Positions 1-64,000 are shown, counted from the first letter of the stretch. The stretch is DNA of 64,000 nucleotides from Acidobacteriota bacterium (GCA_003222675.1 QHWT01000068.1:7969-71968), one strand, 5' to 3'. The notes: generated from the letters alone by a model not told the origin. Made by a program: numbers and translations.

Positions 1-1
1 G

Positions 2-112
2 ACACTCGTCGGCGCCGCGCTCGTGCTCGCGACCATCGGCGCGGTTTCCGGCTGGCTTCCCGCCTGGCGCGCATCGCAGATCGATCCTGCTGTCGTCCTG
101 CGCAACCAGTAG
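2..112 (+). CDS. 3' end of ABC transporter permease (ADOP/MacB-FtsX type), partial
   Basis: Frame 2 reads TLVGAALVLATIGAVSGWLPAWRASQIDPAVVLRNQ*, matching the PARRA..VDP..ALR C-terminus of the two full permeases in this window. Confidence 0.8.
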   Translation, partial: TLVGAALVLATIGAVSGWLPAWRASQIDPAVVLRNQ

Positions 113-244
113 GCCCGACCTTTAGGTCGGGCGTTTCACGAATCAGCTCGTTACTGGTTAGGTACACGCCCGACCTCAGATAGGGCGTCTCCGAATAAAC
201 TCGTTGCTGGTTACCCGCACGCCCGACCTAAAGGTCGGGCCTAC
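109..244. repeat. GTAG-family REP pair (REPIN/BIME-like)
   Basis: GTAGGCCCGACCTTTAGGTCGGGCG (109-133) and its exact reverse complement (220-244), with a third degenerate hairpin and two similar spacers between. Confidence 0.8.
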
Positions 245-262
245 AGGAGGACAGGAGCCCGA

Positions 263-1114
263 GTGCTCACCCGGTTCGCGCCGGCCCCAACGGGGTGGCT
301 TCATCTCGGTCACGTGCTCAATGCGGAGTACGTCTGGGGCTCGGGCGCGCGGGTGCTGCTTCGCATCGAGGATCACGATCGCGACCGCAGCCGTCCCGAG
401 TACGAGGCTGGCATCTACCAGGATCTCGAGTGGCTCGGATATCGTCCCGACATCATTGCGGGCCGGCAGAGCGATCGCGATGACGTGTATCGCGAGGCGA
501 TCGAGATCCTGCGCGCGCAAGGGCTGGTTTACGCGTGCGACTGCACGAGGAGCGAAATCGGGTCTGGTGGTGCGCCCGCCGCTGCCCGCGCTGCGACTCA
601 CGCGGGCGACGACGAGGCCACGCCGAAGCCGCTTCGCGGAGGCGTGGGCCCTTACGAGCTCCGGTATTCCGGACGGTGTCGCAATCGTGGTCTGCCCCTG
701 GTTGACGGCTATGGCTGGCGGGTGCGCACCGATCCCGGTGTCGAGCGTTTCATAGACGAGCGGCTCGGACCGCAGGAACAGGATCCGTTACGCCAATGCG
801 GTGATTTCCTGGTGCGCGACCGGCGTGGCAACTGGACCTACCAGTTCGCCGTGACGGTCGACGACTGGCGGCAGGAGATCGACCTCGTCGTTCGCGGCGT
901 GGATCTGCTGCCATCGACCGGACGTCAGATCCGGCTCGCGCGCCTGCTCGGACGCGAGCGTCCGCCCGCATTCCTCCATCATCCGCTGATCATGAAGTCG
1001 CCGCATCAGAAGTTGAGCAAGTCCGATCGCGACACCGGCGTGCGCGATCTCCGCGCGAGAGGGTGGACGCGCGAACAGGTGCGCGCGGCGGTGCAAAGCG
1101 GCGCGCAACGGTGA
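263..1114 (+). CDS. gluQ: glutamyl-Q tRNA(Asp) synthetase (GluRS catalytic-domain paralog)
   Basis: TRFAPAPTGWLHLGH (HIGH), LLRIEDHD, YACDCTR, VVRGVDL, KLSKS (KMSKS); no anticodon-binding domain; GGAGG upstream. Confidence 0.85.
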   Translation: MLTRFAPAPTGWLHLGHVLNAEYVWGSGARVLLRIEDHDRDRSRPEYEAGIYQDLEWLGYRPDIIAGRQSDRDDVYREAIEILRAQGLVYACDCTRSEIGSGGAPAAARAATHAGDDEATPKPLRGGVGPYELRYSGRCRNRGLPLVDGYGWRVRTDPGVERFIDERLGPQEQDPLRQCGDFLVRDRRGNWTYQFAVTVDDWRQEIDLVVRGVDLLPSTGRQIRLARLLGRERPPAFLHHPLIMKSPHQKLSKSDRDTGVRDLRARGWTREQVRAAVQSGAQR

Positions 1115-1177
1115 GGGTCGTGGGCTGGACGGCTGCGGAGGTGATTCGGATCCTGGTACGCTCAACAGCACGGAACG

Positions 1178-4159
1178 CTAACTCTGACCGATGCGCTGGC
1201 GAGCATCGACCGCGAGTGGATCGGGCGGGTCGGCGTGCTCGCGTAGCCTGAGGAAGGCCTGATAGTTGCGTCGCGCACCTTCCATGGTGCCGACGGCCTC
1301 TTGCGCACGTGCCAGGCTGTAATACACGGGCGAGAGGTAGCGCAGGCTCGAGCTGTCGGCAAAGAACGCGTCCGCCGCTTCGCCGCGGCGAGCCACGCAT
1401 CGATCCCACTCCTCCTCGGCCTGTGCAGCCTGCCCCGCCGAGGCGAAGGCTTCTGCCAGGAGGACGTGACCCGCCCACGAATCGTGCATCTTCAGCGCTT
1501 CTCTAATGCCGTCCAGCGCGTCGGGATAGCGCTTGTTATGCAGCGCGACCGCTGCTCTCAGCAACCCTCCGTACGAGCGCGTCTGCACCTGTAGCGCGTT
1601 CTCCATCCGGACCGCGAGTGCAAGCGCCCGCTCAGGATGCCCTGCGGCGATGAACGCGCGTCCTGCCGGGAACTGAACGGCCTCGTGCTGGCTGTGGCCC
1701 AGGGCAGCTTCAGCGGCGTTCGAGGCGTGTTTCAGCTGCCCCATTGCGAGACGCGCCTCCGCCATCGCAACCTCTTTGAGCGCGAGGTTGCTCCAGCTGT
1801 GCTCCTTTGCGTCGGCGGCCGCGCCGGACACGAGCATCTCGAGCGCCTGCCGGTGACGCCCAAGGTACATTTCGAGGTCGGCGATTCCCATGTTTGCGAG
1901 AGAACGCCCGAGCGGACTCACGCGCTCCATGTGCGCGTAGGCGGCGCGAGCACCCGCAACGTCGCCGTTCGCCAGTGTCGACAACGCGAGCGTGAGGTGG
2001 GCGAACTCGTACGATCCGTTCACTTTCAGCACGAGCTCGGCCTGCCGCACGGCGGTCGGAAAATCTCCGGCGTACATCGAATAGGTCGCATAGTTGGTGC
2101 GCTGCAGCACGTTCCCGGGATTGATCTCGGTCGCTTTCTTTCCGACCTCCACCGCTTTCCTGACGTTCCGCACGTAGACATACGCCAGCGCGAGATTGGC
2201 ATGGCCCATGTTGTCCGCGGGATACTCGTTCACCAGCCGCTCGAAATTTGCGATCGCCTGCTCGTAATCTCGCTGGATACCCAGGTAGTACAGGCCGCGG
2301 GTCCTGTACTTTTCGCGAGCGGTCATGCGATCGAGATGCTTGAGTGCCTCGTCGTAATGCGCCTTGGCCCGATCGTCCTCCTTCAAATTCGTATAGATCG
2401 ACGCCATGTTCACGTAAGCGCGCCCAAAATTCGGATCGAGCTTCACGGCGTTCTCGAATGACGTCAATGCCTCGCGCGGCTTGCCGGCCGCGTTGAGTTC
2501 CTGGCCCCGCGCGTATGCACGCATCGCGTCGATCGATCCAGCGGTGAACGTTTCCGCATCCGCCGCCTTCGACGTATGTCCTGCAGTGTCGCCGAGTTTC
2601 GTTCGTATGTTCGATGCGAGCGAACCGATGGCCTGCAGCACCGTCCCCTTTTCGCTGGCGGCAACCGTGCTGGTGGCGATCGTCTTATCGGTGCGCGGAT
2701 CGATGGCTTTCACCGAGACGCTATAGCCGGACCCGCTGCTGACAATCGAGCCCGCGAGGATTATGCCGATCCCCTCGCGCGTGGCGACGATCCGCGCGCC
2801 TGGCTCGTCCAGCGATTGGCTGCCGGAGACGGCCGCCAAGGTGCGCCGCGCGGCATCGCGTCCATAGGACGAGATGAACGACGCTCCCTCCATCGCGATC
2901 CCAAGCGCCTGCTCGAGCGATCCCTGGAATACGGAATCCCCCGTGCCGTTCTGAAAATCGGCAATCAGCACCGAGAGCGGCGGACGAGCCGCAGTGGCGA
3001 CGGCTGGTGCGTGAGTCCGCGACCACCATCCGCCGCCAAGCGCACCGAATGCGAGGACGAGCACCGTGACACCGGCGGCGATCGCCAGTCGCCATGCGTG
3101 CCGGCGCGGAGCGGAGGGCACGAGCGGGCGCCCTTCAGCGTCAAGGCTGTCGAGCGCGGCGACGAGCGCGGCGGTCGTCTGAAATCGAGTCTCGGGCTCC
3201 GGCTGGATGCACGTGCCAACCAGCTCACCGAGCGATTGAGGCACCGTCGGGACGATCGTCTGCAGCGATGCCGGCGCGTGCATCATGCGCGACATCATCT
3301 CGGCGATTCCGCCTTCCTCGGACTGCAGCCGTTGGCGGCCGGCGATCATGTCGTACAGAATGAGGCCGAACGCGTAGATGTCGCTGCGGCAATCGACCGA
3401 TAAGCCGCGCCCCTGTTCCGGGGCCATGTATTCCAGAGTGCCGACGATGACTCCGTGCGCCGTCATCGTCGCGCCGCCACCCATCGATCGCGAAATACCG
3501 AAATCCATGATCAATGCGTGGCCATCCGCATCGATCATCACGTTCTCAGGCTTGAGGTCGCGGTGCACGACGCCGGCGTCGTGCGCGGCCAGCAGTCCGG
3601 CGGCGATTTGCCTCGCGATCCCGAGAGCCCGTGCGGCGGGCAACGGACCGTCGCGGAGAACGCTTGCGAGGTCTCGTCCCTCCACGTACGGCATCGTCAA
3701 ATACTTGATGCCGTCAATCTCTCCCAGATCGTGAATGCGGACGACGTTCTTGTGGGTGACCTGTCGTGCGAGGAGCAACTCGCGCTTGAAGCGCCGCTCG
3801 ACGTCCTGTGCCGCGTAAGGATCTTCGAGGACTTCCGGGCGAATCACTTTGAGCGCAACGGCGACGCCGAGCGCATCGTCCCATGCCTGGTACACGACAC
3901 CCATGCCACCGGAACCGAGCACGCGAAGGATGCGATACCGCGTGCCAAAAGGTGCGCCTGGCTGAAGCGGCAGATGGTTGGCGACACCGGCCGCGCCTGG
4001 CGGTGGCGCACTCGTTCCGGGCCTTGTCTCGAGGCTGCTGTCAGGAACAGGGGTCATCGTTGCCGCTGTGGGCCATCTCGCGGCGCCCGAATGCGCCGCG
4101 TCGCATGCGACACAGCGGCCGGACCGAGACGAGTCGGCGCCGCACTTCGGGCAGACCAT
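1178..4159 (-). CDS. Hanks-type Ser/Thr protein kinase with transmembrane helix and C-terminal TPR repeats
   Basis: LGSGGMGVVY, VALKVI, HRDLKPEN, DFG, GTLEYMAPE; N-terminal CPKC zinc ribbon; TM segment; TPR-like helical repeats. Confidence 0.92.
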   Translation of the reverse strand: MVCPKCGADSSRSGRCVACDAAHSGAARWPTAATMTPVPDSSLETRPGTSAPPPGAAGVANHLPLQPGAPFGTRYRILRVLGSGGMGVVYQAWDDALGVAVALKVIRPEVLEDPYAAQDVERRFKRELLLARQVTHKNVVRIHDLGEIDGIKYLTMPYVEGRDLASVLRDGPLPAARALGIARQIAAGLLAAHDAGVVHRDLKPENVMIDADGHALIMDFGISRSMGGGATMTAHGVIVGTLEYMAPEQGRGLSVDCRSDIYAFGLILYDMIAGRQRLQSEEGGIAEMMSRMMHAPASLQTIVPTVPQSLGELVGTCIQPEPETRFQTTAALVAALDSLDAEGRPLVPSAPRRHAWRLAIAAGVTVLVLAFGALGGGWWSRTHAPAVATAARPPLSVLIADFQNGTGDSVFQGSLEQALGIAMEGASFISSYGRDAARRTLAAVSGSQSLDEPGARIVATREGIGIILAGSIVSSGSGYSVSVKAIDPRTDKTIATSTVAASEKGTVLQAIGSLASNIRTKLGDTAGHTSKAADAETFTAGSIDAMRAYARGQELNAAGKPREALTSFENAVKLDPNFGRAYVNMASIYTNLKEDDRAKAHYDEALKHLDRMTAREKYRTRGLYYLGIQRDYEQAIANFERLVNEYPADNMGHANLALAYVYVRNVRKAVEVGKKATEINPGNVLQRTNYATYSMYAGDFPTAVRQAELVLKVNGSYEFAHLTLALSTLANGDVAGARAAYAHMERVSPLGRSLANMGIADLEMYLGRHRQALEMLVSGAAADAKEHSWSNLALKEVAMAEARLAMGQLKHASNAAEAALGHSQHEAVQFPAGRAFIAAGHPERALALAVRMENALQVQTRSYGGLLRAAVALHNKRYPDALDGIREALKMHDSWAGHVLLAEAFASAGQAAQAEEEWDRCVARRGEAADAFFADSSSLRYLSPVYYSLARAQEAVGTMEGARRNYQAFLRLREHADPPDPLAVDARQRIGQS

Positions 4160-4510
4160 AGATTAGGCTCCGATGGGAAAGAGAGTATGCGCCGAAACTC
4201 GCCCTCAGACCAGCGAATCTCGCCTAATCGTTCGCGAGCGGCGACGGCTGCCGCCGCGTATGTCCTTCGTGCCCCCGAAGTACTCCTTTGTGGAGACTAC
4301 AGGCGGATCCGCGGAGCTACGCGTTCACCGGAGAGATGTCGCCAGCGACACTTCTAGAGCGCGCCGCGCCAGTTTCATACCGAATCCACTTGCCTCACGT
4401 ACGTGACTCCTCCATAATCTGCGCCTTCCCTGCAGACCCTTCGCAGCGCTGCGACAGACCAAAAAACAGCGGATTCAGCCCTGGGTTCGTAGATCCGAAT
4501 CGAGGCAGTT

Positions 4511-7500
4511 ATGAAGCGTGCCGTCGCTTGGTCGGCTGTCTTTGCGATTCTGCTTTCCGCTGGACTCAATGGACAGGCGCCGCACGCAGGTCGGAGTGCG
4601 CCGCTTCAACCTGGCCCAAACGTGAACGCGGTCGGCGGCGTTGCCAATCCGCACGATCCCGCCGCCCTCGTGAAGGCCGACCTGAACCAACAGCGGCAGA
4701 ACGAGACGGTTGCCGCGGCGTCGACACGCAATCCCGATCACATCCTCGCGGCCGCGAACGATTATCGGTTCGTTGATTTTCCTGAGGATCAGTTCTTCGG
4801 CGGAACGCAGAACTTTCTCTCGCGATTGATCGCGCGCCTCGTCGGCAGGCCGATGCGGCATGTTCCGGCGAGGACGGCTGCCGCGGTCGGCGCGTGGACC
4901 GGAGTGTACAGATCGTGCGATCGCGGCCGCACGTGGATCGGCAGCGCAGTCCCCGGCAGCGCCTTGGATTTTTCGGACGCGTCGAACAACTCCGCGCTCA
5001 AGCGCCTCACGGAGAGCGCCGAACTCCAAGGCGGCCATGCGGAGACAACCGACCCCGTGCTCGTCGCCGGACCCGGCGGACGGATGCATCTCGCCGTCCT
5101 GGGATTCGTGCGTTTCGCCGGCGGCAGCGTCGGCGACAGCCGGATGTATTACGTCAGCTACACGGACCGGAACAACCGCGAAGGCGGAACGTGCTTCAAC
5201 TACGACTTCATGCGCGAGATCGATTCGGCGGCGGCGTATGCGTCGATCGCCGCGCCGAATGCTGAAGGCCCATTCATCGACAAACCGACGATCGCGGTCG
5301 ATAAGGACGGGACGTTGTATGTCGCATACACGGTGTTCAACGACACGGTGAAGAGCCGGATCGTCGTCGCGCGATCGTCGGACGGTGGCGCGACCTGGAA
5401 GAAAACGATCCCGCTGCTGAACGCGGGATTCCTTCGTAATCATGGCGCCGCGCTCACCGTGGATCCGCTGAACGGCACCGTCTATCTCGCGTGGCGCATG
5501 TTCTTCGACAACTGGCCGCTGATGGTGATCTCGCGATCATTCGATCGCGGCCGCACGTTCCTGCCGGCCACGCCGATCTCGCACTTCTGGCCGGCGCGCG
5601 GCGTGGACAAGATCATCGATCAGTTGAAAGCCGCCAGGCTTCAGCCATACGACCAGTTCTCCGCGGGACAGAACGATCCCGTCGACCTGAGATTCCGGAC
5701 GGCTACCGCCCGATCACTCGCGTTCCCCACCATCGTCGCGGGCGTCGTGAACGGCCGATCGAAGGTGTTCGCGGCATGGGTCGAGCGTGCGGATGTGACG
5801 CCGGGTTCCATGACGTTCGGCCAGCCAAGCGCGACCGGCAGCCCTCGCATCATGTTTTCCATGTCGGACAACGGCATCACCTTTACACCGCGCCGCGCCA
5901 TCGACGCGGCGCCGCGGCGGGAGAACCTCTTTCAAGTGGGGGTCGGCTCGATGCTGACGCGGCCATCAGGCCCGCAGGTCCAGCCGGTCCTGACCATGAG
6001 CGGCACCACGAACGGTCAACTGCTGCTGATGTACTACGAGAGCCGCGATGAGCTCGACGCCGTCACTCAGTCCATCAGCGGCCTCGAACGCGTGTTGGAC
6101 GTGCGCGCGCTGCGCATCGATCCGAGCACGGGCGAGCCGCTTGCCCCTTCCGTGCAGGTGTCGCAGTACCCCGTCGTGACGAATTCGTCTCCTGTGACGC
6201 TGCCGGAAACCGCGCCGGGCTATCGGATGGCAAACCGTCAGAACCTCACGATGTACAGCGGCGGCTTCGCCGCGTTCTTTGGTGATTACGCGCACCTCAG
6301 CCCCTCGCGGCCGTTCGAGTTCAAAGCAGGAGAGTGGACGTGGACGTCGGAGGCAAGCCCGTCGCTCGCGATCTGGACCGACAACCGCGACGTTGCCTTT
6401 CCCTTGAACGCAGAGGGACGCGTGGACATCAGCCGCGACTGGACGAAGTACATGCCGATCGTACCGACCGATTCGATGGCCACATTGCCACCGGACTGCA
6501 CGTTCGTGTCGAGCCGCAACTCGAACCCGTACTTCACCGAAATCGGCGGCATCATTGCCGGCGCGCCGCAATCGTTCAAACCGCTGACGATTCAGCGCGC
6601 GTTTGCCACCTATGTCGAGAACCGCACGCCGGACGATCGCTTCTTCAGGCTGACGATTCAGGACGATGAAGCGCGGGGGATTGACGGATCTTTCGACCAG
6701 TTCGATTTCGGTGCCGGGAGCGACGTGCGCAACGTGAAGATTTTCGGCCACTCGAGCCATCACCGCACGATTTGGGTTCAACCGCGGCCGCAAGCACCAA
6801 CCGCGTCGTTGTCGATGCTCGTGCAGGAAACGACGACGCTCGGTGGCGTGCTGAAGGCCGACGGCTACGTCGCCCGCGTCGTGATCAACCCGGATCCGAA
6901 CAACGATGCGCTGACCACGGTTCCGGCCACGGCGCCGCAATTCGCAGGAGACCCGACGATCACCGCGGATAATTCCGAGCTGCACAACCCGCAGATCTCT
7001 TCGCCGCAGATCTCGACGTTCCGCGTGACGGCGCCGCAGATCTCGAGCCCGCAGATCTCGTCGCCCCAGATCTCGAGCCCGCAGATCTCGACGCCGCAAA
7101 TCTCCAGTCCGCAGATCTCGACCCCGCAGATTTCCTCACCGCAGATCTCGACCCCGCAGATCAGCACCGCGCCGCCCGACGAAGGAAACGGCACCGACGT
7201 GACCTATACCGTCACCAACCAGGGGACGACGTGGACGACGTACGAGGCGTTGTTCAACGTGCCGGGAGTAACCAATCTCATCGGAAGCGGCAACTATCAG
7301 TTCCAGGTCTTGATCACACGCACCAGCCTGGTGCCAGCGTTCCTGCAGACCGCGAAGGGCTGCGAGCCCGCGGCCAGGACCGAGGTGCAGGTCATCGCCA
7401 ACATTCCGGTCCCGCAGATTTCGTCGCCGCAGATTGCGACGCTCTCGAACCCGCAGATCTCGACGCCGCAGATCTCGACACCGCAGATTGCGACGTTTTC

Positions 7501-10500
7501 GCTGGCACCGGCGGGCGGCGCCGATGACTCGACCCAGAACGGCACCGCGGCGGTGTCGATCGCGCGCGCCGCCGCACTGTCGACAGGCAACGACGACAGC
7601 CACTCGCCGATCCTGCGAGACGAGGTGAAGGTCACGCTGCGGGCCATTGCGCTTCGTCCACGCGCGGAGATCCTCGCGAACGGCGGCACGCTGTTCGAGC
7701 CGAGGAGAGTGGTCGTGCGCGTCGAGTCTGAATCGACGAACGTCGTGCGCGGCATCATCCAGCCGGACGGCACGCAGCCCGCCGACGTCAGGCTCCTGAC
7801 GCCGACCGTCAGCCTCACCGGAGGTAGCTTCGCGTTCGATGGCAATCGGCATCCCGCGACCGGTTTCGCCTTCGGCGTGAATGGAATCAACGACGTTCTG
7901 AGTCCGGCCCTGACATTCAGCTACGTGGGCATCGGCTCAACGGTGTATGGGCCCGCGACGACCGCGCCGACTGATGTGGGCACTTACAGCGCGGTGGGGA
8001 CGTTCGCCGGAAATCTCAATTACTCTGCCGCCTCGAACAGCGCGGTCATCAACATCACCGCCGCAGGCGGGACGGCGCCTGAAACAACAGTCGCATCCGG
8101 CCCGCCGTCAAACAGCCTGAGCAGAACGGCGAGTTTTACTTTCACGTCGAGCAACGAACTGAGCACGTTCGCCTGCAGTCTGGATGGCGGCGCATTCGCC
8201 GCCTGCACGAGTCCGGCAACGTATTTCGGTCTCGTAAACGGCAGCCACACCTTCCGCGTTCAGGCCACCGATCGTGCCAACACCGATCCGACGCCCGCGA
8301 GTTACTCGTGGACGGTCAACGTCGCCGCGAACTACGAGGTGTTGCACTACTTGGGCAGTGCTTTCTTGGACTCCTCGAACGGATTCCTTTCCACCGCTCC
8401 TCTGCTCCAGGGAACTGACGGATTCTTCTACGGCACAACTCGGTCAGGCGGTGCTTTCGGAGGGGGAACGGCGTTCAGAATCGATTCCTCTGGTCATCTC
8501 GTACTGTTGACGTCGTTTCCCCCTCTCGCAGAGCCGTCCGGACCTTTGACCCTTGCGACTGATGGCAACTTCTACGTCACGGGGCGACTTGGCGGGCCGA
8601 TTAGTGCTGGGGCGATCTACAGGTTCGATACCGGCGGGCATCTCACGACACTTCACCCGCTGGCCTCCTCCACGGAAGGTGCGAATCCCTCGGCCGGCGT
8701 GATACAGGGGTCCGGCGGATTTTTCTACGGCTCGACAACCAGCGGAGGAGCTTTTAGCGGCGGCACTGTTTTTCGGATGGATACTGCTGGAAATCTCACG
8801 GTCCTTCACGCCTTCAACAACGAGGATGGCGCGTTGCCGCTCAGAGTCATCCAGGCGCCCGATGGCAATCTGTACGGCACAACGATCTCAGGTGGTGCCT
8901 TCAACGCGGGCACGGTATTCCGGTTGACGACCTCCGGCGAGCTGACCGTCCTGCATGCCTTCGACCCATCTGTCGACGGGAGCAGTCCACAGGGAGGGCT
9001 CGTTCTCGCCACCGACGGCTTCTTCTATGGAACGACGGGGAGTTCCTTTGGGGCGTTCGGTGGGACGATCTACAAGATTGACAGGGACGGTCGCTTTGCA
9101 GTCGTGCATCGTCTTGACACAAACACCGAAGGGGCTGGACCGGTGAGCGAACTGATTCAGGGCAGCGACGGGAATTTCTACGGAGAGGCGGGCAGCGGCG
9201 GACAAACGGGCGGCGGCACGCTGTACCGGATGGACGGCAGCGGAAACGTCACCGTGCTCCATTTCTTCGGCGGGTCGGGCGATGGGCTCTTTCCCGGCGC
9301 CGGCGTGATTCAGGGCAGCGACGGCGCTCTCTATGGAACGACCGTCGGGTCCGCGAATTTTGCATCTACAGGCGTGGTCTTTCGATTCAACCTGGCAGGC
9401 GTGGCCGTGCCGACACGCACGGTCACGACGACGGCCAATGGTGGCGCCGGATCGCTGCGCCAGGCAATCCTCGACGCGAACGCGAGCGCCGGTGTCCGCG
9501 ACGAGATTCGCTTCGACATTCCCGGAGCGGGACCTCACACCATCGATTTGACCGAGGCGCTTCCGGCGCTCACCGGCCCTGTGTTCATCAACGGCGGCTC
9601 ACAGCCGGGCTATGCAGGCATTCCGTTGATTGTCGTGAGAAATCTCCAGAGCCTTCCAACAGGTTTGATGCTTTCACCGGCAGGCAACAGCCGCATCCGC
9701 GGCCTATCGATTGTGGGTTTCCGGACCACAGGGATTGACGCGCTGGCGGGGACCAACAACGTTATCGACGGTAATTACATCGGCGTGCTGCCGGATGGCA
9801 CGGCGTTCGAAAATGCTGTCGGCGTGTCGATCTCTGGAGCGGACAACCTGGTCGGCGGTACCACGGCCGACGCGCGCAACGTGATTTCCGGCAATCTGGG
9901 ATCGGGCATTCTCATCAAGGGGGCAAGCGCAAGGGGCAATCTCGTTCGAGGCAACTATGTTGGCATCGGCCCGGACGGGACAACGGCAATCCCGAACGGC
10001 CAGAGCGCCATCTTCCTCAGTGACGCATCGAGCAATACGGTCGGCGGGAACGTCAGCGGCGCCGGCAACGTGGTTTCCGGCAACCGTGGCGACGCAATTA
10101 CCGTGGACGGTGTGTCTGCAGTCGCGAACGTCATCCAGGGCAACCTGATTGGCACAGATCGAACGGGCCTGATCCGCGTTCCTAACGGAAACATCGGAAT
10201 TTCCGTCGTCGGCGCGGTGAACACCGCGATTGGTGGACCCGGACTCGGCCGAAACGTGGTCTCGGGGAACGTGATCGGGATTCAGGTTCGAGCGAATGCG
10301 ACGGGCACTGCCATCCAGAACAACTACATAGGCCTCGACGCGGCTGCCAGCGCTGCCATCTCGAATAGGTGGGGGGTGATGATTGTCGATTCTGCAAACG
10401 GCAATACCGTCGGCGGCATATCCCCGGGCGTCGGGAATGTCATCTCAGGCAATACCACGACCGGCGTTGAGATCGCGCAGAACTCGCAGTCGAATCTGAT

Positions 10501-13500
10501 CCAGGGCAACCTTATCGGCACCGATCCGTCCAGCAACACGGCAATCGCGAACGGGTTCGGAGTTTACCTGCACGGAGGCGCGTCGGGGAACACGATCGGC
10601 GGGTCTGTGCCAGGCGCCGGCAACGTCATCTCGGGCAACCAGACCGGGATCGGCGTGTTCGTCGACGAGGACGCGCCTTCGAACGTCGTCGCAGGCAACC
10701 GCGTCGGGACGAACGCGGCGGGCACTACGGCAGTGCCCAACGGCACAGGCATCCGCGTGTCGTCAGCGAACAACACCATCGGCGGAACGACCAGCGGCGC
10801 GCGAAACCTTGTCTCCGGCAACTCCGGACCATTTGATGCCGGCATCACCATCGCGGGCCCCGCTGCAACGGGCAATGTGATTCAGGGGAACTTCGTCGGA
10901 ACCGACGTCAGCGGCACTGGATCGATCCCGAATCTCGGAAACCAGGGCGCCATCCTCGTCACCGCCGGGGCAGCGTCCAACACGATAGGCGGAACGATCG
11001 CCGGCGCCGGAAACGTCGTGTCCGGCAACACCAGAGACGCCATCACGATCTGCTGCACTGTCCGCAACAACAGCGTTCAAGGCAATTTCATCGGCACCGA
11101 TCCGACCGGCATGGTCCGCGTAGGCAACGGCGGAATCGGCTTGGACATCGCCTTCGGCGCGCTCGATACCATGGTAGGGGGGCCGGGCGCGGCGCGCAAC
11201 ATCATTTCCGGCAACGGGACGGGCATTCTGATTCGAAATGATGCCAGCGGCACGCTCGTGCAGAACAACTACATCGGCGTCAACGCGACCGGCTCGGCCG
11301 CGCTGCCCAACGATGTCGGCGTTTGGATGATCAGTCTCTCGACAGCAGGTCAGGTCATAGGAGGCAGCGCGGACGGACTTGGGAACGTCATATCAGGTAA
11401 CGCCGGGGTCGGTCTGGACCTGGGGAACGCGGATGGAAATCGGATCGAAGGAAACCGAATCGGCACAGACGCGTCCGGAGACTCTGCCCTGGGAAACGGG
11501 TCCGCAGGTATTCGCCTCCAGGGATCGAGGAACAACACGATCGGCGGTTCGACGGCTGCTGCACGAAACCTCATTTCCGGTAATCGTGGCCACGGCGTCG
11601 ACGTGCAAAACAGCTCGACATCGAACGTTGTCTCCGGAAACTACATCGGTCTGAACGCCGCGGGAACCACTGCCATCGGAAACGGGCTCAGCGGGGTAGA
11701 GATTTCGTTCGCATCCGATAACCGCATCGGCGGATTCACCGCGTCGGAAGCGAACATCATTGGCGGCAACGCAACCGGCGTTGCGCTGGACGGCTTTGGT
11801 GCACTAGCCAATCACGTCACCGGCAACATCATCGGCTTAGGCGCGGACTGCTGCAGCCCGGCATCGGCTCGCGTGCCGAACAGGATCGGCGTCAGCATTT
11901 CCGGTACCACGGGCATCCCAGGACCGAATCAATTTCCGAACACCATCGGCGTGGACGTCGTTTCGGGGCTCGGGCGGGGCAACGTGATCTCGGCGAACAC
12001 GCTGAGCGGAGTGCGTATCGCTAGCAGCAGTATCGCAAACGCAATCTCCGGCAACTGGATCGGCACGGACCCGACCGGCGCTGTGGCGCTTCCGAACGGC
12101 ACGAATGGCGTGGAGCTCGATGGCGCCTCGAGCACCGGGGTGCAGTTCAACACGATCAAGTTCAATGCGCAGGCCGGCGTTCGCGTCCTCTCCGGGATTG
12201 ACAATCGCGTGGAGAACAACAACATCAGCTTCAACGGCGAACTCGGAATTGACCTGGGTCCCGCCGGCGTGACTCCCAACGACGATGCTGACGCGGATGC
12301 GGGCGCGAACAACCTGCAGAACTTTCCCGTGATCACGTCGGCGACCGCGTTCTCCGAGTCGACGCGCGTCACTGGCACATTGAACAGCACGCCGTCTACG
12401 ACGTTCACGCTGAGCTTTTATGGAAACGCAAGCTGTGACGCGTCAGGGAATGGCGAGGGAGAGTTCGCGCTCGGAAGTTCGACTGTCACGACCGATCTCA
12501 CCGGCAACGCCGCGTTCGATACGTTCGTGCCCGGGACGCTGCCGCCGGGCGCGTTCGTGACGACGACGGCAACCGATCCGTCGGGCAATACGTCCGAGTT
12601 CTCCGCATGCCAGCCGGAGTCCGGTTGGCAACCGTTCACGGCGCCGGGCACAGCGGCGGAAGTCACGACCGCCAATCCTCGATCGGGAAATGCGTCGCTC
12701 GAACTCGTGACCGAGCGCCAGGTCCCGGTTCTGGTCAACGCGCCAACGACGCCCTTCGGCACGTTCGGTCAGTTGAACGCGCTGTCGTTCGACTGGGCCA
12801 TCGACCCGGCCAGCCATGGTCAGCTGCCTCCCGACCTCGCGCTGCGCGTGTATCCCGCCAACGATCCGCGGTCGTTCTTCCTCCATTGGGATGCGTGCAA
12901 CAACGGGCTCTGTGCGTTCCGTCCGAAAGGGGTCTGGACCACCACGTCTCTCATCGGCCAGCTGTCGATTCAGTCTGCGGGACCGGGATTCAACACGCCG
13001 CCGGCTTCACTCGCCGAGATTCCTGCGGACGCGCCGATCTCGGGTATCGATCTGCGCGGCAACTTCAGCTTCGGCCTGCCGTCGTTCTCGTATATCGATA
13101 ACGTCACGATCGGGTTTACCGGCGGCCGCCCGATTGTCTTCAACTTCGAGCTTGTCAATCCTGCCGCCTCCCGGCATCGGCCTGTCATCGACTGGACAGC
13201 GCCGCCGGCGATCGCGGCGGGGACACCGCTGTCGTTCGCAGAGTTGAACGCGAGAAGCCCGGCAGCCGGGACCTTCACCTACACGCCGCCATCCGGAGCC
13301 GTTCTGCCGGCAGACGCGCACCCGCTGACCACGCAGTTCGCGCCGTCGGACAGTTCGCGATTCTTCCCGGTTTCGGAGCTGGTACCGCTGACGGTCACCG
13401 GTCTCCGCACGGTTCTGCCGGACGATGCCTCGTGGTTCCCGTTCCTGCCGAATCCCACTGCTTCTGCCGTCGTGACGGCTGCGAATCCAAGGTCTGGTAC

Positions 13501-13633
13501 CGGCTCGCTCGAGCTCACGAAGGGTGCCGGGCCGGCGGTCCGCGTATATTCACGAATTCCACGGATTCAGCTTCGGCGCGGTCAGCGAGTTGACGTCACT
13601 CGCCGTGGATTGGTTCATCGACCCGGCGAGTAA
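4511..13633 (+). CDS. giant secreted multidomain protein (BNR/sialidase-like propeller, PQIS[ST] repeats, Ig-like, GloVer-type propeller repeats, parallel beta-helix repeats); 3' end apparently frameshifted
   Basis: Signal peptide; Asp-box motifs SCDRGRTW, SSDGGATW, SFDRGRTF; DGxFYGTTxxGG repeats; many GNxIGTDxxG/NVISGN repeats; GANNLQNFPVIT. Confidence 0.85.
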   Translation: MKRAVAWSAVFAILLSAGLNGQAPHAGRSAPLQPGPNVNAVGGVANPHDPAALVKADLNQQRQNETVAAASTRNPDHILAAANDYRFVDFPEDQFFGGTQNFLSRLIARLVGRPMRHVPARTAAAVGAWTGVYRSCDRGRTWIGSAVPGSALDFSDASNNSALKRLTESAELQGGHAETTDPVLVAGPGGRMHLAVLGFVRFAGGSVGDSRMYYVSYTDRNNREGGTCFNYDFMREIDSAAAYASIAAPNAEGPFIDKPTIAVDKDGTLYVAYTVFNDTVKSRIVVARSSDGGATWKKTIPLLNAGFLRNHGAALTVDPLNGTVYLAWRMFFDNWPLMVISRSFDRGRTFLPATPISHFWPARGVDKIIDQLKAARLQPYDQFSAGQNDPVDLRFRTATARSLAFPTIVAGVVNGRSKVFAAWVERADVTPGSMTFGQPSATGSPRIMFSMSDNGITFTPRRAIDAAPRRENLFQVGVGSMLTRPSGPQVQPVLTMSGTTNGQLLLMYYESRDELDAVTQSISGLERVLDVRALRIDPSTGEPLAPSVQVSQYPVVTNSSPVTLPETAPGYRMANRQNLTMYSGGFAAFFGDYAHLSPSRPFEFKAGEWTWTSEASPSLAIWTDNRDVAFPLNAEGRVDISRDWTKYMPIVPTDSMATLPPDCTFVSSRNSNPYFTEIGGIIAGAPQSFKPLTIQRAFATYVENRTPDDRFFRLTIQDDEARGIDGSFDQFDFGAGSDVRNVKIFGHSSHHRTIWVQPRPQAPTASLSMLVQETTTLGGVLKADGYVARVVINPDPNNDALTTVPATAPQFAGDPTITADNSELHNPQISSPQISTFRVTAPQISSPQISSPQISSPQISTPQISSPQISTPQISSPQISTPQISTAPPDEGNGTDVTYTVTNQGTTWTTYEALFNVPGVTNLIGSGNYQFQVLITRTSLVPAFLQTAKGCEPAARTEVQVIANIPVPQISSPQIATLSNPQISTPQISTPQIATFSLAPAGGADDSTQNGTAAVSIARAAALSTGNDDSHSPILRDEVKVTLRAIALRPRAEILANGGTLFEPRRVVVRVESESTNVVRGIIQPDGTQPADVRLLTPTVSLTGGSFAFDGNRHPATGFAFGVNGINDVLSPALTFSYVGIGSTVYGPATTAPTDVGTYSAVGTFAGNLNYSAASNSAVINITAAGGTAPETTVASGPPSNSLSRTASFTFTSSNELSTFACSLDGGAFAACTSPATYFGLVNGSHTFRVQATDRANTDPTPASYSWTVNVAANYEVLHYLGSAFLDSSNGFLSTAPLLQGTDGFFYGTTRSGGAFGGGTAFRIDSSGHLVLLTSFPPLAEPSGPLTLATDGNFYVTGRLGGPISAGAIYRFDTGGHLTTLHPLASSTEGANPSAGVIQGSGGFFYGSTTSGGAFSGGTVFRMDTAGNLTVLHAFNNEDGALPLRVIQAPDGNLYGTTISGGAFNAGTVFRLTTSGELTVLHAFDPSVDGSSPQGGLVLATDGFFYGTTGSSFGAFGGTIYKIDRDGRFAVVHRLDTNTEGAGPVSELIQGSDGNFYGEAGSGGQTGGGTLYRMDGSGNVTVLHFFGGSGDGLFPGAGVIQGSDGALYGTTVGSANFASTGVVFRFNLAGVAVPTRTVTTTANGGAGSLRQAILDANASAGVRDEIRFDIPGAGPHTIDLTEALPALTGPVFINGGSQPGYAGIPLIVVRNLQSLPTGLMLSPAGNSRIRGLSIVGFRTTGIDALAGTNNVIDGNYIGVLPDGTAFENAVGVSISGADNLVGGTTADARNVISGNLGSGILIKGASARGNLVRGNYVGIGPDGTTAIPNGQSAIFLSDASSNTVGGNVSGAGNVVSGNRGDAITVDGVSAVANVIQGNLIGTDRTGLIRVPNGNIGISVVGAVNTAIGGPGLGRNVVSGNVIGIQVRANATGTAIQNNYIGLDAAASAAISNRWGVMIVDSANGNTVGGISPGVGNVISGNTTTGVEIAQNSQSNLIQGNLIGTDPSSNTAIANGFGVYLHGGASGNTIGGSVPGAGNVISGNQTGIGVFVDEDAPSNVVAGNRVGTNAAGTTAVPNGTGIRVSSANNTIGGTTSGARNLVSGNSGPFDAGITIAGPAATGNVIQGNFVGTDVSGTGSIPNLGNQGAILVTAGAASNTIGGTIAGAGNVVSGNTRDAITICCTVRNNSVQGNFIGTDPTGMVRVGNGGIGLDIAFGALDTMVGGPGAARNIISGNGTGILIRNDASGTLVQNNYIGVNATGSAALPNDVGVWMISLSTAGQVIGGSADGLGNVISGNAGVGLDLGNADGNRIEGNRIGTDASGDSALGNGSAGIRLQGSRNNTIGGSTAAARNLISGNRGHGVDVQNSSTSNVVSGNYIGLNAAGTTAIGNGLSGVEISFASDNRIGGFTASEANIIGGNATGVALDGFGALANHVTGNIIGLGADCCSPASARVPNRIGVSISGTTGIPGPNQFPNTIGVDVVSGLGRGNVISANTLSGVRIASSSIANAISGNWIGTDPTGAVALPNGTNGVELDGASSTGVQFNTIKFNAQAGVRVLSGIDNRVENNNISFNGELGIDLGPAGVTPNDDADADAGANNLQNFPVITSATAFSESTRVTGTLNSTPSTTFTLSFYGNASCDASGNGEGEFALGSSTVTTDLTGNAAFDTFVPGTLPPGAFVTTTATDPSGNTSEFSACQPESGWQPFTAPGTAAEVTTANPRSGNASLELVTERQVPVLVNAPTTPFGTFGQLNALSFDWAIDPASHGQLPPDLALRVYPANDPRSFFLHWDACNNGLCAFRPKGVWTTTSLIGQLSIQSAGPGFNTPPASLAEIPADAPISGIDLRGNFSFGLPSFSYIDNVTIGFTGGRPIVFNFELVNPAASRHRPVIDWTAPPAIAAGTPLSFAELNARSPAAGTFTYTPPSGAVLPADAHPLTTQFAPSDSSRFFPVSELVPLTVTGLRTVLPDDASWFPFLPNPTASAVVTAANPRSGTGSLELTKGAGPAVRVYSRIPRIQLRRGQRVDVTRRGLVHRPGE
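6989..7495 (+). repeat. coding 15-bp pentapeptide repeats P-Q-I-[SA]-[ST] in two blocks
   Basis: 11 copies in 6989-7168 (one FRVTA interruption) and 5 copies in 7412-7495, with synonymous codon variation. Confidence 0.9.
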
Positions 13634-13879
13634 CAGCCATGCACGCCACAACCGACCGGCGCGTGGCAGACGACTGACCTGATGGGTCGACTCAGAATTC
13701 AGGCGGCAGAGGCCAACACGCCCCCCGCCTCGCTCGCGGATATTCCGCCGGATGCGCCGATCGTCGGCATTCACATTCGCGCGGACTTCGGGTTCGGCGG
13801 ACCGTGGCACGGGTTCGCGGACAATCTGACGATCGGCTTCGGCAACCGCGAACCGATCGTCTTCAACTTCGAGAAATGA
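13542..13879 (+). pseudogene. out-of-frame C-terminal remainder of the giant protein (second copy of a duplicated domain)
   Basis: 13542-13637 in a shifted frame reads FSFGAVSELTSLAVDWFIDPAS; from about 13637 the original frame reads TGAWQTTDLMG..NTPPASLADIP..IVFNFEK*; both parallel the earlier copy FGTFGQLNALSFDWAIDPAS..NTPPASLAEIP..IVFNFE. Confidence 0.75.
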
Positions 13880-13923
13880 GAATGCCCGGTCCAGAAGTAC
13901 CGGGATAGCCCGGCCCGACTATC

Positions 13924-15066
13924 CTAGCCGGGAAGGTCGGTCGCGATCGACGCCGGGTGCGCATAACCTTCCCGCGCGTCGTGCCCGCCGAAGTACTCCT
14001 TCGCGTCCGGCCTCTTGATTTCCGAGTGCGCGACGATGCGGTCGCGGCGGATGCCGCGGAAATCATCGAGCGTGCGCCAGCCGTCGCCGGCGTGCTGCTC
14101 CAGAAACGCCTGCATCCCCGAGATTAATCCGCTGATGATCGTTGGACCGATCGCGCGATCCAGCATCGCGGCGGTGCAGACCTGCACCGTGCCGCAGCCA
14201 AGGAGGAAGTAATTGAGCGCGTGCGTGAAGTCCGAGATCCCTCCAATCCCTGAAAAGCTGCGATCGGGAAACGCGGTCGTCATCTGTGCCATCTTCGCGA
14301 GCGACTGCGGGAGGATCGCGGGGCCGCCGAGACCGCCGTACGACACCTTGCCCTCGACGTGCACCTCGAATTCGAGCGATTGCGGGTCGACGAGCGGCAG
14401 GGACGTGAATGTGTTCGAAGAGGAGATTGCGTCGGCGCCCGCCGCGAACGCGGCCTCGGCTTCCTTCGCGATGTTCGTTGTCGTCGGCGTCAGCTTGACC
14501 CAGACCGGCACGCGCGCCGCGGCCTTCACCACGCGAACCACGGTGTCGATCAGCTCACAGTTCTTGCCGATGTTCGAGCCCATGTCCTCCCGGTCCATGT
14601 GCGGACACGACAGGTTCAGCTCGAACGCATCCACGCCCTGGGCCTGGCACGCCTCCGCCAGCTCGCGCCAGTGATCGAGCTCCCGATCATCTTCCGAGCC
14701 CGCCATGATCGAGGCCACGAGCACGCGGTCGGGATACGCGTCCTTGATCCGGCGGAGGCGTGGCAGCCACCAATCGAGCGGCTTGTCGGAAATGAGCTCC
14801 CAGTTCCACGATGAATGGAGCGCCGTGTTCGCGCGCTTCTCCATCGAGATCTGCGCGGTGTCGGGCGACGAACGGAGGAATCTCGTTTTCGGTCCCTTGA
14901 CGTTCACTACAGGGTGCATGCCAATCGTCTTGGTGACGACCCCGCCCCACCCGGCCTCGAACGCGCGCAGGATGTTCGTGTCCGACTCGGTCGGCGGCGC
15001 CGAGGCGAGCAGAAACGGGTTCTCGAAGCGGATGCCGGTGAATACCGTGCCGACGGATGCGGACAT
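13924..15066 (-). CDS. preA: dihydropyrimidine dehydrogenase FMN subunit (PreA/PydA-like) without C-terminal ferredoxin domain
   Basis: ENPFLLASAPPT, AGWGGVVTKT, NWELISD, ELNLSCPH, VWVKLTP, SGIGGI, TVQVCTA; start set at MSASVG; adjacent pyrimidine catabolism genes. Confidence 0.85.
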   Translation of the reverse strand: MSASVGTVFTGIRFENPFLLASAPPTESDTNILRAFEAGWGGVVTKTIGMHPVVNVKGPKTRFLRSSPDTAQISMEKRANTALHSSWNWELISDKPLDWWLPRLRRIKDAYPDRVLVASIMAGSEDDRELDHWRELAEACQAQGVDAFELNLSCPHMDREDMGSNIGKNCELIDTVVRVVKAAARVPVWVKLTPTTTNIAKEAEAAFAAGADAISSSNTFTSLPLVDPQSLEFEVHVEGKVSYGGLGGPAILPQSLAKMAQMTTAFPDRSFSGIGGISDFTHALNYFLLGCGTVQVCTAAMLDRAIGPTIISGLISGMQAFLEQHAGDGWRTLDDFRGIRRDRIVAHSEIKRPDAKEYFGGHDAREGYAHPASIATDLPG

Positions 15067-15163
15067 GAGGGCCCCCCGAGGTGGAAGCCGTGAGTGTAGC
15101 CCAGTTCGGTGAAAATCCGTGTAATCCGTGTTACCTTGCCACCCTTCCCCACCGGAGGCACTG

Positions 15164-16033
15164 ATGGCGCGAAGCGTTCGTGGCGGATTGATCCAGGTGA
15201 AGGCAGATGTGCCGCTCGACGGCTCCGCCGGAGACGTCAAGCGGCGCATGATCGACAAGCACATGCCGCTCATCGAGGAGGCGGCGAGCAAAGGAGTGCA
15301 GCTCCTTTGCCTGCAGGAACTGTTCTACGGCCCGTACTTCTGCGCCGAGCAGCACACGCGCTGGTACGAGATGGTCGAACGGATTCCCGACGGCCCGACG
15401 ATCCAGTTGATGCAGGACGTCGCGCGGCGGCAGGGCATGGTGATGGTGGTGCCGATCTACGAGGAAGAGATGACGGGGGTGTATTACAACGCCGCGGCCG
15501 TCATCGACGCGGATGGGAAGTATCTCGGCAAGTATCGCAAGCACCACATCCCGCACGTCGCGCCGGGATTCTGGGAGAAGTTCTACTTCCGTCCCGGCAA
15601 TCTCGGATATCCCGTCTTCGAGACCGCCGCGGGACGCGTGGGCGTCTACATCTGCTACGACCGTCATTTCCCCGAAGGGGCGCGCATCCTCGGTCTGAAC
15701 GGCGCGGAGATAGTACTCAATCCGTCCGCGACGGTTGCGGGCCTCTCGGAGTATTTGTGGAAGCTGGAGCAACCGGCGCATGCCGTTGCCAACGGATATT
15801 TCGTTGGCGCGATCAACCGGGTAGGCGTCGAAGCGCCGTGGAAGATCGGTGAGTTCTACGGGCAGAGCTACTTCTGCGATCCGCGTGGCCGCTTCATCGC
15901 CGAAGGCAGCCGCGACAAAGACGAGCTGATCGTCGCCGACCTGAATCTCGATCTGATCCAGGAAGTGCGCAACACGTGGCAGTTCTATCGCGACCGTCGT
16001 CCCGAGACGTACGGCACGATTACTGCGCTGTAG
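15164..16033 (+). CDS. nitrilase-family carbon-nitrogen hydrolase, probable beta-ureidopropionase
   Basis: CLQELF, KYRKHHIP, EKFYF, ICYDRHFPE catalytic E-K-C triad; GGAGG RBS before MARSV; upstream of dihydropyrimidinase. Confidence 0.88.
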   Translation: MARSVRGGLIQVKADVPLDGSAGDVKRRMIDKHMPLIEEAASKGVQLLCLQELFYGPYFCAEQHTRWYEMVERIPDGPTIQLMQDVARRQGMVMVVPIYEEEMTGVYYNAAAVIDADGKYLGKYRKHHIPHVAPGFWEKFYFRPGNLGYPVFETAAGRVGVYICYDRHFPEGARILGLNGAEIVLNPSATVAGLSEYLWKLEQPAHAVANGYFVGAINRVGVEAPWKIGEFYGQSYFCDPRGRFIAEGSRDKDELIVADLNLDLIQEVRNTWQFYRDRRPETYGTITAL

Positions 16034-16088
16034 CAAGGCTTCGGGCTTCAGGCTTCCGGCTTCGCCGTTCGGGCTTCGGCGTTTAATC

Positions 16089-17489
16089 ATGAGCCTTCTG
16101 ATTACTAACGGACGGGTGATCACCGCGGCCGATGACTACGTTGCCGATGTCTACTGCGAGAACGGCACCATCACGGCCATCGGGAAGGACCTGCCGTCAC
16201 ACCGCTTTCAGGCGGAGCGGACGATCGATGCGTCCGGCAAGTACGTGATGCCAGGCGGCATCGACGTGCACACGCACCTTGACATGCCCTTCGGCGGCAC
16301 GTGTTCGTCGGATGACTTCGAAACCGGCACGATTGCCGCAGCGTTTGGCGGGACGACGAGCCTCGTCGACTTCGCGATCCAGTACCGCGGCAAGACGATG
16401 AGGCACGCGCTGGACGACTGGATGGCCAAGGCGTCCGGCAAGGCGGTGATCGATTACTCGTTCCACATGATCCTCACGGAACTGCCCGATGCGGGCCTCT
16501 CCGACATGGACACGATGGTGCGTCAGGGGATCACCAGCTTCAAGCTGTTCATGGCCTATCCGGGCGTGTTCATGGTGGACGATGCGACGATCTTCAGGGC
16601 GTTGCGGCGGACGGGGGAGAACGGCGGCCTCGTCTGCATGCACGCCGAGAACGGCGGCGTGATCGACGTGCTCGTGCAGGAGGCGCTCCGCAAGGGAGAG
16701 AAGGCGCCGAAGTATCATGCGCTGACGCGGCCGTCACGCGCGGAGGGAGAAGCGACCGGCCGCGCGATCGCGCTCGCCGAGATCGCCGGCGTGCCGATCT
16801 ACATCGTGCATCTGTCCTCCGCTGACGCGCTCGAAAAGATCAGGCACGCACGCGACATGGGCCTGCCCGCCTATGCGGAGACATGCCCGCAGTATCTGTT
16901 TCTCTCATACGACAACTACGAAGAGCCGGGCTTCAACGGCGCAAAGTACGTGATGTCGCCGCCGCTGCGCGAGAAGTGGCACCAGGACGTGTTGTGGAAA
17001 GGGCTCGCAAAGAACGACCTGCAGGTCATCTCGACCGATCACTGCCCGTTCTGCATGAGCGAGCAGAAGGAGCTCGGGAAAGACGATTTCAGCAAAATTC
17101 CCAACGGCGCGCCGGGGATCGAGACGCGCCTGACGCTGGTGCACAACGGCGGCGTGCGCGGCGGCCGCATCAGTCTCAACCGCTTCGTCGAGCTCTGCTC
17201 GACGACGCCCGCGAGAATGTTCGGCCTGTTCCCACGCAAAGGGACGATCGCCGTCGGCAGCGACGCCGATATCGTCATCTTCGATCCGGATGCCAGGCAG
17301 ACGCTCGGCGTCAAGACGCTCCATATGCGGGTCGACTACAACCCCTACGAAGGCACCGTCGTGCAGGGCGCGCCAAGCGCCGTCATTTCGAACGGCACGG
17401 TGATCGTCGAGGGGGGCAAGTTCGTCGGCAGGAAGGGCGCGGGACGCTTCATCAAACGCGGACCGAGTCAAGCCCCATCGGGACTTTAA
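16089..17489 (+). CDS. hydA: dihydropyrimidinase (D-hydantoinase)
   Basis: PGGIDVHTH, GGTTS.VDF, SFKLFMAY, MHAEN, YIVHLS, ETCPQYL, SPPLR, STDHCPF, IPNGAPG. Confidence 0.93.
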   Translation: MSLLITNGRVITAADDYVADVYCENGTITAIGKDLPSHRFQAERTIDASGKYVMPGGIDVHTHLDMPFGGTCSSDDFETGTIAAAFGGTTSLVDFAIQYRGKTMRHALDDWMAKASGKAVIDYSFHMILTELPDAGLSDMDTMVRQGITSFKLFMAYPGVFMVDDATIFRALRRTGENGGLVCMHAENGGVIDVLVQEALRKGEKAPKYHALTRPSRAEGEATGRAIALAEIAGVPIYIVHLSSADALEKIRHARDMGLPAYAETCPQYLFLSYDNYEEPGFNGAKYVMSPPLREKWHQDVLWKGLAKNDLQVISTDHCPFCMSEQKELGKDDFSKIPNGAPGIETRLTLVHNGGVRGGRISLNRFVELCSTTPARMFGLFPRKGTIAVGSDADIVIFDPDARQTLGVKTLHMRVDYNPYEGTVVQGAPSAVISNGTVIVEGGKFVGRKGAGRFIKRGPSQAPSGL

Positions 17490-17583
17490 CTTAATGACCC
17501 CGGGGTGCCTAATGACTCACCTGAAGCCTGAAGCCTGAGGCCCGAAGCCCGAAGCTGAAGCCCGAAGCCATTCACGCGAGCTG

Positions 17584-19053
17584 ATGATCACTGCGAGCCA
17601 GACCACACTCCCCGACGGGCGGGTCGAGCTCCGCGAGCGCTCGCGCATCAAAGCGAGTCCCCTTTACAACGAGGACCTCGCGCCGGTGCCGATCGCGCGG
17701 CGTACGTGGACCACTTACAACTACGCCGCGCTGTGGATCAGCATGGCGCACTGTATCCCGACGTACATGCTCGCGTCGGGACTGATCGCGTCCGGGATGA
17801 ACTGGTGGCAGGCCTTGGTGACGGTGTTGCTGGGCAACACGATCGTGCTCGTGCCGATCCTCTTGAACTCCCACCCGGGCACCAAATATGGCATCCCCTT
17901 CCCCGTCTTCGCGCGCGCCGCATTTGGCACGATCGGATCGAACCTCCCGGCGTTGATGCGCGCGATCGTCGCGTGCGGCTGGTTCGGCATCCAGGCGTGG
18001 ATCGGCGGCGAGGCGTTGAACACCTTCTTCACGAGCGTGGTGCCCGGATGGGCAACGCTCCTCGGCGCCGGTTTCGGCGGACACTCGGGAACGGAATGGC
18101 TGTCGTTCCTGATGTTCTGGTCGCTCAACATCTACATCATCTACCGCGGGATGGATCTGCTGCGCCGCGTCGAGAACTGGGCGGCGCCGTTCGTGCTCGT
18201 GATGACCGGCGCGCTCCTCGCCTGGGCCGTCTGGCGCGCGCACGGCTTCGGACCTCTCTTTGCGCAGCGAGGACGATTCACGAACGCCGCGGACTTCTTC
18301 AAGGTGTTCGTTCCCTCGCTGACGGCCATGATCGGGTTCTGGGCGACGCTCTCGCTCAACATGCCCGACTTCACGCGCTTCGGGCGCAGCCAGCGCGAGC
18401 AGGTGGTTGGCCAGGTGGTCGCGCTCCCCACGACGATGTTCGTGTTCGCGGCGATGGGCGTCATGATCACGAGCGCCACCTCGATCATCTACGGCGAGTT
18501 GATCTGGGATCCGGTGAAACTGATAGGACGATTCCGCGATCCACTCGTCATCGCGGTGTCGATGTTCACCGCGGTCGTCGCGACGCTCGCGGTGAATATC
18601 GCGGCAAACGTCGTCTCCCCTGCCAACGACTTCGCGAATGCGTTCCCGCGCGCCATCAGTTTCAAGACGGGCGGCTTGATCACGGGCGTCCTCGGGATCG
18701 TGATTCAACCGTGGAAGCTGCTCGCGGATCCATCGGGCTACATCTTCACGTGGCTGCTCGGATATTCCGGCGGCCTCGGATCGATCGCGGGCGTGCTGAT
18801 CGCGGACTACTGGATCGTGCGCCGCACGGATCTTCGTCTCGAAGATTTGTACCTGCCTGACGGCCGCTATCGTTACTCCCGCGGATGGCACGTGCCGGGC
18901 GCGGTGGCCACGATCGCGGGCTGCGCGGCCGCATGGGGCGGCCTCCTCATTCCGCTGCTGCGCCCGCTTTACGACTATGCCTGGTTCGTTGGCTTTGGCG
19001 TCGCCGCGCTTGTCTATTTCGTAATCGCCAGTTGGGAAAAGTCTTCCCGGTAG
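17584..19053 (+). CDS. NCS1 family nucleobase:cation symporter (uracil/dihydropyrimidine uptake)
   Basis: LYNEDLAP, GTKYGIPFPVFARAAFG, WATLSLNMPDFTRF, NIAANVVSP, QPW; about 12 TM helices. Confidence 0.92.
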   Translation: MITASQTTLPDGRVELRERSRIKASPLYNEDLAPVPIARRTWTTYNYAALWISMAHCIPTYMLASGLIASGMNWWQALVTVLLGNTIVLVPILLNSHPGTKYGIPFPVFARAAFGTIGSNLPALMRAIVACGWFGIQAWIGGEALNTFFTSVVPGWATLLGAGFGGHSGTEWLSFLMFWSLNIYIIYRGMDLLRRVENWAAPFVLVMTGALLAWAVWRAHGFGPLFAQRGRFTNAADFFKVFVPSLTAMIGFWATLSLNMPDFTRFGRSQREQVVGQVVALPTTMFVFAAMGVMITSATSIIYGELIWDPVKLIGRFRDPLVIAVSMFTAVVATLAVNIAANVVSPANDFANAFPRAISFKTGGLITGVLGIVIQPWKLLADPSGYIFTWLLGYSGGLGSIAGVLIADYWIVRRTDLRLEDLYLPDGRYRYSRGWHVPGAVATIAGCAAAWGGLLIPLLRPLYDYAWFVGFGVAALVYFVIASWEKSSR

Positions 19054-19216
19054 CGGCTGAGCGTCCTTTTTGTTTTCTGCCGCCCCAACAATCCTCCGGC
19101 GGCTGAACTAATGTCTGCCAGCGCGAGGACTTTCGCGACAGTTCTGCAACACTCCAGATACGAATTTCGCTGGGGAAATATTGACAATTCTGCCATTTGA
19201 CAGTTTTCGCGCCCCC

Positions 19217-19232
19217 CGGCCAGCAACTTGCT
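19217..19232 (+). promoter_or_regulatory. possible sigma54 (-24/-12) promoter for the giant gene at 19388
   Basis: CGGCCAGCAACTTGCT = GG-N10-GC with TTGC; two TTGACA direct repeats just upstream (19181, 19197). Confidence 0.35.
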
Positions 19233-19387
19233 CAAGTCGCCGGCACAACAACCGATCTGAGCCGATTGCAGCGGTCTACCGCCGCATCGTGCGCTGAGTC
19301 TCCTGGCGGAGCGCGAGACCTCCAGGTGCGTCAGCCATACCGGAGGTCTGCGCCGGGGATCGATTTCAAGGTGGAGGGTGCCGCGTC

Positions 19388-22300
19388 ATGGGTCGAGTCG
19401 CGAATCGGATAGCAGCAATCGTGGCGTCTGTCTGGTGTGTCTGGCTGATTACCGCATTCGCGCAGGCGCCCGCCTGCGGCCCTAATCCCGTCGTCTGCGA
19501 GAACCAGCTGACCGGCGATTCCGACTACGAGGTCGATGGCGGCGGTGCGGGCGATCCGAGCATCCAGGGATTCGCGGCAGACATCAGCGTCAACACGGGC
19601 CAGACAGTCCGCTTCAAGATCGCCACGGACTCGGCGCATTACCGCATCGCGATCTATCGTCTCGGCTACTACGGCGGCGCAGGCGCTCGCAAGATCGTCA
19701 CGCTGCCGGATTTCACGACACCGCAGATTCAGCCGAACTGCACGCAGGAGTCTCCATCGGGACCACCGACAGGACTGGTCGATTGCGGCAACTGGACGGT
19801 CTCAGCATCGTGGAACTCCGCGGGCGCAACATCCGGGATCTATCTCGCGAAGCTGACGCGGCTGGACGTCACACCGAGCACGTCGAGCCACATTCCGTTC
19901 ATCGTGCGCGATGACGCACGTACGGCGGACATCCTGTTTCAGACATCCGACACGACCTGGCAGGCATACAACCAGTACGGCGGCGGGAGCCTGTATTGCG
20001 GCGGTCCGATCTCAAACGCAGGAACGGCGTACAGCTGCCCGGGGCGCGCCGTCCGCGTGAGTTACAACCGGCCGATCGATACGCGCGACCACGATCCTCA
20101 GAGCTTCCTGTTCAACGCCGAGTACCCGATGGTGCGGTGGCTCGAAGCGAACGGATACGACGTCAAGTATTGGTCCGGCGTCGACACCGATCGGCTGGGC
20201 GCCGATCTCAGCGGTCTTCACAAGCCGAAGGCCTTTCTCTCGGTCGGGCACGACGAGTACTGGTCGGGCAACCAGCGCGCCCGCGTCGAGCAGGCGCGCA
20301 ATGCCGGCGTGAATCTGGCGTTCTTCAGCGGCAACGAGATGTTCTGGAAGACGCGCTGGGAGCCGAGCATCGACGGCACCGTGGCGCCGTTCCGCACCCT
20401 CGTCAGCTACAAGGAGACGATGAGGAACGACATCAACAATGACCCGCTGGATCCGCTCGACACGGGCCCGAATCCGATAACCACGGGCACGTGGCGCGAT
20501 ACACGATTCGGCGCGCCGGGAGATGGCGGTCGCCCTGAAAACGCACTCACGGGCCAGATCTGGACTGTCAACTGCTGCAGCAGTCAGATCGAAATACCCG
20601 TGTCGATGCGCGCGCTGCGCTTCTGGCGCAATACGCGGGTGGCCGACCTGACGGCGGGTGTCGTGTTTCTTCCAAACGAATCGCTCGGCTACGAATGGGA
20701 TGAGGATCTCGACAACGGAGTTCGTCCCCCGGGTCTCGTCCGGATGTCGTTGGCGACGCGCACCGTTGCCGAACGGATCCTGGATTTCGGGACGAAGGTG
20801 GGCCAGGGTACCGCCACTCACAGCCTGACGCTTTACCGTCACACCAGTGGCGCGCTCGTCTTCGGCGCCGGCACCGTGCAGTGGTCGTGGGGTCTCGATG
20901 GCGCGCACGATCGTGGTCTCGCGGCAGATACGCACACGCCCGACCACGCGATGCAGCAGGCGACATTCAACCTGCTCGCGGACATGGACGCGCAGCCGGC
21001 CAACCCGCAGGTCGGCGCCGATCCGAACCGCCCGCTGGTTCGTGGCGTGAAGTCGACCGATGCGCTCGGTCCGATATCCACGATCACCTCACCGGCCGTC
21101 GGCACGAGCGTCCGGAGCGGCGAACGCGTCGTGATCAATGGCACCGCCACGGATCAGGGCGGTGGAACGGTGGCCGGCGTCGAGGTCTCGGTCGACGGCG
21201 GAGTGACATGGAAGGCTGCGCAAGGGACGGCCGCGTGGAGCTTCGACTGGTCGCCGGGCGCGACTGGTCTGATGACGGTTCGCGCACGGGCGATTGACGA
21301 CAGCGGCAACCTCGAGTCAGGCGGCGCCGCCGCGACCGTGACGATCGAACCGGGCACCTGCCCGTGCACGAGCCTGTGGCATCCCGCGACGGTTCCGCCC
21401 ATCGCGGACTTCAACGATCCGACGGCGCTCGAGCTGGGGGTGAAGTTCACGAGCGGCCCCCACGTCGGGAACCTCTGGACATCGAACGGCACGAAGCTGG
21501 CGACGGCTACCTTTGCGAGCGAGTCGACGACCGGGTGGCAGCAGGTGCTCTTCCCCTCGCCGGTCCCGATTGCGGCGAACACGATGTACGTCGCGTCGTA
21601 CCACACCACGGTTGGCCATTACGCGGCCACGCCAGGCTATTTCACCAGCGCCGGCACCGACGCCCCGCCGCTGCATGCGCTCACGAGCGCAGTGGCCGGC
21701 GGCAACGGCGTGTTCCTCTCAATCGGAGCGAGCGGTTTCCCGACCCAGAGCTTCAATGCCACGAACTACTGGGTCGATGTCGTGTTCTCGCCAACGAACA
21801 ACGACACGACGCCGCCGCTGATCTTCGACGTCGCGGAACGGACGATCGACAGCGCGAACGTCGTGATCACGTGGACCACGAACGAGAGCTCGACATCGCG
21901 CATCGAGTACTCGACGGCTTTCGACTTCCCGGCAGCAGGCACCACGACGGCGTCTGACCCCGCGTTCGTGACCGCACATCGCATGGCGCTCGGTCATCTG
22001 ACGCCGAACACCACGTACTTCTATCGGGTCTCGTCGGCCGACCGCGCAGGCAACACGGCCACGGAGCTCGCGCCCAGTTTCACGGTCCCGGGGCCGACCC
22101 TGCGGGACACGGCGCAGGCGGACTTTGCGGCGGGCCAGCCGACATTCACGTACGCGGCGGAGACCGACGACGGCGAGCTGATGCTCTCGCCTGCTGAAGG
22201 CGCCGAGTTCTCCGGCACGTCGCTGCCTGACGGATGGCGCGCGTTGCCGTGGAGCGGCGGCGGATTCGCACGCGTCGACAACGGGTTGCTGGATGTGGAT

Positions 22301-25300
22301 GGATGGCGGGTTGGCACGTGCAGCGTGGATTCAACCGGCGCCTGCACCGAGGCAGGCACGTATGGACCCGGCCGCTCGCTCGAGTTCGTCGCGACGTTCA
22401 GCTCGGATGGATTCGAGCACGCCGGGTTCGGCGTCACGCTGGGGAGCCTCGCCGAACCCTGGGCCATCTTCAGCACGTTCACCGGGGGCGGCCTGGTCGC
22501 GCGGACGAACACCGGCGCGGTGAGCGTGGACGAGCCCCTCGGAAGCAGCTATATCGGGGCGCCGCACCGTTATCGGATCGACTGGCACACCGACGGAACC
22601 GTCAACTACTTCATCGATGGCGTGCAGGTTGCCGCGCATACCGCAGTGGTGAACGGACCGATGCGGCCGGTGGCCGCCAGCGACTTCTCGGTCGGCGGCG
22701 GCACCGTCAAAGTGGATTGGATGCGCATGACGCCGTATGCGGCGGCCGGCAGTCTCCTGTCGCGCGTGTTCGACGCATCAGCAATCGTCGACTGGCACAG
22801 CATCCAGTGGGCGGCGGATCAACCGGCAGGCACGAGCGTCGCCATCAGTCTGCGGACGGGCAACACCGCCACGCCAGACGGAACCTGGTCGAACTTCGCG
22901 GCGGTGCCAGCGCCAGGGACGCTCACGCAGCGATCACGCTTCATTCAGTACCGGGCGGAGCTGGCGTCCACCGATCCGGGTTCGACGCCGAGGCTCGACG
23001 ACATCATCATCAGCACGAGTCATGCTCCGGTCGCCCAGAACGACCGCGCGACCGTTCCGGTCAACGGCAGTTTCGTGTTCCCGGCCTCGGGGCCTGGCAG
23101 CCTGACGGCGAACGATACGGACGCAGATATCAACGACGTGTTGCGTGTCATCGCAGTGACTCAGCCTGGCCATGGCGTCGCAGTTTTGAACGCCGACGGA
23201 TCGGTCGTATACGCGCCGACGCTGAACTACCAAGGATCCGACACGTTCACGTACACGGTCAGCGACGGCCTGCTGACGGGGACGGCGACCGTCACGATGT
23301 TCATGGGCGTCAGCAACCAGCCGCCTGTCGCGCAGCCGGACGCGTTTTCCCTTCTTGAAGACAGCGGGAGCACTACGCTGACCGTGCTGGCGAACGACAG
23401 CGATCCCGAGGACGGCACGAACGTCAAGGTCACGGCTGTGACGCAAGGCGCACATGGCACGGTCGCCATCACTCCCGGTGCCGCATCCGTCTCTTACACG
23501 CCGCAAGCCGACTTCTTCGGATCCGATACGTTTACCTACACGATCAGCGACACCGCGGGCGCGACGGCGACGGCCAACGTGACGCTCACGGTCAAGCCTG
23601 TCGACGATGCGCCGCGCTTCGTCAAGGGCGCAGACCAGACGGTGCTCGAGGATGCGGGAGCGAAGACCGTCACCGGATGGGCGACGTCCATCAGCGCGGG
23701 GCCGGCCAATGAAAACGGCCAGGCGCTGAATTTCATCGTGACGAATAACAACAACGCGCTGTTCGACCTGCAGCCGGCGGTCGCGAGCAACGGGACGCTC
23801 ACGTATACGACTAAACCGACTGCGAACGGATCCGCGACCGTCACCGTCTCCCTGCACGATGACGGCGGCACGCTCGACGGCGGCGTCGACACCAGCGCAC
23901 CGCAGACATTCACGATTAGTGTGACCGCCGTCAATGATGCGCCGAGCTTCGTCAAGGGTGCTGACCAGACGGTACTCGAGGACTCCGGTCCGACATCCGT
24001 CGTCGCCTGGGCCACCGCGATCAGTGCAGGACCCGCGGACGAGGCCGGGCAGACGCTGACCTTCACGGTCACGAATAACAACGCGGCCCTCTTCGCAGCG
24101 GCACCCGCCGTTTCGGGAACCGGCGTGCTGACGTTTACGCCGGCAGCCAACGCCAGCGGTTCTTCAATCGTCACGGTGAAACTGGCGGACAGCGGCGGGA
24201 CAGTCAATGGCGGCGTCGACAGCAGCACACAGACGTTCGTCATCACGGTGAAGCCGGTCAACGACGCGCCGTCCTTCGTCAAGGGCGCTGACCAGACGGT
24301 GCTCGAAGACGCGGGTGCGCAGACCGTGCCCGGCTGGGCGACGGCCATGAGCGCCGGGCCCGCATCAGAGGCTGGCCAGACGCTGACCTTCGGGGTCACG
24401 GCCAGCAACACCGCGCTGTTCGCGGTGCAGCCGGCCATCACGCCGACCGGCACCTTGAGCTACACGCCAGCGCTGAATGCCAACGGTTCCACGACGGTCA
24501 CCGTCGTCCTGCGCGACAACGGCGGCACGCTCGACGGGGGCGTCGACGCGAGCGCGTCACAGACGTTCACCATCAACCTCACGGCCGTCAACGACGTACC
24601 GAGCTTCGTGAAGGGGCTTGATCAGACTGTGCTCGAAGATGCCGGACCGAGAGTGGTGACCGCATGGGCCACGTCGATCAGCGCGGGTGGTCCAGACGAG
24701 AGCGCGCAGGTATTGACGTTCGAGGTGACGAATAGCAACAACGCGCTGTTCTCGGCGCAGCCACAGATTGCCGCGAACGGCACGTTGAGCTATACACCCG
24801 CAGCAACCGCGAATGGTTCAGCGACCGTCACCGTCGCGCTGCGCGACAACGGCGGCACGCTGAACGGCGGCTCGGATCTCAGCGCATCCCAGACCTTCAC
24901 CATTACCGTGACGCCGGTGAACGACGTGCCGAGCTTCACGAAGGGCGCCAATCAGGTCGTGCTCGAGGATGCAGTCCCGCAGTCAATCGCCTGGGCAACG
25001 GCGATTAGCGCGGGACCCGCGAACGAAAGCGCTCAGACGCTGAACTTCATCGTCAGCAACAGCAGCAACGTGCTCTTCAGCGCGCAGCCGCAAATTTCTG
25101 CGACCGGCACGCTCACGTTCACCGCCGCGCCAAACGTGAACGGGCTCGCGACGGTGACAGTGCAACTCCACGACAACGGCGGTATCGCCGACGGCGGCGT
25201 GGACACCAGCGCAGCGCAGACCTTCACGATCTCTGTGACCGCAGTGAATGACGCGCCGAGCTTTACCAAGGGTGCGGATCAGACTTCGTCGGCCGGCGCC

Positions 25301-26518
25301 GGCGCGCAGACCGTGGCCGTATGGGCCACGAACCTCAGCGCAGGCCCGGCCGACGAATCGGCGCAGGCGCTCAACTTCATCGTGACGACCAACAACGCGG
25401 CGCTGTTCTCGGTGCAGCCGGTGATTGCGGCCAATGGAACCCTGACGTACACGCCCGCCGCAACCGGCGGCGGCACGGCCGTCGTCACCGTCCAGCTGCA
25501 CGACAACGGCGGCGTGGCAAACGGCGGGGTCGACACGAGCGCGGCGCAGACGTTCAACATCACGCTGCCGTTCCCGACGACGACAACGCTGTCGTCACCA
25601 ACGGTGAGCCCGACGACGTATGGCCAGGCAGTGGTGCTGAACGCGAGCGTGACGAGCGCCGGCGGTACGCCGCAGGGATCGATCGATTTCCTGGATAGCG
25701 GTGTGCTGCTAGGGAATGTGACGTTGACGAACGGATCAGCGTCGCTGAGCACGACCGCGATCGGGGCCGGGACAGCGCGGACGATCACGGCGGTATATAA
25801 GCCGACGCCATCGTTCGTGACAAGTCAGGCGGCGATCACTCGCGTGGTAACCGCTGCGGCGACGACATCAACGTTTATCGTAACGCCTACCGTCTCACAG
25901 TACAGCGATGTCGTGACATTCGACACGACATTGACACCTGGCACGCTCGGCAACACATGGCCTGCACAGAGCGCCAGCTTCAGGATTGGCACACAGGTCG
26001 TCGCGACAGCGGCCTTTGTGTGGGATGCGACAGCGGGGGTGTTGCGCGCTCGCTACATCGGGCCACTTATCGAGGGGCCAACTCAGACCGGTCAGTTGAA
26101 GCCTGGCACCAGAACGATAGCGATTCTCTACAACGGTGTGAGCTCGAACTACACTGTCGCCAACCGCACCGGATCGATGTCAATTACGCGAGAAGACGCG
26201 ACGGTCTCTTACATCGGCGACACGCAGGTGGTCTGCAGCACGAATTGCGCGGCGGTTCCTGTCCTCTTGAAGGCCAGGGTTACCGAGGCTCAGGATGGTT
26301 CACTCGGCGACATCCGCAATGCGACAGTGGCATTCGTGAACCGGACGACAGGACTGACAATCGCCACTGTACCGGTGTCGGCGGACGGAACAGCGAGCAC
26401 GACGTGGACGGTCAATGTTGCAGCGTCACAGACGACGAAGATAGGGATGGTGGTGGGTAACTACTATATTCGAAGCAACACGCTTGACGATGGCACGGTC
26501 GTGATTACGAAACAGTAG
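19388..26518 (+). CDS. giant secreted protein: N,N-dimethylformamidase beta-subunit-like domain, Ig-like, DUF4082-like, FN3, lectin-like and cadherin/Big tandem repeats
   Basis: Signal peptide; IYRLGYYGG, TWQAYN.YGG.SLY, SYNRP, SVGHDEYWS, FFSGNE; TNYWVDVVF; six ~106-aa [VN]DAPSFxKGADQ repeats. Confidence 0.88.
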   Translation: MGRVANRIAAIVASVWCVWLITAFAQAPACGPNPVVCENQLTGDSDYEVDGGGAGDPSIQGFAADISVNTGQTVRFKIATDSAHYRIAIYRLGYYGGAGARKIVTLPDFTTPQIQPNCTQESPSGPPTGLVDCGNWTVSASWNSAGATSGIYLAKLTRLDVTPSTSSHIPFIVRDDARTADILFQTSDTTWQAYNQYGGGSLYCGGPISNAGTAYSCPGRAVRVSYNRPIDTRDHDPQSFLFNAEYPMVRWLEANGYDVKYWSGVDTDRLGADLSGLHKPKAFLSVGHDEYWSGNQRARVEQARNAGVNLAFFSGNEMFWKTRWEPSIDGTVAPFRTLVSYKETMRNDINNDPLDPLDTGPNPITTGTWRDTRFGAPGDGGRPENALTGQIWTVNCCSSQIEIPVSMRALRFWRNTRVADLTAGVVFLPNESLGYEWDEDLDNGVRPPGLVRMSLATRTVAERILDFGTKVGQGTATHSLTLYRHTSGALVFGAGTVQWSWGLDGAHDRGLAADTHTPDHAMQQATFNLLADMDAQPANPQVGADPNRPLVRGVKSTDALGPISTITSPAVGTSVRSGERVVINGTATDQGGGTVAGVEVSVDGGVTWKAAQGTAAWSFDWSPGATGLMTVRARAIDDSGNLESGGAAATVTIEPGTCPCTSLWHPATVPPIADFNDPTALELGVKFTSGPHVGNLWTSNGTKLATATFASESTTGWQQVLFPSPVPIAANTMYVASYHTTVGHYAATPGYFTSAGTDAPPLHALTSAVAGGNGVFLSIGASGFPTQSFNATNYWVDVVFSPTNNDTTPPLIFDVAERTIDSANVVITWTTNESSTSRIEYSTAFDFPAAGTTTASDPAFVTAHRMALGHLTPNTTYFYRVSSADRAGNTATELAPSFTVPGPTLRDTAQADFAAGQPTFTYAAETDDGELMLSPAEGAEFSGTSLPDGWRALPWSGGGFARVDNGLLDVDGWRVGTCSVDSTGACTEAGTYGPGRSLEFVATFSSDGFEHAGFGVTLGSLAEPWAIFSTFTGGGLVARTNTGAVSVDEPLGSSYIGAPHRYRIDWHTDGTVNYFIDGVQVAAHTAVVNGPMRPVAASDFSVGGGTVKVDWMRMTPYAAAGSLLSRVFDASAIVDWHSIQWAADQPAGTSVAISLRTGNTATPDGTWSNFAAVPAPGTLTQRSRFIQYRAELASTDPGSTPRLDDIIISTSHAPVAQNDRATVPVNGSFVFPASGPGSLTANDTDADINDVLRVIAVTQPGHGVAVLNADGSVVYAPTLNYQGSDTFTYTVSDGLLTGTATVTMFMGVSNQPPVAQPDAFSLLEDSGSTTLTVLANDSDPEDGTNVKVTAVTQGAHGTVAITPGAASVSYTPQADFFGSDTFTYTISDTAGATATANVTLTVKPVDDAPRFVKGADQTVLEDAGAKTVTGWATSISAGPANENGQALNFIVTNNNNALFDLQPAVASNGTLTYTTKPTANGSATVTVSLHDDGGTLDGGVDTSAPQTFTISVTAVNDAPSFVKGADQTVLEDSGPTSVVAWATAISAGPADEAGQTLTFTVTNNNAALFAAAPAVSGTGVLTFTPAANASGSSIVTVKLADSGGTVNGGVDSSTQTFVITVKPVNDAPSFVKGADQTVLEDAGAQTVPGWATAMSAGPASEAGQTLTFGVTASNTALFAVQPAITPTGTLSYTPALNANGSTTVTVVLRDNGGTLDGGVDASASQTFTINLTAVNDVPSFVKGLDQTVLEDAGPRVVTAWATSISAGGPDESAQVLTFEVTNSNNALFSAQPQIAANGTLSYTPAATANGSATVTVALRDNGGTLNGGSDLSASQTFTITVTPVNDVPSFTKGANQVVLEDAVPQSIAWATAISAGPANESAQTLNFIVSNSSNVLFSAQPQISATGTLTFTAAPNVNGLATVTVQLHDNGGIADGGVDTSAAQTFTISVTAVNDAPSFTKGADQTSSAGAGAQTVAVWATNLSAGPADESAQALNFIVTTNNAALFSVQPVIAANGTLTYTPAATGGGTAVVTVQLHDNGGVANGGVDTSAAQTFNITLPFPTTTTLSSPTVSPTTYGQAVVLNASVTSAGGTPQGSIDFLDSGVLLGNVTLTNGSASLSTTAIGAGTARTITAVYKPTPSFVTSQAAITRVVTAAATTSTFIVTPTVSQYSDVVTFDTTLTPGTLGNTWPAQSASFRIGTQVVATAAFVWDATAGVLRARYIGPLIEGPTQTGQLKPGTRTIAILYNGVSSNYTVANRTGSMSITREDATVSYIGDTQVVCSTNCAAVPVLLKARVTEAQDGSLGDIRNATVAFVNRTTGLTIATVPVSADGTASTTWTVNVAASQTTKIGMVVGNYYIRSNTLDDGTVVITKQ

Positions 26519-26527
26519 CAGGAGGGA

Positions 26528-26582
26528 AGACGGAGGTCAGAATACGGAGCCCTCGCAGCCGACTCCGTATTCTGTTCCGTCT
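26528..26582. terminator. long hairpin between convergent genes
   Basis: CAGAATACGGAG (26538-26549) pairs with CTCCGTATTCTG (26563-26574), extended by AGACGGA/TCCGTCT. Confidence 0.55.
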
Positions 26583-26628
26583 CTGCCGGCCGTCTTCCGT
26601 CGTGAGTCCCTCCGGAGCTGCCCGTGTA

Positions 26629-28782
26629 CTAGAGTACCCCTCCAACGATCGGAAGCGGCCACAGCTCGCGCGTGAGGATCTTCGTCGAGATTGTACTAAG
26701 TCCCGCACTCGGGTTTTTCACTCGCAACGTGTAAGTTCCACCAGACGATGGCGGAGTGAAGGTCACCGCAGCGGTACCAGGCGTGGGCAACGAACTGGCG
26801 ACAACCTGGCCCGCGTTGTTGACCAGTTCAACGACCAGGGACGCGAGCACGTCGGTCGATGTGGCCGATGCGACGACGAGCAGCGTGCCCGGGTTGACGG
26901 TGAACAAGTCCTGCGCGTACGCGCCGGACGCGACGTCCTGCTGGCTCGTCTGCTTCGTCTCTTTCTTGTCCGGCGTATCGAAGCTGTTCTCGATTCCATC
27001 GTTGTCGTTGTCGTCATCCGAGACGTCGGGGATGCCGTCGTTGTCGTTGTCGGCGTCAAGCGCGTTCGGGATGCCGTCATCATCTACATCATCGTCCACG
27101 TCCGCCCGCTTGCCGTCGTCGTCGAAATCGTCGTCATCCCGTTCGATGCGAGCGCGGAGGTTCGCGCGCGGCATCTTGACTCGCCCAATGCGGTTGAACG
27201 CCGCGTCTCCTGGATCGCCGACAGCATAGAAGAATGTTCCGGCCCTAGTGCTGTGATCCGCAGTCAGCCCGAGTGGCTGCGACGACGGCACGGTTTGGTT
27301 AGGCGAGCACACATTGTTCTTCGCGGGCATGCCCGTAGCGATGTTGACGTCGACGAACGTCCCATCATTCGTGGTCTGTCGCATTCCATCCGCAACCTTT
27401 GCACATGGCGAAGCCTGCCCGTTCGTTCGATTCGCAAAATCGGACGCGAAGTTGGCAGTGAAGGTGTTGAAAAAGATCGTTGGCGTGTCGGGCGGTACGG
27501 GAACGATGTTGCGGTTAGGCTTCAACAAGCCCACCTTGTTCTCGGTGGGTTCGCCATTTGTGTACCCGATGAGCGAACTGTCGGGCGAAACCGCGAACAA
27601 GTCGCGAGCACCTTCAAGCGTCGGTGGAATGAAATGTTTGGTCATCCGGTTCGTCTTGGGATCGAGGCTGACCAGATGCCCGGTCGCGGTCACGACCCAG
27701 ATTTTGCCGTCATCATCAATCTGCAGGTGGCGCGGTTCCGCAGGGGCGGGTTCTGTAGATTGCGCCGGACCGGCCGCTGTGAGTTTGAAGAATGTCCAGA
27801 CTTTGATCGTGCAGGATCCTGATAACCCGGAGCACGCTTGTGTGTCGATTTGGCCAATCGCTCCCTGGCCGTTCTCTCCGCCCTCGGGAAGTGAGAAGTA
27901 CACGAATCTGCCGGACCGATCGACGTCAACACCTGAAAGACACGGTGTTGTCGTTTGAGCGGCACCGCAGAAGCCGGCGCTTCCTCCAACGTAAAAACGC
28001 GTCAAGTTATTAGAAGGGGCATTCGTATTGAGCCGCTGTATGAAGCTGCGCTCGGGTGCGAGGATGAGCCCACCAGGGTTGATCGGATCGGGCAGCGCTA
28101 CTGCGACTGCCGAGAAAATGTTGTTGTTGCCATCTATCGTGACGTCAGAGCCCGTATCCGGATTCGCTGGATGATCCGGGTCTTGAGGAATCTGGTCGTG
28201 TGGCCAGGTTGTACGTGGACATTCGACGGTTGGCGTCACGCCAGCAATGATCAATGTGCTGGCGATCGGCCTGCAGTTCTGTGGTTGCGTGTCGATTCTG
28301 ATGACGGATGTCGTCGTGTGAACGAATACGAAGCGTCCATCCTTTGAGGGTCGAATCCGTCTGAGACCATTCGCCACTGAGGTTCCGCCGTTTGACGCGG
28401 ACTGAAGCTCCCAGGAAAACCAATCAGCCGTGTTCCGATTTTTCTTGTCGTTGTGCAGGTCGACTCGATACACGCGCGGCGAGGGGTCCGTTCCTACACC
28501 AGCCATACGGGTTACGAACCAGAGCCGATTGGAATCTGCTTGGACGTCAGTGACCATCGCACCCGGAATATTGTCCGCTTGCTCCGGCAGGTCCCACTCA
28601 ATAAGTCGGGCAGTCACGGGTGTGGGGGGTGGCTGATTATTGTTCGTCGTGCCTGCAAGGGTCTGTGCCGCCGCCGGGACTGTCGATCCGATCAGCCCCG
28701 CCGTCAGCAGCGCGGCGCATCGTGACGACAGGGCTAACCTCTGTCGTATAAGTCCGTTGGTACACACCTTCTCAGTCCCCAT
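26629..28782 (-). CDS. secreted protein with beta-propeller-like region, acidic DxDxDG Ca-binding repeats and C-terminal beta-sandwich
   Basis: GGAGG then ATG at 28782; signal peptide ending AAA-Q; DDDDFDDDG..DDDVDDDGIPN..DNDNDGIPD..DNDNDGIEN; GTYTLRV. Confidence 0.75.
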   Translation of the reverse strand: MGTEKVCTNGLIRQRLALSSRCAALLTAGLIGSTVPAAAQTLAGTTNNNQPPPTPVTARLIEWDLPEQADNIPGAMVTDVQADSNRLWFVTRMAGVGTDPSPRVYRVDLHNDKKNRNTADWFSWELQSASNGGTSVANGLRRIRPSKDGRFVFVHTTTSVIRIDTQPQNCRPIASTLIIAGVTPTVECPRTTWPHDQIPQDPDHPANPDTGSDVTIDGNNNIFSAVAVALPDPINPGGLILAPERSFIQRLNTNAPSNNLTRFYVGGSAGFCGAAQTTTPCLSGVDVDRSGRFVYFSLPEGGENGQGAIGQIDTQACSGLSGSCTIKVWTFFKLTAAGPAQSTEPAPAEPRHLQIDDDGKIWVVTATGHLVSLDPKTNRMTKHFIPPTLEGARDLFAVSPDSSLIGYTNGEPTENKVGLLKPNRNIVPVPPDTPTIFFNTFTANFASDFANRTNGQASPCAKVADGMRQTTNDGTFVDVNIATGMPAKNNVCSPNQTVPSSQPLGLTADHSTRAGTFFYAVGDPGDAAFNRIGRVKMPRANLRARIERDDDDFDDDGKRADVDDDVDDDGIPNALDADNDNDGIPDVSDDDNDNDGIENSFDTPDKKETKQTSQQDVASGAYAQDLFTVNPGTLLVVASATSTDVLASLVVELVNNAGQVVASSLPTPGTAAVTFTPPSSGGTYTLRVKNPSAGLSTISTKILTRELWPLPIVGGVL

Positions 28783-29355
28783 CTCATCCTCCGCAGATTT
28801 CCCGGTTCCCTCCGAATCCCGCAGCACTGGCAACGCGTGAACTTTTTACGTAGCGCGTCGCGTTCCGCGCGTTCGTATGTCAACGCGCGTGCCATCTACA
28901 AACGATCGCGATGCACCCGGATCCATTGCGAGTTTCTGTAGTCGAGATTGAGAAATGGGGGCCGTACGGAGGGTTAATCCATCATCGGGGAGACTTCGCG
29001 CGGGGGTGTGTTCCATCTCACGACGCGATGGCGTGCAGGCCTGTGTGACAACTTTCCGTCATGAGAACTTCTGTGGCCGTTCGTGGTGGTAATGCGCGTA
29101 ACGGGACCGTTCGCACCGGCACTCCAAAAGTGCATCACCGCTCAAGCATATCCGCTCGACATGGGAATTCTCAGGTCGTGACGCGCGCCAGACTCTCTCG
29201 ATGGATGATGCCTACGAATTCCGTGATCGCTCAAGCATTCCGGCCGAGGTCCATTTCAAAAGGCCCTCAGCCCAACCGTTCTATCCGGCTGAGTGATCGC
29301 CGGTTGCAACCAGCACTCGAGAATGGAGCAGGCATCCACCGGATGGGGCAATCAC

Positions 29356-29727
29356 ATGGCATATGAAACGGAAGCATCGATGAGCACGCTGTTGCGCAGC
29401 GCGCTCGATGACGTGCGGGACTTGTTCCGCGAAGAGGTCGCGCTCGCGCGCGCGGAACTGCGGACGGAAGTATCGAAAGCGACCGTGGCGGCCAGCGGGT
29501 TCGGAGCGGCGGCAGCCGCGCTCTCGTGTGCCGGCGTATTCCTGCTGACCGCGCTGGCGCTCGGCATCGCCACGCTTTTCCAGTGGCCCGCCTGGACCGG
29601 CTTCGCGATCGTCGGCGTGCTGCTCGCGATCGCCGGAGCGATCATGTTCATGAGCGGCCGCCGCGCGCTGCGCGAGATCCGCGGCCTCCCGCGGACGGTC
29701 GAAATCGTGAAGGAGACCTTTCAATGA
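29356..29727 (+). CDS. YqjE/'holin-X' family two-TM membrane protein
   Basis: LLRSALDDVRDLFREEVALARAEL, two TM helices, LPRTVE; coupled to the next gene by ATGA overlap. Confidence 0.8.
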   Translation: MAYETEASMSTLLRSALDDVRDLFREEVALARAELRTEVSKATVAASGFGAAAAALSCAGVFLLTALALGIATLFQWPAWTGFAIVGVLLAIAGAIMFMSGRRALREIRGLPRTVEIVKETFQ

Positions 29728-30014
29728 ACCACAGATACGACTCGTCCGCACCGCAGATGGCCGCAATCGAGAGCGATATCGTCCGCACGCGCGCGTCGCT
29801 CGATCGAAAGCTGCATGAGATCGAACGTCGGCTCGCGCCGGATCACGTCAAGGCAGAACTGAAGCAGGCGCTGAAGCGCCGCCTCGATCCGGACCCGTAC
29901 TTTGGATGGATCGCGACGGGCCTTGTCGCGGTCGGCGGCTGGATGGCGGTGCGCGGCGCGCGGCGTCATCGCGAGGTGGAGTTCCCCGTGGGCGACTACT
30001 CCATCCCGACCTAG
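29724..30014 (+). CDS. DUF3618-like small protein
   Basis: IESDIVRTRASLDRKLHEIERRL plus C-terminal TM helix; usual partner of YqjE-type genes. Confidence 0.72.
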   Translation: MNHRYDSSAPQMAAIESDIVRTRASLDRKLHEIERRLAPDHVKAELKQALKRRLDPDPYFGWIATGLVAVGGWMAVRGARRHREVEFPVGDYSIPT

Positions 30015-30066
30015 GATGCGGGATGCGCGTCGCGAGAACGAGCGATGCGCGGATGAAAATAGAAGC

Positions 30067-30099
30067 AAAAAGAAAGGGCGCGCCGAAGCGCGCCCTTTT
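30067..30099. terminator. bidirectional intrinsic terminator
   Basis: AAAGGGCGCGC-CGAA-GCGCGCCCTTT flanked by A- and T-rich tracts between convergent genes. Confidence 0.85.
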
Positions 30100-30122
30100 G
30101 ATTTCGACTGCGTGCGAGCTTC

Positions 30123-30446
30123 TTACCAGCGTGGTTCGCGACGGCCGCCGCGATTGCCACCGCCGCCGCCGAAGCCGCCACCACCGCTGCCCGTCCGTTC
30201 CTTCGGACGCGCCTCGTTCACCGTCAAGTTGCGGCCGCCGAACGAGTAGTTGTTCAGCTTCTGGATCGCGTTCTGCGCGTCCTCGTCGCTGCCCATCTCC
30301 ACGAAGGCAAAGCCGCGCGCCCGGCCGGTGGCCTGGTCGCGCATCACGTTCACCGACTCCACCGTGCCGGCGCTTCCGAACAGATCCTGAAGATCCTGTT
30401 CGCCTGCGGTGTAAGGAAGGTTTCCGACGTACAGTTTCCGAGCCAT
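30123..30446 (-). CDS. RRM-domain RNA-binding protein with Gly-rich tail
   Basis: RNP2 KLYVGNL, RNP1 RGFAFVEM, LTVNEARP, GGGGFGGGGG. Confidence 0.95.
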   Translation of the reverse strand: MARKLYVGNLPYTAGEQDLQDLFGSAGTVESVNVMRDQATGRARGFAFVEMGSDEDAQNAIQKLNNYSFGGRNLTVNEARPKERTGSGGGGFGGGGGNRGGRREPRW

Positions 30447-30610
30447 GCTGCTGACACTCCTGCCCCGTTGAACGGGGACGCGTGGTGATGCCGGACCGTC
30501 AACGTCCGTTCATCGAACTAACGGGCCATGGGGTCACATGCGGACCCTGAGCGGTGGGAGAAGGCTCGTAGCTGAAAAGCGGCGGGCTGTTCTCAGACCT
30601 GACGCGCGGG

Positions 30611-30638
30611 ATCTTAGCACGGGTCGATCCATATACAA
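30611..30638 (-). promoter_or_regulatory. sigma70-type promoter of the RRM gene
   Basis: TTGTAT-N16-TAAGAT with extended TGn; implies a ~160-nt 5' UTR. Confidence 0.5.
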
Positions 30639-30737
30639 TCCCGGCCGTGCGGCTGCTTACCTCGGCCGTGACCCCTTACATTCTCGTCATCGGTCGAACA
30701 CTTCGGGCCTCGGGCTCCAGGCTTCGGGCTCCAAGCT

Positions 30738-33164
30738 TCAGGCTTCTCGCAGAGCCACCATGGGATCGACTTCCGTCGCGCGTCGCGCGGGGATGTAGCA
30801 CGCGGCAATTGCGACGCCGAGCAGCACCGCGGCGACGCCGGCGAACACCACCGGATCGCGACTCGTGACACCGAAGAGCAGCGACTCCAGGTAGCGCGTC
30901 ACCAGCACGGCGAGGATCACGCCGAGGACGATGCCGGCGCCCGCCGTGCGCAGCCCCTGGGTCAATACGAGCGACAGGATCGATCCGCGGTCGGCGCCGA
31001 GCGCCTGCCTGATGCCGAACTCGCGCACGCGCTGAGCGACGCCGAACGCAAGCACGCCATAGATGCCGATTGCCGAAAGGACGAGCGCGACTGCGCCGAA
31101 GAGCGCGAGCAGCGTCATCGGCGTCCGGCGGGTCTGCAGCGACCGCGCGACCCATTGATCGAGCGTCCGCACGTCCGCGATCGGCTGCTCCGGATCGATC
31201 TCGCGCACGGCCGCGCGAACCTGCGGCACGAGCGCCTGTGGATCCAGGCCGGTCTTCAGCACGAGCGCCATGGTGCGCGGCGCCGCCTGCGTTGCCGGAT
31301 AGTAGATGCGCTCCTTCGTGACCGGCTGCCCCAGGTCGATGCTGTTGATCGTGCCGACGACACCGACGATCGTGAACTTCGGGCTCGTCGGCCCGCCGCG
31401 CTGAATCTGCGCCCCCAGCGGACTGCGGGCCGCGAAGTACTTCTTCACGAGGTATTCGTCGATGACGATGACGGGCGGCGCGTCGCGCGTGTCGCCGTCG
31501 CCAAACAGGCGGCCCGCCACCAGCGGAATCTGCATCGCCTTGAAGTACTCGCCGCCGACGACCTCCTGCCGTCCGTGCGGCGCCGGATCGCCCGGCGCCT
31601 GGTTCAGCCCGACAATCGAGTACGACCCGGAGCTGACATTCCCATTGAACGGCACGTTCGTCGTGAGTCCCGCCGACGTGACGCCCGGAATGCTTCGCAC
31701 CTTGTCGAGCGCACGCGTCCAGAACGCCACCCGCGCCCCATCGTCGGGATAACGCGAGGCCGGGAGAGCGAGTTGCGCGGTGAGCACGTTGTCGGTCGAG
31801 AAGCCCGGATTCACATCCTGCAGCCGCGCGAAGCTCTTGATCAGCAGTACCGCGCAAATGAGCAGCACCACCGCGAGCGCCGTCTCCGCGATCACCAGCA
31901 GGCCGCGCGTGGCGCCGGTCGATCTGCCCGAGGTCCCCCGCGTGCTGTCGTCCTTCAGGTACGCCGCAGCGTTCCCTCGAGCGATCGTGATCGCGGGTGC
32001 AATGCCGAACACGAGGCCTGTGAGAAGCGCGAGGCCGGCGGTGAACAACAGCACCGCGGGATGGAGCGATGCGTCGGGTGAGCCGGGAATCTCAGTCGTG
32101 CTGATCGCAATGAGCGCCTTAACGCCGATCAAGCCGAGCACCAGCCCGCCGGCGGCGCCGCCAATCGACAGCACGATCCCTTCGGTCAGCAGCTGTCGGA
32201 GGATGCGCCACTGTCCCGCCCCGAGCGTTGAGCGGATTGCCAGCTCGCGTGACCGCGCGGTCGCCCGCATCAGCAGCAGGTTCGCCACGTTCGCGCACGC
32301 GATCAGCAGCACGACGATGACGCCGGCCTGCAGCACGTAGAGGGCCGCCCGGACGTCGCCGACGATCTGATCGCGCATGCTCACCGCGAAGCCGCCGAAT
32401 CCGCTCGTCTTCGCGAACGCCGCGCGGGCCGGCAGGCGTTCGATGTTGCGATCGACGATGGTCTTGAATTGCGCGTCGGCCTGCGCGATGGTCGCGCCTG
32501 GACGAAGCCGCGCGATCATCGAGCTGAATTCATTGCCCCTCGCATTGTCGGACATCTGCTCCGGCGTGAACGAGAACGGGATCAGCAGCGCAACGTTGCG
32601 CGCAGGCAGCTCGAAATCCGCTGGCAACACGCCCACCACGCGATAGGCTTCACCGTTGACCCTGATGTCGCGGCCGACGATGCCGCGATCCGATGCGTAA
32701 TGCGACGTCCACAATCCGTACGTCAGGATCGCGAACTTGTCGGCGTTGGGCTTCGCTTCGTCGTCGGAGAATCCACGTCCGAGAAACGGATAACGCTGCA
32801 GGGCGGAGAAGAAGGACGGCGTCACCGCGAGCGCGCCCAGTTGTTCGGGATTGCCGCCTTCGTTCAGGTTGGCGCTGCGTCGCGTGAAGAGCGTCGCGTC
32901 CTCGACGGCGGGCGCCTGCGCCCGGCGGTCGAGGTAATCGGGAATCGAGACGCTCGCCTGCGGAAGATTGATGCCCGGATACGTGTTCCACACGAACACC
33001 AGGCGGCCGGCGTCCGGATACGGCAGCGGCCGCAGGAGGATTTGATAGAGGAGGCTGAAAATCGCCGTGTTCGCGCCAATGCCGAGCGTCAGCGTCAGGA
33101 CGGCAACGAGCGTGAAAATCGGCTGTTTGCGCAACGCGCGCAGCGCATACCGAAAGTCGTGCAT
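30738..33164 (-). CDS. ADOP-family duplicated ABC transporter permease
   Basis: DFRYALRAL, LGIGANTAIFS, LLIACANVANLLL, RELAIR.LGA, GIYGV, IPARRATEVDPMVALR. Confidence 0.92.
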   Translation of the reverse strand: MHDFRYALRALRKQPIFTLVAVLTLTLGIGANTAIFSLLYQILLRPLPYPDAGRLVFVWNTYPGINLPQASVSIPDYLDRRAQAPAVEDATLFTRRSANLNEGGNPEQLGALAVTPSFFSALQRYPFLGRGFSDDEAKPNADKFAILTYGLWTSHYASDRGIVGRDIRVNGEAYRVVGVLPADFELPARNVALLIPFSFTPEQMSDNARGNEFSSMIARLRPGATIAQADAQFKTIVDRNIERLPARAAFAKTSGFGGFAVSMRDQIVGDVRAALYVLQAGVIVVLLIACANVANLLLMRATARSRELAIRSTLGAGQWRILRQLLTEGIVLSIGGAAGGLVLGLIGVKALIAISTTEIPGSPDASLHPAVLLFTAGLALLTGLVFGIAPAITIARGNAAAYLKDDSTRGTSGRSTGATRGLLVIAETALAVVLLICAVLLIKSFARLQDVNPGFSTDNVLTAQLALPASRYPDDGARVAFWTRALDKVRSIPGVTSAGLTTNVPFNGNVSSGSYSIVGLNQAPGDPAPHGRQEVVGGEYFKAMQIPLVAGRLFGDGDTRDAPPVIVIDEYLVKKYFAARSPLGAQIQRGGPTSPKFTIVGVVGTINSIDLGQPVTKERIYYPATQAAPRTMALVLKTGLDPQALVPQVRAAVREIDPEQPIADVRTLDQWVARSLQTRRTPMTLLALFGAVALVLSAIGIYGVLAFGVAQRVREFGIRQALGADRGSILSLVLTQGLRTAGAGIVLGVILAVLVTRYLESLLFGVTSRDPVVFAGVAAVLLGVAIAACYIPARRATEVDPMVALREA

Positions 33165-33206
33165 GCGCGCTTAGACGTGGGGAGAAAGTGGAAGGTTTGA
33201 AATTCT

Positions 33207-35123
33207 GTCGCGGTAGGGACGCCGGTTGACCCGGAGCCCCCCGCACAGATCCGTACGTGCAGAATTGCTGCATACGGCTCCTACCTTGGATGCATCGCGT
33301 CGAAGCGCACGTTCGGGTGCGGATGCAGAATGCGGGCACTGGGTATCCACACATCAACGAGTCGCAGGAACCGCACCCAGGTCAACCGCCGACGCGGCCC
33401 ACGACGCCGAAGCGCGCGATACCAGCGCCACATAACCTGAGTTCGAAAGCTGTTCAGACGATCCATGTTGCCGGGCACCGCGTGGTAGTTGAAGTAGCCT
33501 TGGACAACGGCTCTCAGCCACCGGCCCGTCATCGGCGCTGGCTCATGCCAGCGGCGACGAAGCGCCTCTTTGATTACCGCGAGCTTGGCGGAGAAGCGCC
33601 GCCGAATCGTCTGGCGTTTGACGATGAACCGACCGGTCTTCCGGGTTGTCCCGCAGATATGGGTGAAGCCCAGGAAGTCGAACGTCTCCGGCTTGCTCTC
33701 GCCTCGCGCCTTTCGGTGGTCGGCTGCGTGTCGCCCGAACTCAATCAGGCGGGTCTTGTCCGGGTGCAGCTCTACCCCGAACGCGGCCAAGCGCGCTCGC
33801 CACGCCGCGAGGAAGCGCTCGGCATCACGTCGATGCTCGAAACCCACCACGATGTCATCCGCGTAGCGAACGACGATCATGTCGCCGCCGGCGTGTTGCC
33901 GGCGCCAGCGGTGGGCCCCCAGGTCGAAGACATAGTGCAGGTAGACATTCGCCAGCAGCGGCGAGATGACCGCGCCTTGCGGCGTGCCCACTTCTGTTTT
34001 CGACCACTCGCCGTCTTCCGACACGCCCGCTCTCAGCCACTTCTGGATGAGGCGCAGGATGCGCCGGTCGGCGATGCGGTGCTCGACGAACTTCTTCAGC
34101 CATCCGTGATCGATGGTGTCGAAGAACCCACGGATGTCCGCGTCAAGCACCCAGTTCACCTGCTTGCGCATGAGACCCACCCAGAGCGCATCCAACGCGT
34201 GATGCGGACTGCGCTTGGGGCGGAACCCATACGAGAAGCCTACGAAATCCTCTTCGTAAATCTGATTGAGGACCGTCCCGACCGCGTGCTGGACAATCTT
34301 GTCTTCCAGCGCCGCGATGCCGAGCGGGCGCTGCCGCCCGTCAGGTTTCGGGATGTAGGCGCGCTTGGACGGCTGCGCCCGGTACGTCCCCTGATGCACA
34401 CGGCCGTGCAGTGCACGCAGTCGTGTGTCGAGGTCCGTCTCGTACTCCGTCCATGTCACACCGTCCACTCCAGGCGCGGCCTCTCGCTTCAGGGCATAGA
34501 AGCTCACCTGCAGTTGTGCGACGGTCACGTGATGAAGCAGCGCGGTGAACCGTGCCCGCTTGTCTCGTCGTGCGACTTCCCGCACACCGAGCAGCGCGCT
34601 CGACTCGCCAGTCCGGCGCTGCGTCCGGGGCGCGGTCGCCTGCTCGGTGTTCTCCTTGGTCGGTCGCCTTCCCTCCAGGACCTCCGTGGACTCACCGGCG
34701 TCCTCGTTCGGCCCCTTCGTCGGTACTACGCGACCGTCCGCCTCCCCATCAACGTGCGCGCTGGACGGGCGGCTCATGGCCTTTTCCAGCCGGCCCGCTC
34801 CGTCGTGGCTGTCGGGCGTTGACGGGGTCTCCCGGTTCTCGCGCGCGGAGTTTCCCTGCATGCGAGGGGTCTCAGACTGCGCGGAGTCGCGCACCGGCTC
34901 GCGATAACGCCGGCTCGCGTGTGGCCTTCCGCTTTGCTGAACAGCGTCGGCACTCCGGTGGCGATTGTTTCGCAGCTCAATACCCTGCCTGCATGTGCCC
35001 CTGTCAACGCTTCGATGGCGTCCTTGCGGACAGCCACGCATGACTCGGGGTCAGGATGGATCGCTACTCCTTTCCTGTGAGACTCTTGCATTCTCGACTC
35101 CGCGCCGGTTTATCCCGGCGCAC
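33207..35123 (-). mobile_element. group II intron (about 1917 nt) with RT/maturase ORF
   Basis: 5' GTGCG at 35123; domain V GAGCCGTATGC..GCACGTACGGATC; domain VI ending CCCTACCGCGAC at 33207; EBS1 TCAGCA (34935-34940) complementary to IBS1 TGCTGA (35124-35129). Confidence 0.9.
33281..34777 (-). CDS. ltrA: group II intron reverse transcriptase/maturase, no endonuclease domain (start uncertain)
   Basis: APGVDG, IPKPDG..RPLGI..EDKIVQ, FSYGFRP, DADIRGFFD, GTPQG.ISPLLAN, VRYADD, FDFLGF, GYFNY. Confidence 0.92.
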   Translation of the reverse strand: MSRPSSAHVDGEADGRVVPTKGPNEDAGESTEVLEGRRPTKENTEQATAPRTQRRTGESSALLGVREVARRDKRARFTALLHHVTVAQLQVSFYALKREAAPGVDGVTWTEYETDLDTRLRALHGRVHQGTYRAQPSKRAYIPKPDGRQRPLGIAALEDKIVQHAVGTVLNQIYEEDFVGFSYGFRPKRSPHHALDALWVGLMRKQVNWVLDADIRGFFDTIDHGWLKKFVEHRIADRRILRLIQKWLRAGVSEDGEWSKTEVGTPQGAVISPLLANVYLHYVFDLGAHRWRRQHAGGDMIVVRYADDIVVGFEHRRDAERFLAAWRARLAAFGVELHPDKTRLIEFGRHAADHRKARGESKPETFDFLGFTHICGTTRKTGRFIVKRQTIRRRFSAKLAVIKEALRRRWHEPAPMTGRWLRAVVQGYFNYHAVPGNMDRLNSFRTQVMWRWYRALRRRGPRRRLTWVRFLRLVDVWIPSARILHPHPNVRFDAMHPR

Positions 35124-35151
35124 TCAGCAGCCTGTTAAGGCTCAGGCTGGC

Positions 35152-35736
35152 TCAGGGCTTCTCGATGATGTCGAGGATCTCGCTGACTGCGTGGCGCCCC
35201 TTGTCTTCCGCATACCACCGGTGCCGCAGCTCGCGGACCTGGTCTGGATAGAGGCCCTCGCCGCGCTCGTCGATGTAGTGGAGCAGCGCAGCCGGACGCT
35301 CGATGAATACGCCCTTCACCGCACCGCGATTATCGAGGACGACGATCGTCGGGGTCGCCGTGCGCCCATCCGGAGTCTGGTGCGCGTCCTTGACCTCCTG
35401 CCCCGCCGCCGACGAGACGATCCGCATCGATAGCTTCTCGGGAACCGATTCGGCGAGCTTCGCGAGATACGGCAGGGTATTGACCGAATCGTGGCACGAA
35501 TCATCCGCGACGACGAGCAGCTGCCAGTGTCCCTTCAGCGCGCGCGCACGCGCCAGCGCCTCATCGTCGATCGTGGCGTGCGCGTACTTGTTGCGCCACT
35601 CGTCCGCCAGCACGCGCGCATTCGACAGGAATTCGCCGAACGGAATTCCCTTTTCGTAGTACGACGCGTAGTCCACGCCGTGCTGCGCCAGTGAATGGAC
35701 GCCGATCGCCATCAGCAGGACGAGAGAATTGATCAT
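35152..35736 (-). CDS. secreted thioredoxin-fold protein (CxxS variant)
   Basis: LLVVADDSCHDSVNTLP, TPDGRTATPT, ERP; signal peptide. Confidence 0.7.
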   Translation of the reverse strand: MINSLVLLMAIGVHSLAQHGVDYASYYEKGIPFGEFLSNARVLADEWRNKYAHATIDDEALARARALKGHWQLLVVADDSCHDSVNTLPYLAKLAESVPEKLSMRIVSSAAGQEVKDAHQTPDGRTATPTIVVLDNRGAVKGVFIERPAALLHYIDERGEGLYPDQVRELRHRWYAEDKGRHAVSEILDIIEKP

Positions 35737-35815
35737 GGCTTCGGGCTTCAGGCTTCAGGCTTCGGGCTTCGGGCTTCGGGTTCGGACCTCGGACCTCGGA
35801 CCTCGGACCTCGGAT
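35737..35815. repeat. heptamer tandem repeats GGCTTC[AG] and GGACCTC
   Basis: Visible directly; the same GGCTTC[AG] family occurs at 16037-16078, 17520-17569 and 30701-30746. Confidence 0.85.
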
Positions 35816-35829
35816 CCATAATAAGCGGT

Positions 35830-36273
35830 ATGTCGACCCACTCATATTTCAGTCTTGTCATTGCCCTGGCCGTCGTGGCGCTGCTGGCTGGATGCGGCGG
35901 GAGCTCCACTCCGACGGCCCCCGATCAAAGCAGCGTCCCGTTTTCGCAGGCGGAACTGCGCGAGGGAACCGGGGCGGAAGCGACGAGCGGGAAGAGGCTG
36001 GCCGTGAACTACGCCGGATGGCTGTACAGTCCGACGGCGGCCGAAAACAAGGGAGCGCTCTTCGACACGAGCGTCGGGCGCGGCGCGTTTTCGTTTACGC
36101 TCGGCATCGGCCAGGTGATCGCGGGATGGGACCAGGGTCTCGCGGGATTGAAAGTCGGCGGCGTGCGCCGGCTCGTGATCCCGCCGTCACTCGCTTACGG
36201 CGCGAGCGGCAACGGGCCGATTCCGCCGAACGCGGCGCTCGTCTTCGAGATCGAGTTGCTTGACGTGCAGTAG
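35830..36273 (+). CDS. FKBP-type peptidyl-prolyl isomerase lipoprotein
   Basis: Lipobox LLAGC; VNYAGWL, FDTS, QVIAGWDQG, LVIPPSLAYG, IPPNAALVFEIEL. Confidence 0.93.
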   Translation: MSTHSYFSLVIALAVVALLAGCGGSSTPTAPDQSSVPFSQAELREGTGAEATSGKRLAVNYAGWLYSPTAAENKGALFDTSVGRGAFSFTLGIGQVIAGWDQGLAGLKVGGVRRLVIPPSLAYGASGNGPIPPNAALVFEIELLDVQ

Positions 36274-36933
36274 CCGGTGGCGCAGCATCATGCCGCCGAG
36301 CACCAGCGCGAGCTCGCTCAACGGCACCGGCTCGGTCGCAACCTCCACGCGCCCGTCACGCACCGCCGCGCAAATCGCGTCCGCGTGCGCTTCGGAAGCG
36401 ACGAGCGAATGCGTGCGACCGAGTTGACGGATGTCGTGCGTGTCCGAGTTGCCGACGATCGGCTTTCCGTGCGCCCGCGCCCACCGCGCGGCGCGCGAGT
36501 TGAAGTCCAGCCGCTTCGTCCAGAAATAGCTCCACTCCACGGCGTCGAACAGGTGGGCGTGTCTATCGAGCTGACGCCCCAGGCACGAGGCGCCGGGAAA
36601 GAATGGATGCGGTGCGATGACGATTCCGTTCGCGCGCGACTTCAGCCACTCGAGGTCGCGGAACGTAAAAATCGATTCCGCCGCGGCACGCGCGAAGTTG
36701 ATCAGCAGGACATGCTTGCCTTCAATTGTCCTCTCGATCCCGGGAAGCAGAACGACGCCGCGCTCGCGCGCGAATGCTGTAAGGGACGAGTCATCCAGCT
36801 GACGATCGTGCAGTGTGATCGCCAGCGCGCCATAGCCAGCGGCGGCGGCCCGATCGATGAGCATCGCCGCGTCGTGGTGTATCAGATCGACCGGATCTTC
36901 ACCGCTGTGGAGATGAAAGTCTACTTTCAACAC
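36187..36933 (-). CDS. PHP-domain metal-dependent phosphoesterase
   Basis: KVDFHLH, LAITLHD, GIE, HVL, APHPF, GNSDTH; GTG start chosen; 3' end overlaps FKBP gene by 87 nt. Confidence 0.85.
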   Translation of the reverse strand: MLKVDFHLHSGEDPVDLIHHDAAMLIDRAAAAGYGALAITLHDRQLDDSSLTAFARERGVVLLPGIERTIEGKHVLLINFARAAAESIFTFRDLEWLKSRANGIVIAPHPFFPGASCLGRQLDRHAHLFDAVEWSYFWTKRLDFNSRAARWARAHGKPIVGNSDTHDIRQLGRTHSLVASEAHADAICAAVRDGRVEVATEPVPLSELALVLGGMMLRHRLLHVKQLDLEDERRVRRNRPVAARAVSE

Positions 36934-36991
36934 GCCTTCCGCCCATGAAGTGTTCGTTTCCGACCAGTTTCCCTGCGTCACCCCGCAGTTG

Positions 36992-37007
36992 AGCAAAGGG
37001 CGTTCCT
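36992..37007 (-). promoter_or_regulatory. probable sigma54 promoter for the PHP gene
   Basis: AGGAACGCCCTTTGCT = GG-N10-GC. Confidence 0.5.
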
Positions 37008-37119
37008 GGTCGGTGGTCGGTGGTCGGTGGTCGGGGCGCGGTGGGCCGGTTGGCGGGGAGATCGGGTAAATTACAAAACTCGCGGGTTCCGCGTCAGGTC
37101 AATGTTGGACGGAAGATTT

Positions 37120-37509
37120 TCACTGCTTAATGACACGAACGGCTTCCGAGCGTGCGCTCTCGCGCGACGCGCTCTCGTCGGTGACGAATCCGGCAACCTG
37201 CAATGTGTGTGATCCGGCCGCCATCACGGGCAGCTGGCACGTGCACGCGAAGCGACCGCTCGTCGACGTCGATCCACACGACACATCTGTCGCTTCGCTG
37301 CGGGTATTGTCTACATACATCGCGTAACGGAACGACGCCAGCTCCCCGGTATCTGTTGCGGGCTGCTCCCATCCAAAGCGTTCGAGGCCGCTGATCCTCT
37401 CCACGTCGCTCGATCCTGCCGCGCCGGACGAGCCGCCGCACGCCGAAAGCACAAGGCACACGGACGATACGGCCATACGCGCTGAGAGACGATGAACAAA
37501 AAGGCTCAT
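37120..37509 (-). CDS. hypothetical lipoprotein
   Basis: Lipobox VLSAC followed by GGSSG linker and a beta-rich domain with Cys residues. Confidence 0.6.
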   Translation of the reverse strand: MSLFVHRLSARMAVSSVCLVLSACGGSSGAAGSSDVERISGLERFGWEQPATDTGELASFRYAMYVDNTRSEATDVSCGSTSTSGRFACTCQLPVMAAGSHTLQVAGFVTDESASRESARSEAVRVIKQ

Positions 37510-37604
37510 GGCTTATGATTCATCGCTGATGCTGGCTTATTGTCCCCGTCTGAAGCCTCGAGCCGCCGTGAGCGATGAGCCATGACCCTCACTATAATCG
37601 CGTG

Positions 37605-38849
37605 ATGCGAGCCGGTCGAGTGATTGCTGCGGTGATCCTGCTCGCGTGCGCCATCACGCTCATCGCGCAGGTGCCGCTGCGGATGCGCACGTATGCGTCG
37701 GGATTCACGAACCCGCTCGCGTTCGTCCAGGATCCATCCGATCGCAACGTGCAGTTCGTGGTCGAGCAGGCGGGACGCATTCGCGTGGTCCGCAACGGCG
37801 CGACGCTCGATGCCGACTTCCTCGATCTGCGCGGCGCGGTCGTCGCGGGTGGAGAGCAGGGACTGCTCGGTCTCGCGTTTCCACCGGATGCGTCGAGCCC
37901 GCGCTTCTTCGTCAACTTCACCGATCGCGCCGGCAACACGGTCGTGGCTCGGTTCCGGCGATCGTCGAATCCGGTGGTGGCGGATCCCAACTCGCGCATC
38001 GATCTGCGATGGAGCGACGGCTTCAATTTCATCCGCCAGCCCTTCTCGAATCACAACGGCGGCAACCTCGTGTTCGGACCCGACGGCTATCTGTATATCG
38101 GCCTCGGCGACGGCGGGGCAGCGGATGATCCCGAGCATCGCGCGCAGAACCCGGCCGAACTGCTCGGCAAGATGCTCCGGATCGACGTCAACGTCGCGGA
38201 CTCGCACCCATCAGGGTACGACGTGCCGCCAGACAACCCGTTCGTCAACGCGCCGGGCACGCGACGCGAGATCTGGGACTTCGGCTTGCGGAATCCGTGG
38301 CGATACACGTTCGACGATCCGTCGCGCGGTGGCACTGGCGCGCTCGTGATTGGAGATGTCGGTCAGAACCGGATCGAGGAAGTGGACTACGAGCCGCGCG
38401 GACGCGGCGGACGCAATTATGGCTGGCGCAATCGCGAAGGGGCGCACGACTACGTGACGTCGCGCCCACCCGCATTCACGCCGTTGATCGATCCGATCTT
38501 CGAATACGACCACACCGTGGGAGCCTCCATCACCGGCGGCTACGTCTATCGCGGCGCCAGCCTGGGTCCCGATTACGTGGGACGCTACTTTTTTGCGGAC
38601 TTCATCCGCGGACGGGTGTGGTCCATCGCGCTGGCCGTCGATCCCGCCACCGCCGAAGCGCGCGCGACAGGACTGATCGAGCACACGGACGAACTCGGAG
38701 GCACGAGCGCTCTCGGAAACATCAGTTCGTTTGGCGTCGATACGGACGGCGAGTTGTACCTCGTCAGCTACTCGCGCGGGATTATCTTCAAGCTCGCGGG
38801 TCCGCTCGCGGCGCCTCCGACCCCGCTGAACCCTCGAATTGTGAGATGA
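37605..38849 (+). CDS. PQQ-dependent glucose/sorbosone dehydrogenase family protein
   Basis: VVEQAGRI, GEQGLLGLAF, NHNGG, FGPDGYLYIGLGDGG, LGKMLRID, GLRNPWR, DVGQ, SITGGYVYRG. Confidence 0.9.
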   Translation: MRAGRVIAAVILLACAITLIAQVPLRMRTYASGFTNPLAFVQDPSDRNVQFVVEQAGRIRVVRNGATLDADFLDLRGAVVAGGEQGLLGLAFPPDASSPRFFVNFTDRAGNTVVARFRRSSNPVVADPNSRIDLRWSDGFNFIRQPFSNHNGGNLVFGPDGYLYIGLGDGGAADDPEHRAQNPAELLGKMLRIDVNVADSHPSGYDVPPDNPFVNAPGTRREIWDFGLRNPWRYTFDDPSRGGTGALVIGDVGQNRIEEVDYEPRGRGGRNYGWRNREGAHDYVTSRPPAFTPLIDPIFEYDHTVGASITGGYVYRGASLGPDYVGRYFFADFIRGRVWSIALAVDPATAEARATGLIEHTDELGGTSALGNISSFGVDTDGELYLVSYSRGIIFKLAGPLAAPPTPLNPRIVR

Positions 38850-38948
38850 CTCATGACGCCACGTCTAAAGATCCGGCCTGCCTGCCGGCAGGAGACTGTC
38901 GAAGACACAGGTAGCCTGAGTTCTGAGCCTTGCCAGTAAAATACCCCC

Positions 38949-39869
38949 GTGGACCTGCGTCAGCTGGAGATCCTGCGCGCCATTGCCGAGACCGGCTCGT
39001 TCACCAAGGCTGGCGCGAAGCTGCACGTCTCGCAGTCGGCGATCAGCCGCCAGATCCTGCTGCTCGAGGAGGAGTTCGCCGAGCCGCTGTTCATTCGATC
39101 GGTCGGCCGCGTGCAGATGAGGCCGACCGGCGGGGCTCTCCTTCAGCTCAGCCACCGCGTCTTCGCAGACATTCGCGACACCGCCTCGCAGATTCTCGAT
39201 CATCAGCAGACGCTGACCGGCACATTGACCATCGGCGGCGGGATGACCGTCGGCATGTACGTGTTCCCCGCGTTGCTGAAGGAGTTCAGCCGGGTGCACC
39301 CCGCGGTCGAAATCAAGGTCGTGACGTCGGGGTCTGCGCGCATGCTGCGTCAGCTGCGCGCCGGCGCCGTCGACCTCGCGCTGCTGACGCTGCCGATCAC
39401 GGACACGGTGCTGCGAACCGATCCGGTCATGCGCGAAGAGATGCTGCTGGTCCTCCACCCCGCGCATCCGCTCGCGAAAGAGACCACGGCCATCACCGCC
39501 GCGCAGCTGCACGGGCAACCGTTCATCACGTTCGAGAGCGGCTCGAACACGCGGCGCGTGATCGACGAGTTCTTCGTCCGCGCGGAGATCGCTCCGCGCG
39601 TCGTGGCCGAGACCGAGAACGTGGAGATTGCGAAAGCGATGGTGGGTGCGGGACTCGGCATCAGCCTCGTGCCGTTCCAGGCCATTGCGCGCGAAGCGGC
39701 CGCCGGAACGCTCCGTTACGCGCGCGTCGCCGGGCCGCCCCTCGTGCGGACGACGGGATGGGTGTACCTGGAGACGGCGCGAGTGCCGCGGATGGTGCAG
39801 GCGATGATGGAGACGCTGACGCGCGTCGCGCCGCACCTGAATCTGACCCCGGATACCGAGATGGCGTGA
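38949..39869 (+). CDS. LysR family transcriptional regulator
   Basis: MDLRQLEIL..GSFTKAG..LHVSQSAISRQI..LEEE..LF.R HTH; GLGISLVP. Confidence 0.93.
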   Translation: MDLRQLEILRAIAETGSFTKAGAKLHVSQSAISRQILLLEEEFAEPLFIRSVGRVQMRPTGGALLQLSHRVFADIRDTASQILDHQQTLTGTLTIGGGMTVGMYVFPALLKEFSRVHPAVEIKVVTSGSARMLRQLRAGAVDLALLTLPITDTVLRTDPVMREEMLLVLHPAHPLAKETTAITAAQLHGQPFITFESGSNTRRVIDEFFVRAEIAPRVVAETENVEIAKAMVGAGLGISLVPFQAIAREAAAGTLRYARVAGPPLVRTTGWVYLETARVPRMVQAMMETLTRVAPHLNLTPDTEMA

Positions 39870-39887
39870 TGCCGCGCGCGCCTAGGT

Positions 39888-39911
39888 GCCGGGTCTAAAG
39901 ACCCGGCCTAC
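39888..39911 (-). repeat. GTAG-family REP hairpin
   Basis: Minus strand GTAGGCCGGGTCTTTAGACCCGGC; degenerate copies near 38863, 39926 and 61157. Confidence 0.7.
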
Positions 39912-39970
39912 AGCAAAGCGCCTGCGCCGGGTCTGAAGAGGTGGCCTAGCAGCGAAGCCCGGCCTGCAAC

Positions 39971-40156
39971 CTACGAGATAGAATCCGCCGGCGTCTGAGA
40001 ACGGGCGGCGGCCTTCGCGTCGAGCTCCTTCTGGCCGCGCAGAATGCTGCACCAGTCCTTGTGCTCCGCGATGGGCATGCCGCACTCGACGCAGACGCGA
40101 ATCCGCTGGCGCGGGGTTTCAGGCTTCCGGGAAAAGAGCTTCTGCAGAATAGTCAT
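39971..40156 (-). CDS. small hypothetical protein with CxxC-H-C motif
   Basis: RVCVECGMPIAEHKDWC; GGAG upstream of ATG. Confidence 0.6.
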   Translation of the reverse strand: MTILQKLFSRKPETPRQRIRVCVECGMPIAEHKDWCSILRGQKELDAKAAARSQTPADSIS

Positions 40157-40386
40157 CGCGACTCCGTTTCACATTCCTATCCTGAGACGGAAGAACGGGC
40201 CCGGAGGTTTGCAGAAAAATCGGCCGGGGCGACGAAACAGCGAAATGCGGCGGCGAGCTGGATCGATTCTCACACCCTCCACGGTATCAAGCTTCTCATC
40301 CGCACGACCCGACAGCTCGTCGCCGGCCCTATAGGGAGCAATGCCGGTGCCAATCGGAAACCCGCCGAGTCCGATGGGCGTGACTG

Positions 40387-41442
40387 TCAAGCCGTTTGCC
40401 CTCGATACACACTCGTCCAGAGCGGCAACAGATCCGTGAACGTCTGCTCGATCCATCGGACGAGTTTTCCCGGATCGCCCAGTGTCTCTGCGTGCTCGGC
40501 GCGATCCAGGAAGAGCCAGCGGCCGCAGAAAATCCAGCCGAGTTCAGGCGCGTTGCGGCTGTCGATCAGCCATGCGACCGCATCTGCCGGCAACACCTCC
40601 AGCGCCGGTGGTTTGTCTCCATATTGGATGAATCCGCCGTTGGCCGCCATCCAGTCCGTCAGCAGCTGGCGCCACATCGAGGCGACGAGCTGCTGGAAGC
40701 GTTCGAAATACACCATCACCCGCTCCTGCCCCGGCGCACGATCCGAATCCATTCCGTCCTTCGACAGATTGAACCCGATGCCGGCGCGCATGCAGTCGCG
40801 GCCGGCTTTGCTCGCAGCGGACCACGCCAGGTTGATCTGCGGCTCCCATCGGCCGCCGTGATGAAACGCGTAGATGTGACCGGCATCGCCTGGATAGAAG
40901 CTGTTGCGTCGAAAAAGACGGCTGCCCGATCGTCCTGCGCGATTGCGCGCCTCGACCACCTTCGCGGCGAACGGGCGATCATTGATCGTCATCAGCAGTG
41001 ATTCGATGCGCGGGCCGAGCGCATCCGCGGCCCCGCCGGCTGACAGATGCGCCAGCCCCGCGAATTCCGCGCGTCCGAAGCCGCCGGTCGGCACGCGCTC
41101 GGCGGACTCGCGTCGCCGCGACGCCGCCCGCGCGCGGACCGTCGCTTTCGATCGTGGTGAAACGGGTGATCCATAGCCCGGCGATCGACGGCGCGTCACC
41201 TCTCCCTGGAGGTTGCGCGCGATCGTGTTCTGAGGATTGAGCTGCAGCACCCGATCGATAGCCGCCGCCGCTTCGTCCAGCTCTCCGAGCTCCACGCAGC
41301 ACCGGGCCAGGCGCGTCCACGCACCCTGATTTGCTGGCGCGCGCTGCGCCAGCTCCTCGTTCGCGCGTTTCGCGTCCATTCCGAAGTCGCCGCGCTTCGC
41401 AAACTCGATTGCCTGCTGCTCGAGCGATAAGATGTCGGCCAC
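40387..41442 (-). CDS. TPR-repeat protein fused to an uncharacterised C-terminal domain
   Basis: AWTRLARC..ELDEA..IDRVLQLNPQN TPR, basic linker, then YAFHHGGRWEPQINL domain. Confidence 0.7.
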   Translation of the reverse strand: MADILSLEQQAIEFAKRGDFGMDAKRANEELAQRAPANQGAWTRLARCCVELGELDEAAAAIDRVLQLNPQNTIARNLQGEVTRRRSPGYGSPVSPRSKATVRARAASRRRESAERVPTGGFGRAEFAGLAHLSAGGAADALGPRIESLLMTINDRPFAAKVVEARNRAGRSGSRLFRRNSFYPGDAGHIYAFHHGGRWEPQINLAWSAASKAGRDCMRAGIGFNLSKDGMDSDRAPGQERVMVYFERFQQLVASMWRQLLTDWMAANGGFIQYGDKPPALEVLPADAVAWLIDSRNAPELGWIFCGRWLFLDRAEHAETLGDPGKLVRWIEQTFTDLLPLWTSVYRGQTA

Positions 41443-41457
41443 ACCGCATCATTGCAC

Positions 41458-42201
41458 ATGCCGCACTTGAGCGCTCTCCAGTGGATTCTCGCTGCAATCG
41501 GCGGCTCGTCCCTTGGCCTTGCGAAAGCTGGCCTCGCGGGCATGGGACTGGTCTACGTCGTCATTTTCGCGTTCCTGTTCGGGGCGAAGAGCTCGACGGG
41601 CGTGGCACTGCCGATGCTGGTTGTGGGCGACGCGCTGGCCGTCACCGCCTATCACCGTCATGCGAACTGGAAGTATGTCCGGCGGATGCTGCCACCGGCA
41701 TGCGTGGGTGTCATGCTCGGCGCGGCGACGATGCGCTCGATCAGCAACGAGGCGTTCAAGCCGACGATCGGCTGGATCATCCTCGTCCTCTCGGCGCTGC
41801 AGGTTGCGCGCATGCGATGGCCCGACTGGCTCGGCGCGGTGCCGCACGCGTGGTGGTTCGTGTGGGCCATCGGCCTCCTTGCCGGCTTCACGACGATGCT
41901 GGCGAATGCGGCGGGGCCGATCATCCTGATCTACTGCCTCGCGATATCGTTGCCGAAGTTCGAGATGGTCGGCACCAGCGCGTGGTTCTTCGCGATCGTC
42001 AACGCCTTTAAAGTCCCGTTCAGCATCGCGCTGGGCCTCATCGGATCAACGACGCTGCTCGTGAACGTGATGCTGATCCCGTTCGTCCTCGCGGGCGTCC
42101 TCAGCGGCCGGTGGCTCGTGTACCGGATTCCACAGCGCGCGTTCGAAGTCATCTCGCTCGCCTTCGCCGCCGTCGCCGCCCTGCGGCTGATTGGACTATG
42201 A
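41458..42201 (+). CDS. TauE/SafE sulfite exporter family membrane protein
   Basis: GLAKAGLAG, STGVALPMLVVGD, GFTTMLANAAGP, FFAIVNAFKVP. Confidence 0.88.
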   Translation: MPHLSALQWILAAIGGSSLGLAKAGLAGMGLVYVVIFAFLFGAKSSTGVALPMLVVGDALAVTAYHRHANWKYVRRMLPPACVGVMLGAATMRSISNEAFKPTIGWIILVLSALQVARMRWPDWLGAVPHAWWFVWAIGLLAGFTTMLANAAGPIILIYCLAISLPKFEMVGTSAWFFAIVNAFKVPFSIALGLIGSTTLLVNVMLIPFVLAGVLSGRWLVYRIPQRAFEVISLAFAAVAALRLIGL

Positions 42202-42260
42202 ATGGCTCACACGGCTGAGAGCTGATGGCTGCTGGCTGATAGCTGATGGCTGATCCATTC

Positions 42261-45200
42261 TCAGCTCAGTAGCACCTCCAGGTCCTCCCTCTTCAACTCG
42301 CGCAGCAAGCCGGCGTCCGCGTGCAGGATCGCGTCGGCGAGATCGCGCTTGGTGGCCTGGAGCTCGGCGATCTTTTCCTCGACGGTGTTTACCGCGATGA
42401 GTCGATACGCGAACACATGGCGCGTCTGGCCGATCCGATGCGCGCGATCGATGGCCTGCGCCTCCACGGCGGGGTTCCACCATGGATCCAGCAGGAAGAC
42501 GTACTCGGCCGCGGTGAGATTGAGGCCGAGGCCTCCCGCCTTCAGGCTGATGAGGAACAGCCGGCAGTCGGGATCGGTCTGAAACCGGTGAACGCGCGCC
42601 TCGCGATCGCGCGTCTGGCCGTCGAGATATTCGTACGGCGCGCCATCTTCGTCGAGCCGCGTGCGCAAGAGCGCGAGCAGACTGGTGAACTGCGAGAAGA
42701 CCAGGCACTTGTGCCCCTCGTCACGAACCTCGCCGAGCAGCGGCAGCAGCGCCTCGAACTTCGCCGACGGCGCACCGGCGCGGCGCGGGTCCACGAGCGC
42801 GGTGTGACACGCCGCCTGCCGCAGCCGCAGCAGCGCCTCGAGGATGTGCATCCTGGATTTGGCCAGGCCGTCGCGTTCGATCCGGTGCAGCAGCGTCGCC
42901 CGGTAGTGCGCGCGCAGCTCGTCGTACATCTCGCGCTGCATCCCCTGCAGCTCGCAGTGGAGCGTCAGCTCCGTGCGCGCCGGCAGTTCCGGCGCGACCT
43001 GCGCCTTCGTGCGGCGCAGGATGAACGGCCGCAGGCCCCGCGCGAGCAGCTCCATCGCTGCCGGATCGCGCCTCGAGGCGGCGACGCTGTGTTTCGCGAA
43101 CGTCGAAGAGGTGCCGAGGAGTCCAGGATTGAGGAACTCGAACAGACTCCACAATTCGCCGAGATGGTTCTCGACCGGCGTGCCACTCAAGGCCAGGCGA
43201 TACGACGCTTGCAGCAGCCGCGCGGCCTTGGCGCTCGCGGTCGACGCGTTCTTGATGGCCTGCGCCTCGTCGAGGATGACGTACTCGAACACCGTCTCCT
43301 TCAACCGGATGGCGTCGCGGCGCATCGCGCCGTATGTCGTGACGACGAGATCGTACTTCTGAAGATCCTCCATCGAGCGTGCCGCGCCGCTGAAGTCGAG
43401 CACGCGCAGCTTCGGCGCGAAGCGCGCCGCCTCTTCCTTCCAGTTGAAGACCACCGATCGCGGGACGACCACGAGCGACGGCGCAATCTTCCTGCGCTCA
43501 CGACGCAGGCGGTCGAGCCATGCCAGCACCATGACGGTCTTACCGAGGCCCATGTCGTCGGCGAGGCAGCCTCCGACGTTGAATCGCCGGAGGAACGCGA
43601 ACCAGCCGAGCGCGTCGCGCTGGTAATCGCGCAGCTGACCGGCAAATGACGGGGCGGCATCGAGCGCGCCGATGCCGCTGAAGGTCGCGAGCTGTTCGCG
43701 CGTGCGGGCGAATCGTTCGTCGACGCGGATCGCCGGCTGCGACGCGAGCGCCGCGTCGAGGAGCGCGACCTGCGACACCTTGAACCGCACGTGATCGCCG
43801 GAGACTTCGCCCATTCCCGCGATCCCGCTCCACCGCCGCAGCCACTCCTCCGGCACGATACCCACTGTGCCATCGTCCAGGGTAATGGTCGCGTCGCCGT
43901 GCGCGCGATCCGCGAGCAGCCGCGGCAGCGGCACGAACTTGCCGTCGCCGAAGTCAACCGAGCCGTGGAGCTCGAACCAGTCGACGCCGGAGCGGATCTC
44001 CGAGCGCATCGACTGCGCCGTGCGGAACGTGCGCCCTTCGGCTTCGACGCGCCAGCCTTCGCGAATCAGCACGCGCATCGCGCTCGAGAACTGGTCCGCG
44101 CCGATCCAGAGGTGCTGGCGCGCGACCATGTAATCCCAATGGCGTGAAAATCCCAGCTGCGACAGTCGTGTGAGCGCCGTCTGCTCGAACGCAGGATCAC
44201 GCCGAATCAACCGGCGTCGATCCGGATCGAATGCAGTGGTCGCGGTGCCTGGCGCGACGCGCAGCCCGCCGTAGTCGAAGGTGACCTCCGCGTCGAGCAT
44301 CGGCATGGGGCCGCGCCGCGCGCCGGGCGTGACGCTGACGCAGGCCTGCGGCGACTCCGACGCGATCTCGAATCGCAGTTCTTCCGGCAGGTCGAGCGGA
44401 TCGATTCCGGAGCGCGCGAGCACATCCACGAGACGGCCGGTCGCGTCGGACGGGATCACCGCCGGGCCAGACCGGCGAAGCTGCGCGAGCCAGGCAAAGG
44501 CGCCGCGTGCATCGAGACGCGCGACCGTTCCGCCGTGGAAGACGTAACCGTCGATCAGCATCCACGGCTCACGGATCGCGAGCCGGTCGTGGCCGCGCAG
44601 GAGCGCCCCGTCGATCGAAAACGATTCGTTCCCCGAGCCGTGGACGATCTCCAGGTGAAACGTCCACGGCGGCCCGGCGTCCCATGCGATCGGGACGATC
44701 TCTTCACCGGGCTGCGGCCGCGCACGAAGCAGCGCCCGTCCTGACTGCGCCACCAGCGGCAACACGCGATCGACGAGCGGTCCCGCGAGCCGGAACGACG
44801 CGCGTCCGTACTGGCTGAGATACGACGTGGTGTACGGATCGGATGCGCCGAGGAGCAGCGGCACGATCTCGCGATCGACCGCGTCGGGCAGTTGTGCGAT
44901 TTCGGAGGGTGAGACGGAGGTCGGCTTCGGCTTCGCCCAGTCGCCGTTCTTCTTCCTCTGCCGTGACTGCACGTCGAGCGCGAGGCCGGTGCCGTTCAAC
45001 GTCGCCGCGCGATCGATCACGTACACAAGCTGCGCCGCCGCGAATCGCGCCGGTGGCCGCGCCGCATCCGCCTCCGTCAGGCTCTGGGAGAACTCATCGA
45101 GAAACCGTTCCCATGCGGGGTGCCTCCGCGCGCCATCCGCGTCCGCATGACGAAATGGCCGGCGACGAAATTCGGGATCCATGACGTCGCCGTTGTCGGA

Positions 45201-45521
45201 CGCTTCCAGCACCGCATCCCGCGGTACGTCGCCCTCGCCGAGGAGCAGCTTTCGCCGCTCGGCCTCAAGCATCGCGGCCCAGATATGCTTGCAGACGACG
45301 AAGCGGTCCTCGAAGTACGGACACTCGCACGAACCAGAGAAGGTTTCAGTCTCGCGGCGGATCGTGACGTGATAGTCGCGCGAGCCGCGGACGGTCGCCT
45401 CGACGGACCAGGCGTCTCCCGCGATGCGCGTGACGGCGCCGTCGAGAAAGTACGCGCGTCCCTTGACGCGGCTTCCTCCCGGCACCGTTGCGGCAAGGAC
45501 CTGGGTGAGCGTGACGCTCAT
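42261..45521 (-). CDS. SWIM zinc finger / SNF2-family helicase
   Basis: CECP..CKH SWIM; LRDYQ, LADDMGLGKT, DEAQ, LSGTPVEN, FSQF, SLKAGGLGLNL, WWNP, DRAHRIGQ. Confidence 0.95.
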   Translation of the reverse strand: MSVTLTQVLAATVPGGSRVKGRAYFLDGAVTRIAGDAWSVEATVRGSRDYHVTIRRETETFSGSCECPYFEDRFVVCKHIWAAMLEAERRKLLLGEGDVPRDAVLEASDNGDVMDPEFRRRPFRHADADGARRHPAWERFLDEFSQSLTEADAARPPARFAAAQLVYVIDRAATLNGTGLALDVQSRQRKKNGDWAKPKPTSVSPSEIAQLPDAVDREIVPLLLGASDPYTTSYLSQYGRASFRLAGPLVDRVLPLVAQSGRALLRARPQPGEEIVPIAWDAGPPWTFHLEIVHGSGNESFSIDGALLRGHDRLAIREPWMLIDGYVFHGGTVARLDARGAFAWLAQLRRSGPAVIPSDATGRLVDVLARSGIDPLDLPEELRFEIASESPQACVSVTPGARRGPMPMLDAEVTFDYGGLRVAPGTATTAFDPDRRRLIRRDPAFEQTALTRLSQLGFSRHWDYMVARQHLWIGADQFSSAMRVLIREGWRVEAEGRTFRTAQSMRSEIRSGVDWFELHGSVDFGDGKFVPLPRLLADRAHGDATITLDDGTVGIVPEEWLRRWSGIAGMGEVSGDHVRFKVSQVALLDAALASQPAIRVDERFARTREQLATFSGIGALDAAPSFAGQLRDYQRDALGWFAFLRRFNVGGCLADDMGLGKTVMVLAWLDRLRRERRKIAPSLVVVPRSVVFNWKEEAARFAPKLRVLDFSGAARSMEDLQKYDLVVTTYGAMRRDAIRLKETVFEYVILDEAQAIKNASTASAKAARLLQASYRLALSGTPVENHLGELWSLFEFLNPGLLGTSSTFAKHSVAASRRDPAAMELLARGLRPFILRRTKAQVAPELPARTELTLHCELQGMQREMYDELRAHYRATLLHRIERDGLAKSRMHILEALLRLRQAACHTALVDPRRAGAPSAKFEALLPLLGEVRDEGHKCLVFSQFTSLLALLRTRLDEDGAPYEYLDGQTRDREARVHRFQTDPDCRLFLISLKAGGLGLNLTAAEYVFLLDPWWNPAVEAQAIDRAHRIGQTRHVFAYRLIAVNTVEEKIAELQATKRDLADAILHADAGLLRELKREDLEVLLS

Positions 45522-45568
45522 TCCTGAACCTTAACATCTCGCCGCTCGTGATAGCATCCGCGCGGCAA

Positions 45569-46900
45569 ATGCCCGTCGCGCCGCCCGTGGCCTCACCCTC
45601 ATCGCGCGCGCTCGGATTCTGGACCGCCGTTGCGCTCGTGATGGGCAACATGATTGGGTCCGGCGTCTTCCTCCTTCCAGCATCGCTCGCCCCGTACGGC
45701 GGCATCAGCCTGATCGGCTGGTGCGTGTCGGCCGCGGGATCGGTGCTGCTCGCGCTGGTCTTCGCGCGGCTCGCGGGGTTCAATCCGGCAGCCGGCGGAC
45801 CGTACGCGTACACACGCCAGGCGTTTGGCGATTTCGCCGGGTTTCTCGTCGCGTGGGGCTACTGGATCTCCGTATGGACCACGGAAGCCGCGCTCGCCGT
45901 CGCGCTGGTCGGCTACCTCGATCCCTTTTTCCCGTCGATGGTGCGCGCGCCCGCGTCGGCCGCGGCGCTCGCGATCGGCCTCGTGTGGCTGCTGACGGGC
46001 CTCAACGTGATCGGCATCCGCATCGCGGGTCGCGTGCAGCTCGTGACAACCGTGCTCAAGATCGTTCCGCTCGTCGTGATCGGCATCGGCGGACTGTTTG
46101 CGATCAACACGTCACACTTTGCGATCGCCGCAACCGGCGCCGATCAATTTGTCAGGACCGTCTCGACGACCGCCACACTGACGCTCTGGGCGTTTCTCGG
46201 GCTGGAGTGCGCGACGATTCCCGCCGACAGCATCGAGGCGCCGCAGCGGACGATTCCGCGCGCCACGGTGACCGGCACCCTGCTGACCGGCGCGATCTAC
46301 ATCATCAGTACTGTCGGCGTCATGGGCGTGCTTGCGCCGTCCGCCCTTGGCGCCTCTACCGCACCGTACTCCGACGCCGCGCGAGTTCTCATGGGGCCCG
46401 CGGAGGCCGCCTTCATCGCGCTCGGCGCCGCCATCTCCTGTTTCGGCGCGCTGAACGGCTGGATACTCGTTGTGGGCCAGCTGCCGCTTGCCGTCGCGCA
46501 GGACGGACTTTTCCCGCGCGTGTTCGGCAGGCTCTCGAGCCGCGGCACGCCGGCGCTCGGCATGGTGATCGCCGCGGTCCTGGCGAGCGGCCTGATCGCG
46601 ATGAACTTCACGCGCTCTCTGGTGCAGCTCTTTACGTACATCATCCTGCTCGCGACGCTCAGCACGCTCATCCCGTACGCGTTCTGCTCGCTCGCAGGGT
46701 TCATGCTTGCCGGCCAGTCGCACACGATGCGCATGACCCGCGCGACCGTTGGCATCGCGATCCTCGCATTCGCGTACTCCGTCTACGCCATTGCCGGCGC
46801 CGGAGCGGACGTCGTGTATTCCGGGTTCATCCTGTTGATTTGCGGCCTCCCCGTCTACGTGTGGGTCGCGGGCGAGAGGCCGTGGAGACCTTCTCACTGA
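45569..46900 (+). CDS. APC-family amino acid permease
   Basis: GNMIGSGVFLLP, GGPYAY, WAFLGLEC, about 12 TM helices; start 45548 or 45569. Confidence 0.9.
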   Translation: MPVAPPVASPSSRALGFWTAVALVMGNMIGSGVFLLPASLAPYGGISLIGWCVSAAGSVLLALVFARLAGFNPAAGGPYAYTRQAFGDFAGFLVAWGYWISVWTTEAALAVALVGYLDPFFPSMVRAPASAAALAIGLVWLLTGLNVIGIRIAGRVQLVTTVLKIVPLVVIGIGGLFAINTSHFAIAATGADQFVRTVSTTATLTLWAFLGLECATIPADSIEAPQRTIPRATVTGTLLTGAIYIISTVGVMGVLAPSALGASTAPYSDAARVLMGPAEAAFIALGAAISCFGALNGWILVVGQLPLAVAQDGLFPRVFGRLSSRGTPALGMVIAAVLASGLIAMNFTRSLVQLFTYIILLATLSTLIPYAFCSLAGFMLAGQSHTMRMTRATVGIAILAFAYSVYAIAGAGADVVYSGFILLICGLPVYVWVAGERPWRPSH

Positions 46901-47008
46901 GAGGCCAGGGACAGTCTCATCGGAGAGGACCGGAGAGGACTTTTTGGAAGTAATTCCTCCGTGGCCTCTGAGTAAAGTCCTCGGTAGTGTCTGAATCGTG
47001 CGTTGGTC

Positions 47009-47845
47009 CTACTCGGCAGGCGGAAGGCGTTTCCGTTTTCCGGCGGGCTTGTCCAGTTTCGTGAATTCCTTCGCAGTCTGCTTGAGATTTTTACGTACGT
47101 CTTTGATGTCGCTGGTGAGGGGGATGCGCTCGGGTGGGGTGCAATCGCTGTCGATCATGATCTTCCGCACTTGCTTCCCAACCTGGAACGCGACGGTTTC
47201 GGCCGGAGCCTGACCGTAGACCTGATCTGATCGGAGTCGGGCCTCAGTTTCAGTGAAGCGGAACAAATTGCCAGCCAGCTCCCGCTTGTCCATGAAGTCC
47301 AGCAGTGTTCGCCCCTCTGGAACGCCCTTCGCCGCCTTCAGCCTACCCAGATGCATGTTGTACATGCCGCGATAACCGGCGTTGTGAAACAGGGCAAAAT
47401 CACCGACGCCAGCCTTCTTCGCCGTGCTCATGAGGCTTTTGTCGCGCTCTGAGATCTCATCGCGAATCTGCACGCGCTCGACATCATGGGAAGCTTGCAT
47501 GTACTGCCGCGCGGCTTCCGCCAACGTCGCGAAGTACGCTTGAGCGGCAGCAACGGCAGGCTTCCGCACGTCGCCGTTCATGGCAATCAGATAGCAAGCA
47601 AATCGCGATAACCTGTAGTCGCGGACCCCTTCAACGTCCACCTGTTGGAAATTCTCGACGACAGGAATGCTGAGCGTCGTGCATGTACCGATGGCACGAT
47701 TGATGGCCTGCTCGAATGCGGCGTAGCTCTCGTATCCTAACATCGCCATGAACTCGCTGGCGTACCAATAGGTGCCGCCGTTGGGTTGACCACGGCCCTC
47801 GAATGCGGTGCCGTCAGGCTCGAAAAGCGCGATACTGTCGGCCAT
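47009..47845 (-). CDS. DinD-like / Bro-N family protein (transposon cargo)
   Basis: YWYASEFM.MLGY..F..AINRA, DYRLSRFACYLIAMNGD.RK..VAAAQAYFA, FHNAGYRGMY, ELAGNLFR.T.TE. Confidence 0.8.
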   Translation of the reverse strand: MADSIALFEPDGTAFEGRGQPNGGTYWYASEFMAMLGYESYAAFEQAINRAIGTCTTLSIPVVENFQQVDVEGVRDYRLSRFACYLIAMNGDVRKPAVAAAQAYFATLAEAARQYMQASHDVERVQIRDEISERDKSLMSTAKKAGVGDFALFHNAGYRGMYNMHLGRLKAAKGVPEGRTLLDFMDKRELAGNLFRFTETEARLRSDQVYGQAPAETVAFQVGKQVRKIMIDSDCTPPERIPLTSDIKDVRKNLKQTAKEFTKLDKPAGKRKRLPPAE

Positions 47846-47942
47846 CGTTTTCACCCTTCGCCTTGCTGGCGCGGAGATGGTTGAGAGGGACACAGTTTAC
47901 CAAACCAGCGAGGCGCCGTGGCGGCGAAACGGCGATCTGGCC

Positions 47943-48926
47943 TCACGCGGACCCGAGCAATTCGCGCAGGGTCCAGATATGATCCGTGACCCCGCATTCC
48001 ATTCCCGGTGTCACCCGCAGCGACCGATGTACCCGACAGAAGTTGTAGTACGCGAAGTGTAGCGCCAAGGCAGCATGGAGATGCTCCCACTTCTTGCTGT
48101 ACGCGTAGGTCAGCCGCGTCAGCCGCTTGCACCACTGGCGCAGCGAGCCGTTCTTCCGTTCAACATGCGACGTGCTGGCCCGGTCAAGGTCGGGCATTCC
48201 CGTCACCGCATCCTTCGCAACCGAGACGAACCGCGCCGGACTGTAGCGCTCGCGTCCGTGCTCAACGTGGTGCGAGAACAGCTTCACTATCTGGCTGTGG
48301 TTCGCACGGTCGAAGAGCCCGCCGTCAATCGCGCGCTCGTACGGCGCGAACGCGTCCGTGCTCACGTCAAACAGACGATCCGCGCTCGTCGCGTGGCGCA
48401 CCTTGGCAATGAACTGCTCCGTGTTCTCAAGATTCCGCTTGCCGAGGTGCCACGCCATCACCATCTTGGTTCGTTCTTCCAACGCGATGAACGTGTACTG
48501 ATCGCCGCGCAGGTGCGACTGTTCGTCGTCGTAATTAACGAAACGCTGATGGCAACCGACGTAGCTCCAAACCTCATCGAGTTCCAGGTGCGCCACTGGC
48601 ACGTTCGTAATGCGCGCCGTCATCAACCGTTCGCAGCGCTCGCCCGCCAGCACTAGCAACCGCATGATCGTGTTCCGGTCGATTCCACAGATGCGCTCGG
48701 TGCTTCGGATCGAATTGCCTTCGACCAACAATTGAAGCGCGAGCAAGCCCTTCTGCTCGTCTACCGTCATTGCGCCGAACAGACGCCGGTGCGCTTCGGT
48801 GCGGGTCTTGCCGCAGGCCGAGCACCGGAACCGGCGCAGCCCGTTACGCTGTTTACCGTAACGGACGGACGGGCCACCACATGAGTGGCAACCGGGCAAC
48901 CGCGTATGAGGCTGTTGGGCAATCAT
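47943..48926 (-). CDS. IS1-family transposase, single ORF
   Basis: CxxC..GK..G.RRFRCxxC zinc ribbon, EGNSIRSTER HTH, ELDEVWSYVG, STD, STSHVERKN DDE core. Confidence 0.9.
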   Translation of the reverse strand: MIAQQPHTRLPGCHSCGGPSVRYGKQRNGLRRFRCSACGKTRTEAHRRLFGAMTVDEQKGLLALQLLVEGNSIRSTERICGIDRNTIMRLLVLAGERCERLMTARITNVPVAHLELDEVWSYVGCHQRFVNYDDEQSHLRGDQYTFIALEERTKMVMAWHLGKRNLENTEQFIAKVRHATSADRLFDVSTDAFAPYERAIDGGLFDRANHSQIVKLFSHHVEHGRERYSPARFVSVAKDAVTGMPDLDRASTSHVERKNGSLRQWCKRLTRLTYAYSKKWEHLHAALALHFAYYNFCRVHRSLRVTPGMECGVTDHIWTLRELLGSA

Positions 48927-48934
48927 GATGAGAC

Positions 48935-48963
48935 ATTATGAGCCTAGGCGCCTAAGCTGGCAA
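48935..48963 (-). promoter_or_regulatory. sigma70 promoter of the transposase with a palindromic site as its spacer
   Basis: TTGCCA-GCTTAGGCGCCTAGGCT(17 nt)-CATAAT, ending 8 nt before the ATG (near-leaderless). Confidence 0.7.
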
Positions 48964-49050
48964 GTCTAATCGGGCACTATGCCCAAAAATTTCATGCGGA
49001 TTGTTGCGTCGTGTCCCGTCCGTGCTAATATGCCAGAGTCAGGAGGCATT

Positions 49051-49863
49051 ATGGCCAGTCACGAAGCTGTAGACGTTGAAGGCGCGGAAGGTGTCGAGGG
49101 TGTCGAGGAGCCGGGCCGGTCCACCATTCGGTTCCCGTACGCGGATCAGGATGCTGCGATCCGTGTCGCTAGGGGAGTCCACCACTTCGGAACGAGTTGT
49201 ACCCTAGCCCAACTTGCGGCACAGCTCGGCGGTATGACGGTGAACGGCGGCGGGTTCAGGCAAATGGTATCGGCTGCGCAAATCTTTGGCTTGATCACGC
49301 TTGCTCGGCAGACCGTGACGCTGACCGTCCTCGGCCAGCGAATCAACGACCCCGACCAGGAGAAGGCGGCGCGAGCCGAGTCCTTCCTGGCGGTGCCGCT
49401 TTACCGTGAGGTGTTCGACCGCTTCGCGGAGGCCGGAGGTAAGCTGCCGCCGCAGGCTGGGCTGGAAGCCGAGATGGTCAGGCTTGGGGTCTTGCCCAAG
49501 ATTGTAGACCGTGCCCGACAAGTCTTCCAGCGGTCAGCGCAACTGGCCGGATTCCTCGCGTTCGGCCCGGACAAGCTCGTGATGCCCGCGACTGGCGGGG
49601 GCACTCCCAGGGTTGACCCAGCGGGAGGCAAGAAGGACGAACAGCGCCATCGCAACGGTGGCAGCGGAGGCGATGGTGGCGATCTAGATCCTGTTCTTCA
49701 TGCGCTGCTGCGGAAACTGCCTGACACCAAGCAGCCGTGGCCCACAGAACGACGCGCCAAGTGGCTCCGGATGGCCGCCAACGCGCTGGACATGATGTAT
49801 CCGGACGATGACAGCGGGAACGAACTCACAATCGCTGTGAGTCCGAAGAAAGCGTCTGCTTAA
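49051..49863 (+). CDS. hypothetical protein, probable winged-helix DNA-binding (transposon cargo)
   Basis: AGGAGG RBS then ATG 49051; FPY..AI..A, LAAQLG..GGFR..SAAQIFGLI..LT.LG; Gly-rich linker; C-terminal LLRKLP..W..R.KWL. Confidence 0.7.
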   Translation: MASHEAVDVEGAEGVEGVEEPGRSTIRFPYADQDAAIRVARGVHHFGTSCTLAQLAAQLGGMTVNGGGFRQMVSAAQIFGLITLARQTVTLTVLGQRINDPDQEKAARAESFLAVPLYREVFDRFAEAGGKLPPQAGLEAEMVRLGVLPKIVDRARQVFQRSAQLAGFLAFGPDKLVMPATGGGTPRVDPAGGKKDEQRHRNGGSGGDGGDLDPVLHALLRKLPDTKQPWPTERRAKWLRMAANALDMMYPDDDSGNELTIAVSPKKASA

Positions 49864-49913
49864 TGAGAAACGCCCGCAAGCAGAACGGGCGTTTCAGAGA
49901 GGAGGTGCCCGAT

Positions 49914-50048
49914 GTGGGCAACGGGACCGTAAGCATTCGGTTCTCGGCCACGTGCATCACGATCACTATTGGCGTAGGGGACGTGATTGTCGTGGTCGAA
50001 ATACCATTACACGACGCTAGCTGCTACCTCCACGGCGTGAGGCGTTAG
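49914..50048 (+). CDS. putative 44-aa hydrophobic peptide
   Basis: AGGAGGT 7 nt before GTG; ITITIGVGDVIVVVEIP. Confidence 0.35.
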   Translation: MGNGTVSIRFSATCITITIGVGDVIVVVEIPLHDASCYLHGVRR

Positions 50049-50274
50049 CCTCTGCCTCTTTCTTCAACCGAGCCTTCGCTTGGCGGGCTAGGCCAGCCTT
50101 CCGAGCGATGGCGCTGCGCTGTTCCGGCGCGAGCTTCTGGGCGCGTATTGTGCCGCCCTTCGAGCCTCCCAGCTTTCCAAGCGCGACTGCCATCGGATTC
50201 TTCATCCGAACAGGGGTCGGGAAGGAGATGACCTCCGCAGGCTCTGCCGGCTTTAAGCTTAGGCGCCTAGGCAC
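50017..50274 (-). CDS. small basic KGG-motif ('histone H1-like') protein
   Basis: KNPMAVALGKLGGSKGG..RAQKL.PEQRSAIARKAGLAR; start GTG 50274 or ATG 50205. Confidence 0.72.
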   Translation of the reverse strand: MPRRLSLKPAEPAEVISFPTPVRMKNPMAVALGKLGGSKGGTIRAQKLAPEQRSAIARKAGLARQAKARLKKEAEANASRRGGSS

Positions 50275-50291
50275 AAACCAGTATCGCAGAT

Positions 50292-50477
50292 TCAGTGAGG
50301 CTTTTCCACTTCACGCTTCTTCTGCACGATCATGTCGTCCGTGAGCACAAGCGCCGCTCGGAGCAATTCTAAACTCCGCGCTGTCCGGTTCTCCGGCAAT
50401 GGCGTGGTTGTGGAGATGAGCGTTTCGACCTCTGCGATCATGTTCCGCAGGGCCGTTAACGATGCGCGATCCGTCAT
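50292..50477 (-). CDS. small helical hypothetical protein inside the right transposon end
   Basis: 61-aa ORF MTDRASLTALRNMIAEVETL..SLELLRAALVL, co-oriented with the KGG gene and transposase. Confidence 0.5.
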   Translation of the reverse strand: MTDRASLTALRNMIAEVETLISTTTPLPENRTARSLELLRAALVLTDDMIVQKKREVEKPH

Positions 50478-50589
50478 GCTCTGACGGTAGTACGTCGCGG
50501 TGGTTCGCGCAAGAGGCGACCAACGCATCATTCAGACACTACCAAGTCCTCCGTGGCCCTGGACCGAATACCGGGTACAATGGCTCCCC

Positions 50590-52425
50590 TTGCGACCCAC
50601 GGGTGCCATTGCGTTGGTCCAGCGACGTCCCAGGATCCTCATCATCGCCTTCTCGGCCTCGGTGCTCGTCTTCGTGGCGACGCTGCAGGTTGTGCATTCG
50701 ACCGGCACGCGGCAGCGTGCGCTCGACGCCGCCCAGACGCGTGCGGGCAATCTCGCGTACGTGCTGTCGGAGTACGTCCGCGGATCCTTCGCCAATACTG
50801 ATGCGTCTCTGCGGCAGCTCCTGGTCCACGCGCGGCGCGTCGGCGGTCCACACGCGGCCGCTGAGGCGTGGGATCCGATCCTCGCGGCTGCGAACGCTTT
50901 CCTCCCCGGCGGCGGTTCGATCACGGTCACCGACCGGGACGGACGCATCGTGCATTCGACGCAAAGGGCTCTCATCGGCGCGTCGCGGCGCGACAACAAC
51001 ATGTTCACGCGCCTGGCGACGCTCGATCGCGACGAGCTCGTTGTCGATCGCCCCTTTCTGACCGTCGTCGAACCACGCGAGTACGTGATTCCGATCGGAC
51101 GGCGGCTGACGAACGACGAAGGACGCTTCGACGGCACTGTCGTCGCCGTCTTGCTGCCTGAACACTACCGGGATTTTTTCCGGACGGCGGATGTCGGCCG
51201 CGAGGGGAGCACGTGGGTGTTTCATCCTGACGGCGTGGTCCTCTTTCGCGAGCCATCCACGACGAACCCAATCAACGAGGCTGCCGCAAACAATCCGATC
51301 CTGCAGGCGGCGCAGCGTTCCGGGCAGCAAGGGATCGTCACTGGGCCGCTGCAGCCGGGCGGACCCGCGTTCGTCAGCGCATACAGGGTGATTAGCGAGC
51401 CGCCGCTGATCGTCGGCGTCTCGCTCAGCCGCGACGAGATTCTCGCGGACTGGTATCACCAGCGGCGGTCAGCCTTCCTGGCGTTGAGCGCAGTCGCGCT
51501 CACCCTTGGAGTCATGGTCTTGGCCGTGTTCCGGGAAATGGACGCCCGCGCGCGGGCGGAACAGGACCTCATCGAGGTGCAGCAGCTCGAGGCGGAGCGC
51601 CTGCGGAACACGAACGAGGCCCTGGAAATCGCGCTCGAGAACGAGCAGAAGGCACGGCGCGAAATAGAGGCGGCGAGCTATCTGAAGGACGAGTTCCTGA
51701 TGACGGTATCTCACGAGCTGAGGACGCCGCTTACTGCCATCTACGGCTGGGTGCGCGTCCTGGTCAGCAAGGAGATGACACGCGAGCAGCAGTTGCGCGC
51801 GCTCACGGCCGTCGAACGCAATGCGCTGGCGCAGACGCGACTCATCGACGATCTGCTCGACGTGTCGCGGGCGATCGTCGGCAGGCTCAGGATCGATGCG
51901 CGCCTCGTCAACCTCGCCCGTGTCCTCGATGAAGCGATTGACACGCTGCTGCCGGCGCTGACAGCCAAGTCGATCCAGTTCACCTCGCGCATCGAGCCCG
52001 AGATGGAGCCGGTGTTCGCCGATCCCGTTCGGCTGCAGCAGATCGTGTGGAACCTGCTGTCGAACGCGATCAAGTTCACGCCGGAAGGCGGCACCGTCGA
52101 GCTCCGCGCGTCACGCGTTGGCCCGCACGTGGAAATCGCGGTCAGCGACACGGGCGCAGGCATCGATCCGGAGTTCCTGCCCTTCGTGTTCGAGCGGTTC
52201 CGCCAGGCGGAAGCCGGCACGCGGAGGCGTTACGGCGGGCTCGGGCTCGGGCTCGCGATCGTGAGGCATCTCGCCGAGCTGCACGGGGGGACCGTCACCG
52301 CCGACAGCGCCGGGGAAGGCAAAGGGGCGACGTTCCGCGTGCTCCTGCCGCTCAAGCAGCCCACGGCCGATCTCGCGCACGAGCACGCCGGCGACAAGAG
52401 CCTCGACGACGTGCACGTGCTCTGA
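50590..52425 (+). CDS. membrane sensor histidine kinase (Cache-like sensor, HisKA, HATPase); start uncertain
   Basis: SHELRTPL, NLLSNAIKFT, DTGAGI, FERF, GGLGLGL; two TM helices; ORF-track start 50500 lies inside the transposon TIR region so a downstream TTG was chosen. Confidence 0.88.
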   Translation: MRPTGAIALVQRRPRILIIAFSASVLVFVATLQVVHSTGTRQRALDAAQTRAGNLAYVLSEYVRGSFANTDASLRQLLVHARRVGGPHAAAEAWDPILAAANAFLPGGGSITVTDRDGRIVHSTQRALIGASRRDNNMFTRLATLDRDELVVDRPFLTVVEPREYVIPIGRRLTNDEGRFDGTVVAVLLPEHYRDFFRTADVGREGSTWVFHPDGVVLFREPSTTNPINEAAANNPILQAAQRSGQQGIVTGPLQPGGPAFVSAYRVISEPPLIVGVSLSRDEILADWYHQRRSAFLALSAVALTLGVMVLAVFREMDARARAEQDLIEVQQLEAERLRNTNEALEIALENEQKARREIEAASYLKDEFLMTVSHELRTPLTAIYGWVRVLVSKEMTREQQLRALTAVERNALAQTRLIDDLLDVSRAIVGRLRIDARLVNLARVLDEAIDTLLPALTAKSIQFTSRIEPEMEPVFADPVRLQQIVWNLLSNAIKFTPEGGTVELRASRVGPHVEIAVSDTGAGIDPEFLPFVFERFRQAEAGTRRRYGGLGLGLAIVRHLAELHGGTVTADSAGEGKGATFRVLLPLKQPTADLAHEHAGDKSLDDVHVL

Positions 52426-52469
52426 CCAGCCGTCATTTCATGCGAAGGGCCGAAGATTCCTGGAAAGAC

Positions 52470-53045
52470 TCAGCGCAGCTTCAGATCGCCGGCAAAGAGC
52501 TTCGCACGAACGATGTACTTGCCAGAGCCGGACCACGACAGCGAACGGAAGATCCCGCCGGTCGAACGATTGAATGGCGGCGCCGAAATATCCCCGAAGC
52601 GCACCGACGCTTCAACGCGTCGATAGAGCTCGGCCTTGCCCACGTCGATGGTGACGTCGCCGGCCCACATCGACACGTTCTTGTTTCCCTCGATGTTGCG
52701 CACTTCCAGGTCGCCTGCATTCAGATCGACATCGAGATCGCAGCGCGAGGGCAGGTCGATATCGAAGCGTGCGCCGCTGTTGTGCGGCGCTATCGTCCAG
52801 ATCACTGCGCGCGCGCCCTTGACCTCCACGTCGGCGTGAAGCCGATCCTTCATGGCCGGCTTGGACGAGGACCATCGGACCTGGATGCGGTCGTCCTCGC
52901 GGCCGCGGAGGTGGTAGGCCGCCGCCGCAAGATTGAGGCGCACGCTCCCGCCATGCGTGAACGCGCGGTCGGGGAACCCGGTGGACTGTGTCGGGCCGGA
53001 AACCGCCAAAAGAGCCGCCGCCAGCGCGAGCATCGGGAATTTCAT
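52470..53045 (-). CDS. secreted hypothetical beta-rich protein
   Basis: Signal peptide MKFPMLALAAALLA; repeated AGDL/AGDV/FGDI motifs like adhesin/DUF4097-type beta-solenoids. Confidence 0.6.
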   Translation of the reverse strand: MKFPMLALAAALLAVSGPTQSTGFPDRAFTHGGSVRLNLAAAAYHLRGREDDRIQVRWSSSKPAMKDRLHADVEVKGARAVIWTIAPHNSGARFDIDLPSRCDLDVDLNAGDLEVRNIEGNKNVSMWAGDVTIDVGKAELYRRVEASVRFGDISAPPFNRSTGGIFRSLSWSGSGKYIVRAKLFAGDLKLR

Positions 53046-53093
53046 GAACGCCTCCATCATCTGCATAGAGGACGGTTCGCCCTGCGCGGAAGT

Positions 53094-53339
53094 TCAGTGG
53101 CCTGATGGATCGAGTGGGCTTTGCTGATCGTAGTAGAGAGGTGCAAATGCGGCAGCGCAAAGCGTAGGCCATACTGCAGCACACGCATTGCACTGCCGCC
53201 ACTCGAAGTGGTTTCCTTCGCCGACGCCCGTATCGCCTGCCTCGCACGGGCATCGACGCACCGGCACCCAATCTTCGAGCCTTCTCCCGCCGCGCGAGAC
53301 GGTGCGGCGCTGTGTTTTTCTTCGTTCGACCAGGGTCAT
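53094..53339 (-). CDS. small Cys-containing (CPC..CxxC) hypothetical protein
   Basis: ERR..RR..RGGRR..D then CPC..WRQCNACAAVW. Confidence 0.5.
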   Translation of the reverse strand: MTLVERRKTQRRTVSRGGRRLEDWVPVRRCPCEAGDTGVGEGNHFEWRQCNACAAVWPTLCAAAFAPLYYDQQSPLDPSGH

Positions 53340-53352
53340 GCGCACGACATAT

Positions 53353-53368
53353 AGCAAGTGTGCCGCCA
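53353..53368 (-). promoter_or_regulatory. probable sigma54 promoter
   Basis: TGGCGGCACACTTGCT = GG-N10-GC, 13 nt before ATG 53339. Confidence 0.5.
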
Positions 53369-53537
53369 CGTGGAATTTCCTCGACAATTCGTGAATCAGT
53401 CGATCGGATGTGTGCCGTTGCCGGACAACGCGTTAGCCGAATCGGGCCTCACGCGTCCGTGCAGCCGGGTCATCTGTCGACCGCTTAGCCAACTTTCCGT
53501 CTCATCCATTTCGATGAGCGGTTTGTCTGTCACGACT

Positions 53538-53650
53538 CGATGAACATTGGGAAATTTGTGAATCCGGCGATGAATATTGGGAAATTTGTGAATCCGGTAA
53601 TTCAGTAATTGAAATTACCCAATTACCCGATTCCCCGATTACCCGATTGG
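53538..53650. repeat. AT-rich 30-bp tandem duplication plus ATTACCC[AG] repeats
   Basis: CGATGAA[CT]ATTGGGAAATTTGTGAATCCGG twice (53538-53597), then ATT[AC]CCC[AG] four times. Confidence 0.8.
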
Positions 53651-54529
53651 TCATGTTTCATGCGGGCGGAGGCGGGCCACCCACGCGAGCGCGGTTCGCA
53701 TCGCGTCGTAAAGCTGTGATCGCGCCCCCCTGAAACTGTGATTGCGCGCGTCGATCGCCTGAAACCGGCGATGGGACGTGTCGGGTCCGAACAAGGCGCG
53801 CGCGGCGGCAGCAGGCAGGTAATTGTCGCGCGTGGACTGAATCACGGCGATGGGCATGTCGCCAAGGCGCGGCAGGTATTCGTAGACATCGACGATCACG
53901 CCCTGGCCGGCACGCTCGCCGCGCAACCGCCGATACCAGCGCACGTACTCCTCTTCCTGCGTCAACGCGACCGCCACGACCCCGGCAATGGACTCGCGCA
54001 GCCCGCGCTGGCCCGCCGCGACGACCGATAGTCCGGCGCCGCGCGACACTCCAACGAGCACGACCGGATGGGCAGCACTCAGGTGCAGCACCTGGCGCGC
54101 GGTGTCGATGATCCGCTCGTAATCCGCGGCGAGCCTCGCAGGGGTCGTCACCGTCTCGTGGCCGAGATGCGTCACGTAATCATGGGCGTCAAACCCCACG
54201 ATCGGGTAGCCCAACGCCACGAGATGGCGATACGCGTCGAGATCCTTGCGGTGCATGCCAGCGTCGCCGGTGGCAAACACCAGGAGCGGCCGGGCGTCAT
54301 TGACCGCGCTCGGCTGCGCGTTGGCGAAATGAAGCCGCAGCGGATGCCCATTCAATGTGACGGGACGGTCCGCGACGACCGGCCGTGCGCGGACGGCGCA
54401 GCCGGCAGCCCCGCACACGCCGAAGAGAATGGCGAGAACGGCGAGCCAGGTTCGAGCAGGCCGTTGACAACCACAGCCCGACTGCCAAGTGTCACGTGCC
54501 GAACGCTGAATTTGAATCAGTCTTCGCAT
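53651..54529 (-). CDS. AcvB/VirJ-like alpha/beta hydrolase lipoprotein (start uncertain)
   Basis: ATGDAG, IVGFDA..Y, VLVGVSRGAG nucleophile elbow, NHSF.G; lipobox AAGC; downstream of mprF. Confidence 0.72.
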   Translation of the reverse strand: MRRLIQIQRSARDTWQSGCGCQRPARTWLAVLAILFGVCGAAGCAVRARPVVADRPVTLNGHPLRLHFANAQPSAVNDARPLLVFATGDAGMHRKDLDAYRHLVALGYPIVGFDAHDYVTHLGHETVTTPARLAADYERIIDTARQVLHLSAAHPVVLVGVSRGAGLSVVAAGQRGLRESIAGVVAVALTQEEEYVRWYRRLRGERAGQGVIVDVYEYLPRLGDMPIAVIQSTRDNYLPAAAARALFGPDTSHRRFQAIDARNHSFRGARSQLYDAMRTALAWVARLRPHET

Positions 54530-54574
54530 TCGGCATTCACCATTCGCGATTGACTCGGCTTGTTGAACGATCTG

Positions 54575-57124
54575 TCACGCCTCGCCAACGGCCAGCCTGC
54601 TGTCTTTCGCGCCGCGCGATTGGTCGCGGCCTGGCAGCAGGGCGCTGCCCCAGCTTCCCGCGACGAGCGCGCTCACGTTCGCGAGCGCGATCGGCCACTC
54701 CCCTGCCCGCTGATATGCGAGATAGCGGGGCACCCAGTCGGGATCGAATTTCTGCTTGTAGAAGCGGACCCCCTGGAAGTTGTACCAAGGCTCGCCACGC
54801 CGGAAGAACAACGCCGCCAGCCGCTCGCGAGCGTGCGCGTCGCGATGCTCGCCGACCGACGAGAGCGGCGCCATCCCGAGGTTGAACGTGCGGTAGCCTG
54901 CCTCCTTTCCGTAGAGCAGCAGCGACGTGATCAGGAAATCCATCACGCTCGGCGCATCCGTGCGATACCGCATGAGATCGATCGACAGCTCTTCGCCGCG
55001 TGGTCCCTCGAGCAGGTTGGCAAAGGCGAGAATCCGCCCCTTCGCGCGTGCCTCCTCGACAATCGCGCAGCGGCATCGAGCGATATACTCGCGATCGAAA
55101 TAACCAATCGAGAACTGCCGTTCGACCAGGTGCCTGCCGTCCAGCCACGCCCTGGAGATCTGTTCCAGCTCAGACATGCGCGCCTCGACCTCGCACGTCT
55201 CCATGATGCGAAACGCGACGGCCTCGCGCTCGGCGCGACGGATGATCTGCCGCGTCATCTTTCCCGCATGCCCCTGGGTGGTGACGCGATCCAGGCGCAC
55301 GTTCGCCTCTTCCCCGAGCTTGAACAAGTGATAACCGCGATCGTGGAGCAGCGGTATCCAGTCCACCGACACCTGATAGAACAGCGGACGGCGATCGAGA
55401 TCGGCGGCGAAGGCGAACAGCGCGTCCATGAACGCGCCGCGCTCCGCGAGGGCTTTGACCACGGGGTCGGAAAAGACGACGAGATAGGGCCCAATCGTGC
55501 GATAGAGGCAGAAGCCGCGTCCCTCATCGAAGAAGACGGACTTGTCGCCCACGGCCACCATCATTGGCGTCGTCCCCGACCCGAATGCCGCGTGTTCCTG
55601 GAGCGCGCGCGTGATATCGCGTTCCGCGGGACGCTGAAAGTGGACAGGAGTCCGGAGCAGCACGTAAAGGGATGCGGTCACGACCACGAGCAGCATCGAC
55701 GCGGCGCTGCGCAGGAACCTGGCGGACTGGAAGTGGTAGCCGATCGCGTTCCATCGGGCGAGCGCCGCTCCACTCAGATGATGCGAGAACGTGCCGAATG
55801 TGAGGAACAGCAGGAATGCGGTGACGCCGAGACCGAGGTCGGCCCATTCCAGCCAGTCGCCGCCGCTCGCGCGATCGAAGAGGCCGGCCTGCGACCACGC
55901 CGCCGCGCCCACCGTCCCGAGCGCCAGGCTCTCTTCCCAGTCCAGTCCCTTCAGGATCGACGCGAAGCCGGCGAGCAGCAGCAACGCAATCGTCGCCTTG
56001 TACGCGGCCGTATATCCCCGTGCCAGGCCGCGCGCGAGTACGAGGAGGAGAAGGCCCGCGAGCGCCGCCGTCAGCTGGCCCAATTCCACGAGCGGCAGCG
56101 GCACGTACTGTTGCATCAGCACGAGGCGCGCGTGCAGCGCGGGCGATGCGCTGCTGAGGACGATGAGGACGCCGGCGCCGCCCACGAGGCTCGCGATGAT
56201 GCGCCGCGCGACGTCGACGCGACGTGAAGACCGGCGCGTCGCCCACGAGAGGAGGACGAGCGACGCGGTGAACCACGGCGCGATGTAATAGATGAAGCGA
56301 TACGCGGTGAGCGCCGCCGCGCTGACGCTCTGGTCGAACGGCAGCCGCGCGATCCAGAACGCATCGCTGCTGCCGAAGCCGCCCGGCACGAGGCTGACCA
56401 GCCCGATCACCTGCCCGAAGAAGAACGTGTCGATCAGCCGCAGCGCCGGCGCGTCGATCCTCGTCGCATACAGGCACGCGATGAAAGCCACGGCGGCGAA
56501 CAGCCAGTCGGTCCAGCCCACGATCGCGAGCTCGATCGTCCGCGCGGATCCTGCCGGAGCGCCGGCGAAGCGCTCCGTGCGCTGTGCGATCGCCCGCCCG
56601 ATCCACGCGGCCGCCATGACGAGCAGGAGCGCCGCGATCGCCAGCATCACCATGCCGCCGCCCACGCGCGCAATCAACAACGCCGCCAGCGTCCAGCCCA
56701 CAAGGCCGGAGGTGAACGCAATGACCACCGATACGATCCCCGCGTGCAGCTCGGCGAGGTCGTCGACGCGGCTTCGGTAGAGCCACAGGCGTATCGCGGG
56801 GCCGGCGAGCGGACCGAGCGTCAGGAAGTTGCTCCAGCAGAACGCCACCGCGCCGAACCGCCAGCGCTCGAAAGGCCTGGTGCGCGTGTGGCGGAACGCC
56901 AGGACATCGTAGAAGCCCATGATGGTCACGTTCAGGATCGTCGCCACCGCCGCGAGCGTCAGCGCTCCGGCATCGAGCGAATGCAGTGCTGCACGAAAGT
57001 CGCGCGTGTGAATGCCGCGCAGCGTGTGCCACGACACAGCGAGCACCAACCCGAAGAGCGCGAAGCCCCAGATGCGTGCGGCGTGCGCGACGATCCACTT
57101 CCACGCGTTGTCGAAGGCGATCAC
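54575..57124 (-). CDS. mprF: bifunctional aminoacyl-phosphatidylglycerol synthase/flippase
   Basis: VPGGFG, YRFIYY, LKGLDWEE, GDKS, DPV, KLGEEA, FSIG, SIDLMR, MDFL, FNLGMAPL, YNFQG..YK.KF.P.W.PRY; GTG overlaps upstream TGA. Confidence 0.92.
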   Translation of the reverse strand: MIAFDNAWKWIVAHAARIWGFALFGLVLAVSWHTLRGIHTRDFRAALHSLDAGALTLAAVATILNVTIMGFYDVLAFRHTRTRPFERWRFGAVAFCWSNFLTLGPLAGPAIRLWLYRSRVDDLAELHAGIVSVVIAFTSGLVGWTLAALLIARVGGGMVMLAIAALLLVMAAAWIGRAIAQRTERFAGAPAGSARTIELAIVGWTDWLFAAVAFIACLYATRIDAPALRLIDTFFFGQVIGLVSLVPGGFGSSDAFWIARLPFDQSVSAAALTAYRFIYYIAPWFTASLVLLSWATRRSSRRVDVARRIIASLVGGAGVLIVLSSASPALHARLVLMQQYVPLPLVELGQLTAALAGLLLLVLARGLARGYTAAYKATIALLLLAGFASILKGLDWEESLALGTVGAAAWSQAGLFDRASGGDWLEWADLGLGVTAFLLFLTFGTFSHHLSGAALARWNAIGYHFQSARFLRSAASMLLVVVTASLYVLLRTPVHFQRPAERDITRALQEHAAFGSGTTPMMVAVGDKSVFFDEGRGFCLYRTIGPYLVVFSDPVVKALAERGAFMDALFAFAADLDRRPLFYQVSVDWIPLLHDRGYHLFKLGEEANVRLDRVTTQGHAGKMTRQIIRRAEREAVAFRIMETCEVEARMSELEQISRAWLDGRHLVERQFSIGYFDREYIARCRCAIVEEARAKGRILAFANLLEGPRGEELSIDLMRYRTDAPSVMDFLITSLLLYGKEAGYRTFNLGMAPLSSVGEHRDAHARERLAALFFRRGEPWYNFQGVRFYKQKFDPDWVPRYLAYQRAGEWPIALANVSALVAGSWGSALLPGRDQSRGAKDSRLAVGEA

Positions 57125-57921
57125 GTCCGGCCGCCCTTCGCCAGATTCTGCTGAATCCACGCGAGCCCTGCGAAGTACGCCGTCCGGAGCTCCTGCCGGC
57201 GATCCGTGAACCGATGGTTGCTCGCGTCGATCAGCGTGAGCTGCTTCGGCTCGCGCGCCGTCGCGAGAAACCGCTCATAGTCCGCCTCCGAGACGTATTC
57301 ATCCTTTCTCGACTGAATCATGAAGAGCGGCAGCGGCGAGACCGATGCGATCACCGCGGCGGGCGCAAACGACGGCTCGTCCGCATCGTGCTTCGTGAAC
57401 CACGCGCTGATGTCGGTCCACCGCCACGCGAGCTCCGCCGTCGGCGGAAGCCCCATCGTGATCACGCCGTCGATCCACTCGTGGTTACGGCGATCGGACG
57501 CCGCGAGCACCGCGAGCGCAGCCCCTTCCGAAACGCCGGACACTATCACCGGGCGCGTGAGAAGCTGTTTCTGTTCGAGCAGCTCGGCGATGACGTGAAA
57601 GTCGCCCGGAGTCTCCGCAGCCTCGAGGTGGGAGTTGCCCGATGTGAAGGACGACAAATATTGCCTGATGTTCACGCCGACAACGAGGTAGCCCTGCTCG
57701 GACAGCGTCTCGGCCATCGAGACGGCGAGGCCGACCCAGCCGACGTCGCCGCTGCCCATGACAACGGTGCCGCGTCGCCGTTCACCCTGAGGCTGGTAAA
57801 CCGCGAGCGTCAGCGTTCTGCCGCGGACGTTGACATCGAGCTTTTCGGATGAGGCTGCGGTTGCAGCGGCAGGCAGAGCCAGCGCCAGGAGCCATGCCCC
57901 CGCGACGCGGGAAAAGTACAT
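57121..57921 (-). CDS. AcvB/VirJ-like secreted alpha/beta hydrolase
   Basis: Signal peptide; SGDVGW, VVGVN..Y, GVSEGA, NHRF. Confidence 0.78.
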   Translation of the reverse strand: MYFSRVAGAWLLALALPAAATAASSEKLDVNVRGRTLTLAVYQPQGERRRGTVVMGSGDVGWVGLAVSMAETLSEQGYLVVGVNIRQYLSSFTSGNSHLEAAETPGDFHVIAELLEQKQLLTRPVIVSGVSEGAALAVLAASDRRNHEWIDGVITMGLPPTAELAWRWTDISAWFTKHDADEPSFAPAAVIASVSPLPLFMIQSRKDEYVSEADYERFLATAREPKQLTLIDASNHRFTDRRQELRTAYFAGLAWIQQNLAKGGRT

Positions 57922-57982
57922 GCGAATCTCCCGCCTTTCGTGGCGGCAGCCGTGGGGGCGTGGATACAGAGTAGCGTACCTC

Positions 57983-58161
57983 CGGGGTGCGGGGCGCGGG
58001 ATGCGGGGCGCGGGGTGCGGGGCGCGGGATGCGGGGCGCGGGGTGCGGGGCGCGGGGTGCGGGGCGGGGGGCGCGGAGTGCGGGGTGCGGGGTGCGGGGC
58101 GGGGGGTGCGGAGTGCGGGGAAGATGTGGGGGGCGCGGGGTGCGGGGCGCGGGGTGCGGGG
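57983..58161 (+). repeat. G-rich heptamer tandem array GCGGG[GA][TC]
   Basis: About 180 nt of GCGGGGT/GCGGGGC/GCGGGAT units between divergent genes. Confidence 0.9.
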
Positions 58162-58282
58162 AAGATGTTCGACAGTTCCGTCCAGCGCGGCGCGCCGGCC
58201 ACCTTTCGCCTCGAACAGGTGATCGACCAACCGACCAACAGCCGTGCTTGCAACGCGCGCGCAACTACCCGACAGTTGAGGC

Positions 58283-58621
58283 ATGAACTTGCGTATCAAG
58301 GGACAGCTGAGCGCCGAAGAGGATCTGACCATTGACGGCAGCTTCGAAGGCGCGATCGATCTCCGTGGTCATCACCTCACGACCGGCGCGCGATCGGACG
58401 TCAAGGCGCGCGTCTCGGCACGCGCCGTGACGGTCCTCGGACGCCTCGAGGGTCACATCACCGCTGATGCGATCGATATCCGACCGACGGCGGTCGTCGA
58501 GGCGAGCCTTGTGACCAGGCAGTTCGCACTCGAAGAGGGCGGCCGATTCAATGGCCAGGTGAACACCGAACGCGCCCGCGCCGCCGGCGATGTCCTGCGT
58601 CACCGCGCCGCGCAGCAATAA
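58283..58621 (+). CDS. bactofilin (polymer-forming cytoskeletal protein)
   Basis: IKGQLSAEEDLTIDGSFEG.I, V.A..VTV.G..EG.I.A, LEEGGRFNG. Confidence 0.88.
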   Translation: MNLRIKGQLSAEEDLTIDGSFEGAIDLRGHHLTTGARSDVKARVSARAVTVLGRLEGHITADAIDIRPTAVVEASLVTRQFALEEGGRFNGQVNTERARAAGDVLRHRAAQQ

Positions 58622-58706
58622 AGCCCTCTGAGCTGATCTACCTCAGAGGCCACGGCGCGTGGCCTCTCGTGCAACCTCCGGCCATCCTTCTCCGTAATTG
58701 CAATTC

Positions 58707-61160
58707 ATGCTCCGCGACCTCCGGTTCGCCCTGCACCTCATCGCCCGGGAACGTTGGTATTCCGCAGTGGCCATCGTCGCCCTCGCGCTGGGGATCGGCG
58801 TCAACGCGACGGTGTTCACGCTCGTCAACGCGGTCCTGATTCGCGGCCTCCCCTTCAGCGATTCCGCGCACTTGTACATGCTGACCCCGCAGCGGCAACA
58901 GGGCGGCGGCGTGGGCGTGTCATTTCCCGAGCTCGAAGATTGGCGCGCCCAGGCTCCGTCCTTTGTGGCTATAGGCGCGTTCTCCCCGGACAACCTGAAC
59001 CTCAGCGACGACTACACGGCGCCGCAGCAGGCGCGCGGCGTCCTCATCACCGCGAACACGTTTGGACTCCTCGGCCAGCAGCCGCTCATCGGCCGCGACT
59101 TCGCCCCGGGTGAGGATCGCAAGGGCGCGGAGAGCGTGGTCATCCTTGGATACACGTTGTGGAAGACGCGGTACAACGGCGACCCTGGCGTGCTCGGGCG
59201 ATCGCTGCGCATCGATGGCAGGGCTGCGACGATTGTCGGAGTAATGCCCGAAGGGATGCAATTTCCCTCGAGCGGAGAGCTGTGGGTTCCGGCGGTGCCA
59301 ACCACTGAACAGGAAGTGCGCGGCGCGCGATTCCTGCAGGTGTTCGGCAGGCTGCGGAAGGATGCCACGCGCGCGAGAGCGCAGACGGAAATGAACGCGA
59401 TTGGATCACGCCTGGCGGCGGCCTACCCCGAAACGAACAAGGAGTTTCCGATCGTCAACGTCGAGACGTTCAATGAGCGCTTCAACGGCGGGCGGATTCG
59501 AACCGTGTTCCTCTCGATGATGGGCGCGGTGGGCTTTGTGCTGCTCATCGCGTGCGCGAACGTCGCCAACCTTCTCTTGTCCCGGTCCGTGCACCGCTCC
59601 CGCGAGATTGCCGTGCGCATCGCGCTCGGTGCCACCAGGTGGCGTGTCGTCCGACAGTTGCTCATCGAGAGCGTCGTGCTCGGGTTCATGGGCGGTGCAA
59701 TCGGTCTGGGGCTTGCGGTCATCGGCGTGCGGCTCTTCGACAACGCGGTGGCAAACACCGGCAAGCCGTATTGGATCATTTTTTCGTTCGATCCAATCGT
59801 GTTCGCGTACCTTGCCGGCATCTGCGTGGTGACCGGCGTCCTGTTCGGCCTCGCGCCGGCGCTCCAGGTAACGAAGACGAACGTGAACGAAGTATTGAAA
59901 GAAGGAGGCCGCGGCAATGCGGGCGGCCGTCGCGGGCGGTGGCTGACGAGCACGATGGTCGTGATGGAGCTCGCGCTGACGCTCGTGCTGCTGGTCGGCG
60001 CCGGCCTGATGGTGCGCAGCTTCCTGAAGCTTTACACGCTCGACCTGGGCATCCGCACCGGGAACCTCATGACAATGAGGATGGAGCTGCCGGAATCGAA
60101 GTACAAGTCGATGGAGACGCGCCGCGCGTTTTACGATCGCCTCGCGCCGCGCCTTGCGGCGATTCCCGGCATCGACGCGATCGCGCTGACCACCAGCGTC
60201 CCCCCGTTCGGATCCTGGCGCCGCGGAATCGAAATTGAAGGCCGGCCCGTTCTCAAGCCGGAAGACAGGGCGCCAGAGGTGGCGGTCGTCACGATCAGTC
60301 CCGCGTTCTTCGATACTGTCGGCGTGCAGCTGCGCCGCGGCCGTGTCTTCCGCGACACCGATGGCGCCGCGGGATCCGAAACGATCATCATCAACGATCG
60401 TCTCGCGTCACAGTTCTTTCCGGGCGAAGATCCGATCGGCCGCCGCATTCGCTTCGCAGCGGATCAACGCGGACCAGGACAACGGCCACCAGGCGGCACG
60501 GCGCCTCCGGTCGAAATGTGGCGCACGGTCGTCGGTATTACTCCGACCATCCGTCACTCGAATCCGCAGGACGCCGATCCCGCCGCGGCCCTCTATGTGC
60601 CGTATCGCCAGGATCCGCCGACAGGCGTTACGCTCGTCGTGCGCAGCCGGCTCGAACCGGGCTCAGTGATGAACGCGGTCCGGCGCGAAGTGCAGGCGAT
60701 CGATCAGGATCAGCCGGTCTTCACCGTGCAGACGATGGATCAGATGCTCGCGCAGGCGATGTGGCCGTACCGCGTGTTCGGCAGCCTCTTTGCGCTCTTC
60801 GCGGTGATCGCGCTCGTGATGTCGTCGGTCGGTCTCTACGCGGTGATGGCGTACTCCGTCACGCAGCGCACGATGGAGATCGGCATGCGGATGGCGCTAG
60901 GCGCGGAAGGGCGCCAGGTGTCGTGGCTCATTCTACGGCGCGGCCTGTGGCAGCTCGCGCTCGGCCTCGGGATCGGGCTCGCCGGCGCGTTCGGTCTCAG
61001 CCGCGTGCTGCGCGGAGTCCTGGTGCAGACGACCCCGACCGATCCCGCCACGTTCGCGACGATTACCGTCATCCTGACGTCAGTCGCCATCGCCGCGTGC
61101 GTGCTGCCCGCCCGTCGCGCGACGCGCGTCGACCCTCTCATCGCGCTGCGATCCGAGTAG
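58707..61160 (+). CDS. ADOP-family duplicated ABC transporter permease
   Basis: DLRFAL, LALGIGVNATVF, LLIACANVANLLL, REIAVRIALGA, GLYAVMAY, LPARRATRVDPLIALR. Confidence 0.92.
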   Translation: MLRDLRFALHLIARERWYSAVAIVALALGIGVNATVFTLVNAVLIRGLPFSDSAHLYMLTPQRQQGGGVGVSFPELEDWRAQAPSFVAIGAFSPDNLNLSDDYTAPQQARGVLITANTFGLLGQQPLIGRDFAPGEDRKGAESVVILGYTLWKTRYNGDPGVLGRSLRIDGRAATIVGVMPEGMQFPSSGELWVPAVPTTEQEVRGARFLQVFGRLRKDATRARAQTEMNAIGSRLAAAYPETNKEFPIVNVETFNERFNGGRIRTVFLSMMGAVGFVLLIACANVANLLLSRSVHRSREIAVRIALGATRWRVVRQLLIESVVLGFMGGAIGLGLAVIGVRLFDNAVANTGKPYWIIFSFDPIVFAYLAGICVVTGVLFGLAPALQVTKTNVNEVLKEGGRGNAGGRRGRWLTSTMVVMELALTLVLLVGAGLMVRSFLKLYTLDLGIRTGNLMTMRMELPESKYKSMETRRAFYDRLAPRLAAIPGIDAIALTTSVPPFGSWRRGIEIEGRPVLKPEDRAPEVAVVTISPAFFDTVGVQLRRGRVFRDTDGAAGSETIIINDRLASQFFPGEDPIGRRIRFAADQRGPGQRPPGGTAPPVEMWRTVVGITPTIRHSNPQDADPAAALYVPYRQDPPTGVTLVVRSRLEPGSVMNAVRREVQAIDQDQPVFTVQTMDQMLAQAMWPYRVFGSLFALFAVIALVMSSVGLYAVMAYSVTQRTMEIGMRMALGAEGRQVSWLILRRGLWQLALGLGIGLAGAFGLSRVLRGVLVQTTPTDPATFATITVILTSVAIAACVLPARRATRVDPLIALRSE

Positions 61161-61250
61161 GCCGGGTCGTCAGACTCGGCGCCTCTCCCGGCGTCGATCT
61201 TCCGCGTTTGTTTCTCTGGTGATATCGTTCGCGCGTCACCGGAGGCCGCG

Positions 61251-61445
61251 ATGCAGACGAGGGGGGACTCGGCGGATCGTGAGAAACAGCGCGAGCAGCT
61301 CTACGCCCTCCGGATGCTGCTGGAGGAGGCGCTGCACGACTCGAACGAGCTGCATCACCGCATTCGCGAGATCCAGCTGCGCGTCGCGCAACTCAGCGCG
61401 TGGGTGGAACGGGGCGATCTGGGAGGATTCGCGAACGTGCGGTAG
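61251..61445 (+). CDS. small coiled-coil hypothetical protein
   Basis: GGAGG RBS; heptad Leu pattern. Confidence 0.5.
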   Translation: MQTRGDSADREKQREQLYALRMLLEEALHDSNELHHRIREIQLRVAQLSAWVERGDLGGFANVR

Positions 61446-61554
61446 TCGGAGGTCGGTTGTCGGTTGTCGGTTGCCGGAGATCGGTTGTCAGTCAGAGGAA
61501 CCTGGAACCTCGAACCTCGGACCTCGAACCTCGGCCCTCGGCCCTCGGCAAATC

Positions 61555-61926
61555 TCAGCCCGCGCGCATCGCGCGCATGCCAAAACTGCGAATCGCCTGC
61601 TCTTCCTCGTCGAAGATTTCCAGCACGGAATCGAGCTGCGTGATGTGCAGGACCCGGCGCGACGGCGCGCTCGGGTGCAGAATCTTCAGTTGCCCGCCGC
61701 GCCTTCCCAGGTGCAGGTACATTTCGACAAGCGACCCGATGCCGCCGCTGTCCACGTATGTGACGCGGGAGAGATCGACGATCAACCGCCGGCCGCCGGC
61801 CGCGACGAAGGCCTTCACCTGGTCGCGAAAGAGACGGTCCCCTTCGTCGAAGACCAGGTGTCCACTGAGCTCGAATACCGCAATTCCGGCGGCGACGCGC
61901 TGCGCGATCTGCAGAGGCGCTGACAT
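61555..61926 (-). CDS. STAS-domain anti-sigma factor antagonist
   Basis: LSG.L, IVDLSRVTYVDSGGIGSL, VLHITQL..V.EIF..E..A; GGGGAGG RBS. Confidence 0.9.
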   Translation of the reverse strand: MSAPLQIAQRVAAGIAVFELSGHLVFDEGDRLFRDQVKAFVAAGGRRLIVDLSRVTYVDSGGIGSLVEMYLHLGRRGGQLKILHPSAPSRRVLHITQLDSVLEIFDEEEQAIRSFGMRAMRAG

Positions 61927-62147
61927 TCGCACCTCCCCGTGGGCATGTTCGCAGGTGCTCACGATGGGAATGTTGGAGTATACGCCACTCGGACTCGAGG
62001 GCAAGGTGCATCGCGCGTGCGTCACTGGATCTGCAGATTAAAGCCATCCCGCGAGCAGACGTGCGCGTCGACTCTCACGACATCTGAGGGCAAACGCCCG
62101 CAAAATTGCGCGAGCGCAGTGGCCGGTTTTTTGCGGGCCCCTGTCGT

Positions 62148-62306
62148 ATGACTCTCGAGGCCGCGATCGGACGTGCGCTGGCCGTCTCGATCCATCCGGT
62201 GCTCGCGTGGCGTACGCTTCGTCCATCCGGCCGCGTCGCGATCGTCGTCGGATATTTCGGCGCTGCCTACCTCAGCGTGCTCACTGCGCTGTTCGCGCTT
62301 CGGTAA
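62148..62306 (+). CDS. small membrane protein
   Basis: 52 aa, HP..AWR motif plus C-terminal TM helix. Confidence 0.45.
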   Translation: MTLEAAIGRALAVSIHPVLAWRTLRPSGRVAIVVGYFGAAYLSVLTALFALR

Positions 62307-62538
62307 TCCTTGACTTGCGCAGCGGCCAGGCGCATGCTGGCGCCGTTCGCCTTCCGTCAGGAGGCTACGTGGACACGCCACCGGACTGAGAATGGCTCGC
62401 GAGGTTCTGCCGCACCTGCGCCGCGCGGCTTCCGGATAATTCATCCGGCGCACACGGTTCCAACCAATCTGGCGACAGAACCTCGCGCAAGCCTCTTCAC
62501 CTCTTCCTCGATCAACATCCCGGTATTCAACATTCATC

Positions 62539-63255
62539 ATGTCGAAACGATCGTCAGCGAAGCGGACCAGGGCGCGCACGAGCGTCAAGAGATCGACACG
62601 ACGGACAGCCGTGAAACGATCGAGCGCGAAGCGGACGCCCGCCAAGCGCACGACACCGAAGCGCAAAACGACCGCGCGCGCACCGGCCCGGCAATCGTCG
62701 AAGAAGCCACCAACGAAGAAATCGCCATCGATGATCTCGTCGGCCGCGACCTCGGTCCGCGGCGCAATGGCGGGTGCGGCCGCCATCGTCACGAAACGAT
62801 TCCCCGGCGACACCGATGCGCTCGCGCTGCTCGAGCGCGATCATCGCCGGTTCGAAGATCTCCTGAAGCAGGGCGAGGACACGAGCGAACGCGCCGTGCA
62901 GGGGCGTACGGCGCTGCTCGACACGATGACCGCCGAACTCACCATGCACGAGATGATCGAAGAACGGGTGCTCTACCCTGCGCTCAAGGCGCATCCGCAA
63001 GGCAAGGATCTCGCGCTCGAAGGGTACCAGGAACATCACGTCGCGGATCTGTTGATCAAGGAGCTCCACGATCTGCCGAAGGACGATGAGCGGTGGGGCG
63101 CGAAGTTCAAGGTATTGAAGGAAAACCTCGACCACCACATCGGTGAGGAAGAGGGACCGATGTTCCGCACTGCGCGGGGACTCTTCCGCCGCGAAGAGCT
63201 GCAGGCGCTCGGCGCGCAGATGATGAAGATGAAGGCTCAGGCCGAGAACAAGTAG
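62539..63255 (+). CDS. hemerythrin/HHE cation-binding protein with Lys/Arg-rich N-terminal tail
   Basis: LLERDH, H..IEE..LYP, EHH, HHI.EEE..MF; first ~63 aa rich in K/R/S/T/A. Confidence 0.85.
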   Translation: MSKRSSAKRTRARTSVKRSTRRTAVKRSSAKRTPAKRTTPKRKTTARAPARQSSKKPPTKKSPSMISSAATSVRGAMAGAAAIVTKRFPGDTDALALLERDHRRFEDLLKQGEDTSERAVQGRTALLDTMTAELTMHEMIEERVLYPALKAHPQGKDLALEGYQEHHVADLLIKELHDLPKDDERWGAKFKVLKENLDHHIGEEEGPMFRTARGLFRREELQALGAQMMKMKAQAENK

Positions 63256-63367
63256 GTCCGCTCAGGACTCACAGCGCACGGCTTACGGCCCATGGCTCAG
63301 GCTGGGTTCATGCCATGAACCCAGGTTCATGCCAGGAACCCAGGTTCATGCCATTCGAGGATTGCAG

Positions 63368-63880
63368 ATGAAGCTGACTGACCTGTTCCTGGGTGAGCTC
63401 GAACGTGAAGCGCCGCTCACGCGGCGCGCCCTCGAGCGCGTGCCGGAAGCGCGCGACGACTGGAAGCCGCACGCGAAATCAATGCCGCTCGGACGCCTCG
63501 CGGCGCTCGTCGCGACGATGCCGGCGTGGCTCTCCATGATCATCGACAAGGACGACTTCGACCTGAATCCACCCGCCGGATCGTCATCGTCTTTTCAACG
63601 CCAGTTCCGCACGAACAAGGAACTCGTGCAGGCGGTCGACGAGGCGTTCGCCGGCGCACGCACCGCGTTTCAGCGCACGAGCGACGAGCACCTGATGAAA
63701 CCGTGGCGACTGCTCGTCGCCGGCAAGGTCGTGGCGGAGCAGCCGCGACATGTGATGCTGCGCGAGTCGATCAATCACCTCGCGCATCACCGCGGTCAGT
63801 TGACGGTGTACCTGCGCCTGAACGACGTGCCCGTTCCCTCGATTTACGGTCCCACCGCCGATGATGCGCGTTTCGGGTAA
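63368..63880 (+). CDS. DinB/YfiT family metal-binding protein
   Basis: E.E...TRR.LERVP, WKPH.KSM.LG.LA, NHLAHHRGQLTVYLR, VPSIYGP. Confidence 0.88.
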   Translation: MKLTDLFLGELEREAPLTRRALERVPEARDDWKPHAKSMPLGRLAALVATMPAWLSMIIDKDDFDLNPPAGSSSSFQRQFRTNKELVQAVDEAFAGARTAFQRTSDEHLMKPWRLLVAGKVVAEQPRHVMLRESINHLAHHRGQLTVYLRLNDVPVPSIYGPTADDARFG

Positions 63881-63895
63881 GACCGCGCGCTGTTG

Positions 63896-64000
63896 GGGCC
63901 ACGGAGACCCGATCTACTCAGAGGTCACGGAGGCCACGGAGTCATTTACTTAACTGAGATTTCTCCGTGGCCTCCGTGGCCTCTTAGTAAGAGTCTCCGC
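63896..64000. repeat. palindromic intergenic repeat (GAGGCCACGGAG/CTCCGTGGCCTC family)
   Basis: Inverted arms of CCACGGAG/CTCCGTGG units; related copies at 58640-58670 and at 46895-46982 plus 50544-50560. Confidence 0.75.

Follow-up and report, generated by a model that had tools for sequence, protein, structure and literature searches.

Within the window, by which we mean the whole 64,000-nucleotide stretch of Acidobacteriota DNA that was analysed, positions 46983-50543 hold an element of 3561 bp that runs from TIR to TIR and contains one transposase gene and five further ORFs (Table 1). The 26-bp TIRs follow the consensus GGTAGTGTCTGAAT[CG/GA]TGCGTTGGTC and agree between the two ends at 24/26 positions. 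Both mismatches sit at positions that also vary between the ends of relatives, and the GGTAGTG and TGCGTTG boxes of the repeat are kept in relatives. The same 8-bp sequence, AAGTCCTC, lies on either side of the element; on sequence evidence, this duplication is the mark of a staggered-cut insertion. GC content is 57-64% within the element, compared with 65-70% in the flanks. An earlier note on this DNA had described an intact IS1-family element with an internal transposase and extra genes inside its TIRs, and had given the repeats, the perfect duplication and the length correctly.

Table 1. Features of the element and of its flanking duplications (window coordinates)
Feature	Position	Strand	Remark
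Target-site duplication, left copy (AAGTCCTC)	46975..46982		identical to 50544-50551
TIR, transposase-downstream end (GGTAGTGTCTGAATCGTGCGTTGGTC)	46983..47008	+	24/26 against the other end
DinD-like / Bro-N protein, 278 aa from ATG at 47845	47009..47845	-	open frame reaches 47893
Single-ORF IS1-family DDE transposase, 327 aa	47943..48926	-	PF03400, transpos_IS1, conserved residues
Promoter-like site TTGCCA-17-CATAAT	48935..48963	-	directly upstream of transposase ATG
Palindrome AGCTTAGGCGCCTAGGCT	48939..48958		in the 17-nt -35/-10 spacer of the transposase promoter-like site
Middle-slot gene p270, 270 aa	49051..49863	+	divergent from transposase; predicted wHTH (MarR-like) N-terminal domain, then helical domain
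Hairpin (GCCCG...CGGGC then T-run), terminator-like by scan	49871..49887	-	just past p270 stop
Small conserved ORF p44, 44 aa	49914..50048	+	GTG start 8 nt past GGAGG; conserved in close elements
KGG-motif ORF, 85 aa	50017..50274	-	corresponds to C-terminal tail of fused C1
Palindrome, second copy (AGCTTAGGCGCCTAGG)	50256..50275		overlaps KGG start codon
p79, N-terminal helical domain of C1, 79-aa ORF	50292..50531	-	end-adjacent position in relatives
TIR, transposase-upstream end	50518..50543	-	24/26 against the other end
Target-site duplication, right copy (AAGTCCTC)	50544..50551		identical to left copy

The two TIR mismatches, and nothing else, would favour reading the TIRs and the 8-bp repeat as chance, or as the ends of two elements in a composite transposon. 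This explanation is vanishingly improbable: in all 7.16 Mb of the genome the TIR pattern is matched at two places only, one per strand, which are the ends of the element, and the reversed control of the pattern gave 0 matches. Moreover, a single transposase gene lies between the ends, and the same TIR family bounds 52 relatives.

Insertion site and copy number

An amino-acid permease gene and a histidine-kinase gene flank the element, which sits in the spacer that separates them. Searching the genome with the TIR and the transposase, as had been suggested, gave a copy number of 1. Of 7 loci examined in relatives, 4 (G001, G002, G003 and G023) have the permease and kinase genes side by side with no element between them; the first three of these are from the same genus as the window. 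The proposal of a recent insertion holds relative to these other species of the genus, and no further. The exact empty-site sequence was not matched in relatives because the flanking gene of the empty-site relatives is only 77-79% identical to that of the window; we infer mobility from sequence comparison.

The transposase and related elements

The transposase matched Pfam DDE_Tnp_IS1 (PF03400) at 32.4 bits, above the cut-off of 24.1, and NCBIfam transpos_IS1 at 97.8 bits (E 7.6e-28, profile positions 1-184/199), 2 short of the cut-off of 100. The generic IS1/IS1595 zinc-binding domain NF050000 scored 25.4 bits, under its cut-off of 28. An N-terminal zinc ribbon (C13, C16, C35 and C38, all present and kept in 49-50 of 51 aligned homologues) is followed by an HTH, weakly matched by HTH_28 at residues 63-91, and the catalytic residues D117, D191 and E256 are all present and invariant in 51/51 homologues. 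Close homologues are named "IS1 family transposase" in public sources. The ends point the same way, beginning with GGTAGTG and flanked by 8 duplicated base pairs; IS1-family elements have GGnnnTG ends and 8-9-bp duplications (ISfinder family description). Membership in the IS1595 family was rejected, since no IS1595 transposase model was matched in the Pfam or NCBIfam scans and IS1 was the best match in both.

In classical IS1, a -1 frameshift joins insA to insB', the length is ~0.77 kb and passenger genes are absent. The element shares with E. coli IS1 the DDE_Tnp_IS1 domain, the N-terminal zinc ribbon and HTH, the duplication length and the form of its termini. It differs in being 3.6 kb long, in encoding its transposase in one ORF without the insA/insB' frameshift, in placing this gene 1.6 kb from one end, and in enclosing, between its ends, passenger genes as well as C1, a distinct and conserved accessory gene. 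A classical E. coli-type IS1 was accordingly rejected, given the single 327-aa ORF, the 3561-bp length and the five further ORFs.

The search for relatives returned 445, of which the best 80 were kept for comparison of their loci; even the closest of these, L005, has a transposase only 85% identical to that of the window. GGTAGTG-type TIR pairs delimit 52 of these 80 loci, and 43 of the 52 have perfect duplications (39 of 8 bp and 4 of 9 bp). The delimited relatives are 2275-6789 bp long, so there is no bare IS among the 52; they have 782-3434 bp upstream of the transposase and 18-4001 bp downstream of it. The middle genes of the 52 elements form 8 clusters and 16 singletons. In L025 and L033, which come from one MAG, the segment comprising TIR and C1 is 96% shared and the transposase segment 89%, and the slots are not shared. 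The cargo of relatives includes methylase, HNH, RosmerTA-like and other genes, and 14 of 144 ORFs matched PADLOC models; these ORFs were called naively in high-GC DNA, and some "cargo" ORFs are therefore spurious. TIR-bounded cargo, which the earlier note had proposed to look for among homologues, was thus found, and the two variable slots that it had described lie on either side of the transposase, one separating it from C1 and the other downstream.

An element that occurs once in its genome, with no second insertion site seen for the exact element (its closest relative being as distant as L005), could be a fixed, immobile relic whose wHTH regulator and DinD-like protein now serve the host. 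We consider this unlikely. The duplication is still perfect, the TIRs differ only where relatives vary, every conserved transposase residue is present, and relatives are multi-copy within one MAG (L034, L039, L040 and L041; likewise L025 and L033).

A conserved accessory protein and two variable slots

In most relatives C1 is a single fused protein of ~98 aa encoded just inside the transposase-upstream end. A profile search detected it ahead of the transposase gene in 50 of 81 loci, whose transposases share only 45-55% identity; in every case it is on the same strand as that gene and precedes it by 840-2400 nt. Of the 41 delimited elements with C1, 39 have its start 13-83 nt from the end. C1 was not found by profile in 12 of 53 delimited elements and is therefore not essential to the whole transposase clade. 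The C1/p79 family has at least 1760 members, none of them named; C1 gave no known-family match and contains neither a zinc ribbon nor an HTH.

In the subclade of the window, we infer that C1 is split into p79, whose real start is likely M19 at 50477, and the KGG ORF. The KGG ORF comes after p79 in 6/6 split elements, and it aligned, weakly, with the C1 tail GxKGGxxTAxR (hhalign E 0.009, 22 columns). The model of p79 is a three-helix fold (pLDDT 80). Complex prediction for p79 and the transposase gave 0.63 (runs 0.58, 0.69 and 0.63); the highest of 3 controls reached 0.01. Partner pLDDT was at least 81, and the runs shared at least 100% of the contacts of the smaller set. In calibration, the mark for this score was reached by 116 of 157 solved complexes and 2 of 215 mismatched pairs, a guide that is rough here, where the alignments were our own and unpaired. 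The predicted interface sets p79 residues 47-66 against transposase residues 61-79 and 297-322, and adjoins the nearly invariant P46, R49 and L57 of p79. The model thus supports binding of p79 to the transposase.

These results bear on the simplest view of the element, in which the transposase is the only machinery and all other genes on both sides, the KGG and 79-aa ORFs included, are interchangeable cargo. No element ORF besides the transposase matches a known transposition protein family, and there is indeed wide variation among the middle and downstream genes. However, the position and strand of p79/C1 are constant across divergent transposases, the C1 segment is near-identical in the L025/L033 pair where the slots differ, p79 is predicted to bind the transposase, and the KGG ORF matches the tail of fused C1. 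We find the all-cargo view very improbable; by their conservation, the p79 and KGG ORFs are family genes, not cargo. The KGG ORF had been correctly detected in the earlier note and taken for a passenger, which it is not. The four ORFs listed there for the right side do exist in some form, and a fifth, that of p79, had been overlooked.

The middle slot of the window holds p270 and p44. The 270-aa gene is present as reported, with its start at 49051 and not 48979. No sequence-family match for p270 was found in the Pfam or NCBIfam scans. In its structure model (pLDDT 84), residues 30-109 resemble a MarR-type wHTH (Z 9.6, rmsd 1.8 over 64 residues, model residues 33-101) and residues 22-189 resemble BrxA (Z 7.8). 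The N-terminal domain is thus a predicted MarR-like winged helix and a putative DNA binder. At least 125 homologues, all "hypothetical", were found, and the family is not confined to these elements; with members in the middle slot of 10 of the 52 elements, p270 is, by comparison of loci, one recurrent occupant of that slot. The hairpin stem after p270 is kept in L005, L006 and L010. An SD and a 39-44-aa ORF with a like residue pattern occur in these three and the window (4 close elements), and the p44 spacer is ~95% identical to that of L005, against ~70% for the flanking genes. A gene had been rightly placed here as a 61-aa ORF, and the 44-aa form with its GGAGG is more likely; a "putative peptide", MWATGP, is a 6-codon mini-ORF overlapping the p44 start.

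The downstream slot holds the DinD-like gene, which ends, with its stop codon at 47009-47011, directly against the inner side of the left TIR, as had been noticed, and which is probably co-transcribed with the transposase. DinD is the DNA-damage-inducible protein D of E. coli. The element's protein aligned nearly full length to the NCBIfam DinD model NF008573 at 194.8 bits and, because this is under the equivalog cut-off of 242, this cargo is DinD-like only; Pfam Bro-N scored 26 bits. It also matched PADLOC PDC-S13, again nearly full length (2.2e-82, 274.5 bits, positions 13-276/281), and phrog_8036 (1.4e-83). A search of the 80 related loci (best 80 of 445) gave no homologue; the PDC-S13-labelled cargo of L007 matched a different model and has no pairwise similarity to it. 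We regard the gene as a candidate anti-phage gene, PDC-S13 itself being only a candidate defence family. The suggestion that these elements possibly carry stress or anti-phage genes agrees with this match and with the PADLOC matches in relatives, some of the cargo being defence-like.

Proposed regulation and relation to known elements

The promoter-like site ahead of the transposase was the sole scan match in the region, with 0.9 expected by chance. The palindrome in its spacer and the second copy at the KGG start match at 16/16 positions, against a shuffle maximum of 14. The second site overlaps a conserved stretch of coding sequence (VPRRLS), which counts against our reading. Related motifs are present at the two sites in L005 and L072. 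For the 150 nt upstream of the transposase in 20 other elements, the best match (at least 14/16) was a ACAGCAAGCGCTTGCTGT-like palindrome at element positions 27-50, beside the upstream TIR.

As the protein that would bind these palindromes, we lean towards p270. The p270 and transposase genes diverge from a common 124-bp spacer that contains the palindrome, as is usual for autoregulated repressors; MarR-type wHTH dimers bind palindromes of this kind; and the window and L005, both with the p270 family, share the particular palindrome. The competing view, to which we give somewhat less than an even chance, treats p270 as a passenger, such as a defence component that senses DNA, and assigns the palindromes to the transposase or C1. 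It draws on the spread of the p270 family beyond these elements, on atlas neighbours (by features or structure) that include clusters auto-named Mrr-like N-terminal domain and TIR domain, and on the BrxA-like similarity. Moreover, the same palindrome (ACAGC...GCTGT) is found in other clades alongside a wide range of middle-gene families, which makes the middle gene a less likely binder there.

Together, these observations suggest, with considerable confidence, an intact transporter IS: an IS1-family unit transposon with a C1 backbone, two slots and the regulation proposed here. Judging from the 52 relatives, the family would have a fixed backbone in the order upstream TIR, C1, variable middle slot, transposase, variable downstream slot and other TIR, the slots being filled in the window by p270 with the 44-aa ORF and by the DinD/Bro-N protein of the PDC-S13 candidate family. 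The transposase would bind the GGTAGTG...TGCGTTG ends and move all that lies between. C1/p79 would dock on the HTH region and C-terminus of the transposase and modulate it; it would act as an inhibitor or, using the basic KGG/GGRPRK tail to tether DNA, as a cofactor. The promoter-spacer palindrome and the copy at the KGG start may be occupied by a dimeric DNA binder encoded in the element, the best candidate here being p270, and this occupancy would keep transposase expression low. The slots may be reloaded through recombination between related elements.

InsA of IS1 and the Tn5 inhibitor protein are small proteins by which an element holds its own transposase in check. C1 resembles them in being small, encoded by the element end and a proposed modulator, and the element has operator-like palindromes at its own promoters. 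Unlike them, C1 is not a truncated or N-terminal transposase, lacks a zinc ribbon or HTH, and matches no known family.

Tn7-like transposons carry defence cargo (Benler et al. 2021, PMC8649781). The likeness lies in variable cargo bounded by transposon ends, defence systems and other mobile elements included. The machinery is unrelated, one IS1 DDE protein as against the TnsABC and target selectors of Tn7; the capacity of the element is much smaller, at 1-4 kb; and the duplications show no sign of site-specific targeting.

Transporter ISs (tISs) are an established category of cargo-bearing ISs. The category was reportedly introduced in 2009 by Siguier, Gagnevin and Chandler, with reference to the IS1595 family. 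Like a tIS, the element has one transposase, TIRs, a duplication and genes unrelated to transposition, with the DinD-like/PDC-S13 gene and p270 inside the TIRs and cargo that varies on otherwise similar backbones; unlike the tISs of IS1595, it scores as IS1, NF050000 being the sole shared match. One IS1 subgroup in ISfinder, ISMhu11, reaches ~4.6 kb in length and may overlap with elements of this sort; a full-text literature search for the name gave no match. The element is thus a transporter IS, a known kind, and since cargo-bearing ISs are already an established category its architecture as such is not categorically new. The conserved helper gene and the two-slot architecture nevertheless look new in IS1, and the element belongs to a large group of such elements in soil Acidobacteriota that is apparently undescribed.

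Element ends, transposase and insertion site

An intact IS1-family element with terminal inverted repeats (TIRs) and an 8-bp duplication, as the earlier note proposed, was borne out and is not a product of chance. With up to three mismatches allowed, the TIR pattern occurs in the whole 7.16-Mb assembly (152 contigs) at these two sites only, one per strand, and the reversed control pattern gave no match there. The two TIR mismatches (positions 15-16) lie in the gap separating two conserved boxes, GGTAGTG and TGCGTTG, and GC content is 57-64% within the 3561-bp element versus 65-70% outside.

Features of the element and its surroundings (window positions)
Feature	Position	Strand	Remarks
SNF2-like ORF	42261-45521	-	1086 aa
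Amino-acid permease gene	45548-46900
Near-repeat, first copy	46952-46966		15 nt; AATTCCTCCGTGGCC
Target duplication	46975-46982 and 50544-50551		octamer AAGTCCTC; identical copies flanking the TIRs
TIRs	46983-47008 and 50518-50543		26 bp; 24/26 identical; sequence reading and repeat finder (pair I1)
DinD-like gene	47009-47845	transposase strand	starts 97 nt after transposase stop, ends at TIR
Transposase	47943-48926	-	327 aa; single ORF, without the classical IS1 frameshift
p270	49051-49863	+	middle-slot gene
Convergent spacer	49866-50016		between p270 and KGG ORF
p44	49914-50048	+	44 aa
Imperfect hairpin	~49944-49996		long
KGG ORF	50017-50274	-
Repeat I5	50256-50275		inverted palindrome over KGG start
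p79	50292-50531	-	79 aa; beside upstream TIR
Histidine-kinase gene	from 50500
Near-repeat, second copy	50544-50558		15 nt; AAGTCCTCCGTGGCC

The transposase passes the Pfam model DDE_Tnp_IS1 (32.4 bits; cut-off 24.1) and reaches 97.8 bits against NCBIfam transpos_IS1, 2 bits below the curated cut-off of 100; no IS1595 transposase model was among its matches in the Pfam or NCBIfam scan. Database searching returned 5308 homologues at E ≤0.001, and the named ones in the best 120 are called 'IS1 family transposase' (NCBI or JGI). The zinc-ribbon cysteines C13, C16, C35 and C38 are conserved in 49-50 of 51 aligned homologues, and D117, D191 and E256, followed by R257, N259 and R263, are invariant in that alignment; all are present in the window copy. 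The sole other relative in the source genome is a 36%-identical paralogue on another contig. This paralogue (L002, source-genome contig C4:165855-166643) is IS1-like and 285 aa long; it has no N-terminal zinc ribbon, and its surroundings yielded no GGTAGTG-type TIRs.

The element lies between the permease and histidine-kinase genes. When relatives' loci were fetched by means of the permease flank, four of the best seven (G001, G002 and G003, of the same genus, and G023) carried the permease immediately followed by the kinase, with no 3.5-kb insert between them; the insertion is therefore specific to the source lineage. The kinase-proximal flank with its TACAAT box is conserved. What these loci show is gene adjacency alone, as the exact empty site is not recoverable from them: the intergenic DNA is unalignable and the flanking gene only 77-79% identical. 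The earlier proposal of a recent insertion accordingly holds as a lineage-specific one, 'recent' applying on the scale of the relatives examined (same genus and G023).

The target region also contains a 15-nt near-repeat, whose copies would start 23 bp apart in the uninterrupted site, just upstream of the kinase TACAAT box; these may be regulator sites, with the element inserted within the second copy. Next to the permease, on its upstream side, is a long ORF whose translation, judged by eye, resembles an SNF2-type helicase.

Related elements and their two cargo slots

A scan of one genome per species revealed 445 places encoding a relative of the transposase, of which the best 80 were kept. 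These come almost entirely from Acidobacteriota MAGs, with identities of 76-85% in Vicinamibacterales and 45-57% in Bryobacterales, Terriglobia and Pyrinomonadaceae. Elements were delimited by a script that sought GGTAGTG-type inverted ends (at least 17/24 matches) within 5.2 kb either side of the transposase gene. A TIR pair was found at 52 of the 80 loci, with a perfect duplication of 8 bp in 39, of 9 bp in four and neither in nine; many of the 28 remaining loci end near a contig edge. The delimited elements span 2275-6789 bp (median 3316), and because the shortest is 2275 bp, there is no bare IS among them. Between transposase and element end there are 782-3434 bp on the upstream side and 18-4001 bp on the downstream side, the latter being under 100 bp in 11 elements and at least 500 bp in 32.

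Three of the nine elements without a perfect duplication are copies in one MAG with duplications swapped among copies. That MAG holds four identical 2571-bp copies on two contigs (L034, L039, L040 and L041); only L040 has matching duplications (AGGCTGAG on both sides), and each of the other three has AGGCTGAG at one end and CAAGGAGT at the other, a pattern to be expected if the copies recombined mutually, giving inversions or rearrangements. The closest relative, L005 (85% identity), sits inside a tandem array of GGTTCCAAG(G/A)G units (L005:2516-2561 and 6615-6742), and its duplication TCCAAGGG is part of that repeat. Nested ISs occupy the downstream slot at L013:5989-7335 and L047:8166-9107, one encoding an IS5/DDE_Tnp_1-type and the other an IS3/rve-type transposase; the largest element size is due to such a nested IS.

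Slot contents vary widely. In the 52 elements, the genes nearest upstream of the transposase fall into eight clusters (sizes 10, 10, 5, 3, 2, 2, 2 and 2) and 16 singletons. One of the two clusters of 10 includes the window's p270, whose family has at least 125 members, all 'hypothetical'. The p270 model (pLDDT 84) predicts a MarR-like winged helix at residues 30-109 (Z 9.6, rmsd 1.8 over 64 residues in the VIA search); the whole modelled protein resembles BrxA and an uncharacterised Magnetospirillum protein (Z 7.8-8.7), and Foldseek against the PDB gave nothing at E 0.001. Among Atlas clusters to which any Pfam family is assigned, the nearest (0.87) has DUF5343 in one third of its members. Kinship with DUF5343, which is the middle gene of the related locus L017, was rejected as more than a lead (hhalign E 0.064, probability <1%).

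In the downstream slot of the window, the DinD-like gene has a Bro-N domain and scores 194.8 bits against the DinD equivalog, below the cut-off of 242; it matches PDC-S13 at 2e-82 and phrog_8036 at 1e-83. No homologue was found in the other 80 loci. The related locus L007 has a PDC-S13-labelled gene in the same slot, but this matches a different model and has no pairwise similarity to the window gene.

Cargo in relatives was scanned as 144 naive ORFs of at least 100 aa, transposases excluded and the duplicate copies L039-L041 dropped from 147. Pfam families comprise an N6/N4 methylase beside a DndB-like protein, HNH nucleases, XRE-HTH with or without M78 peptidase, P63C, a ParA-like ATPase, Rap1a, DUF1643, DUF2513, DUF6414, DUF4258 beside an MqsA-like HTH, and the two nested ISs. 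PADLOC models match 14 of the 144 ORFs, in 12 elements, at E ≤1e-5 (PDC-S13, MTase_II, DpdB, PD-Lambda-2_B, RmrA, HNH, PDC-S45, capH, HTH_VI and three weak PDC-M), and most of the 144 match no Pfam or PADLOC family.

Two relatives carry tRNA genes inside their elements. One (L068:3843-3928, minus strand; element L068:3360-6334) scores 58 bits in Rfam, with a long variable arm and a UUA anticodon that would decode the stop codon UAA; the other (L007:4793-4865, plus strand; element L007:3222-7033) scores 57 bits and is called Ser(ACU) by ARAGORN, which found no tRNA in the window's element.

The accessory protein C1, its predicted partner and putative operators

The cargo carrier with two variable slots described in the earlier note stands as a transporter IS with two cargo slots, but the KGG ORF that it counted as cargo is part of a conserved accessory module. 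Missing from its list was p79, whose family, C1, lies upstream of the transposase and on its strand in 50 of 81 loci (tblastn, then profile search). In 39 of the 41 delimited elements having C1, its start is 13-83 nt from the element end; 12 delimited elements are without it. C1 is mostly one protein of ~98 aa, with a helical N-domain like p79 and a basic tail, GxKGGxxTAxR...GGRPRK. In the window's subclade (the window, L005, L006, L010, L068 and L072) it is split in two, with p79 followed by a distinct KGG ORF. Alignment of the window KGG ORF with the fused tail is weak (hhalign E 0.009 over 22 columns), and synteny supports the correspondence.

The split might be bridged by a programmed -1 frameshift, as in IS1 insA/insB', for which an A AAG site is present in the 17-nt overlap window. 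This was rejected because the frame offset differs among the six split elements (2, 1, 2, 0, 1 and 1), and the ~380 bp separating the two ORFs in L005 count further against it.

At least 1760 proteins make up the C1 family, and not one of them has a name or a Pfam domain. For p79, the model predicts a three-helix hairpin (pLDDT 80). No usable Pfam match or informative structural neighbour provided a name for p79/C1: the best PDB sequence-profile hit, a designed helical protein, had E 0.051, the best Foldseek PDB hit E 0.42, and Atlas offered unnamed clusters only.

C1 appears to belong to a shared backbone. Two loci of one MAG, L025 and L033, are 96% alike over TIR and C1 and 89% over the transposase segment, and share neither middle-gene DNA nor downstream cargo; L043/L044 and L024/L053 repeat this pattern. 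As read from these comparisons, backbone and slots evolve separately.

Complex prediction for the window transposase with p79 gave a score of 0.63 (runs 0.58, 0.69 and 0.63), the best of three controls reaching 0.01; partner pLDDT was at least 81, and the runs agreed in at least 100% of contacts (of the smaller set). In calibration, 116 of 157 solved complexes and 2 of 215 mismatched pairs reach the mark, counts that are only approximate for this pair because author-built alignments were used. The predicted interface involves p79 residues 47-66, beside the nearly invariant P46, R49 and L57, and transposase residues 61-79 (the start of the HTH region) and 297-322 (including the invariant W318). 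The prediction is unlikely to repeat a solved structure, since no solved IS1 transposase complex is known and the PDB sequence-profile search found none for p79. The model supports, and does not show, binding of C1/p79 to the transposase.

From the p270 stop to the KGG stop, including the convergent spacer, the window is ~95% identical to L005, whereas neighbouring genes are ~70% identical. Past p270 come a hairpin, GGAGG, a six-codon mini-ORF (the earlier note's 'peptide') and, two bases on, a 44-codon ORF. The 61-aa ORF listed there is present but is better read as this 44-aa gene, as its first 17 codons span the hairpin that follows p270 and are not conserved in L006 or L010. A Shine-Dalgarno sequence and a 39-44-codon ORF with the same residue pattern are kept in the window, L005, L006 and L010. 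For the conserved spacer, an RNA was considered too. Folding z-scores are only -1.6 to -2.0, and the covariation term of the alignment fold is only -0.32 kcal/mol, from an alignment that mixes in the unrelated tRNA sequence of L068. A known RNA was rejected, Rfam giving only a chance-level match elsewhere in the element and ARAGORN no tRNA in the window. The conserved 44-aa ORF explains the conservation better than an RNA does. It explains part of the identity to L005; the long imperfect hairpin is also there.

In the 124 bp separating the divergent transposase and p270 genes lies TTGCCA-17-CATAAT, the one sigma-70-like site that the scan of the region gave (10/12; 0.9 expected by chance). Its 17-nt promoter spacer is a palindrome, AGCTTAGGCGCCTAGGCT (motif AGCTTAGGCGCCTAAGCT), and the same 16 nt recur inverted over the KGG start (16/16, versus a shuffle maximum of 14). 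Related motifs are present at the two equivalent sites in L005 and L072. In a further 20 elements, the 150 nt preceding the transposase find their best match (14/16 or better) in a ACAGCAAGCGCTTGCTGT-like palindrome at element positions 27-50, directly inward of the upstream TIR and before C1. A score of 14/16 alone is within the shuffle range; the constant position indicates that these matches are non-random. We infer a dimeric binder, encoded by the element, that links the C1/KGG promoter to that of the transposase. In the window, fold and gene layout make p270 the best candidate; in other clades the binder may be C1 or the transposase, because the palindrome is common to elements with different middle genes. 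An invertible segment between the two palindromes looks unlikely: the element has no recombinase gene, and its two sites are close to self-symmetric.

Relation to known insertion sequences

IS1 is a textbook minimal insertion sequence, and ISfinder lists an IS1 subgroup with lengths up to ~4.6 kb, the name of which had no match in the full-text literature. Classical IS1 has a frameshift in its transposase, unlike the single ORF found here. Insertion sequences that carry passenger genes are already recognised as a class of their own, transporter ISs, and a passage in a 2021 IS6 review ascribes them to 'a number of IS families'. The element in the window is an intact transporter IS of the IS1 family, with a conserved accessory module and two cargo slots. 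The kind is thus known. What appears to be new is the detail: a backbone kept across the family, a predicted partner for the transposase, and the pattern of operators. Full-text searching, which did not extend to ISfinder or its key 2009 and 2015 papers, turned up no account of IS1-family cargo elements that have a conserved accessory protein.

Tentatively, at a little under even chances, we propose that the window holds one member of a large, undescribed lineage of IS1-family unit transposons, mainly in Acidobacteriota. These would combine a fixed backbone and two cassette slots with a transposase-binding C1 protein without known relatives and palindromic operators at their own promoters. The slots would shuffle candidate defence, toxin-antitoxin and regulator genes and, in two relatives, tRNA genes, one of them (UUA) an ochre suppressor.

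If this is true, a branch of IS1 became a regulated cargo carrier with its own partner protein, and the transporter-IS idea extends past the families in which the accessible literature places it. The unannotated C1 proteins would gain a testable role. Delimitation by TIR and duplication would provide a simple harvest of small cargo genes from poorly studied soil bacteria, many of them of no assigned function and some defence-like.
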